IMG/VR virus record: IMGVR_UViG_2772190661_000001
Coordinates: 32,001-96,000 of that record
Length of the DNA: 64,000 nucleotides
From: a virus
Taxonomy: Duplodnaviria; Caudoviricetes
Reading direction: 5' to 3' (one strand)
Under the pieces are notes generated by a model. The model did not search any database, had not been told where the DNA came from, and was given only the letters and a program-made list of their open reading frames with translations. Below, piece after piece: positions 1 through 64,000 of this stretch (positions are counted from its first letter, which is position 1; each line of letters begins with the position of its first letter). The position numbers and the translations under genes are program-made.

Positions 1-76
1 AGCAAGACACGCCGATGACACCATCGGGTCAAGAAGATTGCGGCAACTCCTGGCAACCCACGGAAAGGTCACGCCC

Positions 77-280
77 ATGCGCAACCTCACGTTCCTGTGG
101 AAAGACGCCGGCTCCGGCATGAACGGCTGCCCCGCCCTCTACGAAACCGAAGGCGGCTACGTCGTCCAGGGCATCCAACTCACCGACGACGAGCGCGCCC
201 AACTGCGCAACCTCGCCGACAACGAAGACGCCATCTTCGTCCCCGCCAACGTTCTCGACCGCCTCCGCGGCAACGCCTGA
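77..280 (+). CDS. Small conserved actinobacterial protein, first gene of the small-protein/DUF6879/XRE-DUF5753 triad
   Basis: ATG at 77 after GGAAAGG; motif GCPALYETEGGYVVQG is typical of this triad. Confidence 0.75.
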   Translation: MRNLTFLWKDAGSGMNGCPALYETEGGYVVQGIQLTDDERAQLRNLADNEDAIFVPANVLDRLRGNA

Positions 281-282
281 CC

Positions 283-807
283 ATGCGCGCCATCACCGAG
301 GCCGAGCTCGAGCACATCTTCCGCAGCGTCCGACACTCCGCGTTCCGGCTCGAACTCCAGCCGGCCTACAACGAGCCCGTCGAGCGCGCCTCGGTGGAAG
401 CGTTCCTCGCCGGACACCCGGAACCCCCCGACACCAACATGGAGGGGTTCCGGGGCTGGTACGACCGCACCCAAGCACTCACCGCCAGCGGCATCACCAT
501 CACACGCGTCCGCGTCCACCAAGACCCGCCCACCGACTACCAGCGCTGGCTGCGCTGGTTCGGACAGTGGGCGACGCGCGCCGGCGAGCAACACATCTAC
601 CTAACCCCCGAACAAGCCACCCAAGCCGGCCTCAACAACGGCAGGGACTTCTGGCTGTTTGACGACACCCACCTGATTTTCCTGGCCTTCGACGACCAGG
701 GACGCCGCACCAACCAGCTCAGCACCGACCCGGACGACCTAGCACAAGCTCGCGCTACGCGGGACCTGGCGGTCCGCCTGACGCGAGGAGACATCCATGT
801 CCAGTAA
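283..807 (+). CDS. DUF6879-family protein
   Basis: HSAFRLELQPAY...RVRVHQDPPTDYQRW...DFWLFDD motifs; ATG 2 nt after the upstream stop. Confidence 0.8.
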   Translation: MRAITEAELEHIFRSVRHSAFRLELQPAYNEPVERASVEAFLAGHPEPPDTNMEGFRGWYDRTQALTASGITITRVRVHQDPPTDYQRWLRWFGQWATRAGEQHIYLTPEQATQAGLNNGRDFWLFDDTHLIFLAFDDQGRRTNQLSTDPDDLAQARATRDLAVRLTRGDIHVQ

Positions 808-1657
808 CCCACCCATCACCCAGTGGCTCGCCCAACCCGGAGGTGTCGCCGACACCCTCCGGCACGCCCGCACCACCGCTGGCGTCACCGGCAAGGAACT
901 CGCCGTCGCCGCCGGCTGGCCCCCGTCGAAGGTCTCGAAGCTCGAGGCCGGCAAGCAGATGCCCACCAGCGACGACATCGCCGCGTACGCGCGGATCGCC
1001 GGCCTCGACGACACCGCCGTCCAACACCTGCAAGACCTGGCCCGGATCGCCGAGGACGCACGCACCAGCCACCGGCGCCGCTACGCCGGCGGCCGCGGCG
1101 CCGCCGTCCAGGACGAGTTCCTGCAGCTGCTCGCCGACGCCACCAGCATCGTGTTCTTCGACGTCGCCTACGTGCCAGGCATGCTGCAGACCGCCGACTA
1201 CTGCCGGGCCGTGTTCGCGGACGGCTACCGGCTGCACGAGCTCGACCCGTCGGACATCGGCGAGGCGGTCGCGAAGCGCATGCGGCGCGCCGACCACCTC
1301 TACGACAGCAGCAAGCGCTTCAACCTGCTCATGACCGAACAAGTGCTGCGCACCTACGCCTGCGAGCCCGCAGTGATGCGCGCCCAGCTGGACCGCCTGC
1401 AGACCGTCATCGGCGTGCCCCACATCCGGTTCGGAATCATCCCGTTCGGCAAGGTCAGTACGTGGCCGCAGGCGTCGTTTCAGATGTTCGACGGCGAATC
1501 CGTCCTGGTCGAAAACCTGTACGGGGACGTCAAGTACGTCGGCGACGAGGCCGCCATATTCGCCAGGGCGCTCGACCTGATGTGGCAAGACGCTGTCGAG
1601 GGTGACGAGGCCCGGCGGCTGCTCGTCGCTGCCGCGGACGCGCTGACGACCTCGTAG
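797..1657 (+). CDS. XRE-family HTH regulator with C-terminal DUF5753 domain
   Basis: N-terminal HTH (GKELAVAAGWPPSKVSKLEAG) followed by VPGMLQTADY motif. Confidence 0.88.
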   Translation: MSSNPPITQWLAQPGGVADTLRHARTTAGVTGKELAVAAGWPPSKVSKLEAGKQMPTSDDIAAYARIAGLDDTAVQHLQDLARIAEDARTSHRRRYAGGRGAAVQDEFLQLLADATSIVFFDVAYVPGMLQTADYCRAVFADGYRLHELDPSDIGEAVAKRMRRADHLYDSSKRFNLLMTEQVLRTYACEPAVMRAQLDRLQTVIGVPHIRFGIIPFGKVSTWPQASFQMFDGESVLVENLYGDVKYVGDEAAIFARALDLMWQDAVEGDEARRLLVAAADALTTS

Positions 1658-1673
1658 CTCCGCCAGCTACGAC

Positions 1674-1705
1674 AAACGCCCGGACCGCGAAGGTCCGGGC
1701 GTTTT
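1674..1705. terminator. Bidirectional intrinsic terminator
   Basis: 13-bp inverted repeat AAACGCCCGGACC / GGTCCGGGCGTTT between convergent genes. Confidence 0.8.
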
Positions 1706-1724
1706 GCTGTGCGCTCGTCGGCGG

Positions 1725-2033
1725 CTATGCGTCGAAGATCCGGCAGGTGACAGTACGGGTTGCGCGGTCTACGTCGTAGGTCACCGTCACCGAGGTCCCG
1801 GGGATGCGCGCGTGAAAGAAGCCGTCGAAGTCGGGCTCCGCCTCCCCGTCGGGAAGTGTCATGCCAATGTGCCCGGACACGGGAGCGGCGCCGGAGGGTG
1901 CTGGCTCGGCCTCGAGGTCGAGGATCCACGCGCTGACTCGCTGCAGCTCGGTGCCGGGCGGATTCTTCTCCTTGATCCAGCGGTCGATCCAGAACTCGAA
2001 CCCGCTGACGGTCCATCGGTCGTCAGTCGACAC
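1725..2033 (-). CDS. Small protein, putative RelE-like toxin partner of the Panacea protein
   Basis: GTG at 2033 overlaps the upstream gene end; 102 aa ending HARIPGTSVTVTYDVDRATRTVTC, a RelE/ParE-like beta pattern. Confidence 0.5.
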   Translation of the reverse strand: MSTDDRWTVSGFEFWIDRWIKEKNPPGTELQRVSAWILDLEAEPAPSGAAPVSGHIGMTLPDGEAEPDFDGFFHARIPGTSVTVTYDVDRATRTVTCRIFDA

Positions 2034-2541
2034 GGCCGGCCGCCCAGGCGGCGAGTCGGTCCCGGTTGTCTGGTGGTGGCGCGGATCGTCCTCGTTCGGT
2101 CCGGACGCGGCTGACGAGATGTGCCCGGTAGCCGGGGTCGGTGAGCCGCGGGTCGGTGTCGTCGGGCGCTCCAGCGCCGGTGAAATAGGCGCGCATCTTG
2201 TCGGGGTCGATGATCGCCCCGTCGGCGGTTTTCTCCCAGGGGGTCTCGCCTCGGCTGAGGACGCCGATGTCGTTGGCGGTGAGGCGTCCGTACCTGCCGA
2301 TGACGGATAGCAGTACGAGGTCGTGGTCGTGGCTGAGCTTGCCGTCCGCGGGCTCGTATGGGAACACCGCGGGGGCTGGCCCGTCCGGATCGGCGACGAT
2401 ATGGGTGTCGAACATGGGCTGGCCGGTGAGTGCCAGGTGGTGCGCCTGGCAGTAGTAGAGGAGCCTGCGGAGTTTGGAGTCCGGCAGGCCGGGGAGCTCG
2501 CTGCGGAGAGCGGCGGCAACCTGGTGCACGGTGGTGGTCAT
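2023..2541 (-). CDS. Panacea (DUF4065/SocA-like) antitoxin-domain protein
   Basis: KLRRLLYYCQAHHLA...GP...YG...E-PW motifs; probably leaderless, with TACGGT 6 nt before the ATG. Confidence 0.8.
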   Translation of the reverse strand: MTTTVHQVAAALRSELPGLPDSKLRRLLYYCQAHHLALTGQPMFDTHIVADPDGPAPAVFPYEPADGKLSHDHDLVLLSVIGRYGRLTANDIGVLSRGETPWEKTADGAIIDPDKMRAYFTGAGAPDDTDPRLTDPGYRAHLVSRVRTERGRSAPPPDNRDRLAAWAAGRVD

Positions 2542-2701
2542 CGGCCGACCGTAGCGACCTTCGGTTGATGATCGGGAGGGGTGTTCGGGATCTGAGTTTT
2601 CATACACCCGTTCGGGTCGCTGTCCGACTGCGATGACCATGGGTTGCCTCCGCGTGGATAGACCAGCATCAACCACTCACGGTATTTGGATCGTTACTCG
2701 A

Positions 2702-3184
2702 TCAGGAGTGTCGGTTTTCGCGACTGCTGTCCGTCGGGTCGTCTCGCTCGGCGTTCATCTTGGCGAGGATGTCGGCCCGGAGCTTGTCGATGTGCGCCAA
2801 CAACTTCTCGGGGGTGTCCGGTTTGGCGGGCGCCTTTAAGCGCTCCTCGGTGCCGACCAGCATCTTCTGGATCTGTAGCCGCTGGTCGGCGGCGATGGAA
2901 AACCACGCTGACAAATCCTCGCCCGCGACGGCTGCGACCCTCGCGGCAAGGTCGTCAGGAATGTCGATCGTCAGCCTGGCCATGCCGGCCGCCACGCCCG
3001 TCCGGCGCGAACGTAGGCCGAGCTGCTTGCGGATCTCGGCGCTCTTTGCCGGATCAGGCCGGTGGGAGAGTACCTCCCGTGCCCAGGCGCGTGACTTGGC
3101 CCGCTGCTCGGGCGTGGCGTCCGGCGCGTTCGGAAGCGGCTCGTTGGCGGTTGCGGGCTCGCCGCCTTCTGCGGGTGTCGTCAT
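2702..3184 (-). CDS. Small protein containing a ribbon-helix-helix (CopG-like) domain from an internal ATG at 2983
   Basis: MARLTIDIPDDLAARV is an RHH start motif; TACCTT -10 lies 6 nt before ATG 3184. Confidence 0.55.
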   Translation of the reverse strand: MTTPAEGGEPATANEPLPNAPDATPEQRAKSRAWAREVLSHRPDPAKSAEIRKQLGLRSRRTGVAAGMARLTIDIPDDLAARVAAVAGEDLSAWFSIAADQRLQIQKMLVGTEERLKAPAKPDTPEKLLAHIDKLRADILAKMNAERDDPTDSSRENRHS

Positions 3185-3242
3185 CGGGCGAAGGTACCGC
3201 TGCGTGGGGCGCCGGTCACTCGAACGGGCGCCCCACCGCTGG

Positions 3243-3764
3243 TCAGAGCTGCCAGTAGCCGTAGGCCGAGTTCTCGAACAGGCTGGTCACCCGTAGTTGG
3301 ATCTTCCCGGACTCGGCTGCTTCCTTCGACACGTCGAAGACGACCCAGCCGTCGGTGTTCTGGCCGGCCTTGAGGCTCGCCGTCGTGTAGTCGGGCTTCC
3401 CGTCGAACGAGCCATAGCCGACCTCGTAGACCTTCCCGCCGGCGTCGACGACGGACAGGTCACACGAGCACACGTATGCCTCGCCCTTGGTGACCTCGGT
3501 CTTGAGATGTACGAGCAGGTAGCGGCCCTGCTCGGGCTTCGAGTCGAAGTCGTCGGCGGTCTTGATCTCCGGCTTCGACAGGGTCCAAGTCGCGCCCAGC
3601 GTGTCGCTACTGACGGAGAGCGGCTGGCCGACCTCGACGGACTTCGGTGACGCGGACGGCGTGGGCGCGGGTGCTGCGGCGCCGCCGGTGATGCTGGTCC
3701 CTGACCCGCAGCCGAGCGCAACGAGCGCGGCGGTGATGAGCAGGGCGGTGGTGGTCTTGCGCAT
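3243..3764 (-). CDS. Lipoprotein, DUF4352-like Ig fold
   Basis: Signal peptide with lipobox-like VALGC; C-terminal LKAGQNTDGWVVFDV motif. Confidence 0.75.
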   Translation of the reverse strand: MRKTTTALLITAALVALGCGSGTSITGGAAAPAPTPSASPKSVEVGQPLSVSSDTLGATWTLSKPEIKTADDFDSKPEQGRYLLVHLKTEVTKGEAYVCSCDLSVVDAGGKVYEVGYGSFDGKPDYTTASLKAGQNTDGWVVFDVSKEAAESGKIQLRVTSLFENSAYGYWQL

Positions 3765-3909
3765 GCGTGGACTCCAGTGGCGGACTGCGCTCGGACTGCA
3801 GCAGCCCCGCCGGGCAGTCCGATGCCGGCGGGGCGCGCATGCGAGAGTCCGGGAGTCGTGCGGTGTTACGCGCGGGTAGCCGATGGTTGATCAGGGCTGG
3901 CCGAGACGG

Positions 3910-4299
3910 CTAATCCGTTCCGGGTGGCCCGTTTTTGAAGTGCGGCATGATCCCGCCGTCGGGCTGCACGAGGTCGTGATTGTGATAGGTGCCCTTGGTG
4001 TCGTCGGCGAACGCGTGCGTGAAGTTGTTCGCCAGACTCTTGACGAAGTCGCGCATCTCCTGACAGAGGTCCATCCAGCCGTCGGACTGGGGGTAGAACA
4101 CGTCGAGGATCGCCTCGACGGCGCGGGCGCACCGCTTGTGGGAGACGAACAGCGGCGACGACTGGCGCCTATCGCCGACCCACCGGTCCCGGTAGTAGAT
4201 GTTGCCACTGCCAACGACCTGCTCGCGGCAGGCATCACAGATGAACGCGGGGCAGAGCATGGCTTCGGGCGGGCCGTCACGGGCCACCATTTCGATCAT
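3910..4299 (-). CDS. Hypothetical protein with CxxC and HxxC (possible Zn binding)
   Basis: 129 aa ORF with non-shadow composition; CDAC and SHKRC motifs. Confidence 0.55.
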   Translation of the reverse strand: MIEMVARDGPPEAMLCPAFICDACREQVVGSGNIYYRDRWVGDRRQSSPLFVSHKRCARAVEAILDVFYPQSDGWMDLCQEMRDFVKSLANNFTHAFADDTKGTYHNHDLVQPDGGIMPHFKNGPPGTD

Positions 4300-4359
4300 G
4301 CGGGGGGATTCCTATCTCTCGGTTCGCGGGCCACGCCCAGGGCTTGCCGATTTTCGCGG

Positions 4360-4647
4360 CTTTATCCGTGATTTAAAAACAGCGCCTGACCTGCATTTTT
4401 AGTTTCCCTCGTTTCTTTCGTACCCCCGGGAGGGGGTACAAGGACCTCCACGGGACAAAATCCGCCCCCACCTGGAACTATATATAAATATAAATAGATC
4501 GAGAAAATGCACATTCCTGCGCGAGGGCGTCCGCACCCACCCACAAGCCCCTACGAAAGAAACGAAGAAAACGAGGAAAGCCCCGAGCGGGGGGATTTTC
4601 CCAGCTCAGGGCCTATCTACTTACCTCGTACGTAAATACAGGGAAAC
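4360..4647. other. AT-rich putative replication origin of the left module
   Basis: Long A/T run at about 4479-4499; inverted repeat CGTTTCTTTCGTA (4410-4422) / TACGAAAGAAACG (4552-4564); hairpin at 4420-4439; directly downstream of the rep gene. Confidence 0.55.
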
Positions 4648-6630
4648 CTACGAGGAATCCCCCACCCAGCGCACCTCCAGCCGCGGACGACCACGGCCAA
4701 GGCTCACCTTCTCCAGCGTGTACTCCCCCGTAGCCACCAGCTCGCCAACCCACCCATCGATGTCATCGGCCTTCTCGTTGTTGCTGAACACCTGCTTGCC
4801 AATCTCCGTCCGGCCAGCCCGCCGGCCTTCACAGCCGTCCACGTACTCCTTGATCCGACCCGCATTGCGCGACACCCCTACCACCCGTCCCGCCGCCAGC
4901 AGATGCTCGATCGCCCACTCCCCAATCGCGATCGCGTCCCGCATCGTCGACTCCTCAATTCGATCGTCCGGGGTCATCCCGGCACCCAGATGCAACAGGG
5001 CTGCGACACGCAGAACTCGGGCCACGTGCTTGCCCGCCCACCCACGCACCTGACACAGGTCGCCGTCTCGCGACGGATCCATGCGCGGCTCGAGGACGTT
5101 CTGATAGTCAAGGTGCAGCTTCCACGCGCCACGGGTCAGGTCGATGACCGCCGACTCCGCCTCGATCGCCGCCTCCTCGGCTTGCCGGTCAACCAGCGCG
5201 TCATAGCCGACCAAGCTCTCCAGCAGCTCCGCCCACCAGCGCTTCAACCGCCGGCTCTGCGGCTCAGCCGGCACGTCGTCGATAAAGACCGACTCCCGCC
5301 CCTCACGCTTGCCGACCAGGTCGCCGGGCAACGAAACGAGAAAGCGGTTGATGAAGCCCGTCTCCTGCATGAGAGCGTTCTGCAGCATCTCGGCCACCAG
5401 TAGCGGCTGCGGCGAGATCGCCAGCGTCAGTGCGGCCCGACCGATCTGCCCGGCCTCGCGGGTGATCCGGGTCGGCTTGTACGGGGCGCAGTCGTAGCCC
5501 TTGAGGACAATCCCGAGGTTCGCCGTTCGGCCCGAGTACTGTCCACCCAGATTCCGCAGCAGCGTCCCCTCGTCGTCGATGACCGCGCCCGCGCCGAGGT
5601 TCGTCGACATGCGGTCGGCGAGCGCTTCCGGGCTGGTATCGCCGTCGAGCTCGACGACCGGCGCCGGTGGCGGGCTCTTCGCCAGGTCCTCGGCCTGCTG
5701 GCTGAGTCGTCGCGCGCGAGCCTTCAGGCCCTCTTTCTCCTCCAGGTCGGTCGTCACCGCCTTGCCTTTCGCTAGGACGTCCTCGATCTCGGCGGCGAGT
5801 CGCAGCTGCTCGCCCTCCACCCACTTTTCGTGCTGCTCGCGCAGCGTCCGGTTCGCCAGCCACAGCCCGTCGCGGAGTTCGGTGACCGGCGGCGACTTTG
5901 CGCTGCTGGACTCCATGCCGACCATCACGTACAGGTTCGTCGGCTGAATGAAGTCGTGGTCGCGGCGGACCAGAATGCGCGGGCCGGTCACGCCGGACAT
6001 GACACCGAGCATCATCAGGGCCGGCAGGTCCACCGGGACCTGCTTGCGCTCGGCCAAGTCGACCACGTACTCGCGCATCATCGGCGGCAGGTGCTCCACC
6101 GGAAACCGGCGGGCATGCCCGTGCCCTGCCGTGAGCGGCGTCGCTCCGGATCCTCGCTTGGCTCCGGGGGCCGGCTCGCCAATTTCTCCCTGGGCGTGCA
6201 GCCGCGCGGCGTCCGCGAGTGCAGCGGCGAGCGCTTCAGCGTTCCCGGATTTGGCTGCCTGCTGGACGCGGATGCCGACTTCCTCCGCGCGCCTCGTCCG
6301 GGCGGTGTCGGCAACACTTCGAGCATGCCAGGTGGCCGACGCGACCGTGGGCACCTCGGCGACGCAGCGCAGCAGGTAGGGGGCTCCACCGACACGCAGC
6401 AGGTCACCTGACCTGTGGAGCGTGTCGCCGACCGCCACTGCATCGGTGGGAGCTCCGTCAGAGCGGTTGTTGAGGACCGCTCTGAAGATCTCGCCGTGGA
6501 TCGGGCGCGCGAAGTCGTCGAAGGTCAGAATCGCCGCGAGGCTCGGAACACAGTCCGACTGCAGCATCATCGCGCCGAGCACGATTCTCTCGGACGCCTC
6601 CGGGTCTAAGCCGGTTGCGTTGCCGCTCAT
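4648..6630 (-). CDS. Replication protein: DnaB N-terminal-like domain fused to DUF3987 (YfjI-like) NTPase
   Basis: N-terminus ERIVLGAMM...TDAVAV...GGAPYL; FPVEHLP, NLYVMVG..SS.KS, DTSPEAL, DEG and GFINRFL motifs. Confidence 0.8.
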   Translation of the reverse strand: MSGNATGLDPEASERIVLGAMMLQSDCVPSLAAILTFDDFARPIHGEIFRAVLNNRSDGAPTDAVAVGDTLHRSGDLLRVGGAPYLLRCVAEVPTVASATWHARSVADTARTRRAEEVGIRVQQAAKSGNAEALAAALADAARLHAQGEIGEPAPGAKRGSGATPLTAGHGHARRFPVEHLPPMMREYVVDLAERKQVPVDLPALMMLGVMSGVTGPRILVRRDHDFIQPTNLYVMVGMESSSAKSPPVTELRDGLWLANRTLREQHEKWVEGEQLRLAAEIEDVLAKGKAVTTDLEEKEGLKARARRLSQQAEDLAKSPPPAPVVELDGDTSPEALADRMSTNLGAGAVIDDEGTLLRNLGGQYSGRTANLGIVLKGYDCAPYKPTRITREAGQIGRAALTLAISPQPLLVAEMLQNALMQETGFINRFLVSLPGDLVGKREGRESVFIDDVPAEPQSRRLKRWWAELLESLVGYDALVDRQAEEAAIEAESAVIDLTRGAWKLHLDYQNVLEPRMDPSRDGDLCQVRGWAGKHVARVLRVAALLHLGAGMTPDDRIEESTMRDAIAIGEWAIEHLLAAGRVVGVSRNAGRIKEYVDGCEGRRAGRTEIGKQVFSNNEKADDIDGWVGELVATGEYTLEKVSLGRGRPRLEVRWVGDSS

Positions 6631-6685
6631 GCGGGGGACCCCTTCGCCATCAGTGGATGAATGCCTGCCTGCGGTGCGGCGGGGT

Positions 6686-6931
6686 TCATCCGGTGCCGAT
6701 CGCGGCGAGAGCGTCGAGGAGGTGCCGGTAGGTGATGGCGCGGGCCCGGTTGGGCTTGTTGAGGCCGCGTTCCCAGCGGGAGATGGTCATCGGGTCGACG
6801 CCGACCTCAGCGGCGACCTCGGCAAGGGTGGCGCCGGATCGCTGGCGGATAGCGCGGCATTCGCTCGGCGGGGGGAGTCGGGTGGCGCGGATCGTTTCCA
6901 CGAGCGGCGGAGATTCGGGGGCGAGGGTCAT
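6686..6931 (-). CDS. XRE/Cro-like HTH protein
   Basis: SGATLAEVAAEVGVDPMTISRWERG. Confidence 0.85.
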   Translation of the reverse strand: MTLAPESPPLVETIRATRLPPPSECRAIRQRSGATLAEVAAEVGVDPMTISRWERGLNKPNRARAITYRHLLDALAAIGTG

Positions 6932-6999
6932 GAAACGATCCTAGCGAAATTCCAAGAAATTTCTAGCAACTTGCTAGCACGTGTGGCAAGATTGCTCGC
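6932..6999. promoter_or_regulatory. Divergent promoter region with a palindromic operator
   Basis: CTAGCAA-C-TTGCTAG at 6963-6977; AT-rich; -10-like hexamers just before both start codons. Confidence 0.6.
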
Positions 7000-8622
7000 A
7001 TGCCACCGACTGCCGTGAGCAACCTGTTCGCCCCCGACTACGGCACCGGCTCCCCGCCGGCGGCCCCGGCCGAGCCGAACGCTGTGCCGTGGTGGCAGCA
7101 GCTCGCGCCCGACGCACTCGGATACGCCACCGGCCACTGGCAGGCCGCCGCCGCAGTCGCCCTCCTCGCGCTCCTCGCCTGGAAGGTCACCGGCCGCTTC
7201 CGCCGGACCCGCACCGCCGGAGGCGCGCCCACCGAGCCCGGCGGACTCACCCCCACCGACCGGGCCATCACCCGCATCACGGCCCTGATCGCCACCGCGG
7301 TCCTCGCGACCGGCATGTGGAAGTTCTTCGCCGACGTCCTGTCCTTCCACTGGACGATCCGGCTCGTCCTCTTCGCATTCGCCGAAGCGCAGATCATCTC
7401 CGCGTTCCGGCGCACCCGACGGCACATCTACCGGCACGGCAGCCTCGGCCACGGCGCCCGCGTCATCTACGGCATCGCCGCCGGCTCCGCCTTCCTCGCC
7501 TCGATCCACGCGACCAGCACCGACGAAGGCGCGTTCCGCTGGTTCGTCGCCGCGGTCGCCGCGTACATGGTCGTCGAGGAGCTCGTCGAAGAGCTGGACA
7601 TCTGGCTCACCAAGCACCCGGAGAAGCGGCCCGCCGGGTCCCGGAAACCCGGCCAGATCCACTGGGCGCTCACCCCCGAACGGATCCTCGTCTGGCTGCG
7701 CCTGGCCGAGCCGACCTCACGCGGCATCGAAGACGTCGCCAAGGCTCGCCGCCTCGCCCGACTCGCCCGGACCGCGTACCGGCTCCACCTGCTCCAGGAG
7801 ACGAAGTCCGCGAAATGGCGGGTCCAGCTCGCCGCCCGCTCGCTGCGCCGGCAGGCCGAGGCCGCGAACGAGCACCTGCAGCTCGGCACCGACCAGGCCG
7901 CGATCCGCGCGGTCCGGGAGCAGCTGGCCCTGCTCTACCAGGTCGCCGACGGCACGACCCGGGCCGCGGTCGCGGACGTGTCCCCGTGGGGCGGCCAGGT
8001 CCGGCTCGCCATCACCGGACATCCGCACCGGACATCCGCACCGGACATGACCGGACACGCGCCGGACGCGGTGACCGGACAGCGCGGTGGACAGCCGTCC
8101 GGACATCAGGTGGACACGCGACCGGACACCGCACCCGACAGCCCGGTGGACACCGGACTCGACACGGTGACCGGACAACGGGTGGACATGGTTCCGGACA
8201 GCGCGGTGGACATCGTGACCGGACAAGCGCCGGACATCAGTCCGGACGCCGCACTGGACACCCGACCGGCCACCCGTCTGGACATTCGACCGGTCACCGC
8301 CGCCGTCGCTGACCGGACACCACGACCGGACACCCAGGCGCGCCGTGACCGGACATCCAACCGGACACCGCGACCGGACACCAAGACCACGTCCGCGCAG
8401 GCCAAGGCCCGGAAACTCCGCGACGAAGACGCCCTCACCCACGAGCAGATCGCCCGGCGGCTGAACGTGTCCACGAAGACCATCTCGCGGTGGCTGAAGA
8501 GCGACGAGCCGGACACCAGCACCGCGCCGGACATGCCGATCCCGATGTCGCCCATCCCCGAGCCGCGCCCGCCGGTCACCGCCGGGACCAACGGGCACTC
8601 TCACAGCACCGAGGAGAACTGA
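7000..8622 (+). CDS. Membrane protein (Spd/DUF2637-like) with repeat linker and C-terminal HTH
   Basis: About 5 hydrophobic segments, a low-complexity linker, and LTHEQIARRLNVSTKTISRWL. Confidence 0.7.
   Translation: MPPTAVSNLFAPDYGTGSPPAAPAEPNAVPWWQQLAPDALGYATGHWQAAAAVALLALLAWKVTGRFRRTRTAGGAPTEPGGLTPTDRAITRITALIATAVLATGMWKFFADVLSFHWTIRLVLFAFAEAQIISAFRRTRRHIYRHGSLGHGARVIYGIAAGSAFLASIHATSTDEGAFRWFVAAVAAYMVVEELVEELDIWLTKHPEKRPAGSRKPGQIHWALTPERILVWLRLAEPTSRGIEDVAKARRLARLARTAYRLHLLQETKSAKWRVQLAARSLRRQAEAANEHLQLGTDQAAIRAVREQLALLYQVADGTTRAAVADVSPWGGQVRLAITGHPHRTSAPDMTGHAPDAVTGQRGGQPSGHQVDTRPDTAPDSPVDTGLDTVTGQRVDMVPDSAVDIVTGQAPDISPDAALDTRPATRLDIRPVTAAVADRTPRPDTQARRDRTSNRTPRPDTKTTSAQAKARKLRDEDALTHEQIARRLNVSTKTISRWLKSDEPDTSTAPDMPIPMSPIPEPRPPVTAGTNGHSHSTEEN
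8014..8533 (+). repeat. Direct repeat array of (CC/GT)GGACA, candidate clt/TraB-recognition locus
   Basis: By manual count, 23 exact GGACA in 8017-8380 plus 2 more to 8533; same strand, mostly 11-13 bp apart, in all three reading frames. Confidence 0.8.
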
Positions 8623-8624
8623 CC

Positions 8625-9245
8625 GTGCGCGACCCACTCACCTACCTGTACCGCTGCTTCGACCGCGAAGGTCAGCTGCTGTACGTCGGGGTCGCCGACG
8701 ACGTCGAGCGCCGCAAGCGGCAGCACGCCGGCGAGAAGTACTGGTGGCACGACGTCGCCCGCGTTACCAAGATGGCGTTCCCGCGCCGGATCGAGGCGCT
8801 GTGGGCGGAGTGGGCGGTCATCACGACGTGCGCGCCGCTCTACAACGCCACCGCGACTATCCCGGCCGTGCCCGGTGAGACCACCCGGCCCGCCCCGACC
8901 GCGCGCCGCGACACGAACTACCAGCTCACGGCACCTGCGATCCGCGCAGGCATGACGGATGAGCAGGTTGAGCAGTACGCCGAGCAGCGCGCCCAGGCCG
9001 TCCTCGCGCACGGCGAGACGAAGGCGTCTGCGATGCGCGAGTACTGGCTGACCTGCGCATCTCTTGGCGTTGAGGCCCGGGGCACCCGGATGGCGAAGGC
9101 CGCGGGCAGCGCCGAGTCGAAGGGCCGAGACCTGGCGATCCGCTGGCGCCGCGACCTCCAGTCTGGCGCGTCTACGGCGGACATCGCCGCCGCGCTCGAA
9201 CGCGTCACCACCGACTTGAGCAGCACAAACACCGAGGAGAGCTAA
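8625..9245 (+). CDS. GIY-YIG nuclease-domain protein
   Basis: YLYRCFD...LLYVGV...RRKRQH...AE...PLYN; GAGGAG RBS. Confidence 0.75.
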   Translation: MRDPLTYLYRCFDREGQLLYVGVADDVERRKRQHAGEKYWWHDVARVTKMAFPRRIEALWAEWAVITTCAPLYNATATIPAVPGETTRPAPTARRDTNYQLTAPAIRAGMTDEQVEQYAEQRAQAVLAHGETKASAMREYWLTCASLGVEARGTRMAKAAGSAESKGRDLAIRWRRDLQSGASTADIAAALERVTTDLSSTNTEES

Positions 9246-9247
9246 CC

Positions 9248-9544
9248 ATGACCGACCTGCAGATCCGGACGACCGTCACCCCGGCCGTCACCGCCCCCCG
9301 TCACTACCTGGTGCCGTTCACGGAGAACCCACCCGGCCCGCCACCGCCCTTGCCGCCCGTGCCGAAGTCGACCGGGATCGGGGTGACGGTCACCGGCGCG
9401 TCCGCGTCCGCGCTCCTCATCGGCGCCGCGGCAGTCGCCTCTCAGGCACTCGATGGGACCGCTTGGGCGCTGCCGCTGGGAGCGGCCGTCGTCACCGCCG
9501 GGGCAACCCGGTTCGTCGCCCACCACCGCCGCCAGCAGCCGTAG
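9248..9544 (+). CDS. Small 2-TM membrane protein (transfer operon)
   Basis: RBS GAGGAG; two hydrophobic segments. Confidence 0.6.
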   Translation: MTDLQIRTTVTPAVTAPRHYLVPFTENPPGPPPPLPPVPKSTGIGVTVTGASASALLIGAAAVASQALDGTAWALPLGAAVVTAGATRFVAHHRRQQP

Positions 9545-9570
9545 CCGGCCCTTCAACGACGGGAGAAACG

Positions 9571-10035
9571 ATGACTCAAAGTAGCGGAGCGGAGGATGTG
9601 CGTGCGCGCACGCACATCGGAAACCCCACCCGCCCCACGCGCTCCACCAGCGCAAACACGCCGGGACGGCCGCCGCTGCGAGTCATCCGCGGCGGAACGC
9701 ACATCACACCGGCCGTCACCGAACCCACCACCGATCACGCAGAGTCCGATCACTACACCGACGCCACCGATGCGCTCCGCGACCACCCGATCGCCGCCCA
9801 GCCGCTCCCCACGCCCGCCGACGCGCTCGACACCCTCTGGCTCGACCGCGACGACGTCCGTCACGGCCTCGCCGGGCAGCTGGCCGCCGCGGTCGCCGGG
9901 CTGCTCCAGCTCGCCTGGCTCGCCCTCGCTCACTCCATCGCGAAAACCGCCGGCGCGTCCAAGACGACTGCGGCGATCGCCACCCTCGCCCTGATCCTCG
10001 CCCTCACCGCCTGGGCCGTCGCCGCCCACGTCTAG
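9571..10035 (+). CDS. Membrane protein (transfer operon)
   Basis: GGGAGA RBS; C-terminal hydrophobic helices. Confidence 0.6.
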   Translation: MTQSSGAEDVRARTHIGNPTRPTRSTSANTPGRPPLRVIRGGTHITPAVTEPTTDHAESDHYTDATDALRDHPIAAQPLPTPADALDTLWLDRDDVRHGLAGQLAAAVAGLLQLAWLALAHSIAKTAGASKTTAAIATLALILALTAWAVAAHV

Positions 10036-10053
10036 CCCGAAAGGAGCACACCC

Positions 10054-10983
10054 GTGATCGACTGGTTCAACTCGCACGCCTGGCACATCGCCGCGATCAT
10101 CGCCGGGTTCGGCATCCGCTGGTTCGCCATGCAGTTCCTCGCCACCGCCACCAAGGCCAGCCTGCGCGCCGGCGCCGGACGGGCCGGACAGCCCGGCACC
10201 GGCCAGGCCGGCGGCACCGCCACCGCCACCAAGTCGAAGAAGTGGAACAAGCTGCGGGTCATCAAGACGATGACGCTGGCGCTCGTCGTCGCATCCGGCC
10301 TCGCCCTTGCCTACGGCACCATCCCGGCCGCCCAATGGGTGATCAGCTGGGGGTCCGGGTTCGGCGGGATCGTCGCCGCGATCTTCGGGGTGCTGTCCGT
10401 CGTCGCCGGATGGCGGGCCATCGAGTCCGGCGCGCAGCTCGTCCACGACCTGTCCGACGGCACTCCCGACGACGCCGCGTTCAACGCCGGGTTCTGGATC
10501 CCGACCCTCGTCCCGATCGGCTGGGCCGCGATCGTCGCCCTGTTCACCAGCGCCGAGGGCGTCACCAACCTCGTCTCGGCGATCATCATCTCCGCGATCA
10601 CGATCTTCTACGGGCACCGGATCCTCAAGCAGGCCCACAACGCCGCCGGGCACAAGCCGCTCTGGATGTACTACGCCTTCATCGTGTCGATCTTCATCGG
10701 GCTCGTGCACATCGTTGCGTTCGCGTACATCGACACCGGAATCGCCGCCTACCTCGGCTCCGGTCTCCTGATCATCCTGCGGGTCGTCTTCGCCGTCACC
10801 GCCATCGGCTTCCTCATCGCCGGCGCCGGCGACTGGATCCGCGACTTCATCCCCGAGAAATGGTCCCAGTGGGCCGCCATGTACGCCATCCCGATCCTCT
10901 TCGTCCTCCCCCAGGCCGTCTACGCCGACATTCAGAACCGAGGCCAGGACACGATCACCGTCATCTTCGGAGCGTTCTCATGA
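10054..10983 (+). CDS. Polytopic membrane protein (putative spread/transfer protein)
   Basis: AAGGAG RBS; about 8 TM segments. Confidence 0.7.
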   Translation: MIDWFNSHAWHIAAIIAGFGIRWFAMQFLATATKASLRAGAGRAGQPGTGQAGGTATATKSKKWNKLRVIKTMTLALVVASGLALAYGTIPAAQWVISWGSGFGGIVAAIFGVLSVVAGWRAIESGAQLVHDLSDGTPDDAAFNAGFWIPTLVPIGWAAIVALFTSAEGVTNLVSAIIISAITIFYGHRILKQAHNAAGHKPLWMYYAFIVSIFIGLVHIVAFAYIDTGIAAYLGSGLLIILRVVFAVTAIGFLIAGAGDWIRDFIPEKWSQWAAMYAIPILFVLPQAVYADIQNRGQDTITVIFGAFS

Positions 10984-11783
10984 CCAAGCCCACCCAGCAG
11001 CCCGGCGGCGACGAGAACGCCAAGTCCGCCGTCGCCTTCACCGCCATCATGACCGCGGTCGCCGGTGGAGCCGGCCTGGTCGTCGCCGGCCTGATCCTCG
11101 GCTTCGACTACCTGATTCACGGCGACCCCGACGAACGCGAGCAGCTGGAGAAGACCCGCGAGCAGCGGCGCGCCGACCGGTACGCCGACGCCCTCTCCTG
11201 GCTCGACGCGGACCGCGCCGACCGGGACCGGCACCGGCGGGCCACCCGGGACTGGTTCAGCGCCGACCCCGCCACCCGCGGCGAGAAGCCCGACAGCGGT
11301 GAGACCGTCGGCCGGGTCGCCGCCCGCCTGTGGAACGGGGCGATCGTCGGCTGGCGCCGGTTCAAGACCGGCTGGGACGACGGCCGCGCCGACGCCCGCG
11401 ACCGCCGCGACGCCGGCGAGCCCGGCTGGTGGCGGCCCGGCACCACCAAGCCCCGCACCAGCGGCCACGACGACGGCAAGGAGCAGGCCGGCGGCGAGCC
11501 GGTCACCGCGACCGGCGAGCAGACCGACTGGGACGGGCTCACCCCCGGCCCAGCGCCGGCCAGCACCGACGACGGCATCCTCGACGCCGAGGTCATCCCC
11601 GACCCGCCGGCCGTCGACCGGGACCTCGTTCCCGTCGGCCAGGACGCCACGCCCGGCCCGGACCCGCGGACCGCCAGCTACGACGCCAGGCTCGCCGACC
11701 TCGAAGCCGAGGTGTCCAGCAGCGCCGGCCAGCCGCGGCCCGGCTACCGCAACGGCCAGGCGCTCCGGGACGCGGACGCGTAA
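10980..11783 (+). CDS. Single-TM protein (transfer operon)
   Basis: ATGA overlap with the upstream stop; N-terminal TM. Confidence 0.65.
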   Translation: MTKPTQQPGGDENAKSAVAFTAIMTAVAGGAGLVVAGLILGFDYLIHGDPDEREQLEKTREQRRADRYADALSWLDADRADRDRHRRATRDWFSADPATRGEKPDSGETVGRVAARLWNGAIVGWRRFKTGWDDGRADARDRRDAGEPGWWRPGTTKPRTSGHDDGKEQAGGEPVTATGEQTDWDGLTPGPAPASTDDGILDAEVIPDPPAVDRDLVPVGQDATPGPDPRTASYDARLADLEAEVSSSAGQPRPGYRNGQALRDADA

Positions 11784-11840
11784 GCGACCGCTTCGTCCAC
11801 ATCACCGACATCGACATCTTCTGAGCGAAGGAGAACATCC

Positions 11841-12281
11841 GTGAGCAACCTGGCGAACATCGGCGGCGGGGGTATCGCGCCCCGGTCCGGCGGGGCGATG
11901 GCCATGCCGTCCGGGACCGGCGCGGCCGGCGCCGCGAACGTGTCCATGGTCCGCATGATCGTCCTGCTCGGTCAGGCGGTCCGCGCCCTCGACGTCCTCG
12001 AAGACGTCGGCCGGGACCTGCTGGCCGAGGCCACCACGACCGAGGAGATGGCGAACTACCTCACCGCGTCGTTCGGGGAGCGCATCTCCCTGGAAGAGAT
12101 CCGGATCATCGCGCAAATGCTGACCCAGATCGTCGACGGCAGCAAGAAACTCGTCCACAAGGGCGCCGAGTCCGTCCGGGCCGCGACCATGGCGAACTTC
12201 CAGGTCCGCGTCGCCCAGGAGCAGCTGCACTCCCTCGGCGCCGACGGCGCCTGGGTCGACTCCCAGCGACGGGCCGGCTGA
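11841..12281 (+). CDS. Helical hypothetical protein upstream of the translocase (TraA-like position)
   Basis: AAGGAG RBS; high GC3 codon usage. Confidence 0.6.
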   Translation: MSNLANIGGGGIAPRSGGAMAMPSGTGAAGAANVSMVRMIVLLGQAVRALDVLEDVGRDLLAEATTTEEMANYLTASFGERISLEEIRIIAQMLTQIVDGSKKLVHKGAESVRAATMANFQVRVAQEQLHSLGADGAWVDSQRRAG

Positions 12282-12360
12282 CGGCCGTGGAGCCCCGCGC
12301 CGCCCGGACCCGCGCCGGGCGGCGCCGAGTTTCCCGGACCAGCCCCGGAAGGAGAACCCG

Positions 12361-15318
12361 ATGACCAACACCATCACCGCCCCGGCCACGACAGCCCGGC
12401 CACCGGCGCCCGCGAAGAACGCCCTCCCGGCCGGGGTCGTCATGACCCGGCACTGGCGCGAGACCGACGGCGGCCCGATCGTCAAGCACGACCACGAACG
12501 CCCCGTCGACGACAGCCGCGACCTGCCCGTCGGCGTGTGGTGGCTGTGCCCGGCCTCCGAGACGTGCAAGACCGGCGAGTGGGTGTTCCCCCGCGACGAC
12601 GACCCCGGCATGCCGAAGAAGCAGTTCTGCGCCGACCACGGCGCCCGGCTGCTTCCCGGCCGGGCCGAGGCGTCCGACGGTGATCCGAAAGCCGCTGCAC
12701 GCGGCTGGCTGGAGGGCTGGCTCGCCGACGCGGCCGCCGCTGGCCGCCAGCGGATCGCGGATGCGACAAGCACCCGCATCGCCCAGATCCGCGCGGCCGG
12801 CCGGGCCGAGGCCGAACGTGCCGGCCGGGACCTGCGCGAGCACGTGCCGTCCCTGACCGTGTCCGCCGGCGCGCTCGTCGCGGACTACTCGCTCCTGACG
12901 AACCTCGACACGCTGCCCGGCATCGCGGTCGGCACGTGCCTGGCCGTCGGCGGAACCGTCCTCGCCTACCTGACCGTGTACGCGGGCGAGCTCGTCTACG
13001 CCCGCCGCATGGGCTACACCCTCCGCGAACTGCCCCGGCACCTGCGCGCCCGCGCCCGGTCCCGCGCCCGCTGGATCGCCTCCGGAGTCCTCGCGACCGG
13101 TGTGTGGCTCGTCATCGCCGAGGCGATCGGCGCGGACCTCGCGAACTTCCGCGGGTTCCTCATGTCGATGCTCGGCGCCCTGCTCATCGCCGTCGTCAAC
13201 TACCGGCCGTGGGCCGACATGGTCGCCCGCCGGCAGGCCGCCGCCCGCGCGGCCGCCGTGCACGCCGAAGCGCAGGCACGCGCTGAGGAGGAGCGGATCG
13301 AGGCCGAGCGTGCCGAGACCGCCCGGCAGGAGCACGAGGCCGCCGAAGCGCAGCGTGCCGCGGAGGAGTCCGCGGCCGCCGAGGCACGGAAGATCGCCGC
13401 CGAGCACGACACCCCCGACGACGCCGGCCGGAAGTTCGCCGAGCGTTGGCAGCACGTCATCGCCGCGTCCCGGGCCGCGAACGGCGCCGCCGGATTCGAC
13501 ATCGCCCGGACCGAGGTCGTCGCCGGCCAGACCCGGAAGCTGACCGCCGCCGACGGTGACGGTGAGGTCGTCATCGGCTGGGAGTACCTGGTCAAAGCCG
13601 CACCCGGCGTCCTCACCCCGCGCAACGGGGACGTGTCGCCGTTCGTTGGTATGAAGCGGTGGCTTGCCGACGTCTTGGAGATCGACGTGGCGATGCTCGA
13701 CCTGCAGTACCAGCCGAACCGGGTCGGTGAGGGCGACAAGCCCGAACCGCTGATCAATCACGGCCTCGTCATGATCTCCGAGACGTTCCCGCTCGCGGAA
13801 GCCGTCACGCACCCGGGCGCGAGCGGCGTGTTCGTCGACCGCAAGGGCGTCCGGTGGGCGTTCGCCGGCCGGGGCGTCCGCGGCGAAGGCGTCTACAAGC
13901 GGCACTTCACCCCCGGGCAGGCCGGGGGCGGGAACACCGTCGGTGTGACCGGCACCGGCAAGTCCGTCCTCGTACAGGGCACCGTGTACGGCGACCTGCT
14001 CCTCGGGATCCTGCCGATCCTCCACGACGCGGGCAAGAACGCCATGGACTACGTCGACTTCTACGGCATCGTCCCGGTCGGGCACACCATCGAACACCGG
14101 GAGATCATCCGCGAGTCGCTGTGGGCGGAGATGAAACGCCGCCAGGCGTGGATCAACATGCGGACCACAACCGGTCTCGGCGGCATGGAGGTCGTCGCCG
14201 ACCCGACCTGGGACTGCGACGCTGGCGGCCCGCCGATCCGGGCGATCTGGGACGAGTTCCACATGCACATGAAGGACCCGAAGTTCGTCACCATGCTCAC
14301 CGAGATGGTCCGTCTCCAGCGCGCCACCGCGATCATGGCCGAGACGGCGACGCAGGGCGGCGGCCTGGCCGACATGGGCGACAACAACCTCCGTGAGCAG
14401 CTCAACGAGATCCGCTCCCAGCTCATGCGGGTCACCGACCACACCGCCCGCCTGACCGGCTACACCGGCGGGATCAAGCCGTCCGACCTGCCGACCCTGC
14501 CCGGCATGGTCGTCATGCAGGAGATGCGCGGCACGCCGGTGGCGTACCGGGCCGCGTTCATCCCCCGCGATCCGCAGAACCCGGACTCGCTCGTCTACCG
14601 GATGCGCCGTCCGAACGGTACCCCCGAGGGCGAGCAGATCCTGTTCGCCCCGACCCTGCCGCCGGAGACGATCGCCGTGTTCGAGGAGCACGGGCTGATG
14701 GACCTGTGGGAGCTCGGCAAGACGAAGTCCGGCCGGGAACGCCTGCAGTCCGAGTCCGACCCGGTCGAGTCGACCGCGTTCCCCGCCGACCTCGCCGCCA
14801 TGTTCGGTGCCGCCGGTCAGGGCGTGCAGCCGTCGCAGAAGCCGCACATGCGCGCCGAAGACCTGATCCTGGCCATGCTCAAGCACGAGTCCGACCAAGG
14901 CCGGCCCGGCTTGACCATCGCCGAGATCCAGGAGTCGGCGTGGTGGGTCCACATCGCCGGCCCGTGGTCCAAGAGCGACAGCGGCAGCCCGTCGCACACT
15001 ACGATCGGGCACGCCTGCAAGCGCATGTCCACCGTCACCGACCAGCAGGCCGCAGCCGGTGCGGCACCGCTGGTCGGCAACGACGGCGGCAAACCGGCCG
15101 TCCGCTGGTCTCTGCTCGCCGCCGGCACGGAGCGCGGCGAGCAGATGCTCAACCTGATCCGTTCCACCGGTGCCCTCGGCAAGGAGGGCCGGGCCCAGGC
15201 CGCGGCGTCCGGCATGGACGTCGGCCAGATGGAGCGGGAGGCGATGCTCCGCGCCGAGCAAGAGGCGCTCATCGCCGAGCTTGTCCGCGAGGCCGCCAAG
15301 GCTGCGGGTGGCGCATGA
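12361..15318 (+). CDS. traB: TraB-like FtsK/SpoIIIE conjugative DNA translocase
   Basis: N-terminal TMs, coiled coil, Walker A GVTGTGKS, Walker B IWDEFH, C-terminal winged-helix-like segment. Confidence 0.78.
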   Translation: MTNTITAPATTARPPAPAKNALPAGVVMTRHWRETDGGPIVKHDHERPVDDSRDLPVGVWWLCPASETCKTGEWVFPRDDDPGMPKKQFCADHGARLLPGRAEASDGDPKAAARGWLEGWLADAAAAGRQRIADATSTRIAQIRAAGRAEAERAGRDLREHVPSLTVSAGALVADYSLLTNLDTLPGIAVGTCLAVGGTVLAYLTVYAGELVYARRMGYTLRELPRHLRARARSRARWIASGVLATGVWLVIAEAIGADLANFRGFLMSMLGALLIAVVNYRPWADMVARRQAAARAAAVHAEAQARAEEERIEAERAETARQEHEAAEAQRAAEESAAAEARKIAAEHDTPDDAGRKFAERWQHVIAASRAANGAAGFDIARTEVVAGQTRKLTAADGDGEVVIGWEYLVKAAPGVLTPRNGDVSPFVGMKRWLADVLEIDVAMLDLQYQPNRVGEGDKPEPLINHGLVMISETFPLAEAVTHPGASGVFVDRKGVRWAFAGRGVRGEGVYKRHFTPGQAGGGNTVGVTGTGKSVLVQGTVYGDLLLGILPILHDAGKNAMDYVDFYGIVPVGHTIEHREIIRESLWAEMKRRQAWINMRTTTGLGGMEVVADPTWDCDAGGPPIRAIWDEFHMHMKDPKFVTMLTEMVRLQRATAIMAETATQGGGLADMGDNNLREQLNEIRSQLMRVTDHTARLTGYTGGIKPSDLPTLPGMVVMQEMRGTPVAYRAAFIPRDPQNPDSLVYRMRRPNGTPEGEQILFAPTLPPETIAVFEEHGLMDLWELGKTKSGRERLQSESDPVESTAFPADLAAMFGAAGQGVQPSQKPHMRAEDLILAMLKHESDQGRPGLTIAEIQESAWWVHIAGPWSKSDSGSPSHTTIGHACKRMSTVTDQQAAAGAAPLVGNDGGKPAVRWSLLAAGTERGEQMLNLIRSTGALGKEGRAQAAASGMDVGQMEREAMLRAEQEALIAELVREAAKAAGGA

Positions 15319-15346
15319 CCGGCGCGGATGCCGCTACCGTGGACGG

Positions 15347-15577
15347 ATGCCCCGCTACGAGGACAACGCCGTCGGCAACTACCAGCGCGCCGGCGACCGG
15401 CTCAACAACGTCGAGCAGCACGTCGACTCCATCGCCGACCAGATCGCACTCGCCCAAGCCGACCTGCTCCGGTCGGCCGTCGGCTACCTGCACACCCTCG
15501 TCGAGAACACCGGCCGGATCGCGGCCGCACTCGAAGCCCGCAACGACGCCGACACGAAGGCGTCCGCACGCCGCTGA
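15347..15577 (+). CDS. Small coiled-coil hypothetical protein
   Basis: TACCGT 6 nt before the ATG (leaderless); good codon bias. Confidence 0.55.
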   Translation: MPRYEDNAVGNYQRAGDRLNNVEQHVDSIADQIALAQADLLRSAVGYLHTLVENTGRIAAALEARNDADTKASARR

Positions 15578-15598
15578 CCAGCACCGGTCCGGTGCGGC

Positions 15599-16264
15599 AT
15601 GACCACAGCACCGGACCGGCTCTCCTCGGTCGTCCGTCGCGGCATCGTCTACGGGATCACCACCCTGACGCACGAGTGCGCGCTGGCCATGCTCCGCGGC
15701 GAGCCCATCACCGCCGGGACCGAGTTCGGGTATGCGGGCAAGACCCGGCAGCGACTGGCCGCCCGGGAGCGCCAGCACCGCGACACCCAGCCGTGGTCGG
15801 ATCTGATCGTCGGTGAGGCGTTCGTCGTCGAGCAGGGCATGTGGGACGAGCCGGAACTCGACGCCCGCGAACTGGCGGTCATCGCCGGATGGCGGCCGCG
15901 GTACAACATCAGCGGCAACTGGGACAACCCGGGCCGGGTAAAGCCGTGGGATGCGGTCGCGCAGCGCCACGCGCGTGATGATGCGGCGGGCCGGCCTCGG
16001 TGGGTTCCGCCAGTCGAGCGTGCGCCCGTCGTGTTCGCGACGCCGCCGTGGTGGCGGCGCGCGCTGGCCGCTTGGCCTCCATGGTCGGCGAAGCTGGTGG
16101 TATGGGCTGTGGCGTGGCTGCTGCTGTGGGCTCTGGTCCAGGCTGTGCTGACCGAGATGGGAGTGCCGGACAGCGGCGCTCTGGCGGTCCCCGTGTCCGG
16201 CGGCCTGCTCGGGTGGGGCCTACGCCGGGGTGGTGCCCGGTTCGCATGGAAGCGCCGCCGCTAA
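15599..16264 (+). CDS. GIY-YIG-like protein with C-terminal TM helices
   Basis: GIVYGI...YAGKTRQRLAARERQH...E...PRYN, then two hydrophobic segments. Confidence 0.6.
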   Translation: MTTAPDRLSSVVRRGIVYGITTLTHECALAMLRGEPITAGTEFGYAGKTRQRLAARERQHRDTQPWSDLIVGEAFVVEQGMWDEPELDARELAVIAGWRPRYNISGNWDNPGRVKPWDAVAQRHARDDAAGRPRWVPPVERAPVVFATPPWWRRALAAWPPWSAKLVVWAVAWLLLWALVQAVLTEMGVPDSGALAVPVSGGLLGWGLRRGGARFAWKRRR

Positions 16265-16292
16265 CCTACCGACCCTTGATCGGCTGAACGTA

Positions 16293-16327
16293 CGAGCCCG
16301 GCCCGGAAACTCCTCCGGCCGGGCTCG
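16293..16327. terminator. Stem-loop ending the transfer operon
   Basis: CGAGCCCGGCC / GGCCGGGCTCG inverted repeat. Confidence 0.55.
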
Positions 16328-16398
16328 CACCGTCTCATCCTGGAGTGCGTCCCTCGGGCTGCTGGCGCCCGCATCTCTCCCGGACGGGAGTGTTCCCC

Positions 16399-16818
16399 AT
16401 GACCTACCGCGCGTACGTCACGCCCCGCGGCGACGACGAGCCGCTCATCATCTTCGGCTCCGTCACGGATCGGCGCGCCGATCTCAAAGCGATCGCGCAG
16501 AGTTGCGGGTTCGACCCGACCAATCAGAGCCACAAAACTCTGGTCACGGTCGATCTGCTCGACGACCCGCGATCGCTTCGTCTCGCGAACGGGCACTGGA
16601 CGGTGCTCGGCCCGAACGCTTTCTTCATGCAGCGCTACTGGGAGATGGCGGAGGGGCGTGCGCTGCAGGGCCACGCTCCGACGCTACCGATCAAGATCGT
16701 GTTCGGGCCGTTGTCTGCTGCCCAACCGGACCTGGCCGAGCACCAGGACGGAATCATCGGCCGCGCCGTATTGACGAGTCACATGGACGGCATTCACGAC
16801 GACCTGAGGCTTCCCTGA
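16399..16818 (+). CDS. Hypothetical protein
   Basis: GGGAG RBS; 139 aa globular composition. Confidence 0.55.
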   Translation: MTYRAYVTPRGDDEPLIIFGSVTDRRADLKAIAQSCGFDPTNQSHKTLVTVDLLDDPRSLRLANGHWTVLGPNAFFMQRYWEMAEGRALQGHAPTLPIKIVFGPLSAAQPDLAEHQDGIIGRAVLTSHMDGIHDDLRLP

Positions 16819-17001
16819 CCCCCGGTCGGCCGTCAGATGATCGGCGGATGCTGATTCGTCCGATCAACCATGGTCGTTGTGTCGCTCCCCGACTGGCACG
16901 CACGAGCGTGCCAGCATGATCGGTAAGCCCGGGTGTACGGCTGGCCGCCCGGCACGCGGCCACCCCCGCCGCACACCCGGGCCAACCCTGGGGAGGGCAA
17001 C

Positions 17002-17292
17002 ATGGACGAACCGAGCTGGTGCGACCCGCAGCAGTGCACCGCACACGAACAGGACTTCCCACCCGGCCGGGCCGCACACCGATCCGCGCCACAACTCATC
17101 GAAGGCACGACCGGCCGGGTCTCACTCCAGATCGTCCAACGCGCCAGCATGGACGGCCCGCACCTGGTCGCCGGCGTCACCGCGACAGGGCCCGGCGGCA
17201 GCTCCCAACACCTCGCCGTGCACCTGCCCATCAGTCAGGCACCGCACCTCGAGGCGGCGATACATCACCTGGCCGCGGCCGCCGATGCCTGA
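17002..17292 (+). CDS. Small Cys/His-containing hypothetical protein
   Basis: GGGAGG RBS; PSWCDPQQCTAH...HRS motif. Confidence 0.55.
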   Translation: MDEPSWCDPQQCTAHEQDFPPGRAAHRSAPQLIEGTTGRVSLQIVQRASMDGPHLVAGVTATGPGGSSQHLAVHLPISQAPHLEAAIHHLAAAADA

Positions 17293-17446
17293 CCCGGACG
17301 TGCGCGACGAACGGGCATGGTGGACGGTCTCGCCGAACGCGATTCCGTACCGGCCGCCGGCACCCGGGCGCGACGAAGCGCCCCGCCCTCGGCCCGAAGG
17401 CCAAGAGCGGGGCGAACGAAAGATGGGCAACGAGCCCGGGGCGTGA

Positions 17447-17779
17447 CTACTCCAGCAGCGCCGGCCGCGGGCGGGGATCCCGGCCGGTCACGCCGACGTT
17501 CGCCTGCACGAACCCGGCCACACCCGTCGGGCTCCACAACCCGAAGTGCATCGCGACCGCGACCATGAACGTGCCAAGCCACGTCAGGCCGACCGTGCCC
17601 CAGCCGAACACCTGCGCGGTGTTCAAGGCGACCAGGTACTCGGTCAGGAACCCGGACACCGCGGACAGCAGCGCGAGCAGCACCGCCTTGACGCCCGGAC
17701 TGGTCGACTTGGACGTGACGACGCCGACGAGGATCGGCAGAATGATGCCGACCACCAGGGAAAGGATCTGCACCTGCAC
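17447..17779 (-). CDS. Putative holin
   Basis: 110 aa with 3 TMs at the end of the lysis cassette. Confidence 0.7.
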   Translation of the reverse strand: MQVQILSLVVGIILPILVGVVTSKSTSPGVKAVLLALLSAVSGFLTEYLVALNTAQVFGWGTVGLTWLGTFMVAVAMHFGLWSPTGVAGFVQANVGVTGRDPRPRPALLE

Positions 17780-17822
17780 GGCAGGCCTCCAATCGGTGTA
17801 AGAGCAGCGCTACGCTGCCGGA

Positions 17823-18191
17823 ATGAAAGATCAGGTCCGGGTCGGGCAGTGGTGGTGCAACACCTGCGGCAGCACCGTCACCCCGCGCTGGAACGAGGTC
17901 GTTCCGACCTGCCCCGCCTGCACGGCGATGCCGCTCGAAGTCGTCGACGGGCCGCAAGGCGTCATCTACCGCGAACCGACACCAGCCCGATGCGACACCG
18001 GACACCCGCTCGGCCCGGGGACCGTGTTGCTCGGCTGGACCGGATGCGGCTGCAACCCCGCCCACGGACACCGATCCTGGGCTTGCCAGGCCGCGGGCTG
18101 CGGCGACGTGCAAATGTGGCCGCCACACCGGCCGGTCGACGACGCCCCGTACTTTGGGCCCGGCCGCGACGATGCGTGGCGGGCCGGCTAA
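17823..18191 (+). CDS. Cys-rich Zn-finger protein in opposite orientation inside the lysis cassette
   Basis: CNTC, CPAC, CxxGH and CQAAGC motifs; TACGCT 6 nt before the ATG. Confidence 0.55.
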   Translation: MKDQVRVGQWWCNTCGSTVTPRWNEVVPTCPACTAMPLEVVDGPQGVIYREPTPARCDTGHPLGPGTVLLGWTGCGCNPAHGHRSWACQAAGCGDVQMWPPHRPVDDAPYFGPGRDDAWRAG

Positions 18192-18580
18192 GCCCGCCCG
18201 TTCTGCTGCTGCCCGCGGGCGACGAGAAGCCGCAAATGCTCGAGCGTCGCGTCCGGGGCCAGGATCGCCGTCCGTAACTGATGCAGTTCCGTCGCGAGCG
18301 CCCGCGCCTCCGCCGTCACCCGCTCCATCTGCTCCTGCGCCGCCGACATCTGCTCCCGGGCCTTCGACGCCTGCACCTGCGCCGCCTCGGCCTGCGCCTG
18401 CGCGGACTCGGCCGCCTTCTCGAACTTCCCGATCCACTCCATCGCCGTGCCCGTGATCACCTGCGCGGCGTCCGCGCGAGTCTTACGCCGGCCGAACGCC
18501 GCATTCAACAGCGCCCCGAGCCCGCCCAGCCCGCCGACCACCGCGACCGCGAGCATCAGCCACTCCGCCGTCCCGTTCAC
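18188..18580 (-). CDS. Lysis-associated protein, 1 TM plus coiled coil
   Basis: GTGA overlap; N-terminal TM, A/Q/E-rich coil. Confidence 0.65.
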   Translation of the reverse strand: MNGTAEWLMLAVAVVGGLGGLGALLNAAFGRRKTRADAAQVITGTAMEWIGKFEKAAESAQAQAEAAQVQASKAREQMSAAQEQMERVTAEARALATELHQLRTAILAPDATLEHLRLLVARGQQQNGRA

Positions 18581-19035
18581 CGGTCGCCGTCCTCGACCAG
18601 CAGCGGTATGAACTCCGCCCGCCGTGCCCGGTCCACACGCCGCAGGTCCAGGACGATCTGGACAACACGCGCCCACCCGCCGACCGCGATCGCCGCCACG
18701 AACCCGCCCGCGACCAGCGCCGCCCAGCCGCTGACCGTGAACACCGCGATCACGTACATCGTCACGCCGCCCGCCAGGAGAAGCACGCCGGCCATCTCCA
18801 CCCGCAGGCCCGTCTCGACCCGGCCCCGCCACCACGCCCCGACCAGCGAGACCAGGCCCGCGGCGGCGAGCATCGTCATCCACACCACGATCAGCTCGTG
18901 CGGCATCGTCTTCTCCGCCGACTTCGGCACCTGCCCCGTCGTGGCCAGGACCAGGCCGACGAATATCGTCGCCACCATGATCGCGGCCTCGAACGGGTGC
19001 CGGCCGCTGGTCACCTGGATAGGGCGGGACGTCAC
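18577..19035 (-). CDS. 4-TM lysis-associated membrane protein
   Basis: Four hydrophobic segments downstream of the endolysin. Confidence 0.7.
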   Translation of the reverse strand: MTSRPIQVTSGRHPFEAAIMVATIFVGLVLATTGQVPKSAEKTMPHELIVVWMTMLAAAGLVSLVGAWWRGRVETGLRVEMAGVLLLAGGVTMYVIAVFTVSGWAALVAGGFVAAIAVGGWARVVQIVLDLRRVDRARRAEFIPLLVEDGDR

Positions 19036-20072
19036 GCCCGCGCCTCGTCCAGGCCGCCCAAGACCCGGCGCAGCGCGGTCTCCTGCGCGGCGACGAGCGC
19101 ATCCGGCGCCACCTGCCCGACCAGCTGCTGCCCGACCGCGGCGACCAGGAGCGGGGCGAGCTCGGACGCGATCTGCGCCCGCATCGCATGCAGCACCTGC
19201 AGCTGCTCGGCCGCCCGCTGGTCAATCCGGGCCAGCACCTCCGCCGCGCCCGCCCGGCCCTGGACCGCGGTCAGGATCGCCTCGTCGCGGAGCTTCTGCC
19301 GACCCGCCTCCGCCTGCCAGTCCTGGGCCATCGCCAGCAGCAGCATCAGCGGAGAGCCGCCCTGCGGCAGGTTCACGATCCCGGGAGTCCCGACCCGCTG
19401 GGTCAGGAAGTCACGCAGGTTCGAGTCGTCGACGACCCACTGGCCGACCGTCCGGCCGGGGTTGGACGTGGCTCCGGGGAGCCGGTCGGTGAACTGCATG
19501 GTCGCTCCTGTGCTGGTGATGATGGTGCGGGCCCGCCACGCCTCCAGGGTTTCGCCGCGCAGGATCGACAGGATCCGGTCGGCGAGGTCCGGGAGGGTCA
19601 CGAACCTACGGATGATCGACCCGTGCAAATGCCAGAGATGGCTGTCGTCCCGGCCCGAATCCGGGCCCGCATCAGCGCCGACACCCAGCGCCCGCCCGCC
19701 GGTCAGGACGTAGCAGTAGACGACCCGGCTGTCCTTCGTCCCGATGAACTCCCGCAGAATCGGCCGGCCCGCCACGTACAGCCGTGAGTCCCGGGCGCGG
19801 GCCGCCACGTCAAGCCGGGAGGTGTAGAGCCGCATCGCCGCCGCCGACATCGTGAAGTCGAACGCCGCCGCCTTGTCCTTCGGCCCGGCCAGGTCGTCCG
19901 CCAGCTGCAGCGAATAGTCGTCCTCGTCGAGACGGGACGGCCACGAGTGGTAGCCGGGCTTCTCCGCGACGATCCCGCCGAGGACCGCGGTCGGTTCCAG
20001 TCCGTCCATGCCGATCCACAGCTGCCACACCGGCTCGGTGATCCGCAGCGGGTTCGGGTTCCGTGCCGCCAT
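19032..20072 (-). CDS. Putative endolysin (Zn-peptidase-like)
   Basis: GYH...AAAFD...DSHLWHLHGS metal-ligand pattern; located between tail and holin genes. Confidence 0.65.
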   Translation of the reverse strand: MAARNPNPLRITEPVWQLWIGMDGLEPTAVLGGIVAEKPGYHSWPSRLDEDDYSLQLADDLAGPKDKAAAFDFTMSAAAMRLYTSRLDVAARARDSRLYVAGRPILREFIGTKDSRVVYCYVLTGGRALGVGADAGPDSGRDDSHLWHLHGSIIRRFVTLPDLADRILSILRGETLEAWRARTIITSTGATMQFTDRLPGATSNPGRTVGQWVVDDSNLRDFLTQRVGTPGIVNLPQGGSPLMLLLAMAQDWQAEAGRQKLRDEAILTAVQGRAGAAEVLARIDQRAAEQLQVLHAMRAQIASELAPLLVAAVGQQLVGQVAPDALVAAQETALRRVLGGLDEARA

Positions 20073-20329
20073 CAGCCCTCCCCTGCGGCCGCGATCACGT
20101 CGTACTCGTCACCAAGCGCCGCGTGCAGGGCGCCGACCTCGGAGTACCAGCGGTTGTCGCCGGCATGCCCGCCCGGGTCGACCCGCCACACCGACCCGTC
20201 CCACCGGTAGACCCAGGCCATGTGCCGGGGCTTGTCGACGAGGACGAACCCGGCAGGGAACCGCGACAGCTGGATCTGGCCGTGCAGCGGCCCACCCATG
20301 CAGGCCGCTTCGTAAGGCTGCTCGGGCAT
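20072..20329 (-). CDS. Small hypothetical phage protein
   Basis: GAGGGG RBS; CMGGPLHG motif. Confidence 0.55.
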   Translation of the reverse strand: MPEQPYEAACMGGPLHGQIQLSRFPAGFVLVDKPRHMAWVYRWDGSVWRVDPGGHAGDNRWYSEVGALHAALGDEYDVIAAAGEG

Positions 20330-20340
20330 GACCACCCCTC

Positions 20341-20859
20341 TCAGTTGATCAGCGAGCGGTAGAGGGACACCTCGAAAACGCACGTGATCGTGGACGTCTC
20401 GCTGCCGGTCCCGAGCATGTTCAGCGCGCCGCCGGACGTCTGCCAGCCGAACAGCTCCACGAAGTCCGTCGTGCCGTTGCACTCGATCAGCCGCTGCACC
20501 GACACGGACATCGGCGTCGCCGTCAGGTTCGCGATCCGCTCCGACGGCGCCATCAACGTCCCGTTCCGGGCGATGATCGCCCGCCGTTCCCCCGTCGCAT
20601 TCGACGCCCACCACACCGTCCCCTGGCACAGATACGTGCCAGGCACCGACGGCGTCACCCTGGACGGGTTGACGGTCGTCGAATGAAAGTCGTGGGTGTC
20701 GTACACCTCCACCGACGTGCCGCCGAAAACGACCGGGAACCCTGACCCGGACGTCGGATGGGACTGGTCAGCGCCCAGGATCAACCTGGTCACCGGCCGG
20801 TCCGCCATCAGATTCAGGCGGGCCGGGGTCAACTTCATGCCGGCGAGAAACGTCGCCAT
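20341..20859 (-). CDS. Minor tail protein (C1q/TNF-like beta sandwich)
   Basis: FLAGMKLTPARLN N-terminus; NPSRVTPSVPGTY...NGTTDFVEL motifs; GGAGG RBS. Confidence 0.7.
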   Translation of the reverse strand: MATFLAGMKLTPARLNLMADRPVTRLILGADQSHPTSGSGFPVVFGGTSVEVYDTHDFHSTTVNPSRVTPSVPGTYLCQGTVWWASNATGERRAIIARNGTLMAPSERIANLTATPMSVSVQRLIECNGTTDFVELFGWQTSGGALNMLGTGSETSTITCVFEVSLYRSLIN

Positions 20860-20896
20860 CGCCAGCCTCCTATCGAAGCCGGGATGGACGGGAAGG

Positions 20897-23776
20897 TCAG
20901 AGCGGCAGGTAGGCGGGGTCGGCCACGTCAACCGGCTCCAGAGCGAAGTGCGCGACCGCAGCGGTCCCGTCGACCCCGCGCGCGACCAGCGAGATCGTCT
21001 GCACGCCGGAGACCGGCAGCGCCGCCGACGTCGCCGTGACGAGCTCGTCACCGATCCGCAACTGCATCGGATAGTCGGCCGGGTCCGTCGTCCAGTACGC
21101 GCCCACATTGGAGACGCGGGCGGACATCCCCGACGACGTCATCCCCGACGCCAACTGCGACCCGTCCGTGGCCAGGCGGATGTCGGAGTCGAGAACAGCC
21201 ACATCCCACGGGGAGTAGGTGCTGCAGTTGGCCTTCACCTGCCACGACCGCGGCGCCAGGGTCTCCGAATAGCCGTCCAAGACCTGCGAGATGATCCCCG
21301 GCGTAGCCACGGACGGGGCGTTGATCCGGTCGATGCGGCAGCCGATGTCCGCGGCCAGCCACGCCGAGATCAGGCCAGGGTTCGACGACAGGTCGATCGG
21401 CAGATCGGGGTAGCGGACCTCGTCGATCGTGCCCAGCCGGACGTCCCACGACGCGTGCAGAACGGCCTGGGAGTCCGTGGCCACGTTCGCCTGCCGGCTG
21501 TTCGTGTAGCGGCCGTTCGCGTCGATGTGCGCCTTGTCCTCGTACCGGCCCTCAGACCCGGACGGGCGCGTCACCGTCGCCTCGTTGACCACACCCTCGT
21601 CGTCCCAGACCGGCCGGAGCACATCCGCCTGCTGGCCGCCCTCCACCCGGTACGTGGCCAAGTCGATGACCATCGCCGGGGTCAGGTTGTAGCGGGCACC
21701 GCGCGGCAGATAGGCGAGCGCGAAAGCCTTCTCGTACCTGATCCCGCCGTCGGTCTCGGCCGCATCCTTGAGCAGGTCCATCAGTGCGGCGTCCGCCTGC
21801 GCGCCCATCGGCGTCCCCACGCCGGCGTCCGTCACCGCGGTGATCGCCACCGGCACCCCGGCCTCCGCGCACAGGCGCAGAATCCGGCGGTGCGCGGGCT
21901 CACCCGCCCACGCCTGCCACACGGTGGCTTTCAGGCCGGTCAGCGGGTCCGTCGTCGAGTCCGATCCGATCGGGATGTCCTTGGTGTCCCACACCTGGAC
22001 GTGCCCGGCACCCCACTGCTTGCCGAGGTCGTTGCTCGCGGCGTTGTTGACGACCCCGGCGGGGTTGACCGTGACCTGCCCGATCCGGCCCAGCGTGCCC
22101 ACGATCGTCGACGGCACAAAACCGGCGGTCGACGAGTCGCCCAGCCACAGCCTGACGTTGACGTTGCCGCCGGACTGGACCGCGTCGACCTGGTACTGGG
22201 CCAGGCCGGACGTGCCGAACGTCAGGATCTCGCCGGTCTTCGTCCCGTCGGCCGTGAAATACTCCAAGATCAGGTTGCCGTCGGAGCGGGCCGTGACCAG
22301 CCACCGCGCCCACGAGCCCGTCACGAACCGGATCTCGTACAGCGGAATATCAGCCCCGAACCCCGGGGCGAACACCGCGGCCAACGCACGGACCGCCCAC
22401 TCCACCGGCGACGACGTACCCCGCCGGACCGTGCCCGTCAGCCGCCCACCCGACGACATGTCCGCGATCGGGGCAGTCCCCCACCGGCGCGTCGACGGCA
22501 CCGGCGGCGGAGGCGTATACCCCGCCCAGCCGACCTTGAGACTGCCGCGCTGCATCGGAAAACTCTCGTCGACCGCGCTCGCACCGCGGGTCGCGTCCTG
22601 CCCGTCCTCCAAGGGCCAATAGCCGATCAACGGCTGACCGGACGCCCGATACCGCTCGGCCGCCGCCCGGATCGGCGAATACGCCGCCCGCTGGCCCCGC
22701 TGCAACCTGCGGGAGATCCCGGAGATCCGCACCTTGACCGTCGACCACGTGTACCCGCCCGTGGACGGCAGAAAGCCGGGCTGCCAGTCGTCAGCGAACC
22801 CGGCGAGCCTGGTCGAGTACGGGATGATCGACACGTTGTCCCAGGCAATCGCCGGGAACGTCGTCGACGTGTCCGTGATCCCCGACCGGACCCCGTGCCC
22901 CACACCCACCGCGGTGATCGCCGTATCCGTCGCCGCGACCATCCACCCCGACGGCTCCGGATCCGTACCCGTCCACAACCGCAGACCGAGCTCACCATCA
23001 CCACACCGGCCACGCATGTGCAACGGCATCCCGACCGTATAGATGATCCCGGTCAGCACCTCCGCCAGCACCGCGTCCACGTTCCCGACCCGGCGGATAA
23101 TCTGCGCGATCACCTGCCCCGTCGACGAGATGATCCGCGCCCGCATCTGGTAGTAGTCCACATACGTCGCCGAAATCCGCGACGCGAAACCCGCATGCAC
23201 CGCCCCGTTGTCCGGCAGACCGGACAGCGTCACCGTCCCGAACAGCTCGACCTCGGGAGCCAGCACCTGCAGGTGCGAAATCCGATACCCGCCCGCCGCC
23301 TGGACCCGATGCAGGCCCTGGGTGCCGTTGAGGGCGAAGTCCGTGCTGGTCGTATACGGAACGGTCGCAGCCCAGAACCAGGGCATGCCCGACGACGACG
23401 TCCCCCACCGGATGTCCCCCGCCGGCGGCCGGTCAAAGGTGTCCTCGGCGTCCGCGACGTGCGGGTAGACGCGAAGCCTGGCCGGGACCGCGCGGGTGAT
23501 CGGATACGCGCCGGGCCGCTTTGGGGTCAGCTTTCCGTCGTCGTTGACGAGGGTGACCGTGCCCGACTGTGCCTGCGCCTCCGCGGCGCCCGCGGACCGG
23601 CCGCGCTGGATCGTGATCGGGTCCGCGAGCAGTCGCGGTGTCAGGTCCGTCCACGACCACGTGTGCGGCAGTTGCGTGAGGTCGGCGCCGAACGCGACCT
23701 CCAGGGCGGCATCCAGCTCGGCGTCGGGAAACGGGCTGCCGGTCCTCGACGTGGCCGGCGTGACGAACAGCGGCAT
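20897..23776 (-). CDS. Large minor tail/tail-tip hub protein
   Basis: WTDLT...ITIQRGR...LVNDDG start; YWPLEDG; ETDGGI motifs of actinophage tail proteins. Confidence 0.8.
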   Translation of the reverse strand: MPLFVTPATSRTGSPFPDAELDAALEVAFGADLTQLPHTWSWTDLTPRLLADPITIQRGRSAGAAEAQAQSGTVTLVNDDGKLTPKRPGAYPITRAVPARLRVYPHVADAEDTFDRPPAGDIRWGTSSSGMPWFWAATVPYTTSTDFALNGTQGLHRVQAAGGYRISHLQVLAPEVELFGTVTLSGLPDNGAVHAGFASRISATYVDYYQMRARIISSTGQVIAQIIRRVGNVDAVLAEVLTGIIYTVGMPLHMRGRCGDGELGLRLWTGTDPEPSGWMVAATDTAITAVGVGHGVRSGITDTSTTFPAIAWDNVSIIPYSTRLAGFADDWQPGFLPSTGGYTWSTVKVRISGISRRLQRGQRAAYSPIRAAAERYRASGQPLIGYWPLEDGQDATRGASAVDESFPMQRGSLKVGWAGYTPPPPVPSTRRWGTAPIADMSSGGRLTGTVRRGTSSPVEWAVRALAAVFAPGFGADIPLYEIRFVTGSWARWLVTARSDGNLILEYFTADGTKTGEILTFGTSGLAQYQVDAVQSGGNVNVRLWLGDSSTAGFVPSTIVGTLGRIGQVTVNPAGVVNNAASNDLGKQWGAGHVQVWDTKDIPIGSDSTTDPLTGLKATVWQAWAGEPAHRRILRLCAEAGVPVAITAVTDAGVGTPMGAQADAALMDLLKDAAETDGGIRYEKAFALAYLPRGARYNLTPAMVIDLATYRVEGGQQADVLRPVWDDEGVVNEATVTRPSGSEGRYEDKAHIDANGRYTNSRQANVATDSQAVLHASWDVRLGTIDEVRYPDLPIDLSSNPGLISAWLAADIGCRIDRINAPSVATPGIISQVLDGYSETLAPRSWQVKANCSTYSPWDVAVLDSDIRLATDGSQLASGMTSSGMSARVSNVGAYWTTDPADYPMQLRIGDELVTATSAALPVSGVQTISLVARGVDGTAAVAHFALEPVDVADPAYLPL

Positions 23777-23789
23777 CAGCGCACCCCCG

Positions 23790-25559
23790 TCACGTGGCCG
23801 TGAAGATCTGGTAGCGGGAGACGCGCCAGCGCTGGTTCGCCCCGTGGTAGACGGCGGTGATCTCCGCTGTGGACCCGGACGCGATCGCGGACACCGTCAC
23901 CGTCGGCGTACCGGACGCGAGCACGAACCCGCCCGTACCGGTCGCGAGCGTCGGCGTGCGCGCGCCGCCCGACGCGGTCAGGCGCCACGTGCACTCCTGA
24001 CCATCACTGGCGTTCGTCGGCACACCGAGCGTGCGGTTACCGGCCATCGCCGCCACCGCGAAGTACGAGCCGAGGCTAGCGTCGGTGGCGATCGCCGCCG
24101 CGTCCGTGAGCGCGATCGTCGGCGCCTGCATTTTCACGCCGGGGCCGACCTTGAGCGCGGCCGCGACCGTACCCGGCCCGGCGTACGTGCAGTCGCGGAC
24201 GACCGCGAAGTCGGCGACGTCGGCATTGACGGTGCTGCCGGTGTCGGCGTAGATGCTGATCGGCCCGGCCACGTTCGGCTTCGCGCTGTACGTGTTGTCG
24301 TCGTCGATGAGCAGCACCGTCGCCGACGGCTCCACATACGCGAGTCCGCAGCGGACCCGAGAGCCGTAGCCGTCCAGGTCGGCGAGCACGGACCCGTTCT
24401 TCAGCGTGACGTGGACGAAGTCGATGTCAATGTCGTAGGCGGCCGAGGCGATCGCGGCCGCGGTCCCGAACTGCTCCACATTGCAGTTGACCAGCCGGAT
24501 GTGGGCGGTCGCGCCGATGAACCGCCATGCGATCATGCCCGTTGTGGCCGGGTTCGCAATGCTATGGCATGTAAGAAACAAATTCTGATTCTGCTGGCCC
24601 GCATTGCTCTCCAGCGAATACGCGGCCCCGCCCGCCGCACCCGTATACAGGTCGACGAAGCACCGGCTGACGGTCATGTCGCCCGGGTTGAAGTCCGCGT
24701 GCGACGAGGAGAACCGCATCCCGTTCGTGGTGCCGTTGACCTCGATGTCGGAGATCGTGGCCCGGAACATGTTGTCGAGGTCCAACGCCCAGCCGCTGTC
24801 GGTGCCCGCGAACGAGCCGAGCACCTGGATCCGATGGATCGTCGACATCCACGCCGACCGGTGGCCGGCCGCGGGCGTCGCGGTCGCGACCGCCTGGATG
24901 CCGTCGGACGTACCGCCGATCGTCAAGCCCAGATCCCAGACGTGCGCCCTCACGCACTTCGTCAGCCGGACGCCGCAGTTGACGCCGCCAGCCACGTTCA
25001 GGGTCGTGTTCTTCGGGCCCGCGCCGCGCAGGTACAGATCCTGCTCGACGTCCACGTCATCGAAACCCTCGACGAGGATCGGCGCCGCCAGGTTGTAGAC
25101 GCCCGCGGTCAGCAACACCGTCCCGCCCGCCCCGGCCCGGAGCGCGGCCAGCGCAGCATTGATCTCGACGTCGTCCGCGGTCCCGTCACAGTTGTAGGCG
25201 CCGACGATCCCGGACCCGTTCGCCGACACCACCAAGGTGTTCGGCAGCGACGCCCCGCCCGCGCCGCCCGACGTGCCCCGAATCCGGTAGCGGACGCCCG
25301 AGTTCGGATCCTGGACCCAGATGTCCGCCGTGAAGCCGTCAGGGCCATAGAACAGGACCCGCCCGTTCACATCCGCGGTCACCACCGCAGAAGCCGCACC
25401 GACCGCTGTCTGCAGGTCCGTCAGCGCCGACCCGCCCGTCAACGCCGACCAGGCCGTCAGAATCATGCCCGGTGCGATCGCCGGCACCTGATACCCGCCG
25501 ACCGACTGCGCGGTCGCCACGTAGTCGGCGGGCGCGCCACCGTAGAGCGTCCGGGCCAT
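23790..25559 (-). CDS. Tail spike/fibre with predicted beta-helix (depolymerase-like)
   Basis: DGTADDVEINAAL...GGTVLLTAGVYNL start typical of pectate-lyase-like beta helices. Confidence 0.72.
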   Translation of the reverse strand: MARTLYGGAPADYVATAQSVGGYQVPAIAPGMILTAWSALTGGSALTDLQTAVGAASAVVTADVNGRVLFYGPDGFTADIWVQDPNSGVRYRIRGTSGGAGGASLPNTLVVSANGSGIVGAYNCDGTADDVEINAALAALRAGAGGTVLLTAGVYNLAAPILVEGFDDVDVEQDLYLRGAGPKNTTLNVAGGVNCGVRLTKCVRAHVWDLGLTIGGTSDGIQAVATATPAAGHRSAWMSTIHRIQVLGSFAGTDSGWALDLDNMFRATISDIEVNGTTNGMRFSSSHADFNPGDMTVSRCFVDLYTGAAGGAAYSLESNAGQQNQNLFLTCHSIANPATTGMIAWRFIGATAHIRLVNCNVEQFGTAAAIASAAYDIDIDFVHVTLKNGSVLADLDGYGSRVRCGLAYVEPSATVLLIDDDNTYSAKPNVAGPISIYADTGSTVNADVADFAVVRDCTYAGPGTVAAALKVGPGVKMQAPTIALTDAAAIATDASLGSYFAVAAMAGNRTLGVPTNASDGQECTWRLTASGGARTPTLATGTGGFVLASGTPTVTVSAIASGSTAEITAVYHGANQRWRVSRYQIFTAT

Positions 25560-25562
25560 CGG

Positions 25563-28500
25563 CTACCTCCGTCGTCCGTCGCCGAGCGCGACCTGCGCGT
25601 CTCCGCCATAGCGGATCGCGACCATGCCCCGGATCGCGTCTAGGATCTGGTCGCCCGTCGCATTCCGGGCCCACGCCAGCTCCGGGCTCGGCGGCGCCTG
25701 CAGGGTCATGCCGGCCGAGAACGCGGCCTCGGCCTGGGCGTAGATGCCGTGCGGGTCGGCGACAATCGACGACGCGATGTCGTCCGAGATGCCGCCCAGT
25801 TCCGAGCCGAGCAGCCCACGCCGCGAGGCGATGCCCTCGATCAGGCCGTCCATGATGGCCGCGCCCTCGGGGATGAGGAGCTTGCGGTCTTTCTCGATCG
25901 GACCCTTGTTGTTCTTGATGAAGGTGGCGACGCCGCCGAGGTAGCCGCCCAGCGTGGAGAGCATCGAGCCGATACCCGAAATCAGGCCCGACACGATCGC
26001 ACGCCCGGCGCTGTAGAGCAGGTTCCCGGTTGCTCCGAGCCCGTTCGCGACGCGGGTGCGCAGCCCGGACGCGGTCGACTGCAGCGATCCGGCCAGGCCG
26101 GAGATCCCGGATTGGAGCCCGGAGACGAAGTCCCGGCCCTTCTGCACCAGCGTGCTGCCGGCGTTCCCGACCGCGTCCCGGACCTTCCCCGGGATCTCGC
26201 GGGCCTTCGACGACAGCGACCCGAACAGGGACCCGATCCCGTTGATCAGGCCCTGGATGAGGTCCTTGCCGATCTGCATGAACACGGTCGACGGCGAGGC
26301 GATCCCGAGCCCGGACTTGACCTTGCCGACCAGGCTGTTCGGGCCCGACCACAGCAGGCTCGCCGCCGCCGACGCCAGCAGCGACCCGAGGGCTTTCGCG
26401 CCCTCCACGACACCCTCGACGATCGCCCCGCCGACCGACTTGGTCCTCTCCTTGACCGTCGTGCCGATCCCGGACCAGTCGATCTCGCCGATCCACTTGC
26501 CGATGTTGTAGAGCAACTCGTACTGGCCGAGGAAGGTGGCGTCGTCGCCGGGATCAAGGGAGCTGAAGAAGTTCGAGATCGACTCGGCCTTGCCGACCAG
26601 GTCGCCGACCGACTTCGCAAACTCTTTGAAGTCCTCGATGTAGCCGCGGATCCGCTCCTGCGTCTCCGGATCCTTTAGAGACGTCGCCAAGTCGTCCATG
26701 AACGCCTTGAACTGCTTGAAGGGCGACTCCTCGTCCTTCTGCTCCGACCCGGTCAGGATCTCAAAGAACGAGCCGACGATCGAACCGGCATCCTTAGCGA
26801 TGTCCTTCAAATCGTTGAAGTAGCCGGTCGCGTCCTGGAAGAACTGCTCCAGGCGGCCGTCCTCCGCCATCGAGTTGATTTTGTCGGAGAACTTCTGCAG
26901 CCCGTTCGCGATCGACGACCCGACCGCGTCCAGGAACGGCTTCGCCTCCGCCGCCAGCGACGCGAACGCCTCCACCAGCGGGCCGGTGACAACCTTGCCG
27001 ATCTTCTCGAAGTTCGACCGGATCGTCTCCGCGCCAGTGATCAGATCGTCGATGACCTGTGGCTTCTGCAACGTCTGGCTGAGGTTCTTGAACAGGCCGT
27101 TGAACGTGTCCGCGTACGAGCCGAGAGACTCCTCCAGCCGCGGCAGCCACGCATTCGCCAGATTCGTGATCTCCACGCCGAGGCCGGCGAACAACCGGTT
27201 CTGCACACCCAGGCGCAGCTCCTCGAACGCCGGCCCCAACGCCTTGATCGCATCGACGAACTTCTGCGCCTCAGGCGCCAGCTTGATCGTGTCGTCCAGG
27301 CCGCCGCCGCCACCCCCGCCACCGGCGGACGCGGCACGCTCCCTCGCCTGCGCCAGCGCATCCTGCGCCGAGATCAGCGAGTCATACGACGCCTTGACGC
27401 CATCGTTCGCGCTGGCCAGCCTGTCCTGGGCGTCGATGATCCCGTTCGCGGCATCCTCGACGGCCTTACGCGCGTCGGACTGCTCCTTCAGCGCGGCAAC
27501 AACCTCTTCGGAGCCCTCGATGCCCTTGCGGTTCGCCTCCCCGGACTCCTCGCCCAGATCCTCGACCGCATCCTTGGCGTTCTCGACCGCGAGCTTCGCC
27601 CGCTCGTAGCGGGACTCCGCCTCCTCGATCAGCTCCGGGTTGAACGTCGTCTTGGCCGCCGCCAGGTCCCGCTGCGCGTTCCGTAGCTCCCGCTCCGCGT
27701 CGCTCTGGTCCAGAACCGCGCCGCGTAGCGAGCGGCCCAAATCCTCGAACCGCTCCTGCGCCTGCTTCCGCGCCCGATCGACGATCCCCTGCAGGCGCGC
27801 CTCGGCGGCCAGCGCGTCCGTGTACGAACGGTTCGCCTCGGCCAGGCCGCGCTGCGCCTGCTGCAAACCACGCGACGCCGCCGCGATCCCGCGACGGGCC
27901 GCCTCCACCCCGCGCTCAGCCGCGGCGACACGGCGAGCACGGTCCTCGGCGGACTCGCCACCACCGCCACCCGAACCGCCGCCGCCGACCTTCTTTTTGA
28001 ACGCGTCGCCGATGCCCGAGAAGCCGAGCTTCAGCGTTGCGAAACCCGCGCCGATACCGGCAATCAGGCCCGGCAGCGACGCCAGCACGCCCGCGAGCGT
28101 GTAGACCAGCGGCACCGCGGCGCTAGCCGCGAAACCGATCCCGGCGACGATCCCGGCCGCGATCGCCGCCACACCAGCAGCCGACCCGACAGCGCCCAGC
28201 GACCTGGCCACCCCGCCGACGCTGCCAACCACATCCGACGCCACCCCAGCCAGCTGCGAGAGAGCAGCCGAGATCGCGCTCGTCTTTGGCGGGTCGACCT
28301 CGACCTTCGCCTTCACCCGCGCCGACGCTGCCGCGACCAGCGCCCGCAGCTTCAACTCGAACTCCCGGCGGCCCTCAGGGTCGACCGGGATCTTCGCCTT
28401 CAACTGCTGCTGAATCGCGCCCAGCTCGGCCCCGAGCTCCTGCCGGAAACCGGCCGTGTCCGCGTTGACCGGCACCTTCGCGTTCACGGTCTTCGCCAGC

Positions 28501-28901
28501 CCGGCCACCTGCACGCCCAGCTCACGCCGAAACGCGTCGAAGACCGGGTCGACGACGACCGGGACCGTGACCGGTTCCGGCTTCGGAACCTTCGGCAGCT
28601 TCTCCGGCTTCGGCTCCGAAGACCTCGGCGCCCGAGGCGCCCGCGGGGCAGGCTGGCCGCCGGACGGTTCGGCCGGCACCTTCATCCGGGCCTTGCCGAG
28701 CTGCTCCTTGAGCCTGCTCGTGTCGAGCACCGGCGTGACGGTGACCGTCAGCTTCTCGCCGTTGATCGCCTTCTGCAGGACCGACTTGAAATCGACGCCC
28801 TTGAACGCACCCTCGATCTCGCGCTTCAGGGACTTCGCGAGCTTCCGGGTGTCCGCGACGACCTCGACGCTGACTTGCCCCACGGAAATCGGAGCGGTCA
28901 C
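25563..28901 (-). CDS. Tail tape measure protein
   Basis: 1112 aa, Ala/Gly-rich helical; VGQVSVEVVADT start; LGIASPSTVF motif; follows the chaperone genes. Confidence 0.9.
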   Translation of the reverse strand: MTAPISVGQVSVEVVADTRKLAKSLKREIEGAFKGVDFKSVLQKAINGEKLTVTVTPVLDTSRLKEQLGKARMKVPAEPSGGQPAPRAPRAPRSSEPKPEKLPKVPKPEPVTVPVVVDPVFDAFRRELGVQVAGLAKTVNAKVPVNADTAGFRQELGAELGAIQQQLKAKIPVDPEGRREFELKLRALVAAASARVKAKVEVDPPKTSAISAALSQLAGVASDVVGSVGGVARSLGAVGSAAGVAAIAAGIVAGIGFAASAAVPLVYTLAGVLASLPGLIAGIGAGFATLKLGFSGIGDAFKKKVGGGGSGGGGGESAEDRARRVAAAERGVEAARRGIAAASRGLQQAQRGLAEANRSYTDALAAEARLQGIVDRARKQAQERFEDLGRSLRGAVLDQSDAERELRNAQRDLAAAKTTFNPELIEEAESRYERAKLAVENAKDAVEDLGEESGEANRKGIEGSEEVVAALKEQSDARKAVEDAANGIIDAQDRLASANDGVKASYDSLISAQDALAQARERAASAGGGGGGGGLDDTIKLAPEAQKFVDAIKALGPAFEELRLGVQNRLFAGLGVEITNLANAWLPRLEESLGSYADTFNGLFKNLSQTLQKPQVIDDLITGAETIRSNFEKIGKVVTGPLVEAFASLAAEAKPFLDAVGSSIANGLQKFSDKINSMAEDGRLEQFFQDATGYFNDLKDIAKDAGSIVGSFFEILTGSEQKDEESPFKQFKAFMDDLATSLKDPETQERIRGYIEDFKEFAKSVGDLVGKAESISNFFSSLDPGDDATFLGQYELLYNIGKWIGEIDWSGIGTTVKERTKSVGGAIVEGVVEGAKALGSLLASAAASLLWSGPNSLVGKVKSGLGIASPSTVFMQIGKDLIQGLINGIGSLFGSLSSKAREIPGKVRDAVGNAGSTLVQKGRDFVSGLQSGISGLAGSLQSTASGLRTRVANGLGATGNLLYSAGRAIVSGLISGIGSMLSTLGGYLGGVATFIKNNKGPIEKDRKLLIPEGAAIMDGLIEGIASRRGLLGSELGGISDDIASSIVADPHGIYAQAEAAFSAGMTLQAPPSPELAWARNATGDQILDAIRGMVAIRYGGDAQVALGDGRRR

Positions 28902-28923
28902 GGGGATTCACCCCGATCCCGTC

Positions 28924-29325
28924 TCACGCTGCAGGGATCAGGCCCAGATTCCGCATCCGGCGCGCGAGGTCTTCACCGCGCTGCGCCGCCGACTTCTTCG
29001 GCTTCCCGTCTGGGATTTCGATCGGCTTCGGCCTGCGGCCCTTGCCGCCGCCGCGCTGCCAGTTCCCCGCGTTCACCGCGTGCAGGATGTTCCGCAGCAG
29101 GATCTCCGCCAGGCCCCACTCCGCGCGCTCGCCGAGCAGCTTCCGGTGTAGGGCCGACTCGCGCGGCAGCCCGCGGATCAGAACGATCAGCTCCCGGGAG
29201 CTGCGGCGGTCCCGGCCCTCGCTGAAGAGCGCTGCCGAGAGCCGGACTTGGTAGAACCGCGCGAGGTCTGCTTCGATGGCCTCCCCGTGCTCGTCGAGGA
29301 GTCGGAGGAGGCCTCCGATTCCCCC
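28924..29325 (-). CDS. Tail assembly chaperone, -1 frameshift extension (gpGT-like)
   Basis: Open -1 frame after the slippery site reads GGIGGLLRLLDEHGEAIEADL. Confidence 0.8.
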   Translation of the reverse strand, partial: GGIGGLLRLLDEHGEAIEADLARFYQVRLSAALFSEGRDRRSSRELIVLIRGLPRESALHRKLLGERAEWGLAEILLRNILHAVNAGNWQRGGGKGRRPKPIEIPDGKPKKSAAQRGEDLARRMRNLGLIPAA

Positions 29326-29627
29326 GGCTGCACGCCGTCCCATTCCTGCCAGGCGTGGAACAACTCCTTGATCGCAGACGTAGGCTTCGGCGCCTCGGCC
29401 CACGCCTCGTCCTGACCGGCCAGCTCGAATGCGATCTCGAACGCCTGCCGGAGCGCGGTGACGTCCTCCGCCTCGCACGCCTCCAGCACCCGCAGGTCGA
29501 TGTCCTGGATGTACGGCAGCGTCCAGTCGCGGTCCTTGCCGTCGCCGCCGGGCCAGACGAACTCGAACGGCTCCTTTTTGATCTCGGCGTACCTGGCCGT
29601 CAGGTTGAACTTCACGCGCTCAGCCAC
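29187..29627 (-). CDS. Tail assembly chaperone (gpG-like)
   Basis: Between tail tube and tape measure genes; contains CCG GGG GAA. Confidence 0.8.
   Translation of the reverse strand: MAERVKFNLTARYAEIKKEPFEFVWPGGDGKDRDWTLPYIQDIDLRVLEACEAEDVTALRQAFEIAFELAGQDEAWAEAPKPTSAIKELFHAWQEWDGVQPGESEASSDSSTSTGRPSKQTSRGSTKSGSRQRSSARAGTAAAPGS
29319..29325 (-). promoter_or_regulatory. Programmed -1 ribosomal frameshift site GGGGGAA
   Basis: G GGG GAA in the chaperone frame; same heptamer class as in mycobacteriophage tail chaperones. Confidence 0.8.
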
Positions 29628-30075
29628 GGCCGACCGCCTCGTCCACCGCGGCGCCGATCGGGTCCGCGGCCGGCGGCGTCCAGCCCGGGATCTCCTCGCG
29701 CGGATCCGGGCCCTCGCCAGCGCCCCACACAGACCGCGGCCGCTTCTCCGGCTTCGGCAGCAGACCCATCGCGTCGAGCTTCTCGACGACCTCGGGCCGC
29801 ACACCCGCCGCCTCGTTCACAGCAGCCTGGACCTCGCGGCGAATCATCGCCACGATCTCGGCCATCGCATCCTCGGGGACGTCGACCTCGGGGTCCGGGT
29901 CAACGTCGACCTCGTGCTCGGTGGCGATCAGCGCCCGGGCGCCGCAGCCGCGGGCGAACTTGTCCCAGTCGCTGCCGGCGAACACGGCCGGGGCGCAGCG
30001 GTCGAGGACGAGCGCGAACGGCGAGCCGTCGTCGGACTCACCGCGCGGCAGGTACAGAAAGCGGAGTCGTGCCAT
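29620..30075 (-). CDS. Hypothetical protein between tail tube and chaperone genes
   Basis: AAGGAG RBS; ARLRFLYLP...PFALVLD. Confidence 0.6.
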   Translation of the reverse strand: MARLRFLYLPRGESDDGSPFALVLDRCAPAVFAGSDWDKFARGCGARALIATEHEVDVDPDPEVDVPEDAMAEIVAMIRREVQAAVNEAAGVRPEVVEKLDAMGLLPKPEKRPRSVWGAGEGPDPREEIPGWTPPAADPIGAAVDEAVGRG

Positions 30076-30164
30076 GTGCGGGTTCTCCTTGCGGGATGTG
30101 CGGGTCGGATGGTTCGAGACGCTGGCGGCCAACCCGCACGGTGGCCGCCAGCGCCGGTCTGGGG

Positions 30165-30719
30165 TTAGAGCGCGAGGTCGTCGTCGAGGTAGTAGCGGTA
30201 GACCCAGAAGCCATTGACGTCCATGTATGCGGACAGCTCCCACTCATACACGGTGATACCGCCGGCCGACCACAGGACGTCACCCCTGTTCGTAACCTCA
30301 CCGCTCGGCACCACGAGCCGCAGCGCGCGGTTACCGTCGATGCCGTGCAGGACCCACGGCCGCACGTCGGTGCCCGGCGGGCGCTCGGCGACCGACACGC
30401 CCTCGGACGTCTGCGTGATGACCGACCCGGAGTACTGAATGCCCAGGGTGGTCAGGTTCGTCTCAGCAGCAGCAAAAGTGAAGACTTTCGATGCCTGGCC
30501 GGGGATGCGGCGGGCCAGCGCGTTCTTCTGCCACACAAATACATCGGTTCGGTCCTGAGAAGTCGCCTCGGAGATGCCGTCCTCCGAGATCGCGCCCACC
30601 GGGTTCGCGCCCGACGGTAGCGGCGACGACGCGTTGGTCGGGAGCGTGAAGCTGCCGCCCTCGACGGAGGTGGCCACAAGGCCATCCGTGTAGGCCCTGA
30701 TCAGGCTGACGTCGACCAT
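30165..30719 (-). CDS. Major tail (tube) protein
   Basis: VGAISEDGISE...VWQ...FTFAAAETN...VVPSGEVT siphovirus tube motifs; AAGGAG RBS. Confidence 0.85.
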   Translation of the reverse strand: MVDVSLIRAYTDGLVATSVEGGSFTLPTNASSPLPSGANPVGAISEDGISEATSQDRTDVFVWQKNALARRIPGQASKVFTFAAAETNLTTLGIQYSGSVITQTSEGVSVAERPPGTDVRPWVLHGIDGNRALRLVVPSGEVTNRGDVLWSAGGITVYEWELSAYMDVNGFWVYRYYLDDDLAL

Positions 30720-30792
30720 GGGTCACTCCTTGAGCATGGTGATGGACCCGACGGCCGCGCCGGGCAAGAAAGGACGAAGAGGTGCTTCGCGG

Positions 30793-31122
30793 TCAGGCGG
30801 TCCGGAAGGCCTGGAGCTTCACGTCCGCGTGGTCGACGCCGACCTCCAGCGAAGCGCCGTAGCGGGTCGTGTCGAACGGTCCGACGTAGCGGGTCCCGGA
30901 TGCCGGCACGGACACGCTTCGGGCCGTGATGGGCTGGCCGTCGACCGAACCCTTGAGGTTGATCGTCATGGTCCGGGGTGTCACGCCGTTGTTGCGTGCG
31001 ACGATGAACGTCGATCCACTGTTGGCGACGGAATGCGCATTCACGGGATCGCCGTTGACCTCGGTGGCAGGCGCTACGCCCGCCTTGGTGATCACGGTGA
31101 CGGGTACGGCAACGCGCGCCAT
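30793..31122 (-). CDS. Small virion-associated protein
   Basis: GGAGG RBS; beta-rich 109 aa, SVSVPASGTRYVGPF. Confidence 0.65.
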   Translation of the reverse strand: MARVAVPVTVITKAGVAPATEVNGDPVNAHSVANSGSTFIVARNNGVTPRTMTINLKGSVDGQPITARSVSVPASGTRYVGPFDTTRYGASLEVGVDHADVKLQAFRTA

Positions 31123-31174
31123 GGCTACCTCCGGGCATGGTGAAGTGGCCGAGCCCCGAGGCGGGTCGGCTGGA

Positions 31175-31768
31175 TCAGATGGGTGGGATCCGTTGGAAGC
31201 GTTCGCGGTAGACGGCGGATTGCGCCTGCTCAAGATCCTTAATCGGATCATCGATAAGAATCAATTCTGCGGGCCGTCCGGTCACACTGCCAGCCACGCC
31301 GGCACAGAACACCCCGCCCTTACGTCCCTCGATCTGCCAGCGCCCCGCAGCACGCGAATCCGCGCGCAGCCGCACACCGAGGTCCACCGTGCCCTCGTCG
31401 CCGTTGAAGGTCTCGAAGTCCCGCTTGATGTCCGCGCCCCAACGCCTGGCGATCTCGTCGGAGTAACTGATGATGATCGTCCGGAGGTCTTGATCAACGT
31501 CGGCCATCAGCCACGTCGGGAACCGGTACGACACCGTGCTCGACTTCGCCTCCTGTGGCGGCATCGAGATGATGAGCCGGTCCTCGCGGCCCTCGGCCAC
31601 GTCGACCAGCGACGCGTTGATCAGTTCCAGGGCAGGCGTGCGCACGATCGTCGGGTCGAGCGCCTGAGCCATGTCCAGCGGCGACGCCCAGCGCCGGGTC
31701 CGCGGCTTCATCAGCCGCGCCGCCTCGCGCATCGCGGCGCGCACGTCGAGGAGCCCGGACACGCTCAC
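31175..31768 (-). pseudogene. terL: Truncated terminase large subunit (partial ATPase domain only)
   Basis: LIISMPPQEAKS Walker A and LILIDDPIKD Walker B; stops about 20 aa later with no nuclease domain. Confidence 0.85.
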
Positions 31769-31943
31769 CTCGCAGGTGGGTGTCCGGCCGTACCGCGGGG
31801 AGTAGAGCGGCACGGCCGGACGCGCGATCCCCCACAGGACACGCCACTCGCCACGGCCCGATCTGCCGCGGTGAGAGTCAGGGTTGCCCGGTCGTCTTCA
31901 CGGGCGCGAGCGGGACCACACGGTCACCACTTCTTAGCCTCGG

Positions 31944-31972
31944 AGTGAACAGCTGATATAGCCCCCAGTCAA
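31944..31972 (-). promoter_or_regulatory. Putative late promoter
   Basis: TTGACT-17 bp-TTCACT upstream of terL. Confidence 0.35.
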
Positions 31973-32259
31973 GCAGGCGTCGTCCGGCGGTGCGGTCTGC
32001 GCCCGGCCCAGAACGGCCGGCGTGGTTTCGGCTTGCCCTGCATGTCGTGCCGGGCTTCGACGCCGCGGCGGTCCATCTCGTCCTGGACCGCGTGCCCGTC
32101 GTAGAGCGCGCGCCGGGTGGCGGGGTCGTAGCGGACGGGCCGGCAGTATTTGCGGATGGTGTTCGCGGCGACGCCGAGCATGTGGGCGAGGGTGTCGCGG
32201 TCGGCGTGGATGGTGTCGCCGACGAACTCGCGGACGAGGACCGGGGTACGGGCGGTCAT
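31969..32259 (-). CDS. HTH DNA-binding protein (possible late regulator)
   Basis: DRDTLAHMLGVAANTIRKY. Confidence 0.6.
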   Translation of the reverse strand: MTARTPVLVREFVGDTIHADRDTLAHMLGVAANTIRKYCRPVRYDPATRRALYDGHAVQDEMDRRGVEARHDMQGKPKPRRPFWAGRRPHRRTTPA

Positions 32260-32621
32260 GCCTTCCACTCCTCGCGCCATCCTTCGCGGCCGGCGTATGG
32301 CTGGGCGAGCGCGTGAACGGCGTCCGACCACGCGTCGTTGTATCCGCCGTAGCCGGGCCCGAGGTCGAGGATTCGCCGCTTGGCGTCGATCTCGGCCAGG
32401 ACGCGTGTCGGGTCCCAGCGGGCCATGTGCACGCCGGACTTGCGCAGGCTGCCGCCCCAGGGCCCGGTCGCAAGAAAGCCGTTGCCGCCAGTGCCGACCA
32501 TGTTGACGTCGCCCTCGTCGCAGGCCGCCCATTCGGTTGTGCTGTGATCGGCGGCGGCGGACGCGACCCGCTCGTCCTCGTCGAGCTGCGTGCGCAGAAA
32601 CGCCACCAGCTCGGCGGTCAT
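32256..32621 (-). CDS. DUF6221-family phage protein
   Basis: LVAFLRTQLDEDE...DPTRVLAEIDAKRRIL...LAQPY...GWREEW. Confidence 0.8.
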   Translation of the reverse strand: MTAELVAFLRTQLDEDERVASAAADHSTTEWAACDEGDVNMVGTGGNGFLATGPWGGSLRKSGVHMARWDPTRVLAEIDAKRRILDLGPGYGGYNDAWSDAVHALAQPYAGREGWREEWKA

Positions 32622-32926
32622 GCCGCCGCCTCCGTCGCAGCGCGGACCAGCTGGTCGAGGTAGTTCGGTGGGGCGAACGCGTCGCCGTACATCGGGTGCT
32701 CCGGCGGGATGGTCTTGAGCCGGAAGTTGCCGAGCCTGCAGATGTCCTCCCACTTCTCCACCCACCGTTTGCCGCGCGAGAAGACGCGGACGGTGATTCG
32801 GTCGTGGCCGTTGCCGGGGTTGACGAGGGTGACGTAGGCGCGGGCTCCGACGGCGGCGGTCGGCGTGGGGCGCATGTAGTTGCACTGGATGACCTGCCGG
32901 TCGCTGTCGCCGTTCATGCCGCCCAC
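32618..32926 (-). CDS. Hypothetical phage protein
   Basis: Coupled ORF; SRGKRWVEKWE motif. Confidence 0.6.
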   Translation of the reverse strand: MGGMNGDSDRQVIQCNYMRPTPTAAVGARAYVTLVNPGNGHDRITVRVFSRGKRWVEKWEDICRLGNFRLKTIPPEHPMYGDAFAPPNYLDQLVRAATEAAA

Positions 32927-32953
32927 GGTATCCGCCGTCGCGCTGCCCTCGCG

Positions 32954-33673
32954 CTATCCGACCTGCCGGAAGCGTGGGCTCCCCCAGATCGGTGACACCT
33001 CGACGCGCGCGCCCGGATACGGGGCGTGGACCATGAGCCCGTCGCCGAGGTACAGGCCGACGTGTCCGGGGAGGACGACGATCGCGCCCGGCTCGGCCTG
33101 CGACCTGGACACGCCTCGCCCGCGTTGGGCTTGTGCCCCGGTGTAGTGCGGGAGCCGCACGCCGGCCTGTGCCCAGGCGGCCATGGTCAGCCCGGAGCAG
33201 TCGTACCCGCCCGGCCCGACGCCGTTCTCGATGTACGGCTTCCCGACCTGGGCGAGCGCGAAGTCAACGGCGGGATGCGACGAGCGCGGGCGGCGCGGCT
33301 TGGACGAGGCGGGACGTCCCCGCTTCTTCGGCGCGTTCTTGCCCTTGGCCGGCGTGGACTCGGCGCGCTTCTCGGCCCGGCGCTCGCTGCTCCCCCGGCT
33401 GGCCCGGACGGCGCGCTCCTGCCGCTCGACGGCCTCCGACATGGCGGCCAGCTCGGCACGCGCGGTCAGCGCCTCCCGCTGGACGGGGAGTCCTGCTCCT
33501 AATTTGCTGCCAGTTGCTCCCAAGTTAGGAGCAGGACTCAGCTCGACGGCCGCCGGTATGCGGGTCCGGTGCTGGTCCTGCGCGGCCGCCGTGGCGGCCT
33601 GGTCCGGGGCGAGCAGCGCCGGCATCCCGACGGCGGTTGCGGTGAGGAGGGTGACGGCGATGCGTACGCGCAT
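32954..33673 (-). CDS. Secreted NlpC/P60 peptidoglycan hydrolase
   Basis: Signal peptide; AQVGKPY...GYDCSGL...HVGLYLGDGLMVHA catalytic motifs. Confidence 0.9.
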   Translation of the reverse strand: MRVRIAVTLLTATAVGMPALLAPDQAATAAAQDQHRTRIPAAVELSPAPNLGATGSKLGAGLPVQREALTARAELAAMSEAVERQERAVRASRGSSERRAEKRAESTPAKGKNAPKKRGRPASSKPRRPRSSHPAVDFALAQVGKPYIENGVGPGGYDCSGLTMAAWAQAGVRLPHYTGAQAQRGRGVSRSQAEPGAIVVLPGHVGLYLGDGLMVHAPYPGARVEVSPIWGSPRFRQVG

Positions 33674-33862
33674 GCGGCTCCGTTGGTCGGCCCGGTGCTC
33701 GCGTGCGTGGCCTGTTGGACCGGGCGCGGGTGCGCTGGTCGCGGTGTGGTGCTGGTCAGGCTCCCGGGCGGTGTCACGTCGGGCATTGTGCGCAGACGCG
33801 GGGCGCGCGGGTGGCGTTCTACTGCGGGATTGGGCCTGACTTTCACTCGGCGTGGGTACGCA

Positions 33863-33899
33863 GTGGACCGGGAGTAAGCGATGCTCACTCCCGGTCCAC
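33863..33899. terminator. Strong stem-loop
   Basis: 13-bp inverted repeat GTGGACCGGGAGT / ACTCCCGGTCCAC just after a stop codon. Confidence 0.6.
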
Positions 33900-33903
33900 A
33901 AGG

Positions 33904-34197
33904 TCAGTACAGCCGGATCGGCCGCCGCAGCGCCTCCTGCAGCGCAGCCTCGGCCGCATCCTCGTCAATCACGTACGCCTGGCCCTCCGGCATGATCGAC
34001 GACGGCTTGACCGTCACCCGCTGCGCCCCAGACTGCTCAACCGCGGCGCTGACCATGTCGGCCTGGTCGGGGTGGCAGATGACCGTCCGGCGCGGGTGGA
34101 TGGCGTCGTAGATGGCGTTCATCTCCGCGAGCAGCGCGTCCACGTCGAGCGGAGGCGACGGCTGCGGCGGCTTGATGCGGAGGTGGCCCAGGTCCAT
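33904..34197 (-). CDS. Hypothetical phage protein
   Basis: TGATG coupling to the upstream gene. Confidence 0.5.
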   Translation of the reverse strand: MDLGHLRIKPPQPSPPLDVDALLAEMNAIYDAIHPRRTVICHPDQADMVSAAVEQSGAQRVTVKPSSIMPEGQAYVIDEDAAEAALQEALRRPIRLY

Positions 34198-35102
34198 CAG
34201 ATCCGCCCCGCCATCGCGTCCGCCCACGCCCGGCGAGACGGCTCGTCGTCCAGCCGGAAGTCCGGCGCGGGCCCGCCGTTCTTCGGTGCCGTGCCGAGGT
34301 CGTCCCACCACGAGACGCCCCGGCAGCCCTCGGCGCGCAGCCTGGCCACGCACGCCACCATCAGCTCTGCGCGCCGGCCGCCGGTCGGGTCGTCCGGCCG
34401 CTTGGCGATGCCGAACTCCGGCAGGAACGGGGCGGTCCCGGTCACCTCAGCGAGGGTGAGCGGCGCCCACAGCAACTCGGCAACAGTCGGGTACGGCTTC
34501 CACGAGCGCGCGTACGTGTCAACGGCCGGGGCGCCCACGCCCGGCAGGTAAATCGAAAGGTCCCGGCCGCCCTTGTCCTCGACCCAGATGTTCGCGTCGA
34601 TGTGGACCAGCTCGACGATGCCGCCCTGGCCGAACTCGGCCAGCATGTTCGCGAGGACGAACTGGCGCCGCCGGTACTCGCGCGGGTCCGCGTCCTTCGG
34701 CCCGGGCTCGTGCATGTGGGAGATCAGGTAGTGCGGGAGCCCGTCGCGGCGCGGCGCCATGTTCGCAGGCGGTAGCCAGGCGCGGAGCATCTTCCGGGCG
34801 GTGTCGTCGTCTCCCCAGTCCTTGAAGCTGACGTGTGGGATCACACCTGGGCAGAGCTGCTGGACCTCGTTGATGCGCTGGTCGTCGTGGGGGCGCTGCC
34901 TGTCGTCGAGGACGGTGCGGGGCGGGATGCCCTTGCCGGGGCCGCCGAAGATCCGGGTCATGCGGGCGGCGGGCCAGCGGGCGAGGCGGGTGCCGTAGTC
35001 CTTGGGGTCGCAGGTGATGCCGACGAGCATGGCCGCCGGCGGGTAGGTGATCGTGACGGTGGCGGGCTGGCCGGTGTTGGTCGTACCGGTAATCGTGGTC
35101 AT
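34197..35102 (-). CDS. Glycoside hydrolase-like (clan GH-A/GH26-like TIM barrel)
   Basis: HVSFK, HMHEP (acid/base), DTY, FLPEFG (nucleophile) and WWD motifs. Confidence 0.55.
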   Translation of the reverse strand: MTTITGTTNTGQPATVTITYPPAAMLVGITCDPKDYGTRLARWPAARMTRIFGGPGKGIPPRTVLDDRQRPHDDQRINEVQQLCPGVIPHVSFKDWGDDDTARKMLRAWLPPANMAPRRDGLPHYLISHMHEPGPKDADPREYRRRQFVLANMLAEFGQGGIVELVHIDANIWVEDKGGRDLSIYLPGVGAPAVDTYARSWKPYPTVAELLWAPLTLAEVTGTAPFLPEFGIAKRPDDPTGGRRAELMVACVARLRAEGCRGVSWWDDLGTAPKNGGPAPDFRLDDEPSRRAWADAMAGRI

Positions 35103-35776
35103 GCGATCTCTCCTTGGTGGCGTGCGACGGCGTCGCGGACGGCGCGGGCAAGGTCAGGGTCGGGCCGGTCGGTGTAGACCATGACCACCTCGGTTTTGGC
35201 GGGCAGCATCGTCGCCACCCGGATCGGGGCCGGGCTGCCCCCGTAGCTGCGCTGCTCTCGGCCGACGGTCCGGCCGTGCTCGTTCTTGATCTCGACGGTC
35301 TCGACGCGGCGGACCGAGGTCACGTGCTGGGTGATGCACTGGGTTCCGCCGTGGGGTGGCAGGAGTTCCCAGTGGCTGGCCTCGGTGCAGGCGTGGCAGC
35401 ACAGGTCAGCGGGCGCTTCGCAGTTGCGGTTACGCATGTCGCAGCACGCGGCGGCGGGCGGCTGCGTACTGGCCGGCGGCTCGTCGCGCTCGTGGCAGCC
35501 GAGGTCGACGGCCCAGGCGCGTTCGAGCCAGCCGCGGTCGACCTGGTCGTGCATCGGGTCCCAGAAGTGCGAGCCGCGCTCGGTGTTGCGGGCGAGGTCG
35601 TCGAGGACCCGCTCCTCCAGGAGCCGCTTGAGGGCTGCGCACGGGGCGCAGCAGATCGGGCAGCAGCCGCCGACCTCGGGGTCTTCGGTGGCCGACCACA
35701 GCGAGGACAGGGCGTGCGAGGTGAGTTGGGCGGCCGTCTCGCGCGGCAGGGTGTACATCAGTGCCAGGTTGTTCAT
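35099..35776 (-). CDS. Cys-rich hypothetical phage protein
   Basis: GAGGAG RBS; multiple CC/CxxC motifs. Confidence 0.55.
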   Translation of the reverse strand: MNNLALMYTLPRETAAQLTSHALSSLWSATEDPEVGGCCPICCAPCAALKRLLEERVLDDLARNTERGSHFWDPMHDQVDRGWLERAWAVDLGCHERDEPPASTQPPAAACCDMRNRNCEAPADLCCHACTEASHWELLPPHGGTQCITQHVTSVRRVETVEIKNEHGRTVGREQRSYGGSPAPIRVATMLPAKTEVVMVYTDRPDPDLARAVRDAVARHQGEIA

Positions 35777-35785
35777 GCGGGCTCC

Positions 35786-36061
35786 TCAGAGGATGACGGT
35801 GCACGCGCCGCACAGCGCGTACGTGACGAGCAGGACGAGCCCGACCGCGGCCGCGAGCCGGAGACGGGCGAGCCGCTTCCACCCGCGTAGAGGCCGCCCG
35901 TAGACGGCTCCGCGTTCGGCGTGACGGCCGGAGATCCGGTGGACGGGCGGCGGCGGGGTGAGGAGTTCGGCTACGGCGGCGGCGCCGACGAGCAGGTGCC
36001 GGCCGATCCGGGCCCACAGTTCACGGCGGGTCGGCGGTGGGGCCCAGGGCGCGCGGGTCAC
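35786..36061 (-). CDS. Small membrane protein
   Basis: GTGA overlap; C-terminal TM. Confidence 0.45.
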   Translation of the reverse strand: MTRAPWAPPPTRRELWARIGRHLLVGAAAVAELLTPPPPVHRISGRHAERGAVYGRPLRGWKRLARLRLAAAVGLVLLVTYALCGACTVIL

Positions 36062-37287
36062 GCCGCCACCTGCTCGTGGACGGCGATGCAGCGGCCGATC
36101 TCGGGCCGGAACATGCGCTTCGAGTCGCGCGGTTCGGTGACGTCGTGCCAGCCGACCGGGAGCCTGCCGCCACAGTCGCTGCACGCCGGCGCCCACGGCG
36201 AGGCCTGCGCGCGCTCGGCATCCTCGGTCGAGTACCGGCGCCGCTTGTCGACCGGCCAGTGGCGTTGGATCTGGACGGCGAGGTCGAGCCAGCCGCGCCC
36301 CTGCGCCCATGACGAGCGGCAGCGCCCGCAGTCGACCATGGTCGTGTGCGGGTCCTGCCACAGCGAGAAACCGCACGGCTGCTCGGCGCCGCTGTCGCGG
36401 TCGGTGAGCAGCGTCGGGCACCGGCCCAGATACGTTTCATCGCGGGTCTCGCCCAGGGCGCGCTCGAGTTCGGAGTGCAGGGCGCGCAGCTCGGCGTGCA
36501 GGCGGGGGATGCCGCCGAGGTTCCGGTCGCAGGCTTCGTCGAGCCAGCGGAGCAGCCAGCGCACGTCCCGGTCGGCGGCGGCGACGGTCCGGACGGCCCC
36601 GAACCGGGCACCCCACTCACCTGCGGCGGTGTCGGCGTGCTGGCCGGGGCCGGGCCCGAGCAGCATCCAGCCGACGGACATGCGCGGCTCGGCGTCGTCC
36701 TGGTCGGCGGCGATCCCGGTCGGTTCGCGGCCGGGGACGGACAGGCCCGCCTCGCGCCGCCACGCTGCGACGGTCGCGCGCAGCCACTCGACCGGCGGGA
36801 TGGAGCCGACCTGGTCGTCCGGGAGGGCGTAGAGCTGCCGTCCGTCGGGGCCGGTGACGGGCTCCTGGGTCCAGGTGACGATCTGCTGCTCGCGGGCGGT
36901 GGCCATGGTCCCGCCTCCGGCGAGCCGCACGGTCCCGGCGACGGTGACGGTGGAGAGTACGGCCGTCTTGCGGACGAGCGGCTGCAGGGCCCGGTGGTCA
37001 CGGATGACGGTCGCCGCGCCGGGCCCGAGGAGTGACAGGACGTCGAGCCGGGCCGGGGTTGGGCTGCCGGTCCGGGAGGTGGTGACGCGCTCCCCCTGCG
37101 GCGTCGACCCGGGCAGGAGGCAGAGGGCGAGCCGGGCGATCTGGCCGGGCATGGCGGTCAGCCAGTCGGACATGCGGACCCGGCAGACGGGGCAAGCCGC
37201 GCCTTCGTGTGGGCGGCGGTGTCCGCAGCACGGGCACGGGAGGTCAGGCGTTCGGACGATATCGGGCGTTTCAACGTTGCGCGTCAT
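36058..37287 (-). CDS. Zn-finger phage protein (possible late-gene regulator)
   Basis: Several CxxC pairs; PTPARLDVLSL and LGRCP motifs seen in actinophage proteins before structural genes. Confidence 0.6.
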   Translation of the reverse strand: MTRNVETPDIVRTPDLPCPCCGHRRPHEGAACPVCRVRMSDWLTAMPGQIARLALCLLPGSTPQGERVTTSRTGSPTPARLDVLSLLGPGAATVIRDHRALQPLVRKTAVLSTVTVAGTVRLAGGGTMATAREQQIVTWTQEPVTGPDGRQLYALPDDQVGSIPPVEWLRATVAAWRREAGLSVPGREPTGIAADQDDAEPRMSVGWMLLGPGPGQHADTAAGEWGARFGAVRTVAAADRDVRWLLRWLDEACDRNLGGIPRLHAELRALHSELERALGETRDETYLGRCPTLLTDRDSGAEQPCGFSLWQDPHTTMVDCGRCRSSWAQGRGWLDLAVQIQRHWPVDKRRRYSTEDAERAQASPWAPACSDCGGRLPVGWHDVTEPRDSKRMFRPEIGRCIAVHEQVAA

Positions 37288-37402
37288 CGTGGTGCTCCCG
37301 TGATCGGCTACGGTGCGAGACGCGATGCAACGGGGCTGCTGGGGAGCGGTTCTAGCTGCGGGAACGGCTCGGGCGACTTCGGACGCGCTCGGGCCGTTCG
37401 GC

Positions 37403-37726
37403 TTATCTGGGCCGGGAGCCCCAGTCCTGTATCGCGGCGACCGCTCTCACGGTCCGATGGGCCAGCCGCACCGTGCGCGCGGTCGGCCGCCGGCCAGATA
37501 GCCGCACCAGGGCCGCGAGCAGCCACGGGCTGTCCGCGTCGTACGGCTCCCCCATCGCCACCACGATCTGCAGGGCGCCGAGCATGTCCGCAACCGCGTC
37601 CTCGTTGTATCGGTGCCACCACGGCAGCCCGGCGTTAACCTCGGCGCGGACCGCGGCCACCCACTCCGGGTCCGCGGCGTCCATGGCGCGCTCCATCGCC
37701 TCGATCACGTCGTCGGTGTCGGTCAT
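37403..37726 (-). CDS. Hypothetical phage protein
   Basis: ATGA overlap with the upstream gene. Confidence 0.5.
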   Translation of the reverse strand: MTDTDDVIEAMERAMDAADPEWVAAVRAEVNAGLPWWHRYNEDAVADMLGALQIVVAMGEPYDADSPWLLAALVRLSGRRPTARTVRLAHRTVRAVAAIQDWGSRPR

Positions 37727-38517
37727 GCGGCGATCCCCTTCATCGTCGGCTCGGCCGTCGCCAGGTCGATGTGACGAACGATCGACTCCCACACCCGCTC
37801 CTCCGCCGTCTGGACGCCGAGCTCGCTGAGGACTCCGACGATGACGACCTGGATGAGGACACCGACCTGCTTCGCCAGGTCGATCTTGGCTTGAGCGACG
37901 TTCGCCGAGACCGCCAGCGCGCAGAACTTGCCGACCATCTCGTGCGCCTTCCGCTCCAGCTCCGTCAGCGCCCGCACACCCTCGTCGACGGCGTAGACCA
38001 GGCCGCGGTCCGCGTCGTACTTGTGGCCGACGAGCGCGGTCACACCGCCCTGGGCGAAGACCCGGTTCAGGTCGGCGCGCGCGGTCTGGAGCTCGGGGTG
38101 TTCGTGCTGCCGCCGGCCCTGCTCGTCGACCTCGATCTGCTCGTCGATGAGGACGATCTGCTCCGCGGCGTGCGCGCGCTGGAGGCGCTCGGCGGCCTCG
38201 TACGCCTGCCCGATCAGGGAGCCGTACAGGTTGCAGCGCCACTTCCAGAACGCGATCAGGCGCAGGATTTCGACGCGCGGGTCGATGCTGGCCCCGTCGT
38301 GCCCGTCGAGGGTCCATTCGTTGAGCTGGAGACGAATCTGGCCTTTCGCGGCGTGCTCGGCCGGGGCGACGCCGGCGTGCCGGAGGCAGCCGGTGGTGCC
38401 GGGGGTGACCCATTGGCCGCACCAGCCGCCGCGGTTGTTCTTGTGCCGGTGGTGGCCGCATTTCTTCGGGTCGGTGGGCGGTGGCCCCATGGCGTTGTCG
38501 TTCCGCATGACCTTCAC
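37723..38517 (-). CDS. Putative terminase small subunit (HGGxSTG-like Zn knuckle)
   Basis: KCG...C...GTTGCLRHAG followed by a helical body. Confidence 0.55.
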   Translation of the reverse strand: MKVMRNDNAMGPPPTDPKKCGHHRHKNNRGGWCGQWVTPGTTGCLRHAGVAPAEHAAKGQIRLQLNEWTLDGHDGASIDPRVEILRLIAFWKWRCNLYGSLIGQAYEAAERLQRAHAAEQIVLIDEQIEVDEQGRRQHEHPELQTARADLNRVFAQGGVTALVGHKYDADRGLVYAVDEGVRALTELERKAHEMVGKFCALAVSANVAQAKIDLAKQVGVLIQVVIVGVLSELGVQTAEERVWESIVRHIDLATAEPTMKGIAA

Positions 38518-38560
38518 CTCCGTCTCGTCTCGGACCTCAACCTTGTATCAGGTTGTCGCG

Positions 38561-38971
38561 TCATCTACCACTCGCGGCCTGCGGCTGTGCGTGGTCGCGG
38601 ATCTGTTCGCTCCAGGTTTTGGGCGGGTCGATCGCGGCCCCGGCGGCAACGCCCGCCCGGTAGCCGCTCCCCCACGACGCGCTGTGGACGTCGGGCAGGA
38701 GCCCGATCGTGGCGAGTGCGTCGAGCGCTTCGCCCGGCTGGCGGAGACGCACGACGAGGCGGGTCATCCACCCGGTCCATTCCCCGTCGCATTCCTGGAC
38801 GGTGAGCGTGTCGCCGTTCATCTGGATTCGGTGGGCTGGCCATTCGCCGCGGGCGGACTGCCAGGTGTGGAGTCCGTCTCGGCCGGTGCGCGGGTAGCGC
38901 TTCGTCCAGCCGTGCTGGCGCACCCAGCGGAGCGCGCGGATGATGCGCAGCTGCAGGTCGGGTTCGGTCAT
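38561..38971 (-). CDS. Hypothetical phage protein
   Basis: ATGA overlap; Trp-rich. Confidence 0.5.
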   Translation of the reverse strand: MTEPDLQLRIIRALRWVRQHGWTKRYPRTGRDGLHTWQSARGEWPAHRIQMNGDTLTVQECDGEWTGWMTRLVVRLRQPGEALDALATIGLLPDVHSASWGSGYRAGVAAGAAIDPPKTWSEQIRDHAQPQAASGR

Positions 38972-39264
38972 CGTCGTCGTCCTCGTCTCGGTGTCGGGTG
39001 CTGGGTGCGTTCGTGCTGCCGGATGCGCAGGATCGCGTCGTGGTCTCCTGCGGCCGGCCCGGCGCCGGGGCAGCTCTCGCGGATGCACCGCCAGCCGTCC
39101 GCCTGCGGGATGTCGTCCGGCAGGTCGCAGCCGGGGTGAGTGGAGAATCCGCCGGCCGCCGCCGCGGGGTGGAGCGGCCAGCCGCAGTCGGCGGCGCAGG
39201 TGAGTCCGGTGTGCACGGCTTCGTCGAGGACGCGGGTCCGGCCCGGGGCGACGGCGGTGGTCAT
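38968..39264 (-). CDS. Cys-rich hypothetical phage protein
   Basis: CAADCGWPLHP...HPGC. Confidence 0.5.
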   Translation of the reverse strand: MTTAVAPGRTRVLDEAVHTGLTCAADCGWPLHPAAAAGGFSTHPGCDLPDDIPQADGWRCIRESCPGAGPAAGDHDAILRIRQHERTQHPTPRRGRRR

Positions 39265-39485
39265 GCGGTGCCACTCCGGACAAGGTCAAGAAGGAACGCT
39301 CTCCTCCGGACCAGGTCGAGGAACGCCGCCCAGGCGAGGAAGTCGAATTCGAGCATGGGCGGGAACGGGTCCCATTCCTCTTCCGAGGCGTAGACGAGCA
39401 CGCGGCGCTCCTTGGGGGCGATCCCGACCTCGACGCAGGTGTGCGACTCGCAGCGGGACGACTTCCGCCAGGCCATGTCAGCCAC
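39261..39485 (-). CDS. DUF397-family protein
   Basis: WRKSSRC...CVEV...F..AWAAFL signature. Confidence 0.8.
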   Translation of the reverse strand: MADMAWRKSSRCESHTCVEVGIAPKERRVLVYASEEEWDPFPPMLEFDFLAWAAFLDLVRRRAFLLDLVRSGTA

Positions 39486-39693
39486 GTCGCTTCCCGAACG
39501 CCAGGTAGAGGCCGCCGAGCACGAGCAGCACGGCGAGCGCGAACAGCGCGCTGATCCACAGCGGCGACAGGACCCACCACCAGCTCCAGTCGATGTAGCC
39601 GGTGAGCTTGAGGCCGATGAACAGGACGGCGAGCAGGCCGGCGAATCCGATGCTGCCTCCGCCACTGTTGGACGAGGTGGAGCTGCTGCTCAC
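39478..39693 (-). CDS. Conserved small phage membrane protein
   Basis: GGSIGFAGLLAVLFIGLKLTGYIDWSWWWVLSPLWI; AAGGAG RBS. Confidence 0.8.
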   Translation of the reverse strand: MSSSSTSSNSGGGSIGFAGLLAVLFIGLKLTGYIDWSWWWVLSPLWISALFALAVLLVLGGLYLAFGKRRG

Positions 39694-39980
39694 GGGGTCT
39701 CCTTCGGGGTTCGGTGCTGGTCCATGCAGGCGCACCCGCACGGCTTGGCCTGGGTGAGCGCGGCCCGCTGCTCGTCGGTGGTCGCGCCGGCGTGGGCGGC
39801 CTCGTCGGCGTCCATCCACGTGTGCGGGTCTGCCGGGCACTCCCTGAACTGGCACGGGTAGCACCTGGTCCAGCAGATCCCGGCGGCGCCGGACCCAAGC
39901 GCGACGGCGATCTGCGCAGCCTGGCCGTCGGTGAGCGGCGGGGCGTCCATCTGCGCGCGGAGAATGACGGGCTCAGCCAT
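39690..39980 (-). CDS. Hypothetical phage protein
   Basis: GAGGAG RBS; Cys motifs. Confidence 0.5.
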   Translation of the reverse strand: MAEPVILRAQMDAPPLTDGQAAQIAVALGSGAAGICWTRCYPCQFRECPADPHTWMDADEAAHAGATTDEQRAALTQAKPCGCACMDQHRTPKETP

Positions 39981-40668
39981 GGCGCGTCTCCTCGCCGGGT
40001 GTCTGCTGGTCGCGGGCCGCGTACAGGTCGTCCACGCTGGTCCGTCTGTTGAGCCAGTCGTCGATCGCCTGGTGGAGGCGGTCACGGTCGCGCTCGGCGT
40101 GCCGGAGCCGGTCAACGATCGGCTGGAGGTGTGCCCAGAGGGCGTCGCTGACGTACGGGACGCCGGAGCACGCGCACGGCCGGGTCGCGCCGGGGCAGGC
40201 GGGCTCGTCGTGGCAGTGGTGCCATTGGAGGTAGTCGGGGGCGTTCGGGTCGTTGTCGTCGGCGTCGTAGCAGCCGGACTGGACGATGACGGCGCCGATC
40301 GCGGCCCGGATGCGTTCCTCGGTGAGGGGCGCGTCGCCGTTCGGCCCGCTGAGAGCGTCCAGGGCGACTTGGGGGTTACCGGGGTATGCGGCGGGTGGGT
40401 TCGAGCCTCCTGCGGGGCGCTCAGCATGCCGGACGGCAGTCTCTGGTTCGGTCATCGGGTCTCCAATCAGGTCGAGCAACGTCGGCCCTGCCTGCCGCGC
40501 AACTGGCAAACGAGGGCTGGTCGCGTTTCGGGGGTGCGGGATGCCGTACCTGGCCGCGCAGTCCGGGCCGTAGCCGACCGCGCGCGACACCGAGTCCGTG
40601 AGGAGCTGGCCGCAGCCGCCACGGCACGGGACCGGCGTAAGGCCAGCGAAGGGCAGGAGCGCGGTCAC
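39973..40668 (-). CDS. DUF6011-like Zn finger fused in frame to a hypothetical protein (internal ATG at 40455)
   Basis: CRGGCGQLLTDSVSRAVGYGPDC motif. Confidence 0.6.
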   Translation of the reverse strand: MTALLPFAGLTPVPCRGGCGQLLTDSVSRAVGYGPDCAARYGIPHPRNATSPRLPVARQAGPTLLDLIGDPMTEPETAVRHAERPAGGSNPPAAYPGNPQVALDALSGPNGDAPLTEERIRAAIGAVIVQSGCYDADDNDPNAPDYLQWHHCHDEPACPGATRPCACSGVPYVSDALWAHLQPIVDRLRHAERDRDRLHQAIDDWLNRRTSVDDLYAARDQQTPGEETRHG

Positions 40669-41414
40669 GCGGTCAGCTCCGCGAACAGGTCGCCCTGGGC
40701 GAGCCGTGCCACGATCGCCTCGCAGTAGCGCTCGTCCGCCTCGACCAGCACCGCGCGCCGGCCGAGGAGCCGGGCGGCGACCGCGGTGGAGCCGGACCCG
40801 GCGAACGGGTCGAGCACCACACCGCCCGGCGGGCACCCGTATTCGATAAGTGGCGCCATGATCGCCGTCGGCTTCTCGGTCGGGTGGATCGCCCGGCCGT
40901 GCGCGGACGCGGCCTGGATGACGGACCGCTGCAGGCGCTGCCCGTCGTCGACGTACGACCCGCCGGAGATCTTCCCGGTGTGCGGTACGGCCGTACGGTT
41001 GCGGACCGACTTCGCGGGGCCGGGGCGGGCGACGCGCGGCACCTCGTGCCGGATCGCCGACCATGCGCCGCGATACCAGTGCAGGGCGTGCTCGTGGACG
41101 CGCCGGAACCGGTCGGCGGCGAACCCGCTGCCGTTGTGCTTCTCCCAGACGACGTCCTGCGACATGGTCCAGGTGGAGAACTCGAGCGCGCGCTCGAGGA
41201 ACATCCGCATGCTGCCGAAGCACCACATCGAGTCCGTGGCCTGTGCGGCGATCGTGGGCCAGCCGTCCGGCCACCGGTCCCAGGCCAGGGTCGTCTCGGC
41301 GTACGGCGGATCGGCCAGCACCAGGTCGACGCGGCCGAGGCCGGGCACGATCTCGCGCATGTCGCCGCAGTACAGCGTCACGGTCGCGTCGGCGTAGAAC
41401 GGGGTCGGCGTCAC
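40665..41414 (-). CDS. DNA methyltransferase (N4C/N6A, beta class)
   Basis: LADPPY precedes HPTEKP and VLDPFAGSGST. Confidence 0.9.
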   Translation of the reverse strand: MTPTPFYADATVTLYCGDMREIVPGLGRVDLVLADPPYAETTLAWDRWPDGWPTIAAQATDSMWCFGSMRMFLERALEFSTWTMSQDVVWEKHNGSGFAADRFRRVHEHALHWYRGAWSAIRHEVPRVARPGPAKSVRNRTAVPHTGKISGGSYVDDGQRLQRSVIQAASAHGRAIHPTEKPTAIMAPLIEYGCPPGGVVLDPFAGSGSTAVAARLLGRRAVLVEADERYCEAIVARLAQGDLFAELTA

Positions 41415-41632
41415 CACGGCATCCCGCCCAGGTCGTCCGGCACGTTGACCGACACGGGCGCGGTGTGGGTCGTCGGGCAGTCGGCGTGCCCGCACGGCGC
41501 CGGGACCGGCAGGACCAGGCCGGGGTTCTCCGGCCGGGTCGCCGTCCTCGTTCCGTCCGGCGCGGTGGCCAACTGCCAGCCGTGGCGGGCGAAGAAGTCG
41601 ACGGTCAGCCACGACATGCACACGGCGGTCAC
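41411..41632 (-). CDS. Small hypothetical phage protein
   Basis: GTGA overlaps at both ends. Confidence 0.45.
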   Translation of the reverse strand: MTAVCMSWLTVDFFARHGWQLATAPDGTRTATRPENPGLVLPVPAPCGHADCPTTHTAPVSVNVPDDLGGMPW

Positions 41633-42999
41633 GGGAACATCCCCATGTCCGCGAACTGGGCCACGTGCAGCTTCGACGCGACCGTGACGGTCTCCTTCGG
41701 CCCGTTCCGGTTCTTCGCCACGATCAGGTCCGCCTCGCCGGCGCGCGGGGACTCGGCGTCGTAGTAGTCCGGCCGGTGGATCAGGATCACCACGTCGGCT
41801 TCCTGCTCGACCTCGCCCGAGTCGCGCATGTCCGAGAGCTGCGGGATCTTGTCCGTCCGGGACTCGGAGCCGCGGTTGAGCTGCGACGGCACGATCATCG
41901 GCACCTCCAGCTCCTGGCCGAGGGTCTTCAGCTCCTTCGCGTGGGTGCCGACCTCCAAGTCCTTGCGGTCGAACTTCCGGGTCGGGACGAACCGCTGCAG
42001 GTAGTCGGCATAGACGAGGCCGAGGGCGCCGTGCCGCTGCCGGAACCGGCGGGTCTCGGTCCGGATCCCGGCGACGGTGTTCGTGCGGTCGTCGATGTGC
42101 AGCGGCCACTTCGCGATCATCTGGCTGGCGGCGCGGGCCTTCGCCATCTGGTCGGAGTTCAGGTGCCCGGACGTGAACGCGGACAGGTTGATCCCGGCGA
42201 CCGACGACAGCAGCCGCCAGGTCAGCTCCCGCCGGGACATCTCCAGCGTGAACACGATCGCCGGGTGTCCGGCCCGTGCCGCGGCGACCGCGAACTGCAG
42301 CCCGAGGGTCGACTTCCCGGAGCCGGGCCTGCCGGCCGGGATGATGAGCTGGCCGGGCAGGAACCCTCCGAGGAGGTCGTCGAGGGCAGCGAGGCCGCTC
42401 GACAGGCCGCGCGGGATCTCACCCGCGATGATCCGCTCCAGGTGCGCGAGCTCGTCGTCGCCGAACTCCGAGAATGCGGCGAGGCTGCCCGAGGTCCGTT
42501 CGACGGTCGCCTCATGTACGGCGCGCTGCGCGTCGTCGATGACCTCGCTGGTCGGGGTTTGCAGCGACTGCGACACCTGGACGATCCGCAGGCCGGCCTC
42601 GTAGAGCTGGCGGCGCTGGGCCCAGTCGAGAACGATGCCAGCGTGGTAACCGGCCGTCCCGGATGTTGTCGCACGGGCGAGGAGGGTGTGCAGGTACGGG
42701 CCGCCGCCGATCCGCTTCAGGTCGCCGGACTCGTCCAGGGCGCGGGCGACGGCAACCGCGTCGGTGGGCTCGCCGGACGCCCACAGGCCGGTGATCGCGC
42801 CGAAGATCCGGCCGTGCTTCGGGCTGTTGAAATGGCCGGCCTGGAGGATGTCGACGACATCATCAACGATGCGGGGCAGCCCCATCATCATGCCGAGAAC
42901 GACCTGCTCGGCGGCCGGGTCGGCGAGCCCGCTCTCCGCGTAGCCGGGGTCGGCGAGCTCGACGGCGTGCAGGTGCCGGGTCTCGGTGGCGGTGCTCAT
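41629..42999 (-). CDS. dnaB: Replicative DNA helicase, DnaB-like
   Basis: AGRPGSGKST, LEMS, DYLQ, SQLNR, RDSGEVEQEAD and AKNRNG motifs. Confidence 0.95.
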   Translation of the reverse strand: MSTATETRHLHAVELADPGYAESGLADPAAEQVVLGMMMGLPRIVDDVVDILQAGHFNSPKHGRIFGAITGLWASGEPTDAVAVARALDESGDLKRIGGGPYLHTLLARATTSGTAGYHAGIVLDWAQRRQLYEAGLRIVQVSQSLQTPTSEVIDDAQRAVHEATVERTSGSLAAFSEFGDDELAHLERIIAGEIPRGLSSGLAALDDLLGGFLPGQLIIPAGRPGSGKSTLGLQFAVAAARAGHPAIVFTLEMSRRELTWRLLSSVAGINLSAFTSGHLNSDQMAKARAASQMIAKWPLHIDDRTNTVAGIRTETRRFRQRHGALGLVYADYLQRFVPTRKFDRKDLEVGTHAKELKTLGQELEVPMIVPSQLNRGSESRTDKIPQLSDMRDSGEVEQEADVVILIHRPDYYDAESPRAGEADLIVAKNRNGPKETVTVASKLHVAQFADMGMFP

Positions 43000-43037
43000 C
43001 TACTGACCTCCGGGAGTCGGGATGCAGGTGTGGGCCG

Positions 43038-44060
43038 TCATGCGGACTGCCGCCCGCCAGAGGAAAGCCGGTCGGCGCGGCACGGGCCGCAGGTCGCTGC
43101 GTTGAACGTGGGGTGTTCGGGGCAGCGTTCGTTCGGCGGAACGCGGCGCGGGATCGGGCTGACGGGGGCGACGGTGGGCCGGTAGTCGTCCAGCCACCGG
43201 CTCTCGTTCAGCCACGTCGCCCCGTGGGCGATCGCGCGGGGCGGGGTGGCCTCGGCGCGGAGGTGCGCCACGTACCTGGCGAGCCCATCCGTCAGCACCT
43301 CGGCCGACACCTTCTTGCGTGCCCCGGTCCACGCCTTGCGTGCCGGCTGGCGGGCAACCTTCTTGGGGTAGCCGGACCACCAGGCGTCAAACTCGGCGTC
43401 CGCTCGCGCCAAGGCAGCCGCCTCGGCTGCGGCCTTGGCGGCCTTCGTCTGGGCGATCGACTGCTCGTGCAGCACCGCCATGCCGTCGAACCCGTCGAAG
43501 AGGTCATCAGCAGGCGGTCGCCGCGCAGCGGTGACCATGTGCTCTTGACCTTCGGGGTTGGGAGTGGGAGTGGGATCCCGGCGCGCAGGCGTGCGCGAGC
43601 CATCGTTTGCTACGGCGTTGCTATCAACGTCATGGCAAGCCGATGGCAAATTGCCATCCTCAGCGATCTCCTGAGCGCTAGCCTCGGCCTCACGCTTCGC
43701 TGCCCACCGCTTCTCTGCGCCGCGCTTGCCAGCCTCTGACCGGGCCTCTCGGGTCTTCTCCGTCGGCAGGTAGTCGCCAAAGTCGTGGAAGAACCAGCCG
43801 TCGTCGGCCGGGCTTACATCCCACAGCCCGTGCTGCACGAGCAGCTTCACGCCGACGCCGGCCTCCGACCCGAAGTAGCGGCGCGGGAGGCCTGAGGGCA
43901 CGAACCCGGGCGCACCCTTGCCCTTACGGCGGTTCCTGTTGACGTAGGCGAAGCACAGCGCCCACAGCCCGATGGCGGTCGCGGCGCCCTCCATCTCGTC
44001 GAGGATCGCGAGCACCTTGGGGTGGTCGTCGAAGTTGTCGTCCATCCGGCCCCAGCCCAT
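43038..44060 (-). CDS. Phage replication initiator protein
   Basis: WGRMDDNFDDHPKV N-terminus; FDAWWSGYPKKV...ATWLNESRWLD C-terminal domain; upstream of dnaB. Confidence 0.8.
   Translation of the reverse strand: MGWGRMDDNFDDHPKVLAILDEMEGAATAIGLWALCFAYVNRNRRKGKGAPGFVPSGLPRRYFGSEAGVGVKLLVQHGLWDVSPADDGWFFHDFGDYLPTEKTREARSEAGKRGAEKRWAAKREAEASAQEIAEDGNLPSACHDVDSNAVANDGSRTPARRDPTPTPNPEGQEHMVTAARRPPADDLFDGFDGMAVLHEQSIAQTKAAKAAAEAAALARADAEFDAWWSGYPKKVARQPARKAWTGARKKVSAEVLTDGLARYVAHLRAEATPPRAIAHGATWLNESRWLDDYRPTVAPVSPIPRRVPPNERCPEHPTFNAATCGPCRADRLSSGGRQSA
43599..43658. repeat. Iteron-like TTGCYA(T) repeats, putative phage origin inside the initiator gene
   Basis: TTGCTAC 43607, TTGCTAT 43618, ATGGCAA 43632 and 43643, TTGCCAT 43651. 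Confidence 0.55.
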
Positions 44061-45148
44061 CAGAGCAGCACGTCCTCAAGCAGGTAGGTGAGGCGGAACT
44101 TGATCGGCTTGCCGTGCCGGTCCGGCCACTCGGAAACCCCGGTACGGCGGGCGGCGCGCACGATGTCGATGAGGTGGTCGTCGCACCACAGGTCGTGACC
44201 TCCGCACACGTCCTCACACTCCGTGCATTCGTCGAGGTGGACCGGGGTCATCGGCCGGAACGGGCAGAACTGCTGGTCCTCGTAGCGGCTGTTGCAGGCG
44301 CCGTCCGGCAGCTCGTCGGCTTCCTTGAAGGCGCGGGCGTATCTGGCGGCGATGCCGTCGATCTGCACGCTGGAACTGTGCGGGTTCATGTCCCGGGCGA
44401 GGCAGGTCCAGCACTCCCGCTCCCGCTCGGGAAGGGCCGTCAGGTACCGCACGTTCAGGAGGCGCGTGTACTCCTCAATCGCGGACCTGAACCGGCTCTC
44501 CGGCGGCAGGTCCGGCACCTCGAACTCGGACTGCTCGTCGGCCCAGTCGAGACAGATCTTTGCGTCCCTGCGCGGGATCGATTCGAGGAGTTCCCGGATG
44601 ACGCGGTCCGCGTGCCCGAGCTGCATCTGCAGGCGCATAACCGCCCCGTACGCCCACGACGCGGCGCCGCCGGCCATCTCGGACTGGTAGAAGGCCAGCA
44701 CCCTGCTGGCGCCGCTGGAGGACGGCGGTTCCAGCAGGTGCAGGATCTCCTCGGCGAGCGCCTCGCGGGCGTCTGCGGCGGCGGGCCCTTCGACTGTGCG
44801 GCGGGTCTCGGCGGGCAGGTCGTGCCAGTTCAGCCGTAGCCACTCCTCGTCGACAGTGAGGCCGGGGATGGTCGTCATCTCGTTGTGCTGGTCGTTGTAG
44901 AGCGGCTTCTCCGTCTGGATGGCGGCCTTCTCCGCGGTGAGCGCGTCGGCGCGGTTGGAGTAGTGCTCCCTGCGGATGTCAACGACCTGGTCAAACCAGG
45001 GCTTGTCGCGGGCGTGCTTGGCGATGCGGGCGCCGAAGTTCGCGGTGATGCCGACGTAGAGGAGCACGTCGGCTCTGTCGAAGAACCGGTAGAGCACGTG
45101 GGGCCGGTCTGCGAGGTCGAGCAGTGCGGCGCTGACCCGTACGGTCAT
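44060..45148 (-). CDS. GIY-YIG nuclease-domain protein
   Basis: VLYRFFD...LLYVGIT...R..KH...AEKAAIQTEKPLYN. Confidence 0.8.
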   Translation of the reverse strand: MTVRVSAALLDLADRPHVLYRFFDRADVLLYVGITANFGARIAKHARDKPWFDQVVDIRREHYSNRADALTAEKAAIQTEKPLYNDQHNEMTTIPGLTVDEEWLRLNWHDLPAETRRTVEGPAAADAREALAEEILHLLEPPSSSGASRVLAFYQSEMAGGAASWAYGAVMRLQMQLGHADRVIRELLESIPRRDAKICLDWADEQSEFEVPDLPPESRFRSAIEEYTRLLNVRYLTALPERERECWTCLARDMNPHSSSVQIDGIAARYARAFKEADELPDGACNSRYEDQQFCPFRPMTPVHLDECTECEDVCGGHDLWCDDHLIDIVRAARRTGVSEWPDRHGKPIKFRLTYLLEDVLL

Positions 45149-45234
45149 CGGTTCCTCCTTCTATGTGGCGGTGCTGGTGCTGGAGCAGGTGGTGCGCCCG
45201 GCCGGGTGAGGTCCGGCCGGGCAGGGCGGGTCAG

Positions 45235-45651
45235 CTAGAACGGGTTCTCGCCGGGCGCGAGCGGCGCCGCGGGCGGGTCGTCCCACCGGTCGTCGTCGTG
45301 GTGGATCGGGCAGCCTTCAACGGGTTCGCGTTCGGCGCCGTCGTCTTCGCCGACCGGGTAGTGGTGGCAGGCGCACCACCGGTAGGCGTCGGCGACGGCC
45401 ACGACCCGCCAGTCCCCGCCGCGCGTGTGGACGATCCAGTCGCCGAACTCGGCCTTGACCCGCCCGGCCGCCGTGTAGACGTTCAGGCCGGTGATGTGCA
45501 GGCCGCCGCCGGCCGCGGGGTCGTAGTGCGGTTTGGAGTCGGCCCATTCCCAGACGGCGGCGCCGTTCTCGCGGGTGAGCTGGACGGCCTCGCCGTCGGG
45601 TGTCTGCGTGGGCATCATGGTGGTCTTGTCCATGCCGGTACCGCCGTTCAC
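45235..45651 (-). CDS. Hypothetical phage protein
   Basis: EAVQLT...AEFGDWIV motif; GTGA overlap. Confidence 0.6.
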   Translation of the reverse strand: MNGGTGMDKTTMMPTQTPDGEAVQLTRENGAAVWEWADSKPHYDPAAGGGLHITGLNVYTAAGRVKAEFGDWIVHTRGGDWRVVAVADAYRWCACHHYPVGEDDGAEREPVEGCPIHHDDDRWDDPPAAPLAPGENPF

Positions 45652-46604
45652 GCGCTCACCGCCTCGGCGACGCGCGGGAACTCGCGGACGCGCAGGTCGG
45701 GCGGCCAGAACTGCCAGTCGCCGCCCTTCTTGTCAACCCTGGAGACGGGCGTGTCCGACGCGGACACCGAGCAGGAGTCGACGACGACCTGCGGCGATCG
45801 GGCGGCCCAGACGGAGCCGAGCTGCTTGACGAACGGGGCGGTCCCGGCGGTACGGCATCGACCGACGAGGTCCCGCACCCAGCTCAGGTCCATCGACCGG
45901 GATCGGGGGCCGCTCTCGCCGCCGGCGATGAGCCAGTCGATGCCGGCCAGGTCGAGCGACGGGAGCGGCCCGAGGAGCGGTTCGGCGGAGATGAACCGGA
46001 CCGCGGCGGGCGTGTTGCGGAGTGCGTCGGCGCGGCGTACGTGCTGGTCGGACTCGATCGACGTGCCGATCCACACGTTAGGGAGCGGCCAGACGGTGCG
46101 GTGGTAGATGCCAGACTCCAGGCCGGGCACGTACGTCGGGCTGTGCGGCGTGGCGGCCCACTCCATGTCGGAGCGGAAGTGAACGCCCGGGGCGTGCCCG
46201 GACCCGCAGTCGCACAGGTCGGTGAGCATTCTGGCGGCGCGCTCGGGCCGCTTCGTGAGGATCTGGTAGGTCAGGTGCGGGGTGGACGCCATGACGGCAA
46301 AGACCCGGACGACGAACTCGCGCGGCACCCTCGCGTGGAAGAGGTCGCTCATGGAGTTGACGAAGATCATGCCCGGCTTGCGCCAGCGGAGCGGTTCGGT
46401 GAGCGCATCCGGGTGGACGGTGACGCCGAACCCGGGCCCGCTGGTGCGCGGGTCGCCGTCGTTCTGGTACTTCGCGGAACCCATGCCCTTGAGGCGCTTC
46501 GCCATGGTCAGCGCGTAGCAGTTGTCGCAGCCGGCGGTGATGCGGTCGCAGCCGGTGGTGGCGTTCCAAACGCGCTCGGTCCACTCGATCGAAGTCTCAG
46601 CCAC
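45648..46604 (-). CDS. DUF5131 (phage Gp37/Gp68) radical-SAM-like protein
   Basis: IEWT..WN..TGC....GCDNCYA, NSMSDLFH, LTKRP, SAEPLL and GGESG motifs. Confidence 0.92.
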   Translation of the reverse strand: MAETSIEWTERVWNATTGCDRITAGCDNCYALTMAKRLKGMGSAKYQNDGDPRTSGPGFGVTVHPDALTEPLRWRKPGMIFVNSMSDLFHARVPREFVVRVFAVMASTPHLTYQILTKRPERAARMLTDLCDCGSGHAPGVHFRSDMEWAATPHSPTYVPGLESGIYHRTVWPLPNVWIGTSIESDQHVRRADALRNTPAAVRFISAEPLLGPLPSLDLAGIDWLIAGGESGPRSRSMDLSWVRDLVGRCRTAGTAPFVKQLGSVWAARSPQVVVDSCSVSASDTPVSRVDKKGGDWQFWPPDLRVREFPRVAEAVSA

Positions 46605-47106
46605 GGGCGTTCTCCTCGCTGGTCGCGGACACGGTGGCGGTGCTGTTGGTGGCGCGCGGCCAGTCGCGGACGGCGGCGTCGAGCTTGGCGAGGGCCAGCT
46701 CGGCGGTCCGGTCGACGGGCCGGATCGCCTCCCGCTGCATCGCCTGCACGACCTGGTCGGCGGCCCGGCAGATGGGCTGCATGTCGATGACCTCGGAGCG
46801 CACCTGGTCGGCGTCGTCCATGAGCCAGCGCAGCAGCTCGCCGAGGTCCGGCATGATGTGGGCGCGGGCGGTCGGGTCTTCGGCGCGCCAGCGTGCGTCC
46901 GCTTCCCTCGTCCGGGTCCACTGGAGCTCGAACAGCGCGCGCAGGTCGCCGGCCTCGGCGTCGAGCCGCTCGATCTCGCGGACCAGGTCGAGGATGACGG
47001 TGCGCGGGTCGCCCTGAACGCAGGTACACGCGCCGGGCAGGCTGGCGTCGCACGGCCCGCACTGGCCGAGCCAGGTGTTGCGGATGGCGTCCAGGTCGAC
47101 GGTCAT
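46597..47106 (-). CDS. Hypothetical phage protein
   Basis: Coupled ORF; CGPC...CTC. Confidence 0.55.
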   Translation of the reverse strand: MTVDLDAIRNTWLGQCGPCDASLPGACTCVQGDPRTVILDLVREIERLDAEAGDLRALFELQWTRTREADARWRAEDPTARAHIMPDLGELLRWLMDDADQVRSEVIDMQPICRAADQVVQAMQREAIRPVDRTAELALAKLDAAVRDWPRATNSTATVSATSEENARG

Positions 47107-47294
47107 CGGATGGGCTCCGTTCGGTGGGCGGCGCGCACGTCGGCCAGGCTGTCGCCGCGGCGGAGGAACTCGTCGACGTCGGCGTAGAACCACGGGACGT
47201 GCCGGTGGTTGGTGATCAGGTCGTCTTGGCGGAGGACGGCCCGCCGGTAGCGGCGGTTCTTCGCGGCCCAGGACCGGTTGACGCGGCGGCTCAT
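47103..47294 (-). CDS. Small basic hypothetical protein
   Basis: ATGA overlaps at both ends. Confidence 0.45.
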   Translation of the reverse strand: MSRRVNRSWAAKNRRYRRAVLRQDDLITNHRHVPWFYADVDEFLRRGDSLADVRAAHRTEPIR

Positions 47295-47485
47295 CGGCCG
47301 TCCTCCGCCTGGTGCGGGTACTCGTCGTACGCCTGGATGAGCGCGTCAGCGGCGTCGTAACCGGGGTCGCCGCCGCCGTGCCGCCAGGTGGCGACGTGTT
47401 CGATCAGCGCGCGGGCGGCTGTGACCTCGGTCCGCCGGATCCGGCCGACGGCGATGAGGCGCTCGCACTCGTTCAGGGACTTCAC
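47291..47485 (-). CDS. Small hypothetical protein
   Basis: GAGGTGG RBS; GTGA overlap. Confidence 0.45.
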   Translation of the reverse strand: MKSLNECERLIAVGRIRRTEVTAARALIEHVATWRHGGGDPGYDAADALIQAYDEYPHQAEDGR

Positions 47486-48027
47486 GCCGCCACCTCGAGG
47501 TGGCGGCGTCCCGCGTGCACGCGAATGTCGAGCCGGCCGCCGATGGCGCGCGCGGTCCGCTGGTAGATCGCGAGCCGCATCTGGGCCGGGTCGAAGTTTT
47601 CGTTCTGGACGACCGCCGACGCGGACACCCCGATCCGGGCGCCGACGTCCTCGGCGCGCAGCCCGGCCTGTACGCGGGCCAGGCGGAGTTCGGCGGCGAG
47701 GAGCTTGAGCCGGATCCGGTCCGCGTGCCCGGGGGTGATCGGGGTGAGCTTCCGGAGCCCGTTCATGTACGCGTCGTCGGGCACGGCGGGCAGGCCGCGC
47801 AGCCGCAGGCCGACCGTGGCGTCCAGGGCCCTCGCCCACGCCAGGTACAGGCCTGCTCGGCTGCTGGTGCGGCGTTCCATCGTCCACACGCATCGGGCGC
47901 TGATGTGAAGCCGGCTGCCGAGCTGCCTGGTCGTCAGCCCGGCGTCGAGGCGTCGAGAGACGAGTGCGTCGCGGAGCCGGAGGCGGGCTTCCAGATCGTC
48001 GGGGTGGAGGTCGATTCCGGTGGTCAC
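47482..48027 (-). CDS. Tandem XRE-HTH protein
   Basis: Two HTHs: AGLTTRQLGSRLHIS and AGLRAEDVGARIGVS. Confidence 0.7.
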   Translation of the reverse strand: MTTGIDLHPDDLEARLRLRDALVSRRLDAGLTTRQLGSRLHISARCVWTMERRTSSRAGLYLAWARALDATVGLRLRGLPAVPDDAYMNGLRKLTPITPGHADRIRLKLLAAELRLARVQAGLRAEDVGARIGVSASAVVQNENFDPAQMRLAIYQRTARAIGGRLDIRVHAGRRHLEVAA

Positions 48028-48139
48028 GGCCACCACCGCCGGGACGCAGCCAGCGCGACCATTGCGACGACGCCGGCGGTGAGAAGGGTCGGGGCGATCC
48101 ATGCAGGCGCGGCTGCGGCGCCGAGCATCAGGTCGGTGA

Positions 48140-48493
48140 TCACAACTCACCGCCCGCGAGGATCCGGACGGCCAGCTCGAGCGCGTCCGCTTCACGGTCG
48201 GCGTGCTGCCCGACCGCGCTGGCCGGGTCGAGGTTGTCGGCGTACCGGCGCCGCGCGGCCGCCGCAAGCTGCAGCTGCCGCCTCCCCCAGATCGCGACCG
48301 CGTGCGCACGGTTCACGGCGCCGAGCCGGCCGAACGCCACCCGGCTGTAGTTCTTGACCGTGCCCTCGGACAGGTGAAGCCGCCGTCCGATCTCCGCGTT
48401 GTCGCAGCCGTCCGCGATTAGGACGAGGATCTCGTGCTGGCGGGAGGTGAGCACGCCGGACGTGGACCCGCTCACCGTCGTCGTGGTGGCCAT
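48140..48493 (-). CDS. LuxR-type HTH regulator
   Basis: LTSRQHEILVLIADGCDNAEIGRRLHLSEGTVK. Confidence 0.85.
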   Translation of the reverse strand: MATTTTVSGSTSGVLTSRQHEILVLIADGCDNAEIGRRLHLSEGTVKNYSRVAFGRLGAVNRAHAVAIWGRRQLQLAAAARRRYADNLDPASAVGQHADREADALELAVRILAGGEL

Positions 48494-49305
48494 CAGGCGG
48501 CCACCGCCTCGAAGTTGGTGAGGCAGCCGCAGCCACCCCAGTCCAGTTCGTCAAACAGGTCGCCCTGCTGCGCCAGCGCGGCGTCCTGCGCCTCGACCCG
48601 GGACCGGAAGAGACGAAGCGGCAGCGGCCGTGACTCGCCGCCCGAACGGTCCTTCAGAATCGACACGTCGGTGCCAAGTTCCGCCCGCATCTCCTCCTCG
48701 TGGGCTTCCTTTGCCGCGAAACGGTCGGGAAAGGTGCGCAATAGGTGCGCCCACTGGGCCTGTCCGCCCCGTACGCACGCCCCGCCGCAGTTGTTGTGCG
48801 GGAAGCCGATCCGGTTCAGCAGCGGCGGTTCGATATCGCGCCGCCGCAGTTGGTCCTCGATCTGCCGCTTGTCGACGTACGGCGGCTCACACATCGGGGT
48901 CTGGACCGTCCACGGCTTCCACCCGGCGGCGATACCAGGAATGCGGTGCATCTCGGTCCAGTCGATGCCGACGTAGAGGACGGTGCTGGCCGGGTCGCAG
49001 TTCGCCTCCAGCCACCTACGACACGGCTTGATCTTCAATTCGAGGGAGCACTGCGCAACCCGAGAGTTCGACAGCCACCGGCGGTCGACGTCGACCCGCT
49101 CAGGAGTACGTCCGTCGCAGACACGGGTGACCGGCACGCCGATGTCGGCGGCAGCCTGGTCAAGGAACCGGTACAGGTCGGTGTCCTCGGCGAGGGTGTC
49201 GGCGAACAGGAGCGTCAGATCGGCGGTGCCGTACCGGTCGGCGACCCTGCGGGCGGTCGCCCAGCTGCCCATGCCGCCCGACATCTGCACGACGTGCCGC
49301 GTCAC
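48493..49305 (-). CDS. PP-loop adenine-nucleotide alpha-hydrolase (PAPS-reductase-like) phage protein
   Basis: SGGMGS PP-loop, FADT..ED.DLYRFL, CSLELK, HNNCGGACV and GGCGC motifs. Confidence 0.8.
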   Translation of the reverse strand: MTRHVVQMSGGMGSWATARRVADRYGTADLTLLFADTLAEDTDLYRFLDQAAADIGVPVTRVCDGRTPERVDVDRRWLSNSRVAQCSLELKIKPCRRWLEANCDPASTVLYVGIDWTEMHRIPGIAAGWKPWTVQTPMCEPPYVDKRQIEDQLRRRDIEPPLLNRIGFPHNNCGGACVRGGQAQWAHLLRTFPDRFAAKEAHEEEMRAELGTDVSILKDRSGGESRPLPLRLFRSRVEAQDAALAQQGDLFDELDWGGCGCLTNFEAVAA

Positions 49306-50126
49306 GCCGCCACCCCTGGGAGCATCGCCGGCGCGAGGTGCGCGTAGCCCGCGTCGAAGACCTGGTCGAACAGGTGCCGGTCACGCTCGTAGTACGCCTT
49401 CACGGACCGCTCGCGGCCGTTGACCAGCGCCAGGACCTCGCCCGGGTTCTCGCCGTGCTCGAGCACGTACGCACCCTTGAGCTTCTTGCCGAACGTCGAC
49501 CGGATCGATACCAGGTCGGCCTTCGGCACACCGCGGTCGACCAGGTAGCCGTCGACCGTCAGTAGTCGGTCCTCGGGGGCGATGTCGGGCTTCTCGCCGA
49601 CGACGAGCGCGTACTCGTGGCGGGCGCGGCCGTCGAGCCACACCGGGTCGGCGATCCCGCCCATGAGCGCGAGCAGTTCCAGCCGACGGCGGGCGCGGTC
49701 GGCGCGCTTCGCCTCGATCTCGTCGGCGAGGTCGGCGAGCTGCTCGTCGCTGGCCGCCTCGTTGATCGCGCCGCCCTTGGTCCAGAACTCGCGCAGAGCC
49801 TTCGCACTCTTGCTCTGGTACTCGACGAGAAGCGGCTTCACCTCGGCGGCGACGCGGTCCTCGTGGATGTTGGCGAGGAGCATGGCCCAGGCGTCGAGGC
49901 CGATGACGGCCATGTCCCGGACCTTGCCGTCCTCGGCAACCGTGGGGCACTGGCCCACAGTTGCCCACGACCGGCCGCGAATCTTGCGGAGCTGGGTGGA
50001 GTAGTCGATGCCGATCTCTTCGAGCGTCGGCTTGAGTACGACGTGCGGCTCGCCGTCGAACATGACGCTGTGGATCTGGGCGCCGTGGAATGGGATCAGG
50101 ACGATCTCGGCGGTGGGCGTGGTCAT
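49302..50126 (-). CDS. Phage antirepressor (P22_AR_N-like domain)
   Basis: IPFHG...PHVVLKP..EEIGIDYSTQLRKI. Confidence 0.8.
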   Translation of the reverse strand: MTTPTAEIVLIPFHGAQIHSVMFDGEPHVVLKPTLEEIGIDYSTQLRKIRGRSWATVGQCPTVAEDGKVRDMAVIGLDAWAMLLANIHEDRVAAEVKPLLVEYQSKSAKALREFWTKGGAINEAASDEQLADLADEIEAKRADRARRRLELLALMGGIADPVWLDGRARHEYALVVGEKPDIAPEDRLLTVDGYLVDRGVPKADLVSIRSTFGKKLKGAYVLEHGENPGEVLALVNGRERSVKAYYERDRHLFDQVFDAGYAHLAPAMLPGVAA

Positions 50127-50596
50127 GAGGTCTCCTCGGTGAGGTCGCCGGGCTGGCCGGCGGAGCTGGTGTCGGTGGCGCCGAGCTGTGCGAGCACCTG
50201 GTGCTCGATGTCGGCGGGCAGCGTCCACAGGCCGAGCGCGCCGCGGGCGGCGATCGGCTCCGGGAGCGGCCGGGTGTTGGCGATCTGCCAGTGGTGCGCG
50301 CCCGGGCGGGCCCACATGCCGCACCGGCAGACGACGTACCGATCGGCGCGGGACGCCGAGCACACGCCGACGATCTCGGCGACGGCGATGACGTGCCCGA
50401 CGGGCACGCCCGGCGTCAGGTCGTCGCCGAACAGGGCGGAGACGTGCGGGTCGCGGATGCCGTCGCGGTCGATGCGCAGGCTGGCGTGGATCGCGATCAG
50501 CCCGCGGTGGCTGGTGGACCTGCTGCGGTTCTCGATGTTCTTTTCGCCGCGGATGATGCAGTCCGCCCAAGGCTTCTTGACCGTCAGCGCCTTCAC
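50123..50596 (-). CDS. ASCH-domain protein
   Basis: KALTVKKPWADCIIRGEKNIENR...RGLIAIHA...RGALGLW. Confidence 0.9.
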   Translation of the reverse strand: MKALTVKKPWADCIIRGEKNIENRSRSTSHRGLIAIHASLRIDRDGIRDPHVSALFGDDLTPGVPVGHVIAVAEIVGVCSASRADRYVVCRCGMWARPGAHHWQIANTRPLPEPIAARGALGLWTLPADIEHQVLAQLGATDTSSAGQPGDLTEETS

Positions 50597-51309
50597 AGGG
50601 CACCGACCGTGATTACGTCGGCCCCGTGCGGGAGTTGCTCGTCGCGGTGCGCGCCTGCGGTCGGGACCTTGCAGACGAGGCAGTGCCGGCGTACGTCTGG
50701 GAGCGGCCGTCCGGCGAGCGCGGCCTCGACCTCGGCGTTGAGGACGTCACCGACGGGCAGGCCGCAGCCGTTGCAGGCGCGCTTGGCGGTGATCCGCCGG
50801 TCCTCGGCTACATCAACGGGCAGGTCCGGGGACCAGGTGCGGGTCGGGTGGAGCTGCGACAGGTCGACGATGACGAGGGTCAGCGACCCGACCGGCTTGG
50901 AGATCGACCCAAGATGCGGGTACGGCCCGTCGAGGTGAGTTGGGTTGTCGTCCGGGATCATGCCGATGCCGGGCGCGTGGGCGGGCTTCTTCCCGCCGCG
51001 GACGAACGCCGGCCCGAGCGCGTCCACGGACGGCTTGGCGGCATCGGTCCAGTTCCCGAGGATGTCCCGGCCGCGGTTCGTCGTCGGCCGGATGATCGCG
51101 TCGACCCGGATGCGGTGCAGCCCGGTCGGGAGCTTCGCGTACTGGGCGAGCTGGTAGGTCACGTCCCGCCAGGCCTTCGTCACGCGGGCCTTCTCGCGCG
51201 AGTGCCCGCGGACGTTCGCGGTCAGGAACCCGCAGCCGGGGTCGTTGACGGTGATGGTCCAGGTGCGCGGGGCCGCGCCGTGGTGCGCGGACCCCGTCTC
51301 AATACTCAT
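50593..51309 (-). CDS. RusA-like Holliday junction resolvase with C-terminal Zn finger
   Basis: RD..N....KPSVDAL...IPDD; CNGC...CLVC tail. Confidence 0.65.
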   Translation of the reverse strand: MSIETGSAHHGAAPRTWTITVNDPGCGFLTANVRGHSREKARVTKAWRDVTYQLAQYAKLPTGLHRIRVDAIIRPTTNRGRDILGNWTDAAKPSVDALGPAFVRGGKKPAHAPGIGMIPDDNPTHLDGPYPHLGSISKPVGSLTLVIVDLSQLHPTRTWSPDLPVDVAEDRRITAKRACNGCGLPVGDVLNAEVEAALAGRPLPDVRRHCLVCKVPTAGAHRDEQLPHGADVITVGAL

Positions 51310-52376
51310 CAGGCGTCGGCCTGCTGCTCGCTAGCCCGGTTCAGGGCACGGATGAGCTGGTCGGCGTCGGCCTGGGTCAGCTCGTCGGTCGACTCCACCG
51401 ACAGCCCGCCGAGCTCCTTCGCGACGATCGCCATCCGGGCGGCGTGGTTGTCGTCGCCCGCGTAGCCGAGCTTCGTCCACAGGCGGGTCAGGGCGGCCTT
51501 CTGCTGCGGCTGGATCGGTCCCGGCGCGGCCGGCGGGCCCGACACCGGCCGGTCTGCCGCGGGCGGTCCGGACACCGGGTCGATGACCTCACCCTCGAAG
51601 ACCGGGTGGTCGGTGGCCTCGGCCGGGTCGGTGCCGGGGTTGATGTCGACACGGACACCGTCGTCGGCAGCGAGGGCAACCGCCAGCTCGGTCGACTTCG
51701 GCATGTACTTCGCGAGCTGCCGGACGACGGACTTGTGGGCCATGCCCTCGAAGTGGTCGACCCACGGGCCGAAGACCTTGCCGTCCTTGTTCTTCGCGGT
51801 CGCGTTCTTGTCCCGGTACTTGAGCATGTCGCGGTGGGACATGACGAAGAACGCGTGCCCGCCGCCGACGAACTTCACGACCGCGTAGTAGGCGATCGGG
51901 TCGCCGCGGTCCTCGAACAGGTTCGGCTTGTGCTTCAGGGTGTCGGCGAGCCCGTACTCGACGTCGAACTCGTCGTTCGCGTACACGGTCCGGGCGATCA
52001 GCGACTGGATCTTCCCGGAGCGGTGGGCCAGCTCGATCAGGCCCTGGTAGCCGATCACGAGCTGCGCCTTGTAGCCCTTGTTCTTGCCGTCCCAGAACGG
52101 CAGCAGCCACGCGTGCCCGAGCACACCCGGCCGGAGCCCCAGCTGGGCGCACGTCATCAGCGACCCGAGGACCGAGGTCTCCTCGCACCTGGCGAGGTTC
52201 TTCGTCATCCGCATCGCCGTCAGGGCGTCCCGGACGAGCTGGACGGCCTCTGCGCCCTTCGGCATCGCGGCCTGGAACTGGGACTCCATCGACCGGATCC
52301 GGTCGGAGATCGAGCTGGTGGCGACACCACCGTTCTCACGGCGGGTAGCAAGGGCGGCAGCAGCAGCGTTGGTCAT
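51309..52376 (-). CDS. recT: RecT-family single-strand annealing protein
   Basis: CAQLGLRPG.LGHAWLLPF...QLVIGYQGLIELAHRSG...MAHKSV. Confidence 0.92.
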   Translation of the reverse strand: MTNAAAAALATRRENGGVATSSISDRIRSMESQFQAAMPKGAEAVQLVRDALTAMRMTKNLARCEETSVLGSLMTCAQLGLRPGVLGHAWLLPFWDGKNKGYKAQLVIGYQGLIELAHRSGKIQSLIARTVYANDEFDVEYGLADTLKHKPNLFEDRGDPIAYYAVVKFVGGGHAFFVMSHRDMLKYRDKNATAKNKDGKVFGPWVDHFEGMAHKSVVRQLAKYMPKSTELAVALAADDGVRVDINPGTDPAEATDHPVFEGEVIDPVSGPPAADRPVSGPPAAPGPIQPQQKAALTRLWTKLGYAGDDNHAARMAIVAKELGGLSVESTDELTQADADQLIRALNRASEQQADA

Positions 52377-53362
52377 TTGGCGAGATCCTTTACGGAGAGG
52401 GAGCGGCTGGGGGATTTGCGGTAAAGCTCGGGGTTCGGCATCGGCACGCCGGCGGCCTCGGCCAGGTCGGCGGCGAGACGCGGCCAGTCGACGTGCCCGG
52501 TCTTGCTCGACCAGGCGACGGCGACCCGGCCGCCGAGCTGGCCTTTCTCGTTCTCGGCGAGGAGCTTCTTCAGCCCGGCGCCCGCGGTCTCCTTCGCGGC
52601 CTTGCCCGCCTTCTCGGCCTCAAGGCCGGCGAGGTAGGCGGCGTGGAGTTCCTCGGCATCGGTGCCGTCGAGGTCGACCTGCTTGCCGTTCGGGACCGGG
52701 TAGAGCGCGGCGAGTGCCTTGTTGTCGACCGCGCCGAGCGGCGGCTCGATCCCGTCGACGATGTGCTCGTCACGCCACGCGGCGACCTGCTCGACCATGT
52801 CCGCCTCGACGTCCAGGTCCCGGACGACCGTGCGCCGGATCAGGCCGTGGCCGGCAGCGAGCGCGATCAGTTCGACGGCGGGCCGGTCGAGGACGTGCAT
52901 GGACCAGCGGCACTGGAACTCGTAGCCGAGCGGAATCCCGCCGTCGTCCCAGCCCTTCGCCGCACCCCAGCCCGAGGCGAGCCCGGCGGTCTTCGCCTCG
53001 ACGAGCCGGCCGTCGGCGACCTCGGCGTCAGGAGAACACAGCCGCCACCCGTGGACCGGGTGCGCGTACATGCGATGGCCGGTCCGGCCGACGGGGGCGC
53101 CGATGAGCCGGGCGGCCTGGTCGACGATCCACGGCTCCAGCGCGGTCCCGAGATCCGATGCGGCGGTCGCGTCGTCGTCGGCCCAGGACCGGACGCCGGT
53201 CTTCTCCGCCCACACGTCCCACGGCGTCCGGTAGCTGGAGAAGCCGAGCACCGCGGAGATGTCCGAGCCGCCGAGCCCGCGGGTGCGGGCCAGGCGCCAT
53301 TCGTCGTCGGTGGCGTCCCAGCTGGAGACCGGGACTGCGAGGGCGGGCATGGTCGCGGTCAT
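52373..53362 (-). CDS. YqaJ-like viral recombinase exonuclease
   Basis: WRLARTRGLGGSD, SPD, EAKT and YEFQ motifs. Confidence 0.92.
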   Translation of the reverse strand: MTATMPALAVPVSSWDATDDEWRLARTRGLGGSDISAVLGFSSYRTPWDVWAEKTGVRSWADDDATAASDLGTALEPWIVDQAARLIGAPVGRTGHRMYAHPVHGWRLCSPDAEVADGRLVEAKTAGLASGWGAAKGWDDGGIPLGYEFQCRWSMHVLDRPAVELIALAAGHGLIRRTVVRDLDVEADMVEQVAAWRDEHIVDGIEPPLGAVDNKALAALYPVPNGKQVDLDGTDAEELHAAYLAGLEAEKAGKAAKETAGAGLKKLLAENEKGQLGGRVAVAWSSKTGHVDWPRLAADLAEAAGVPMPNPELYRKSPSRSLSVKDLAK

Positions 53363-53643
53363 CGCCGAGCCTCCTGGTTCAGACCGTCGGCGACGGACAC
53401 CATGAGCGCCCGAAGCCGGCGGTTCTCAGCGCGCAGCGACTCGACCTCGATCCGCAGGTCGGCGATGTCCTCGCGCAGGTCCGCCTCGCGGCAGTCACAG
53501 CCGACGCGGTGGTCGGCGCACGCCGTGTAGCGCGGGTCCAGGGTGTTGACCGGCGGCGTGTAGTCGCTGGTCGAGCCGTCCGAGAACGTGACGGTGTCGG
53601 TACGGACGGGCTTTCGTTCGGCGAGGGACGGCAGGCGGGTCAC
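53359..53643 (-). CDS. Hypothetical phage protein
   Basis: GTGA overlap; CADH..GCDCREA motif then a coiled coil. Confidence 0.55.
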   Translation of the reverse strand: MTRLPSLAERKPVRTDTVTFSDGSTSDYTPPVNTLDPRYTACADHRVGCDCREADLREDIADLRIEVESLRAENRRLRALMVSVADGLNQEARR

Positions 53644-53831
53644 AGGTCCACCGCCCGCTGGAAGCGCGCGTCGGCGGCGATCTCGGCGCTGACGCACGCG
53701 GGCTGCTCACACCCGGACAGCAGGCCGGCGACGGGCCGCTGGCAGTACGGGCAGGTGACCGACTGCTGGGCGGCGCGCGCGGTCCGGACCCGCTCGATCA
53801 GGCCGGTGACGGCCGTGGTCAGCGCGGTCAC
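53640..53831 (-). CDS. Small Zn-finger protein
   Basis: CPYC...C....C; coupled at both ends. Confidence 0.5.
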   Translation of the reverse strand: MTALTTAVTGLIERVRTARAAQQSVTCPYCQRPVAGLLSGCEQPACVSAEIAADARFQRAVDL

Positions 53832-54109
53832 AGCGCCACCACCAGCGCGGCAGCGGTCTCCTCGACCAGGGCGGCCCGGTCCAGCACCTCGACGTGGGTG
53901 AGGCTGACCGCGCCGGAGCAGCCCGAGATCCAGGCGACCGCGGTGTGCCCACCGAGGACCGTGGACGGGTGGTAGACCCGACCAACGCCGGACGGCGGGC
54001 CCTGGCGGCCACTCCGCCAGTAGCGGACCAGCATGCCGACCGGCGCCATCTCGTTGAACGCGTCCGCGGCGTCCTGCGCGGTGGCGGGGTTCTTCAGCTC
54101 GACGGTCAC
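53828..54109 (-). CDS. Hypothetical phage protein
   Basis: FN..PVG..VRYW...VLGGHTAVAW...GAVSLTHV. Confidence 0.6.
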   Translation of the reverse strand: MTVELKNPATAQDAADAFNEMAPVGMLVRYWRSGRQGPPSGVGRVYHPSTVLGGHTAVAWISGCSGAVSLTHVEVLDRAALVEETAAALVVAL

Positions 54110-54468
54110 AGCGCCACCGCCGTCGCGTCCCACGCGGCCTGGATCCGGGCGTGCGAGGCAGCCTGCGCCGCCGACCGGGCCGGGTCCGCGGCCAGCTCGG
54201 CGCGGGCCTGCTCGGCGTCGGCGCGCCGCTTTGCCTGCCCGGCCTGCAGCGTCTCGACGGCGGCAGCCCGCTCGTCCTCGTTCAGGTGCGCAACCGCGTC
54301 ACGGCGGGGCTTGTGGAACTGCACCTGATAGCCGGTGCGGCTGCGGCAGTGGATACCCGGCCTGGCGTTGCAGGTCTTGCACGTCTCGGTGATCGGGGCC
54401 AGCGCTGCCGCGGCCACGCGGCGGTAGAGGAGGAATGCGGCGCTCGGGCGCTCCGGGGCGATCGTCAT
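54106..54468 (-). CDS. Phage Zn-finger protein
   Basis: CKTCNARPGIHC...H..R. Confidence 0.6.
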   Translation of the reverse strand: MTIAPERPSAAFLLYRRVAAAALAPITETCKTCNARPGIHCRSRTGYQVQFHKPRRDAVAHLNEDERAAAVETLQAGQAKRRADAEQARAELAADPARSAAQAASHARIQAAWDATAVAL

Positions 54469-54899
54469 GCCGCACCGCCGACGAGCATCTGCGCGCGGAC
54501 GAACAGCACCTCGTCGTCAGCCCACGACGTCGGACCGGACCGGGCCGCGACGAACTCGCGGACGATACCCTCCAACGCCAGCTCGCGCGCCGACGGCACC
54601 GGGGCGGGCTCGCCGCGGTCGTCCGGGCCGCCGTCGAAGTAGGCGCCGGCGCACTTCGGCGACCCGAACAGCATCCCGGCCGGGTCTTCGAACACGGTCC
54701 GCCCGTCGTGCCCGGACAGGTCGGCGTCGGTCGCGTCCAGGAATTGGCGGCCGCACTGGCAGAGGTCGTCGGCGAACACGATCATCGTCCCGGCCGGGCG
54801 GGCGGCGAGGTCCGCGGCGATCTCCGGGTTCGGGTGCCAGGCGACACACCGGACCTCGACCGGGGTGGCGGGACGGCGGGCGTGCTTCGGGGCGGTCAT
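54465..54899 (-). CDS. Hypothetical phage protein
   Basis: GGAGG RBS; ATGA overlap. Confidence 0.5.
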   Translation of the reverse strand: MTAPKHARRPATPVEVRCVAWHPNPEIAADLAARPAGTMIVFADDLCQCGRQFLDATDADLSGHDGRTVFEDPAGMLFGSPKCAGAYFDGGPDDRGEPAPVPSARELALEGIVREFVAARSGPTSWADDEVLFVRAQMLVGGAA

Positions 54900-55333
54900 G
54901 CCGCCACCTCCTGGGTGTCGGCGGTCCACGGGCCGGCGTGCACACTGCGAGACACGGCGACCACGCCCGGGATCAGAACGGCCAAGTCACGTGCGGCCCG
55001 CTCGTCCTGCTGCGGCCGAACGACGCCGTTCGGGAAGATGGCCGCCCACTCGACCTGGGTGGTCGAGCCGTTCGGGGTGGGCGTCGCGGCCCAGCCCTTC
55101 GGGATCGCGGACAGCTGCAGGCCGACGGCGGCGAGTGCGGCCCGTAGGTCCTGGATGGAGGCGCGGCGCTCGCCGGCCTCGTGGGAGCGGTGCGTCGGGG
55201 CGAGCTTGCCGATCATCGCGGCGAACTTGTTGATGGACAGGCCGCGGGCTTCGCGCTGCTCGGCGACGAGGCGCCAGAGCGGGTCGGGCCCGGTGATATT
55301 GGTGGTTGTCGGTGTAGTCTGCTCAGCGAGCAT
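54896..55333 (-). CDS. XRE-HTH protein
   Basis: REARGLSINKFAAMIG...HEAGERR. Confidence 0.7.
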   Translation of the reverse strand: MLAEQTTPTTTNITGPDPLWRLVAEQREARGLSINKFAAMIGKLAPTHRSHEAGERRASIQDLRAALAAVGLQLSAIPKGWAATPTPNGSTTQVEWAAIFPNGVVRPQQDERAARDLAVLIPGVVAVSRSVHAGPWTADTQEVAA

Positions 55334-55404
55334 CTCGGCGTCCTCTCAGGTGGACGGTTGAGCTGTGAAGCCCTGGCCGGTCGGACGGCCGGGGCTTCCT
55401 TGCG

Positions 55405-55740
55405 TTAAGCCGTGGCGACGCGCTTGGCGCGGCTACGGCCGCGGGTGCGCATGCCGGCGGCGACCTGGCGCATGGTGTTGCTGTCCGCGATCCGCTTCGC
55501 TTCCGCGGCGTTGGCCGCTTCGGTCGCCTGCCGGGTGTAGGCCTCGGCAGCCTTGTAGATCTGCTCGCGGGTCATGCCGTACGTGCCCTTGCGGTTTACG
55601 TGGTCGATGCGGCCGGCCTTGCACTCGTCCATGACGGAGCGGACGGTCCAGCCGGTTAGGTACTCGACCTGTTCCAGGGTGTAGACGAACGGGTCCGGGG
55701 CGCCGGGGATGAATAGCGGCTGCTCGATGACGTCGGTCAT
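55405..55740 (-). CDS. Excisionase-like (MerR/HTH_17) DNA-binding protein
   Basis: YTLEQVEYLTGWTVRSVMDECKAGRI; follows cro. Confidence 0.65.
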   Translation of the reverse strand: MTDVIEQPLFIPGAPDPFVYTLEQVEYLTGWTVRSVMDECKAGRIDHVNRKGTYGMTREQIYKAAEAYTRQATEAANAAEAKRIADSNTMRQVAAGMRTRGRSRAKRVATA

Positions 55741-55979
55741 GCCGCGGCCGCCGTCGGCCCGGCCTTGAGGAGGTCGTCGTAGCTGACGCCGAGGGCGTCG
55801 GTGATGCGGCCGTAGGTCGCGGGCTTCACGGTGGGCCGCTGGCCGCGTTCGATCTGCGCGACGTAGGAGACGGACAGGCCGATCGTGTCGGCGAGCTGGG
55901 TGATCGTGAGGCGCTTCCGCTGGCGCTGTTGGCGCATCTTCGCCCCGTCGACGCGGGGGCTGGCGTGCATGGGCTCCAT
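55737..55979 (-). CDS. Cro-like XRE repressor, first gene of the early operon
   Basis: LTITQLADTIGLSVSYVAQIERG; TACGCT -10 just upstream. Confidence 0.85.
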   Translation of the reverse strand: MEPMHASPRVDGAKMRQQRQRKRLTITQLADTIGLSVSYVAQIERGQRPTVKPATYGRITDALGVSYDDLLKAGPTAAAA

Positions 55980-55993
55980 GAAGCAGAAGCGTA

Positions 55994-56016
55994 CAGGATT
56001 GAGCAGGATTGAGCAG
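55994..56016. promoter_or_regulatory. Tandem direct repeat over the cro promoter (operator candidate)
   Basis: CAGGATTGAG-CAGGATTGAG-CAG. Confidence 0.55.
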
Positions 56017-56103
56017 CACTTGTCGCCAGCCTGTCGCCCGAGCGTGTTGCGGCCGGCCGCGCGCTGCAGTCAGGCAGCTCTGCGCAGCAGAAACCAGGGC
56101 AGC

Positions 56104-56168
56104 AAAAAACGCCGTGCCCCCACGGTGCCCCTAGAGTTTCTAGGAGCCCCATGAGGGCACGGCGTTTT
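56104..56168 (-). terminator. Intrinsic terminator of the tRNA operon
   Basis: Long hairpin whose G-U pairs form on the minus strand, ending in U6. Confidence 0.8.
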
Positions 56169-56174
56169 AGCAGG

Positions 56175-56247
56175 TGCCTCTGGAGAGATTCGAACTCCCG
56201 ACACCCGGATCCGTAATCCGGTGCTCTATCCGCTGAGCTACAGAGGC
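56175..56247 (-). tRNA. tRNA-Arg(ACG)
   Basis: GCCTCTG acceptor stem; CCGGA-TTACGGA-TCCGG anticodon arm; GTTCGAATC T-loop. Confidence 0.92.
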
Positions 56248-56248
56248 G

Positions 56249-56342
56249 TGGAGGAGAGTGAGGGATTCGAACCCTCGGCGGAGGTGTTCGCCCCCGCTAC
56301 GGTGTAGCAAACCGCTGCCTTGGACCGCTCGGCCAACTCTCC
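56249..56342 (-). tRNA. tRNA-Ser(GCT)
   Basis: GGAGAGT/ACTCTCC acceptor stem; loop TTGCTAC; long variable arm; encoded CCA. Confidence 0.9.
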
Positions 56343-56359
56343 TTGCATTGCGAGAAACG

Positions 56360-56431
56360 CTGCGGGCGGAGGATTCGAACCTCCATCGTCCGGGTCAGAG
56401 CCGGATGTGCTGCCGGTTGCACCAGCCCGCA
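56360..56431 (-). tRNA. tRNA-Gln(CTG)
   Basis: TCCGG-CTCTGAC-CCGGA anticodon arm; GGTTCGAATCC. Confidence 0.9.
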
Positions 56432-56437
56432 CCGGGG

Positions 56438-56470
56438 CGTCCCGGGCCGTGATCGACACGGCCCGGGACG
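56438..56470. other. 14-bp hairpin between the HNH stop and tRNA-Gln
   Basis: CGTCCCGGGCCGTG / CACGGCCCGGGACG. Confidence 0.7.
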
Positions 56471-56908
56471 TCACAGGGCCATTGCCGCCCAGGTGGGGGC
56501 GACCGGCCGGAATCGCAGGGGCATGCGCGCCTCGACAGGCGTGCGGTCACCCTTGCGCTGGTTACAGGCGCCGCACGCGGCGGCCGTGTTCGCCCATGAG
56601 TTGCGGCCGCCGCGCGAGCGGGGCATCACGTGGTCGATCGTCGAGGCGTGGCCGCCGCAGTAGACGCAGCGACGGCCGTCCCGGACCAGCACGCCGGCCC
56701 GCGACCAGCCGGGGCCACGCGAGTGCCGCCAGCGCGTCACCACGTAGCTGACCAGCCGCACCACGGTCGGCACCGGCCAGACGCCTATCTGCGAGTCGGG
56801 GTGCGACTCGTGAACCTCCGCCACGCGGCGCACCAGCATCCGCACCGCGTGGCGGAGACTGACCCGGTGCAACGGGCCGAGGTCGGCGTTCAGCACCAGC
56901 ACGTCCAC
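56471..56908 (-). CDS. HNH endonuclease (McrA-like) inside the tRNA operon
   Basis: RD...CVYCG...TIDHVMPRSRGG.NSW.N...C..CN..K; AAGGAGG RBS. Confidence 0.92.
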   Translation of the reverse strand: MDVLVLNADLGPLHRVSLRHAVRMLVRRVAEVHESHPDSQIGVWPVPTVVRLVSYVVTRWRHSRGPGWSRAGVLVRDGRRCVYCGGHASTIDHVMPRSRGGRNSWANTAAACGACNQRKGDRTPVEARMPLRFRPVAPTWAAMAL

Positions 56909-56941
56909 CGGATCCTCCTTTCATGGGTTTGTCGAGGTGAG

Positions 56942-57012
56942 AGCGGTTACGGGGAGTCGAACCCCGGTCTGCTGCATGGCAAGCAGCCGCACTGCCGTTG
57001 TGCTACAACCGC
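56942..57012 (-). tRNA. tRNA-Gly(GCC)
   Basis: GCGGTTG acceptor; GCTGC-TTGCCAT-GCAGC anticodon arm. Confidence 0.9.
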
Positions 57013-57016
57013 ATCG

Positions 57017-57091
57017 TCGGGATGCCCGGATTCGAACCGGGGGCCTTCCGCTCCCAAAGCGGACGCGCTGACCAAGCTGCGCCACATCCCG
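57017..57091 (-). tRNA. tRNA-Pro(TGG)
   Basis: CGGGATG acceptor; TCCGC-TTTGGGA-GCGGA anticodon arm. Confidence 0.92.
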
Positions 57092-57105
57092 TACTTAACC
57101 ATCCG

Positions 57106-57149
57106 CTATGGAATTCTCAATCATCATTTCCGTGCGCATAAAATGCGCA
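57106..57149 (-). promoter_or_regulatory. BoxB/BoxA-like antitermination element
   Basis: Hairpin TGCGCAT-TTT-ATGCGCA followed by TGATGATTGAGAATTCCATAG, resembling actinobacterial rrn BoxA. Confidence 0.45.
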
Positions 57150-57159
57150 GGACAAAGCG

Positions 57160-57232
57160 CACGGGCGGCAGGAGTCGAACCCGCAACCTACGGTTTTGGA
57201 GGCCGTTGCTCTACCAGTTGAGCTACACCCGT
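57160..57232 (-). tRNA. tRNA-Trp(CCA)
   Basis: ACGGGTG acceptor; loop CTCCAAA; GGTTCGACTCC. Confidence 0.9.
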
Positions 57233-57242
57233 ATGGGATACG

Positions 57243-57276
57243 AAAAACCGCCCGGTCCGATGTCGGACTCAGGCGG
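57243..57276 (-). terminator. Attenuator terminator upstream of the first tRNA
   Basis: CCGCC..GTCCGA/TCGGAC..GGCGG followed by U5, between the leader ORF and tRNA-Trp. Confidence 0.7.
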
Positions 57277-57298
57277 CGCGTCTAGCCGGGTAGGCGTA

Positions 57299-57394
57299 CT
57301 ACCCCAGGCGGCGCCGCTTGTCGGGACCTCGGACGGATGAACTCGGCTGCAGGCGCCAGGCAACACTCTTCGCCATTACTACGTTCTTCGACAT
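57299..57394 (-). CDS. Leader peptide (31 aa) MSKNVVMAKSVAWRLQPSSSVRGPDKRRRLG
   Basis: Perfect AAGGAGG RBS 8 nt before the ATG; lies between promoter and terminator. Confidence 0.7.
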   Translation of the reverse strand: MSKNVVMAKSVAWRLQPSSSVRGPDKRRRLG

Positions 57395-57441
57395 CGCCAT
57401 CGCCTCCTTCGTTTCGTCCGTCTCGCTCGGTGCTGGAATAC

Positions 57442-57479
57442 ACGTTAGTGACCCCGCACAACACGCACAACCAATTAAA
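57442..57479 (-). promoter_or_regulatory. WhiB7/WblC-type promoter
   Basis: TTTAATT, 2 bp, TTGTGC (-35), 17 bp, TAACGT (-10). Confidence 0.6.
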
Positions 57480-57532
57480 CGCGATTCCCACGGTACGCCC
57501 GCGGGAGCACCCGACAATCGCTGGTAGGGTGC

Positions 57533-58099
57533 GTGATCATGCGGCTCGGGAAGCAGATGCGCGCCCGCCGGAGCAGTGAGCTCGCGGCCCTGCGCGCCGA
57601 GGTCGCCGCGCTCCGCGCCGAGGTGGCGGCGCTCCGCCCGTCCCCGCCGCCGCCCGCCGACGACCTCGCACAGGATTACCGCACCTGGCGGGACGGCCCG
57701 CTGCTCCGGCTCGCGAAGGTGCTCACCCGCCGCGCCGGGTCCGACGCGCCCGCACCGGCCCGCGGCGCCGCGATGCACGCGCTCTGCCGGGTGCTCCTGA
57801 CCCCGGCCACCGACGCGGAGACCCGGCACCGCCTGGTCGGCGACACCGTCACCGACCTGCTGGGCGACACCTCGTGGCGCAACGACGCGGCGCTCGTCCG
57901 TACCCTCATCGAGGCTCGTGACGGCGCCACACCGCTGCGCGACGCCGTCGCCGTGCACGAGTGGCTCTGGCCGGCCGGGGGCGTCGCGCTCGACCCGGCC
58001 CGGCACGACATCCTGCCCGGCTCCGAGGGCGGCCGCGTCGTCGCGACCGCCGCCCCGGGCCTCCGTGGTGCCGTGTTACCGCTCGTCGTGGCCGGGTGA
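57533..58099 (+). CDS. Hypothetical protein with coiled coil and GrpE-like C-terminus
   Basis: LAALRAEV repeats; LDPARHD...VV....PGL resembles the GrpE beta domain. Confidence 0.45.
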   Translation: MIMRLGKQMRARRSSELAALRAEVAALRAEVAALRPSPPPPADDLAQDYRTWRDGPLLRLAKVLTRRAGSDAPAPARGAAMHALCRVLLTPATDAETRHRLVGDTVTDLLGDTSWRNDAALVRTLIEARDGATPLRDAVAVHEWLWPAGGVALDPARHDILPGSEGGRVVATAAPGLRGAVLPLVVAG

Positions 58100-58103
58100 G
58101 CCG

Positions 58104-60053
58104 CTACTGCTGATCCATGGTGGCGATCGCGAGACCGTTACCGAACGTGACCGACCACACCTGAGACCGCTCGGCATCCGACGGATCGGCCATGTCGGCC
58201 GCGAAGTCGTTGAGCGCGTAGGGGCCGCCGTTGATCGTGCGGATCTCGGCCTCCTCCGCGGGCGCGATCCACAGCGGACCCAGCCCGTCGCTGTTGCCCG
58301 CGTTCTTGTCCGCCGCCTCGCGGATCCGGAGCTTGAGGTGGCCGCCGGCCGTGCTCGCGGAGTCGACGACCATCAGGAACGGGCCGGGCCCGCTGTAGTC
58401 GGTGCCGGGCAGCTCCAGGTACGCGTCCGGGTCGTCCGGGTTGGCCTCCTTGACGGCCTGCACCACGCGCGGGTCGAGCGGCTCGCCCCGGTTGTTCCGC
58501 GGGCCGGTGCCGACCGGCGTGGCGCTGGGGGTGGCGGCGGGCGTGTTCGACGGAGCGCCGCTGGTCGGGCCGTTCTGCGGCGACCCGATCTTCTCGTCGC
58601 CACGGTTCCCGTAGGCGACATATCCGGCGCCCGCCGCGGCCAGCACCAGCAGGATCACCAGCGCGACCGGCCAGCGGCGCTTCTTCCTCGGCGGCGGACC
58701 GGCCGGCACCGCCGCGGCCCCGGTCGCCCTGCGCCCCGGCCTGCCCGGCACCTCGAACTGCGAGTACGGCCGCGTCGGCGCGAGCCCGTCGTCGGCCTGC
58801 GGGGCCCGCGACGGCACCGGCTGGGCCGGCGCACCGCGCGGGGGTGTCAACGGCGCCATAGTGACCGGCGGGGCGTGCAGCACGTTCGCCAGGCCCGGAC
58901 CGGACGGCGACGCCGGATAGGCCGGCGGCGCGGAGACCTGGCCCGCGAGCGCCGCGGCCACCTGCTCCCGCGTCACGCGCGCGGTCCGGTCCGCGTCCAG
59001 GCCACCCACGGTCTCGGCCGTGACCGCGCCGTTCGCCACCGCCAGCTCCGGCTGCTCGATCACGGCCGGCGCCACGCTCAGCGCGCGGTGCAGCATGGAC
59101 GCGACCAGCGGCACCCGGCTCGCGCCGCCGACCAGCAGCACACCCTTCAGCGCGGACGCCTCCACGCCGGCCTCGCGCAGCACCAGGCGCGTGGTCGCCA
59201 CCGTACGGTCGATCACCGGCCGGGCCAGCGCCTCGAACTGCTCGCGGCCGAGCGGCGCCTCCACCTCCAGCAGCGGCAGGTGGATGTGGGTGGCCGAGGA
59301 CCGGGACAGCATCTCCTTGCCGGTACGCACGTCCGCCCACAGTGCACGCGAGGCCCGCCGGTCCGCCGCGTCGGCCGGCGCGGTCAGGCGCGCCCAGGCC
59401 GCCGGGTCCTTCGGCGCGTACACCGCGCCGAGGTGCGCGACGATCGCCGCGTCCAGGTCCAGGCCACCGCCGTCGGACAGCCCCGACGTGGCCAGCAGTG
59501 CGAAACCGTCCCCGGTCCGCCGGATCACCGACGCGTCGTACGTGCCCGCGCCCAGGTCACAGACGACCACGCTGCCGCCGACCGGGATCGTGGTCCCGGC
59601 CGTGCTCGCGAAGTACGCCGCCGCCGCGACCGGCTCGCTGACCAGCCGCACGTTGCGCAGGCCCGCACGCGCCGCCGAGTCCAGCAGCACGTCCCGCCGC
59701 CGCTTGCCCCAGGCCGCCGGGTGCGTGATCGTCACCCGGTCCGGCGTGCCCTGCACCTGGTCCGCCACCCGCCGCAGCACGGCCGCGAACATGTCCGGCA
59801 CCGCCACCTCGACGCCCCCGAGCAGCACGGACTGCTCGTCGATGCGCTGCTTCGGGTACGGCTCATAGCTCTCCGGCGCCGTCCGGGCCGCGTGCGCCGC
59901 ATCCGGCCCCACCAGCAGCCGGCCGCCCGGATCCGCACAGACCCCCGACGGCAGCGACGGCGCGCCGTCGAACAGCACCGGGCGTACCCCCAGCGGACCA
60001 TCGAACACTGCCACCGTGCTGGAGGTGCCGAAATCTATGCAGAGGTGCGTCAC
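58104..60053 (-). CDS. Hsp70-family protein with Pro-rich linker, TM and extracellular domain
   Basis: IDFGTSSTVA, THPAAW, SEPVAAA, DLGAGTYD, GGLDLD and LVGGASRVP motifs. Confidence 0.88.
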   Translation of the reverse strand: MTHLCIDFGTSSTVAVFDGPLGVRPVLFDGAPSLPSGVCADPGGRLLVGPDAAHAARTAPESYEPYPKQRIDEQSVLLGGVEVAVPDMFAAVLRRVADQVQGTPDRVTITHPAAWGKRRRDVLLDSAARAGLRNVRLVSEPVAAAAYFASTAGTTIPVGGSVVVCDLGAGTYDASVIRRTGDGFALLATSGLSDGGGLDLDAAIVAHLGAVYAPKDPAAWARLTAPADAADRRASRALWADVRTGKEMLSRSSATHIHLPLLEVEAPLGREQFEALARPVIDRTVATTRLVLREAGVEASALKGVLLVGGASRVPLVASMLHRALSVAPAVIEQPELAVANGAVTAETVGGLDADRTARVTREQVAAALAGQVSAPPAYPASPSGPGLANVLHAPPVTMAPLTPPRGAPAQPVPSRAPQADDGLAPTRPYSQFEVPGRPGRRATGAAAVPAGPPPRKKRRWPVALVILLVLAAAGAGYVAYGNRGDEKIGSPQNGPTSGAPSNTPAATPSATPVGTGPRNNRGEPLDPRVVQAVKEANPDDPDAYLELPGTDYSGPGPFLMVVDSASTAGGHLKLRIREAADKNAGNSDGLGPLWIAPAEEAEIRTINGGPYALNDFAADMADPSDAERSQVWSVTFGNGLAIATMDQQ

Positions 60054-60455
60054 CGAACCAAGATAGCGGCCCCTCGCCCCACGCGCGTCCCAGGTGGACC
60101 GCCCTCCCCGGCCGTCCCGCAGGTCCTGCACCCACGATCGACTCGTCGCTGACCTGCTGCGACGGCGGCAGCATCCAGCGGGCATGCCCTCGGTGATCGC
60201 GGACCGCCGGTCCGGCACGGTGTCCGCGGTGCCGTAGGCGTGGGTCGGCCTCGCCCGGTCCACCCCGTCAAGATCTTCAAGCACGGACCAGAGCCCTGAC
60301 CAGGGGGTACGACATCCCGCCGCGCACCGGCACGCGCGGCAGCAAACGTGAGCGGCGGCGGGAGTCGCGTGCTCTTCGGTGACCAGCGGCGGCACCGGCT
60401 CCGATCGGGGATCGGAAGCGGAGCGCCAGCGGAGTCTTCCGAACCCCGGAGGTTG

Positions 60456-60577
60456 GCCCGCGGGAGCAACGCTGCGGGACCACGCCGGAAGCGGGCACGT
60501 CGTGGGGTCCGGGGCTCGGGCCCCGGGGAAACACAGCGCCCGCGGGAGCAACGCTGCCGGACCACGCCGGAAGCGGG
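60456..60577. repeat. Two 40-bp direct repeats (1 mismatch) with a 42-bp spacer
   Basis: GCCCGCGGGAGCAACGCTGCSGGACCACGCCGGAAGCGGG at 60456-60495 and 60538-60577. Confidence 0.8.
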
Positions 60578-60585
60578 AAAGCGGC

Positions 60586-60933
60586 CTATCGGGTCTGGAT
60601 CTTGCGGCCTCGGGCGCCCAATGGAATCTGAGCGGGGTCGACGGCGACCGAGGTCAGGTTCTTGTAGGCGTAGCCGCGGGAGGTCAGCCACTCGTCGGCG
60701 AGGAGTTCGGCGCGGGTGGCGGTGACGTCGAGGTCCTCGTCGTCGTCGGCCTCGACGAGGTAGCGGAACGTGAAGAACGGGCGGGCGGCCAGGTCGTAGG
60801 CGAGGTGGCCCTCGGGCGTGTAGGCCGTGGTGAGGAAGTCACGGCCGGCGGCGTCGGCGGTCAGGGCCGCGGTCTGCTCCGGGGTCAGTCGGTCGAAGGC
60901 GCCACGCACGGTCACTCGGATGCCACGGCTCAT
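60586..60933 (-). CDS. DUF6204-like protein
   Basis: [12 protein letters not shown]...TPEGHLAYD...FFTFR. Confidence 0.7.
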
Positions 60934-60987
60934 GGCGCGACCCTATCGAGCCCCGGAGGCCGGTCGCATCCGATTATCGTCGTCGGC

Positions 60988-61110
60988 ATGTCTGTGCTCG
61001 TGGCTTTCAGTGTGTCGCCGCTCGGAGCGGGCGAAGAGGTCGGGACGATCGTGGCGGAGGCGGTACGCGTGGTGCGCGCCTCCGGGCTGCCGAACCGGAC
61101 CGACGCAATG
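60988..61110 (+). pseudogene. 5' half of an MTH1187/thiamine-binding-family gene, interrupted by integration
   Basis: [33 protein letters not shown] matches the family, then the sequence diverges and GC drops. Confidence 0.8.
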
Positions 61111-61156
61111 CCGCCTAAACTGCATCTCATGTTTCCCCAGATAGAGAGCGAATCGT

Positions 61157-62692
61157 GTGATGCGAAATCCCTCGGATTGGGCAGGTAGCACTGACAGCGG
61201 CTCTCCCAAGTACGCCGTGGCCTACATACGGGTGTCCCGGGTGGGCGGACGGGACGATGACCTCATCTCTCCGGAGTTGCAGCGATTCCAGATCGATGAG
61301 CTTGCCCGGCGCGAAGGGATCAAGATCGTCGAGGAGATGCAGGATCTAGACCGGTCCGGACGCGACTTCACCAAACGTCGCGTCGAGGAGATCATCGACG
61401 GAATCCGGAACGGCAAGTGGCAGTACGTCCTGCTCTGGAAGTGGTCCCGCTGGGGCCGCAACATGCGCCAGTCTCAGCTGTACCTGGGTCGGGCTGAGGA
61501 CGCTGGCGGCGTCGTACGCGCAGCGACGGAGGATTTCGACCCGGGAACAACTATCGGCCGCTTCAGCCGAGACCAGATGCTGTCCTTCGCGCAACTGCAA
61601 TCGGACATGATCGGTGACAGTTGGCGTGATACCCAGGACCGTCGTCGCCGCAATGGCCTACCTCATAACGGTCGGCCTCGGTTCGGGTACGAGTACAGCC
61701 GGAAGACCGGCTATACCCCTCATCCTGAAACCGGGCCACTGCTGGCGAGCTTCTATGAGCGGTATGTTGCCGGGGAGTCCTTCTACAAGCTCGTCCTGGA
61801 GTTGAACCGCAGCGGCATCCAGCCGCCCCAGACGGATGTTTGGAGTCAGACGGCGCTCTCGGTTCTCATGGATACGGGTTTCGCGGCTGGGCTGATTCGA
61901 GAGAAGTCTTCCCAACAGCGTCGCCGTGAGGGCAAGGCCACCAGGCGCACGCTCGACTCGTACGATATCTGGCGCGTAGGCGCACATGAGCCGTTGATTT
62001 CAGAGCCGGTCTGGGTTCGGTATCTCGAACGCCGCAAGCAACAGGCGAAGCTTCCTCCGAGGTCTCGGTCGCCGAAGTACGCCTTGTCGTCTGTCATGCG
62101 GTGTGCACTGTGCGGAGCGTCGATGACAGTGATGCATGGAAGGAACGGGCGTCAGTGGTCGTGTTCGAAGGCACGAGCGTCCCGGCACCACGAGCCGAAC
62201 TACATTTCGGACGTCCGGGCAAGTCAAGAGGCTTTGGACTGGTTGTTGTCCAATGTGCCGGAGAAGTCTAGTGGGGCGGTAACGGAGGAGGCTCGTCGGC
62301 TGGAGCGAGGTCGTGTGGCACGTGACCGCGTGGCCCGGCTGTCCGAGCAGGACAAGAAGATCAAGGGGCGGCGAGCGAAGCTGATCGACCTGTACTCCGA
62401 TGATTTGGTGACGCGCGAGGAGTTTGAGGAGAGGCGTGCATCGCTTCTGGTGGAGTTGGAGGTGGTGCAGGCTGCCCTCGCTGAGGCGCGAGAGGATGAG
62501 CGGCGTTCGGGGGTAAGTTATGTCCGGGCCTTTTCGACACTGGCTCAGGAGTGGGATCTTTGGGAACCGGATAAGCGGCGGGAGGCATTGCTTCAGTTGG
62601 TGGGTAGTGTGACGGTTCTCCCGAAGAGTGCGAACGAATCTAAGCGACTCGTCGTTGTTCCAATATGGGATAGAACCGGCGAGGTGGGATAG
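61157..62692 (+). CDS. Large serine recombinase (integrase)
   Basis: YIRVS catalytic motif, D.DRSG, SRWGRN, PRFGY, Zn ribbon CALCG and coiled coil. Confidence 0.93.
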
Positions 62693-62733
62693 TTATTCCA
62701 ATTTGCCGCCACGATATCTGTGACCGATGCCGT

Positions 62734-62967
62734 TCAGGCGGCGTCGGCGCCCCTGCGGCGCGTCGCCAAATTCTGGGCAGCATGAGCCTCGCGTAAGCAG
62801 GTCTCTAGGTGGGCATGAGCGGCGATTCTCCAGAAATCGGCTACAGCCTGCTCCCGGGTCTTGTGGGGATTTTTCGGATCGGCGCGGCCTGCGTCAGGCA
62901 GGGCTCGCCGTCGGCGATCTTCTCCAGATGGCCGGCTGGAACGGTTCGACTTTGCGTCCTTCAACAT
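62734..62967 (-). CDS. Possible small protein convergent on the integrase
   Basis: MLKDAK...AVADFWRIAA ORF; weak support. Confidence 0.3.
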   Translation of the reverse strand: MLKDAKSNRSSRPSGEDRRRRALPDAGRADPKNPHKTREQAVADFWRIAAHAHLETCLREAHAAQNLATRRRGADAA

Positions 62968-64000
62968 GGGCGACTCTTTGAATTTGGAACACTTGGTCAT
63001 TTGATTTCGGCGCGTCCTCAACCCTCCGAGCAGGGTGTTGACCTGAAAGTACGCGTAGTGCAGTTTGATTCCCCAATTTCAATTGTTTGGTAAGGCGCCC
63101 TACGGCATCTCCGGCGTTTTCCTCGCCATGGCACGGTCCGCAGGGGCCCCTATGCCCGTCGAGTCGTCCCGGGCATCATGCCTAGAGCCTCCTAGGAGGC
63201 TAGTCCACTATCTTTCTCCACCCCCGCAGCAAGCCTCAGTTCCACGCCGCTATACACCGAGCTAAACACAGGGCCACAAAAGAAGACCAGCGGTGCAAAT
63301 CAAATGGAACGAATTTTGGTTCCCGCCTCCGGCCCGTGGTAAATGGATAGATGGCGGACAAGCGCGCCATCTGGGCTACCTTTCGCAGTTCAGCCGCTCC
63401 GTCTATCGGGGACGTCAACCGCGGCCCGCTCGAGATCACCGCCCGGATCCGGCACGAGGTGGTAGTCAGTCGACTTTTACCGGCAGAAGAAACGTACGGC
63501 GGTCTGGCGCAAGCAGACCGAGCGCCTGCCGGATGATGTCGGATTTGGCAGGTCGGGATCGCGCAGGGCGGTCCGGAGCTGGTGGCCCGTTGGCGCGCGG
63601 GGTTCTTGGTCTCGATGACCGCACGTCACTCACCTGGGCGAGGTGCCGCCGGGCGTGTCTGCGGCTGGGTGAGACTGGGGCGGAGGGTGGTTACCACCGC
63701 CTCGACTACGTCCAGCGGATGAGCCTGGCCGTCTGGTACGACACGTCAGAGGTGCCGGCCCTCGGGGACCTGGAGCGCTGGGTCCGCCTGCGATAGAAGC
63801 TGGCGTCGGCTTCCGTATCTCGGCTCAGACACCGGGCGGAGCATCCTGATGGCCCCAGCCCTGCGGCGCCCGGACGGACCGAACGTCAAGAAAGGATGTG
63901 CCGCCTTGGCCGCGCTCACGGGCCTTCTCGCCGGTGCCACTGGCGCGATCACCGCCTGGCTGCCCGACAACCTTGGTAGCTGATCTCGATGCCGGGCGAG

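What the first reader, a model, noticed from the sequence alone, without database searches (positions are those of the whole stretch)
56104..57479. Candidate translation-stress tRNA operon with layered control: WhiB7-type promoter, leader-peptide attenuator, BoxA and an embedded HNH gene
Seen on the minus strand, in order: an AT tract just upstream of a -35/17 bp/-10 promoter, a strong-RBS 31-codon uORF, a U-tailed terminator, tRNA-Trp, a BoxB/BoxA-like element, tRNA-Pro, tRNA-Gly, an HNH gene, a hairpin, tRNA-Gln, tRNA-Ser, tRNA-Arg and a terminator. Established: WhiB7/WblC binds an AT tract upstream of -35, uORF attenuation senses ribosome stalling, and cyanobacteria have a silent tRNA operon induced by translation inhibitors. 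Inference: this is a normally silent reserve tRNA module, switched on by ribosome-targeting antibiotics or by anticodon nucleases. Housekeeping tRNA genes do not usually sit behind a translated attenuator.
Basis: partly seen in the sequence, partly recalled or inferred. Interest (0 to 1): 0.85.

Follow-up and report, generated by a model that had tools for sequence, protein, structure and literature searches.

The report
Stress-gated spare tRNA operon, prophage-split
This is the front half of a chromosomal cluster of spare tRNA genes with an embedded HNH nuclease gene, sitting behind a conserved control region that resembles known antibiotic-stress switches; the cluster type occurs in about half of related genomes, and here a ~92 kb prophage-bearing insertion has cut it in two.

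Summary
Most are conserved in 15 to 24 related tRNA arrays, so they are not chance.

- **Order on the minus strand:** A/T hexamer, three bases, -35, 17 bp, -10; Shine-Dalgarno site and 31-codon uORF; intrinsic terminator; tRNA-Trp; hairpin plus a site like the genome's own rRNA-leader BoxA; Pro, Gly, HNH, Gln, Ser, Arg.
- **Redundancy:** all six tRNAs have divergent housekeeping copies elsewhere in the genome.
- **Promoter:** it has the published WblC/WhiB7-activated architecture, as does this genome's own whiB7 promoter.
- **Antiterminator:** the last uORF codons can pair with the terminator's 5' arm. This is convincing across the family but weak in this window.

- The array is chromosomal. 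It belongs to a family found in 203 of 401 Micromonosporaceae genomes searched.
- It is not complete here. A ~91.9 kb element containing a prophage integrated into tRNA-Arg, moving Pro, Ser-like, Val, Val and His 92 kb away.
- The final terminator comes from that element.

The closest known system is the silent, antibiotic-induced tRNA operon of Anabaena. The control region here is different and I found no description of it.

The parts
57474..57479 (-). A/T-rich hexamer TTTAAT, 3 bp upstream of the -35. This is the position of the WblC/WhiB7 motif.
   Evidence: A/T hexamers sit at the same position in 10 of the 15 first-set array promoters called by the pattern search. The published motif GAAAWY lies 3 bp upstream of -35 (PMC7157823). 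The genome's own whiB7 promoter reads TTAATT-CGT-TTGCCT-18-TAGCCT.
57442..57470 (-). Promoter-like core: -35 TTGTGC (57470-57465), 17 bp spacer, -10 TAACGT (57447-57442). The predicted start is near 57434, at the conserved CACCGAG.
   Evidence: Conserved as TTGnnn-17/18-TAnnnT across arrays. Not called by the generic scan.
57299..57394 (-). Leader ORF of 31 codons plus TAG (MSKNVVMAKSVAWRLQPSSSVRGPDKRRRLG). The Shine-Dalgarno site GAAGGAGG is at 57410-57403.
   Evidence: The SD and ATG are invariant in 15 leaders. Peptide lengths differ by whole codons (45 nt between the window and L001). GC3 exceeds GC1 and GC2.
57310..57318 (-). Candidate antiterminator strand (AGCGGCGCC) in the last uORF codons. 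It can pair with the terminator 5' arm at 57279-57271.
   Evidence: this pairing is in the minimum-energy fold of the pre-terminator transcript in 13 of 15 leaders; the energy gain beats most shuffles in 12 of 15, but not in this window (-6.9 against a shuffle mean of -6.9 kcal/mol).
57288..57304 (-). Small hairpin that contains the uORF stop codon.
   Evidence: A hairpin at or after the stop codon is predicted in most leaders, and TAG is the stop in 14 of 15.
57243..57277 (-). Intrinsic terminator: a 13 bp GC-rich stem and U5, ending 10 nt before tRNA-Trp.
   Evidence: -24.8 kcal/mol; 91% of cells paired; 8 cells changed on both sides, reached by 0 of 500 shuffles.
57159..57232 (-). tRNA-Trp (CCA), the first gene of the array.
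   Evidence: It is first in 23 of the 27 arrays examined (window, 14, 8 of 12); in L089/L090 the first gene is unassigned and in L085, L087 and L095 none was called.
57133..57149 (-). BoxB-like hairpin TGCGCA-TTTTA-TGCGCA.
   Evidence: A hairpin of varying sequence sits at the same place in the other arrays.
57099..57126 (-). rRNA-leader-type BoxA/BoxC-like site (TGATGATTGAGAATTCCATAGCGGATGG).
   Evidence: TTGAGAAYTC occurs 7 times in the genome, 6 in rRNA leaders plus this site; conserved as TTGAnAACTC(A/C)ACAGTGGATGG after tRNA-Trp; a profile of the array sites retrieves the rRNA leaders.
57016..57091 (-). tRNA-Pro (TGG).
56941..57012 (-). tRNA-Gly (GCC).
56471..56908 (-). HNH endonuclease gene (145 aa, GTG start behind AAGGAGG). 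It lies between tRNA-Gly-GCC and tRNA-Gln-CTG in most HNH-containing arrays.
   Evidence: Homologues at 58-94% identity in 80 loci. Position seen.
56439..56469 (-). Perfect 13 bp hairpin directly after the HNH stop codon, with no U tract.
   Evidence: read from the sequence. Also present in L001 (alignment region).
56359..56431 (-). tRNA-Gln (CTG).
56249..56342 (-). tRNA-Ser (GCT).
56173..56247 (-). tRNA-Arg (ACG). Its 3' 45 nt (56218-56174) are the attachment core of an integrated element.
   Evidence: an exact 45 bp repeat lies at C4:312341-312385, 9 nt from tRNA-Pro-GGG; collinearity with L001 stops at 56241.
56106..56168 (-). Strong two-way terminator hairpin. It derives from the integrated element and is not part of the ancestral array.
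   Evidence: inverted repeat 56106-56168. It lies inside the element's boundaries.
55737..55979 (-). First gene of the integrated element's prophage part (XRE/Cro-like). It marks the foreign DNA downstream of the array.
   Evidence: XRE, excisionase-like, RecE, RecT, Ant, DnaB and tape measure proteins.

Best explanation
**What it is.** This is the promoter-proximal half of a chromosomal array of spare tRNA genes with an embedded HNH gene. The array is of the long-array kind. It carries a three-part control region that is conserved across Micromonosporaceae.

**How it most likely works.** The sequence elements below are shown; their function is inferred.
1. Transcription starts at a promoter with an A/T hexamer 3 bp upstream of the -35. 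This is the layout that WblC/WhiB7 uses to activate genes when translation is impaired.
2. The transcript begins with a well-initiated 31-codon leader ORF followed by an intrinsic terminator.
   - When ribosomes run quickly to the stop codon, they cover the last codons. The terminator then forms and the array stays off.
   - When ribosomes stall or lag, those codons pair with the terminator's 5' arm and RNA polymerase reads through. Antibiotics, shortage of charged tRNA or damaged tRNA could all cause this.
3. After tRNA-Trp, a hairpin plus an rRNA-type BoxA/BoxC-like site is expected to load Nus factors, so that the long untranslated transcript escapes Rho.
4. RNase P and RNase Z would then release the tRNAs and the HNH mRNA.

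**State in this genome.** A ~91.9 kb element with a tyrosine integrase, containing a prophage, integrated into tRNA-Arg-ACG. It rebuilt that gene and supplied a terminator. It also separated Pro-GGG, a Ser-CGA-like gene, Val-GAC, Val-CAC and His-GTG from their promoter.
For: **Anatomy.**

**Redundant, divergent copies.** Each of the six isoacceptors has a housekeeping gene elsewhere (C37, C27, C1/C33, C31, C22).

**Family.**
- HNH homologues occur in 80 loci.
- Arrays of 5-25 tRNAs have the same order.
- The post-Trp 17-mer is found in 203 of 401 family genomes and 43 of 69 genera, with a near-zero reversed control.
- 12 of 12 sampled hits lie in arrays.

**Chromosomal setting.** Neighbours are ordinary metabolic and transport genes. 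L001 is collinear only as far as tRNA-Arg.

**Split by integration.**
- A 45 bp exact repeat marks both ends.
- An integrase lies about 310 bp from the far copy.
- The displaced genes continue the canonical order.

**Promoter.**
- The layout is conserved and matches the published WblC consensus (PMC7157823).
- The genome has a WhiB7 orthologue with an AT-hook, and its promoter has the same layout.
- Only 27 such sites exist in the 11 Mb genome.

**Attenuator.**
- The SD and ATG are invariant, and peptide lengths differ by whole codons.
- The terminator shows covariation.
- The antiterminator appears in 13 of 15 folds and beats most shuffles in 12 of 15.
- The same logic is documented for whiB7 leaders (PMC10727445).
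- Leader peptides are unusually diverse in codons.

**Nut-like site.**

**Precedent.** The Anabaena array is silent, is induced 100-1000-fold by ribosome inhibitors, and has a co-regulated HNH gene (PMC8421152).
Against: - No expression data could be obtained. Silence, induction, read-through and Nus dependence are therefore all inferred.
- In this window the antiterminator pairing gains no more energy than shuffled sequence does. The leader also has ordinary amino-acid diversity (13 types).
- An A/T tract upstream of -35 could be a plain UP element of a stable-RNA promoter rather than a WhiB7 site. The hexamer TTTAAT matches GAAAWY at only 3 of 6 positions.
- The window's BoxA-like site lacks the U-rich CUUUG half of the genome's rRNA BoxA: it reads GAUUG.
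- The conserved Trp codons lie in stretches that base-pair, so RNA structure may explain them.
- The array is truncated here and may be decaying.
Confidence: 0.6

Rival explanations
1. It is a phage-encoded tRNA cluster: the tRNAs and the HNH gene belong to the adjacent prophage and serve phage translation or counter host tRNA nucleases.
For: Prophage early genes start 190 bp downstream (XRE, Xis-like, RecET). tRNA clusters with HNH genes are common in actinophages.
Against: - The attachment core lies in the 3' 45 nt of tRNA-Arg. The array is therefore outside the element, whose integrase is at the far end 92 kb away.
- L001 has the same array and upstream genes with no prophage.
- Related arrays sit among ordinary chromosomal genes.
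- No phage record matches beyond single tRNAs.
Confidence: 0.04
2. It is an ordinary constitutive spare tRNA operon. The small ORF is an independent small-protein gene with its own leaky terminator, the A/T tract is an UP element, and the tRNAs are made by steady read-through with no stress sensing.
For: - The antiterminator is not better than chance in this window.
- A/T tracts upstream of -35 are typical of stable-RNA promoters (general knowledge).
- The leader peptide family is conserved at the amino-acid level (MxW...GRWxx), which a functional small protein would also show.
Against: - A -25 kcal/mol terminator with a U tract sits 4-50 nt before the first tRNA in every array. That would waste a strong promoter.
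- Antiterminator pairing overlaps the last codons in 13 of 15 leaders.
- The stop codon lies in a conserved hairpin.
- The layout mirrors the documented whiB7 attenuator.
Confidence: 0.2
3. It is a decaying relic. After the prophage insertion and loss of many tRNAs, the array in this genome is non-functional, and the conserved elements only reflect recent ancestry.
For: - Only about 11 tRNA genes remain, against up to 25 in relatives, and they are split in two.
- One displaced gene is a sub-threshold tRNA-like sequence.
- Many relatives keep only the HNH gene.
- The window leader is shorter and less diverse than the others.
Against: - All six tRNAs score 58-67 bits.
- The HNH ORF is intact, with high GC3 (0.92).
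- The leader, terminator and BoxA-like site are intact and about 79% identical to L001 across the whole unit.
Confidence: 0.15

Closest known systems
Long tRNA arrays (L-arrays), e.g. the Anabaena sp. PCC 7120 trn operon (PMC8421152; TrcR repressor, PMC10272220)
   Same: - Dense, same-strand array of supernumerary tRNA genes that duplicate housekeeping isoacceptors.
- Patchy distribution with signs of horizontal transfer.
- An associated HNH endonuclease gene.
- In Anabaena the array is silent and is induced by ribosome-targeting antibiotics, which is the behaviour predicted here.
   Different: - Anabaena uses a repressor (TrcR) that binds direct repeats over the -10 and the start site.
- Here the control region is an A/T-hexamer promoter, a translated leader with a terminator, and a BoxA-like site.
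- The HNH gene is inside the array rather than upstream.
- No expression data exist for the present family.
Mycobacterial tRNA array units (PMC5966550, PMC6515697, PMC12803027)
   Same: Actinobacterial arrays on chromosomes, plasmids and phages. HNH endonuclease is the most widespread embedded gene.
   Different: No promoter, leader or terminator is mentioned in the main text of PMC5966550. Those arrays are often on plasmids or prophages, whereas this family sits among chromosomal genes.
whiB7/wblC leader attenuator and WblC/WhiB7-activated promoters (PMC7157823, PMC10727445)
   Same: - Promoter layout: A/T motif 3 bp upstream of -35, 17-18 bp spacer, TANNNT.
- A uORF followed by a rho-independent terminator, with an antiterminator that uses overlapping uORF and terminator sequence.
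- This genome's own whiB7 has both features.
   Different: Here the controlled genes are tRNAs rather than a transcription factor or resistance genes. The leader peptide is unrelated in sequence. WhiB7 binding has not been tested.
rRNA operon antitermination site (BoxB-BoxA-BoxC; PMC6614797, PMC2724277)
   Same: A hairpin followed by a sequence matching this genome's rRNA leader (TTGAGAAYTC core). Some arrays share 15 nt with it. In both cases the site sits in a long untranslated transcript.
   Different: It lies after the first tRNA rather than in a 5' leader. The U-rich half of BoxA is degenerate in this window. Nus factor binding has not been tested.

Membership tests
Long tRNA array (L-array / tRNA array unit) | Many tRNA genes, same orientation, high density (strict definition: at least 20 genes, at least 2 per kb) | tested here: inconclusive
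   Density is met: 6 tRNAs in 1.06 kb. The count is not: 6 here plus 5 displaced. Relatives of the same family reach 19-25 genes.
Long tRNA array (L-array / tRNA array unit) | Supernumerary genes that duplicate housekeeping isoacceptors | tested here: met
   Each of the six anticodons has a separate, divergent copy elsewhere in the genome.
Long tRNA array (L-array / tRNA array unit) | Patchy distribution with signs of horizontal transfer | tested here: met
   203 of 401 family genomes and 1 of 5 other genomes of the same genus carry the marker. The HNH tree places an Umezawaea copy beside the Catenuloplanes L001 and window copies.
Long tRNA array (L-array / tRNA array unit) | Associated HNH homing-type endonuclease gene | tested here: met
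   Pfam HNH_5/HNH, at a near-constant position in most HNH-containing arrays; some arrays lack it.
Long tRNA array (L-array / tRNA array unit) | Silent in standard growth, induced by translational stress | not testable with these tools
WblC/WhiB7-activated promoter | A/T-rich motif (GAAAWY) 3 bp upstream of -35, 16-19 bp spacer, -10 TANNNT | tested here: met
   The site reads TTTAAT-TGG-TTGTGC-17-TAACGT. Position and spacing fit; the hexamer matches GAAAWY at 3 of 6 positions. Relatives have CAAAAA, ACAAAA, ATAAAT.
WblC/WhiB7-activated promoter | Host encodes WhiB7 with a C-terminal AT-hook | tested here: met
   C10 orthologue with RKRPRGRPRK. Its own promoter is TTAATT-CGT-TTGCCT-18-TAGCCT.
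WblC/WhiB7-activated promoter | WhiB7 binding and WhiB7-dependent activation | not testable with these tools
   Needs ChIP or a mutant.
Ribosome-mediated transcription attenuator (trpL / whiB7-leader type) | Translated leader ORF followed by an intrinsic terminator before the regulated genes | tested here: met
Ribosome-mediated transcription attenuator (trpL / whiB7-leader type) | Alternative antiterminator that overlaps the leader ORF and the terminator 5' arm | tested here: inconclusive
   Present in 13 of 15 pre-terminator folds and better than most shuffles in 12 of 15. In this window it equals the shuffle mean.
Ribosome-mediated transcription attenuator (trpL / whiB7-leader type) | Regulatory codons that report a specific charged tRNA | tested here: inconclusive
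   Trp is in all 15 first-set leaders (4.1% of residues), but the codons lie in pairing stretches. Leaders are broadly codon-diverse. The swap control shows no array-specific tuning.
rRNA-type Nus antitermination site (BoxB-BoxA-BoxC) | Sequence match to the organism's own rRNA leader BoxA region, preceded by a hairpin | tested here: met
rRNA-type Nus antitermination site (BoxB-BoxA-BoxC) | U-rich BoxA core (CUUUG/CUUUA) | tested here: not met
   The window has GAUUG where the rRNA leader has CUUUG. Relatives have UUUUG or AUUUG.
Phage-encoded tRNA cluster | Lies within the phage or prophage genome boundaries | tested here: not met
   The att core is in tRNA-Arg, so the array lies outside the element.
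T-box riboswitch or another Rfam leader | Match to a curated covariance model | tested here: not met
   No Rfam hit other than tRNAs at E up to 1 in 55500-58200.

The most novel reading that the evidence does not exclude
The conserved leader peptide may act as a broad sensor of charged-tRNA supply. It has 18-20 amino-acid types and about 30 codon types in roughly 40 codons, with the pattern MxW...GRWxx.

On this reading, shortage or damage of almost any tRNA stalls the ribosome and opens the attenuator. A tRNA operon would then regulate itself through translation of its own leader, under WhiB7 and protected by a Nus site. This would be an actinobacterial backup translation system that has not been described.
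Probability: 0.25. Interest if true: 0.85.

Novelty: new variant of a known kind. Interest (0 to 1): 0.72.

Why it matters
Long tRNA arrays are widespread, but their regulation is understood only in one cyanobacterium, where a repressor controls them.

Here a whole bacterial family rich in antibiotic producers carries arrays behind a leader that combines three known devices in front of tRNA genes. The devices are a stress-activator promoter, a ribosome-sensing terminator and an rRNA-style antitermination site.

If it works as predicted, three things follow:
- It would link the WhiB7 antibiotic-stress response to a reserve tRNA pool.
- It would be the first example I know of where leader-peptide attenuation controls tRNA genes.
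- It would offer a simple reporter for translation stress in actinomycetes.

The window also shows that a tRNA gene inside such an array can serve as a phage integration site, which can break the array.

Tried and rejected
- **Prophage origin (my first reading).** Rejected by the att repeat, the distant integrase and the prophage-free relative L001.
- **Phage database.** A DNA search gave only single-tRNA matches. Viral contigs gave two weak HNH hits.
- **Leader codons tuned to the array's tRNAs.**
  - 6 of 6 tRNAs are covered in the window (P 0.04 against random ORFs).
  - In-array coverage equals or exceeds out-of-array coverage in all 16 complete arrays.
  - However, leaders from other clades cover the same arrays about as well (16 of 19 for the window). 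Specific tuning is therefore not shown, only general codon diversity.
- **Trp-specific sensing.** Trp codons are conserved, but they sit in base-paired stretches, so this is not separable from structure.
- **Regulon check.** The 27 genome-wide promoter-motif hits include whiB7, ABC-type ATPases and other membrane proteins. The list is too mixed to confirm a regulon.
- **Technical failures.** A dinucleotide-shuffle script timed out and one call was lost. The test was redone with simple shuffles. The first tree build failed on a label error and was redone with FastTree.
Full report
**1. What is in the sequence**

On the minus strand ARAGORN finds six tRNA genes. Rfam confirms all six at 58-67 bits.

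| Gene | Coordinates |
|---|---|
| Trp-CCA | 57232-57159 |
| Pro-TGG | 57091-57016 |
| Gly-GCC | 57012-56941 |
| Gln-CTG | 56431-56359 |
| Ser-GCT | 56342-56249 |
| Arg-ACG | 56247-56173 |

Between Gly and Gln lies an intact 145-aa HNH endonuclease gene at 56908-56471 (Pfam HNH_5 8.7e-13). It belongs to the small Cas9/IscB-like HNH group.

- TTTAAT, then TGG, then TTGTGC, a 17 bp spacer and TAACGT.
- GAAGGAGG lies 8 nt before an ATG that opens a 31-codon ORF (57394-57299).
- A 13 bp GC-rich hairpin with five U (57277-57243, -24.8 kcal/mol) ends 10 nt before the tRNA.

No Rfam family other than tRNA matches the region at E up to 1.

**2. The tRNAs are spare copies**

A scan of the whole 11 Mb assembly shows a separate, clearly divergent gene for each of the six anticodons (contigs C37, C27, C1/C33, C31, C22).

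**3. The array is chromosomal, and a ~92 kb insertion has cut it**

The genes just downstream are prophage early genes followed by a tape measure gene: XRE/Cro-like, excisionase-like, RecE, RecT, Ant and DnaB. I first took the array for a phage tRNA cluster. Three results overturn that.

- **A prophage-free relative.** A Catenuloplanes genome (L001) is collinear with the window from 60067 to 56241. That stretch covers the Hsp70-like gene, a 188-aa ORF, the leader, Trp, Pro, Gly, HNH, Gln and Ser. It then diverges into ordinary chromosomal genes.
- **An attachment repeat.** The 3' 45 nt of tRNA-Arg (56218-56174) recur exactly once more in the genome, at C4:312341-312385. That copy lies 9 nt from tRNA-Pro-GGG. 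Following it are a class-II tRNA-like sequence with a CGA anticodon (sub-threshold), Val-GAC, Val-CAC and His-GTG.
- **An integrase.** A tyrosine integrase gene sits about 310 bp inside that repeat.

So an element of about 91.9 kb, containing a prophage, integrated into tRNA-Arg inside the array. The order Arg-ACG then Pro-GGG then Ser-CGA is the order seen in intact relatives. The strong terminator after tRNA-Arg lies inside the element and is not ancestral. Beyond His come ordinary genes, including arsenate-type genes and ergothioneine biosynthesis.

**4. It belongs to a large family**

- **HNH homologues.** The HNH protein has homologues at 58-94% identity in 80 loci, mostly Micromonosporaceae.
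- **Array structure.** Sixteen of the 80 loci hold arrays of 5-25 tRNA genes, most with the layout Trp first, HNH between Gly-GCC and Gln-CTG.
- **HNH-only loci.** The rest hold the HNH gene alone in two conserved neighbourhoods of ordinary metabolic and transport genes. On the HNH tree one HNH-only group is nested among array copies, which suggests arrays that lost their tRNAs.
- **Distribution.** A 17-mer from the site after tRNA-Trp occurs, with at most one mismatch, in 203 of 401 genomes of the family and 43 of 69 genera. The reversed control is near zero. That tally includes one genome flagged unpublished, G106; no single claim rests on it.
- **Specificity.** All 12 sampled hits lie in tRNA arrays; in 9 a tRNA gene lies just upstream of the site (Trp in 7, unassigned in 2). 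Some of these arrays lack HNH.

**5. Promoter**

In 10 of the first 15 leaders a pattern search finds the same layout: an A/T-rich hexamer, three bases, TTGnnn, 17 or 18 bp, then TAnnnT or CATnnT. A conserved CACCGA follows at the expected start site.

This is the layout published for 183 WblC-activated promoters of Streptomyces coelicolor: GAAAWY 3 bp upstream of TKGMNN, a 16-19 bp spacer, TANNNT, and a start 7-8 bp downstream. Six tRNA genes are among the direct targets there (PMC7157823).

The genome encodes a WhiB7 orthologue with the AT-hook RGRPRK. Its promoter reads TTAATT-CGT-TTGCCT-18-TAGCCT. Only 27 sites in the genome fit this pattern.

The fit is to position and spacing. The window's hexamer matches GAAAWY at only 3 of 6 positions, and a plain UP element is a fair alternative.

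**6. Leader ORF and terminator**

The evidence that the ORF is translated:
- The Shine-Dalgarno site and ATG are invariant in the 15-leader alignment.
- Peptide lengths differ by whole codons.
- GC3 exceeds GC1 and GC2.

The peptides form one family, with M-x-W-(Q/R/H/S) at the start and G-R-W-x-x at the end.

The terminator stem is 91% paired across sequences, against 33-60% when the partners are slid. It also shows some compensatory change.

Folding each transcript up to the terminator's 5' arm gives an alternative helix in 13 of 15 cases. In that helix the last uORF codons pair with the 5' arm and enclose a small hairpin that holds the stop codon. Adding the arm lowers the energy more than in most shuffles for 12 of 15 leaders. 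In this window the gain only equals the shuffle mean.

This is the mechanism described for whiB7 leaders: stalled ribosomes allow an antiterminator built from overlapping uORF and terminator sequence (PMC10727445). The genome's own whiB7 also has a long uORF and a terminator.

**7. BoxA-like site**

After tRNA-Trp the only long A/T-rich spacer holds a hairpin and then TGATGATTGAGAATTCCATAGCGGATGG.
- The core TTGAGAAYTC occurs seven times in the genome: six in rRNA leaders (GTTGTTCTTTGAGAACTCAACAGGGTG) and once here.
- Every array examined has a hairpin of varying sequence followed by TTGAnAACTC(A/C)ACAGTGGATGG. Two share 15 nt with the rRNA leader.
- A profile built only from the array sites retrieves all six rRNA leaders in the genome (E about 0.03) after its own site.

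The window copy, however, lacks the U-rich half of BoxA.

**8. Leader codon content**

Leaders of large arrays use 18-20 amino-acid types and 28-33 codon types in 40-62 codons. Real gene segments of equal length average about 14.5 and 21 (P from below 0.001 to 0.06). Diversity rises with array size (Spearman 0.64, not corrected for relatedness).

The window's leader covers all six of its tRNAs (P 0.04), but leaders from other clades do as well. I therefore accept general diversity and not array-specific tuning.

A second small array in this genome lies at C20:18482-19128. It has an unrelated leader ORF, a homologous terminator, and Leu, Leu, Ala, Tyr and Cys genes.

**9. Comparison and verdict**

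The closest known system is the long tRNA array of Anabaena. It is silent, is induced 100-1000-fold by ribosome inhibitors, has a co-regulated HNH gene, and is controlled by a repressor (PMC8421152, PMC10272220). Mycobacterial arrays also carry HNH genes (PMC5966550).

I found no paper linking tRNA arrays to a leader attenuator, WhiB7 or a Nus site.

The anatomy and its conservation are solid. The regulatory reading is a well-supported inference that still needs expression data, which the tools would not give.

Noticed in passing
window 1-56218 and G000:C4:312341-348040 (L083:12341-12385 holds the far att copy): An integrated element of about 91.9 kb is bounded by an exact 45 bp repeat of the tRNA-Arg 3' end. 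A tyrosine integrase lies at C4:312696-313802, and the Cro-like end is at window 55979. This is large for one siphovirus prophage and may be composite.
   Followed up: partly
G000:C20:18482-19128: A second small tRNA array (Leu-GAG, Leu-CAG, Ala-CGC, Tyr, Cys) sits behind an unrelated Ala/Leu-rich 33-codon ORF and a terminator homologous to the one in the window. The ORF contains codons for all five tRNAs.
   Followed up: partly
G000:C10:154343-155400: The WhiB7 orthologue (AT-hook RGRPRK) has a promoter TTAATT-CGT-TTGCCT-18-TAGCCT, a leader ORF of about 125 codons and a terminator. Its leader shares the 8-mer CACCGAGC with the 5' end of the array leader.
   Followed up: partly
G000:C42:62665-62691: This is the best non-rRNA, non-array hit of the nut-site profile (TTGACAACTCGACAGCGGAAAT, E 0.01), preceded by a hairpin with a U tract. 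It may be another BoxA-type site.
   Followed up: no
window 61157-62692: A large serine recombinase gene sits at the edge of a lower-GC stretch (61-64 kb). It is probably the end of another mobile element and unrelated to the array.
   Followed up: no
window 57533-60263: A divergent 188-aa ORF with a heptad-like ELAALRAEVAALR repeat and a 719-aa Hsp70/HscA-like gene lie upstream of the array. They are conserved with it in L001 but not in other arrays. Neither has a clear family assignment beyond the Hsp70 ATPase domain.
   Followed up: partly
L003-L078 (HNH-only loci): The array-type HNH gene is also kept alone, at 70-85% identity, in two conserved chromosomal neighbourhoods. One is next to MTHFR, a CDP-alcohol transferase, MarR and MFS genes. 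The other is next to a sugar ABC transporter. Some genomes have both a lone copy and an array copy, which suggests a cellular role beyond homing.
   Followed up: partly
L001:486-561 and dozens of sites in G000: A repeat of about 76 bp is present in many copies across the genome at 80-95% identity. It may be a small dispersed repeat element.
   Followed up: no

What the first reader, a model, noticed from the sequence alone, without database searches (positions are those of the whole stretch)
57299..57394. Leader peptide contains a codon readable by every tRNA of the operon it precedes
Seen: the uORF codons include TGG (Trp-CCA), CGC x3 and CGA (Arg-ACG), CAG (Gln-CTG), CCG (Pro-TGG by wobble), AGT x2 (Ser-GCT) and GGT (Gly-GCC). 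Fourteen of the last 19 residues are W/R/Q/P/S/G, and AGT and CGA are uncommon in high-GC genes. It ends in KRRR, which contains the +X+ macrolide arrest motif. A GGGTAG/CTACCC hairpin covers the stop codon, and GCGCCGCCTG occurs both in the uORF end and in the terminator 5' arm, so alternative folds are possible. Inference: a feedback attenuator that senses loss of exactly these tRNAs. Caveat: R/P/G/S are common in GC-rich ORFs.
Basis: partly seen in the sequence, partly recalled or inferred. Interest (0 to 1): 0.75.

Follow-up and report, generated by a model that had tools for sequence, protein, structure and literature searches.

The report
Codon-matched leader gating a tRNA array
A tiny translated "test" gene followed by a transcription stop signal sits in front of a cluster of spare tRNA genes, and across 72 related loci its codons change together with the tRNAs encoded behind it, which suggests that the cell makes these tRNAs when ribosomes run short of them.

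Summary
On the minus strand there is an AT-tract promoter, a strong ribosome-binding site, a 31-codon uORF (57394-57299), a hairpin over its TAG stop and a U-tailed terminator. Fifteen bases further on, tRNA-Trp opens a six-tRNA array with an embedded HNH gene.

In this window alone the codon match is weak. All six anticodons have a readable codon, but shuffles give that with P = 0.076, and 20 of 30 codons are read by other tRNAs.

Relatives decide it. All 72 distinct arrays collected (3-38 tRNAs, mostly Micromonosporaceae) have the same leader:
- a uORF of about 42 codons;
- a stop 17-26 nt before the terminator in 71 of 72;
- a peptide that evolves neutrally yet is unusually rich in amino-acid types;
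- 91% of array anticodons with a readable codon in their own uORF.

In phylogenetically independent pairs, gain or loss of a tRNA goes with gain or loss of its amino acid in the uORF (31 concordant, 3 discordant). This also holds per anticodon (75 v 24).

Best reading: a whiB7-like ribosome-mediated attenuator tuned to the array's own tRNAs. "Exactly these tRNAs" and the macrolide-arrest motif are not supported. I found no published account. Earlier AI notes of this scan describe similar leaders before phage tRNA arrays.

The parts
57442..57479 (-). Promoter-like region: AT tract TTTAATT (57479-57473), -35 TTGTGC (57470-57465), 17-nt spacer, -10 TAACGT (57447-57442). This is the layout described for WblC/WhiB7-dependent promoters.
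   Evidence: Read. TTGNNN-N16-19-TANNNT lies upstream of the uORF in 57 of 72 loci (shuffles 1.9). In 54 of them at least 5 of 7 bases just upstream of the -35 are A/T (shuffles 0.2). The WblC motif GAAAWY 3 nt upstream of the -35 is from PMC7157823. Binding was not tested.
57403..57410 (-). Shine-Dalgarno sequence GAAGGAGG, 8 nt before the ATG at 57394
   Evidence: An SD-like element of at least 4 nt precedes the chosen start in all 72 loci, but the leader finder required one, so this count is not an independent result.
57299..57394 (-). Leader ORF (uORF): 31 codons plus TAG. An alternative in-frame start lies at 57400.
   Evidence: A homologous uORF was found in all 72 distinct arrays, median 42 codons. 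Substitutions are spread evenly over the three codon positions.
57311..57317 (-). Candidate antiterminator strand GCGGCGC (codons -7 to -4 of the uORF). It can pair with GCGCCGC at 57279-57273, the 5' flank and start of the terminator's 5' arm.
   Evidence: Fold of the transcript before the 3' arm is made. RNAduplex places the best site at -22 to -9 from the stop. In the swap test the window's z is -1.25.
57285..57309 (-). Hairpin over the stop codon: GCC-(TG)-GGGTAG / loop TACGC / CTACCC-GGC
   Evidence: The pre-3'-arm folds of 27 loci show a hairpin at or just after the stop, built from different sequences in different clades.
57243..57276 (-). Intrinsic terminator: CCGCCTGAGTCCG / ACAT / CGGACCGGGCGG followed by TTTTT. 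Its tail ends 10 nt before tRNA-Trp.
   Evidence: dG -25.6. The stop-to-5'-arm gap is 22 nt here and 17-26 nt in 71 of 72 loci.
57159..57232 (-). tRNA-Trp (CCA), first gene of the array
   Evidence: tRNA-Trp comes first in 50 of 72 arrays.
56941..57091 (-). tRNA-Pro (TGG) 57091-57016 and tRNA-Gly (GCC) 57012-56941
56471..56908 (-). HNH endonuclease gene embedded in the array, with its own AGGAGG ribosome-binding site
   Evidence: Pfam HNH_5 and HNH. Orthologues at 58-94% identity sit inside arrays of relatives.
56173..56431 (-). tRNA-Gln (CTG) 56431-56359, tRNA-Ser (GCT) 56342-56249, tRNA-Arg (ACG) 56247-56173
56103..56125 (-). Terminator-like hairpin with a T run that closes the operon

Best explanation
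This is a ribosome-mediated (leader-peptide) transcription attenuator placed in front of an accessory tRNA gene array.

Proposed mechanism: transcription starts at a WhiB7/WblC-type promoter and a ribosome translates the short uORF.
- If the ribosome reaches the stop quickly, it covers the last uORF codons and opens the stop-codon hairpin. The terminator's 5' arm is then free to pair with its 3' arm, and RNA polymerase stops 10-15 nt before tRNA-Trp.
- If the ribosome lags or stalls earlier in the uORF, for lack of a tRNA to read a codon, the last 4-7 uORF codons pair with the terminator's 5' arm. The stop hairpin stacks on top of this helix. The terminator cannot form, and the tRNAs and the HNH gene are transcribed.

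The uORF is kept rich in different codons, and those codons track the anticodons encoded in the array. The switch therefore reports preferentially on the tRNAs that the array can replace, which makes a supply-on-demand feedback loop. In this window the array has shrunk to six tRNAs and the leader to 31 codons. All parts look intact.

Shown here: the anatomy, its conservation in 72 distinct arrays, neutral peptide evolution with a maintained frame, excess codon diversity, codon-anticodon co-variation, and the possibility and co-variation of the alternative pairing.

Inferred: translation of the uORF, stalling, antitermination, and the physiological trigger (tRNA cleavage or depletion, antibiotics, or starvation).
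For: Anatomy in the window.

Conservation:
- The same layout was found in 29 loci by hand.
- An automatic finder reproduced all 29 and found it in 52 of 53 further loci; the 53rd has fewer than three tRNAs.
- That gives 72 distinct arrays of 3-38 tRNAs. The uORF is 38-47 codons in 68, and the stop-to-terminator gap is 17-26 nt in 71.
- Two more arrays in another family have it.
- Among 59 HNH loci with no tRNA genes next to the HNH gene, only 1 keeps a full-size leader, though 52 keep the promoter.

Not a protein gene: substitutions are spread evenly over codon positions, and indels between relatives are whole codons.

Codon diversity: 17.2 amino-acid types per uORF, against 14.5 +/- 1.9 in gene windows and 13.2 in random small ORFs. 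Against own-composition shuffles the mean z is +1.8, cluster-level t = 8.8.

Coverage: 1032 of 1133 array anticodons (91%) have a readable codon in their own uORF. Against shuffles and gene windows the cluster-level t is 7.6 and 8.1; in L122, 34 of 35 are covered against 23.9 +/- 2.2.

Co-variation:
- A null that preserves row and column totals gives z = 3.7 with one locus per cluster.
- treekit independent pairs: 13.5 same direction v 1.2 opposite.
- Thirty independent pairs: 31 concordant, 3 discordant, 113 unchanged (p = 8e-7). Control amino acids give 22 v 28. Pair level is 16 v 1.
- Anticodon level: 75 v 24 (p = 3e-7), and 29 v 7 when another isoacceptor stays in both arrays.
- The concordant residues lie upstream of the last 6 codons (2% there against 14% expected).

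Alternative fold:
- The terminator's 5' arm pairs with the uORF's last codons in 27 of 27 pre-3'-arm folds.
- These folds are more stable than shuffles, mean z -1.6.
- The own 5' arm pairs better than swapped ones (z -0.64, p = 1.5e-4). The negative control gives z +0.07 and the terminator-arm control -1.39.

Precedent: in the whiB7/wblC leader, uORF translation favours a Rho-independent terminator and impaired translation favours an antiterminator, and uORF composition sets which starvation is sensed (PMC11550727; bioRxiv 10.1101/2023.06.02.543512).
Against: - There is no expression, Term-seq, Ribo-seq or reporter data, so translation and read-through are inferred.
- In this window the match is not significant on its own (P = 0.076). 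Its uORF shows no excess diversity (z = -0.3) and its antiterminator fold is no better than shuffles (z = -0.18).
- Every uORF also holds codons for tRNAs that the array lacks: 0-15 amino-acid types in the first 29 loci. The sensor is therefore broader than the array.
- Most tRNA differences between sister loci (113 of 147) come with no change in the uORF.
- Shuffled G-rich uORF ends also pair with the C-rich 5' arm (mean 8 nt), so the antiterminator is not proven per locus.
- Cells within one pair are not fully independent, and the tree rests on a 430-nt HNH gene.
- Lys tRNAs are often present without a Lys codon in the uORF (4 of 14 arrays with a Lys tRNA).
Confidence: 0.68

Rival explanations
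1. This is a generic translation-stress attenuator of the whiB7 kind. The uORF is simply diverse so that any slowdown of translation (antibiotics, any amino-acid starvation) opens the array. Its codons are not tuned to the array's tRNAs.
For: The uORFs hold 13-20 amino-acid types whatever the array size, including types with no tRNA in the array. uORFs from other clusters also cover most anticodons of a given array; the own-versus-other advantage is only +6% of anticodons, t = 2.1. The promoter looks WhiB7/WblC-type. In the window, 20 of 30 codons are not readable by the six tRNAs.
Against: Identity-specific co-variation remains after controlling for uORF diversity and amino-acid frequency (z = 3.7). 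It also holds in independent pairs with a symmetric control (31:3 against 22:28) and among synonymous codons (29:7). A purely generic sensor does not predict any of this.
Confidence: 0.2
2. This is an independent small-protein gene with its own terminator that merely lies upstream of a separately transcribed tRNA operon.
For: There is a strong RBS, an ATG, and an efficient-looking terminator directly after the ORF.
Against: The peptide evolves without purifying selection: differences are spread about 1:1:1 over codon positions and nonsynonymous changes dominate. Only 15 nt separate the terminator stem from tRNA-Trp here, which leaves no room for a promoter. The stop-to-terminator distance is fixed at 17-26 nt in 71 of 72 loci. 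The full-size ORF disappears when the tRNAs are lost, while the promoter stays.
Confidence: 0.04
3. This is a chance open frame inside a conserved structured 5' leader that works at RNA level only, for example as a processing or pause element or as a sensor that binds tRNA directly.
For: In 70% GC DNA a 42-codon frame stays open by chance about 45% of the time (my estimate from base composition). The 3' part of the leader is constrained by RNA pairing.
Against: A start codon, an open frame and a stop in one fixed place are present in all 72 loci; a Shine-Dalgarno-like element also precedes every start, but the finder required one. Length differences between relatives are whole codons, for example 45 v 62 and 31 v 46 codons. 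Co-variation is in codon-anticodon terms and holds within the reading frame. No Rfam family, T-box included, matches the leader.
Confidence: 0.05

Closest known systems
whiB7/wblC 5' leader of actinomycetes (uORF plus Rho-independent terminator; Lee, Lee & Roe 2022, as summarised in PMC11550727; Poulton et al., bioRxiv 10.1101/2023.06.02.543512)
   Same: Both occur in the same phylum. Both have an AT-tract promoter of the WhiB7/WblC type, a translated uORF of tens of codons with many amino-acid types, and an intrinsic terminator. Complete translation favours termination and impaired translation favours an antiterminator. The uORF's composition decides which shortage is sensed.
   Different: Here the regulated genes are tRNAs plus an HNH nuclease, not a transcription factor. 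The leader is not homologous to this genome's own whiB7 leader. Its codons co-vary with the anticodons encoded downstream, whereas whiB7 uORFs are reported as alanine-enriched.
Leader-peptide attenuators of amino-acid operons (trpL, hisL, pheL, leuL, thrL, ilv leaders of enterobacteria; ilvB uORF of Corynebacterium, PMC10272879)
   Same: A short leader ORF carries codons that correspond to the product of the operon. A terminator and antiterminator compete, and the position of the ribosome decides between them.
   Different: Those leaders use runs of one to three amino acids and control biosynthetic enzymes, and what is limiting is charged tRNA through amino-acid supply. Here there are single codons for up to 20 amino acids (34 of 35 anticodons in one locus), and the operon supplies the tRNAs themselves. 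Co-variation extends to synonymous codons.
tRNA array units with an embedded HNH gene (Tran et al. 2015, PMC4758250; Morgado & Vicente 2018, PMC5966550; M. avium plasmids, PMC12803027) and the stress-induced trn operon of Anabaena (PMC8421152)
   Same: These are clusters of accessory tRNA genes redundant with housekeeping ones, and an HNH endonuclease gene is linked or embedded. The Anabaena operon is silent and is induced by translation inhibitors. A related HNH (42-52% identity) lies on mycobacterial and cyanobacterial plasmids.
   Different: None of these papers mentions a uORF, leader peptide or attenuator. Anabaena's control was mapped to repeats over the promoter's -10 box and start site. 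The window's array (6 tRNAs) falls below the 20-gene definition of an array unit.
T-box riboswitches
   Same: This is a 5' leader with terminator/antiterminator competition that responds to the state of a specific tRNA.
   Different: A T-box binds uncharged tRNA directly, needs no translation, and controls synthetase and amino-acid genes. No T-box or other Rfam match was found here.

Membership tests
Ribosome-mediated (leader-peptide) transcription attenuator | Short ORF with a ribosome-binding site in the 5' leader of the regulated genes | tested here: met
   GAAGGAGG, 8 nt, then ATG and 31 codons. An equivalent uORF was found in all 72 distinct arrays.
Ribosome-mediated (leader-peptide) transcription attenuator | Intrinsic terminator between the leader ORF and the first regulated gene | tested here: met
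   GC-rich hairpin with dG -25.6 plus TTTTT, 15 nt before tRNA-Trp. Found in every locus analysed.
Ribosome-mediated (leader-peptide) transcription attenuator | Alternative pairing that sequesters a terminator arm and that a ribosome at the end of the ORF would prevent | tested here: inconclusive
   The 5' arm pairs with the last uORF codons in 27 of 27 folds. Mean z against shuffles is -1.6, and the swap test gives p = 1.5e-4. However, shuffled ends also pair, and the window's own z is only -0.18.
Ribosome-mediated (leader-peptide) transcription attenuator | Leader codons correspond to what the operon supplies | tested here: met
   91% of array anticodons are covered. Independent pairs give 31:3 for amino acids and 75:24 for anticodons.
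Ribosome-mediated (leader-peptide) transcription attenuator | Read-through rises when ribosomes stall in the leader | not testable with these tools
   This needs reporter fusions, Term-seq or in vitro transcription-translation.
WhiB7/WblC regulon promoter | AT-rich motif (GAAAWY-like) about 3 nt upstream of the -35 hexamer | tested here: met
   TTTAATT-GG-TTGTGC-N17-TAACGT in the window. This architecture is present in 54 of 72 loci against 0.2 in shuffles. The motif is as given in PMC7157823.
WhiB7/WblC regulon promoter | WblC/WhiB7 binding and dependence of transcription on it | not testable with these tools
   This needs ChIP or a whiB7 mutant. The genome does have a whiB7 orthologue with an AT hook.
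tRNA array unit (Tran et al. 2015) | At least 20 tRNA genes at a density of at least 2 per kb | tested here: not met
   The window has 6 tRNAs in 1.06 kb. Relatives with 20-38 tRNAs meet the definition.
Macrolide-dependent arrest peptide (+X+ motif) | Conserved [RK]-x-[RK] at the stalling site, placed so that a stall there induces the downstream genes | tested here: not met
   The motif is in the last 8 residues of only 21 of 72 uORFs. In the window it lies on the antiterminator strand, where a stalled ribosome would favour termination.
T-box riboswitch | Specifier loop and T-box sequence recognised by the Rfam model | tested here: not met
   No match in 54000-60000 at E <= 1.
Conserved small protein | Purifying selection on the peptide (excess of synonymous change) | tested here: not met
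   Differences are evenly spread over codon positions, and nonsynonymous codon changes outnumber synonymous ones in every pair.

The most novel reading that the evidence does not exclude
Accessory tRNA arrays of actinomycetes are guarded by a multi-codon 'inventory' leader. This is a translated test sequence that carries about one codon for nearly every tRNA encoded downstream, and it co-evolves with that set down to the isoacceptor. Depletion or cleavage of any one of those tRNAs (for example by anticodon nucleases or toxins, or under translation stress) stalls the ribosome and opens the array. That would be a feedback circuit that senses tRNA supply itself rather than amino acids, layered on WhiB7 control.
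Probability: 0.55. Interest if true: 0.88.

Novelty: new variant of a known kind. Interest (0 to 1): 0.8.

Why it matters
How accessory tRNA arrays are switched on is unknown. The literature calls their role unclear or a "putative antidefense system" (PMC12803027). The one studied case, Anabaena, is induced by translational stress through a promoter element (PMC8421152).

A leader whose codons track the array's anticodons would give these arrays a defined input: shortage of the very tRNAs they encode. It would extend classical attenuation from amino-acid supply to tRNA supply. It would also add a second, specific gate to the WhiB7 translation-stress response of actinomycetes.

The idea makes sharp, cheap predictions. 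Recode one codon and the specificity of induction should change. It also offers a compact natural sensor of tRNA availability. The co-variation at synonymous codons is the surprising part, because an amino-acid sensor would not need it.

Tried and rejected
- Close relatives in the phage collection: only single-tRNA matches.
- HNH relatives in IMG/VR viral contigs: only two distant HNH hits. This array family was not found in phage data with these queries.
- Rfam on the leader: nothing.
- Homology of the array leader to this genome's whiB7 leader: none apparent. The whiB7 uORF is long and unrelated.
- RNAduplex energy of the uORF against the terminator's 5' arm, compared with mononucleotide shuffles, per locus: not significant in most loci, because GC-rich shuffles pair too. 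Only the position of the best site was informative.
- Macrolide +X+ arrest motif as a family feature: rejected.
- General-decay explanation of the co-variation (small arrays simply have degraded leaders): rejected by the symmetric control of 22 v 28.
- Mycobacterial plasmid arrays with the related HNH: they have a different gene order and a roughly 95-108-codon upstream ORF without a canonical terminator. I did not analyse them further and they are not counted as members.
- Other families of the order: 18 of 20 sampled HNH loci had no tRNA genes on the HNH strand.
- A first automatic uORF rule (the most upstream start) over-extended several uORFs and picked a wrong frame once. It was replaced by the rule, which reproduces all 29 manual picks.
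I redid it by coordinates.
- Loci of the genomes flagged as unpublished (G043, G093, G133, G164, G537, G705) were not fetched.

Full report
**1. What is in the window**

The window is a 70% GC actinomycete chromosome, G000:C4:348041-412040. The best HNH match is a Catenuloplanes genome. All features below lie on the minus strand, in this order:
- an AT tract, TTTAATT (57479-57473);
- a -35 hexamer, TTGTGC, a 17-nt spacer and a -10 hexamer, TAACGT (57470-57442);
- a ribosome-binding site, GAAGGAGG (57410-57403);
- an ATG at 57394, opening a 31-codon frame that ends at TAG 57301-57299;
- a hairpin, GGGTAG/CTACCC, that contains the stop codon;
- a terminator, CCGCCTGAGTCCG-ACAT-CGGACCGGGCGG-TTTTT (57276-57243, dG -25.6 kcal/mol);
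- 10 nt after the T run, tRNA-Trp(CCA), then tRNA-Pro(TGG) and tRNA-Gly(GCC);
- an HNH endonuclease gene (56908-56471; Pfam HNH_5 and HNH);
- tRNA-Gln(CTG), tRNA-Ser(GCT), tRNA-Arg(ACG), and a closing terminator.

This includes the 10-nt repeat GCGCCGCCTG (57314-57305 and 57279-57270). AGT and CGA are rare in this genome, at 2.0% of Ser codons and 2.5% of Arg codons. No Rfam family matches the leader.

**2. Is the window's codon match more than chance?**

On its own it barely is. In composition-matched, stop-free shuffles of the uORF, all six anticodons find a readable codon in 7.6% of trials. All six amino acids occur in 27%. The "14 of the last 19 residues" statistic has P = 0.015, but that stretch was chosen after looking.

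Only 10 of the 30 codons are readable by the six tRNAs. The uORF's 13 amino-acid types are what shuffles give (z = -0.3).

**3. Relatives**

A DNA search of related genomes found the same unit in the same genus and in other genera. A protein-anchored scan with the HNH gene found it again. The arrays there range from 5 to 35 tRNAs.

In 29 loci inspected by hand the layout is the same. There is a promoter with an AT tract, a Shine-Dalgarno sequence, a uORF of about 40 codons and a GC-rich terminator ending in ...GGGCGG(C)TTTT. Then comes the first tRNA, which is usually Trp.

I then sampled 400 genomes of the family and fetched 53 more loci. A rule-based leader finder reproduced all 29 manual picks and found a leader in 52 of the 53 new loci. 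The remaining one has fewer than three tRNAs.

After removal of duplicates there are 72 distinct arrays of 3-38 tRNAs. Their leaders have these properties:
- median uORF length 42 codons, with 68 of 72 between 38 and 47;
- a gap of 17-26 nt from the stop to the terminator's 5' arm in 71 of 72;
- ATG starts in 64;
- stop codons TAG 41, TGA 21, TAA 10.

Two further arrays with the same leader occur in another family of the order. Members also occur in Umezawaea and Amycolatopsis.

HNH loci that lack neighbouring tRNA genes show the opposite pattern. Fifty-two of 59 keep the AT-tract promoter, but only one keeps a full-size leader. The leader therefore goes with the tRNAs, not with the HNH gene.

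**4. The uORF is translated-looking but is not a protein gene**

Between close relatives, substitutions fall about equally on the three codon positions. Nonsynonymous codon changes outnumber synonymous ones in every pair. Even so, the start, the frame and the place of the stop are kept, and length differences are whole codons (31 v 46 and 45 v 62 codons).

This is the signature of a regulatory leader peptide. The act and the path of translation matter; the peptide itself does not.

**5. Codon content**

The uORFs are unusually diverse. They hold 17.2 amino-acid types in about 42 residues. Windows of this genome's likely genes hold 14.5 +/- 1.9, and random small ORFs hold 13.2 +/- 2.3. Against shuffles of each uORF's own nucleotides the mean z is +1.8, and the cluster-level t is 8.8.

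Of 1133 array anticodons, 1032 (91%) have a readable codon in their own uORF. In 29 loci every anticodon has one. In the locus held here as L122, a 40-codon uORF covers 34 of 35 anticodons, where shuffles give 23.9 +/- 2.2.

uORFs from unrelated clusters also cover a given array well. The own-versus-other advantage is only +6% of anticodons (t = 2.1). Much of the effect is therefore general diversity.

**6.

- (a) With one locus per uORF cluster, I used a null that keeps each uORF's number of amino-acid types and each amino acid's frequency across uORFs. The overlap between array and uORF still exceeds expectation (z = 3.7, p < 0.01 in all 12 resamplings).
- (b) On a tree of the embedded HNH gene, treekit's independent pairs, summed over 19 amino acids, give 13.5 changes in the same direction against 1.2 in the opposite direction.
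- (c) In 30 non-overlapping sister pairs whose arrays differ, I took the amino acids whose tRNA is present in one member only. The uORF carries that amino acid only in that same member 31 times and only in the other member 3 times; 113 times there is no difference (p = 8e-7). At pair level the count is 16 v 1 (p = 3e-4).
- Control for (c): amino acids whose tRNA state is the same in both members differ symmetrically, 22 in the bigger-array member against 28 in the smaller. A general joint decay of array and leader therefore does not explain the signal.
- (d) Per anticodon the count is 75 concordant against 24 discordant (p = 3e-7). When the amino acid keeps another isoacceptor in both arrays it is still 29 against 7 (p = 3e-4).

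So the match reaches synonymous codons. That points to tRNA supply rather than amino-acid supply as the thing sensed.

The concordant residues lie upstream in the uORF (median 19 codons before the stop). Only 2% fall in the last six codons, against 14% expected. Part of that may simply reflect the RNA constraint on the last codons.

**7. The switch**

I folded the transcript as it exists before the terminator's 3' arm is made. In 27 of 27 loci the 5' arm pairs with the last one to ten uORF codons and encloses the stop-codon hairpin, giving one long stem. The best duplex site for the 5' arm falls in the last part of the uORF, or across its stop, in 24 of 27 loci.

These folds are more stable than folds with dinucleotide-shuffled uORF ends (mean z -1.6; 19 of 27 below -1). 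Shuffled ends also pair, however, so single loci prove nothing, and the window's own z is -0.18.

A swap test supports co-evolution. Each uORF end pairs better with its own 5' arm than with those of unrelated loci (mean z -0.64; 49 of 72; p = 1.5e-4). An upstream uORF segment shows nothing (z +0.07). The terminator's own two arms, as a positive control, give z -1.39.

The widely conserved ...G-R-W-x-x-stop ending (CGG TGG) is thus best read as the RNA strand complementary to the CCGCC/CCACC 5' arm. The stop-codon hairpin is made of different sequences in different clades.

The inferred logic is that of the whiB7/wblC leader. Full translation to the stop removes the antiterminator and allows termination. 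A lagging or stalled ribosome leaves the antiterminator in place (PMC11550727; bioRxiv 10.1101/2023.06.02.543512).

**8. Context**

The promoter layout is TTGNNN-N16-19-TANNNT with an AT-rich tract just upstream of the -35. It is present in 54 of 72 loci, against 0.2 in shuffles. It fits the WblC/WhiB7 target motif reported for Streptomyces, where six tRNA genes are among the direct targets (PMC7157823).

The genome has a whiB7 orthologue with its own, unrelated uORF-terminator leader. A two-layer control is therefore plausible but untested: WhiB7 at the promoter, and the codon-matched leader after it.

**9. What does not hold**

- "Exactly these tRNAs" is not supported. All leaders also carry codons for tRNAs that the array lacks, and the window's leader does so for seven amino-acid types.
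- The +X+ arrest motif is not conserved (21 of 72). It also sits where a stalled ribosome would favour termination.
- This window's copy is a reduced member: six tRNAs and a leader that is 15 codons shorter than its closest relative's.

**10. Novelty**

Full-text searches found no paper that links tRNA arrays with WhiB7, a uORF, a leader peptide or an attenuator. The array papers that I searched for these terms do not mention one.

Earlier AI notes of this scan, which are unpublished and which I did not check, report leader-peptide attenuators in front of phage tRNA arrays. They also report a uORF switch before spare tRNA arrays with an HNH-RtcB module in other genomes. The scan has therefore seen this kind of thing before on other DNA. 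I read those notes after my own analysis, and I do not count them as evidence.

The kind of mechanism (ribosome-mediated attenuation) is known. The regulated genes (tRNAs), the many-codon inventory design and the codon-anticodon co-evolution are new as far as I can tell.

**11. Limits**

- All evidence is comparative.
- The tree rests on a short gene.
- Cells within a pair are not fully independent.
- Arrays interrupted by insertions of more than 3 kb may be under-counted.
- Wobble rules were simplified.
Their loci were not fetched, and they enter only the tallies.

Noticed in passing
window 56174-56218 and G000:C4:312341-312385 (35.7 kb before the window start): An exact 45-nt copy of the 3' end of the array's last gene, tRNA-Arg, lies 91.8 kb away on the same strand. 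These look like the att sites of a roughly 92-kb integrated element that used the array's tRNA-Arg as its target. Window positions 1-56173, including the HTH genes next to the array, would then be inside that element.
   Followed up: no
loci L033-L108 (HNH loci with no tRNA genes next to the HNH gene), about 460 nt upstream of the HNH start: Most Actinoplanes and Paractinoplanes genomes keep the HNH gene and the AT-tract promoter (52 of 59) but have lost the neighbouring tRNAs. With them the full-size uORF is lost: 1 of 59 keeps it, 19 keep a short uORF plus terminator, 15 keep a hairpin only, and 24 have none.
   Followed up: partly
L183 (M. intracellulare subsp. chimaera plasmid NZ_CP084587.1) 5470-6033; L184 (Mycolicibacterium sp. 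TY66 pTY66_01) 5430-5985: These plasmid arrays of 27-28 tRNAs have an embedded HNH at 45% identity to the window's, and a different gene order. They are preceded by a roughly 95-108-codon ORF, rich in amino-acid types, that starts just after a TACCGT box and may be leaderless. No canonical terminator follows. This may be a different kind of leader.
   Followed up: partly
L128 893-1812 (G000:C10, about 154.5-155.4 kb): The genome's whiB7/wblC orthologue (AT hook RKRPRGRPRK) has a long upstream ORF (up to 129 codons) and a GC-rich hairpin with a T run before its start. This fits the known whiB7 attenuator. It is unrelated in sequence to the array leader.
   Followed up: partly
window 57145-57162 (minus strand), spacer between tRNA-Trp and tRNA-Pro: The only long AT-rich spacer inside the array holds a terminator-like hairpin, GTGCGC...GCGCAT, followed by TTTTAT. 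Its role is unknown; it could be an internal attenuation or processing site.
   Followed up: no
72 array leaders (data): Trp codons are frequent in the uORFs: 1.78 per uORF, at least one in 71 of 72 and at least two in 48. tRNA-Trp is the first gene in 50 of 72 arrays. The uORF stop is TAG in 41 of 72 loci and usually lies in the 5' arm of the stop hairpin.
   Followed up: partly
plasmid hits H44, H45 and others: Homologues of the embedded HNH (about 44% identity) lie on plasmids of the cyanobacteria Acaryochloris, Nostoc and Tolypothrix. These are the group in which an HNH gene is reported next to long tRNA arrays (PMC8421152). In the one Acaryochloris stretch I fetched, no tRNA lies within 7 kb.
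   Followed up: partly
window 61157-62692 (+) and 58104-60551 (-): A large serine recombinase (Resolvase, Recombinase and zinc-ribbon domains) and an Hsp70/MreB-like ATPase with a long low-complexity tail flank the leader side of the array.
   Followed up: no
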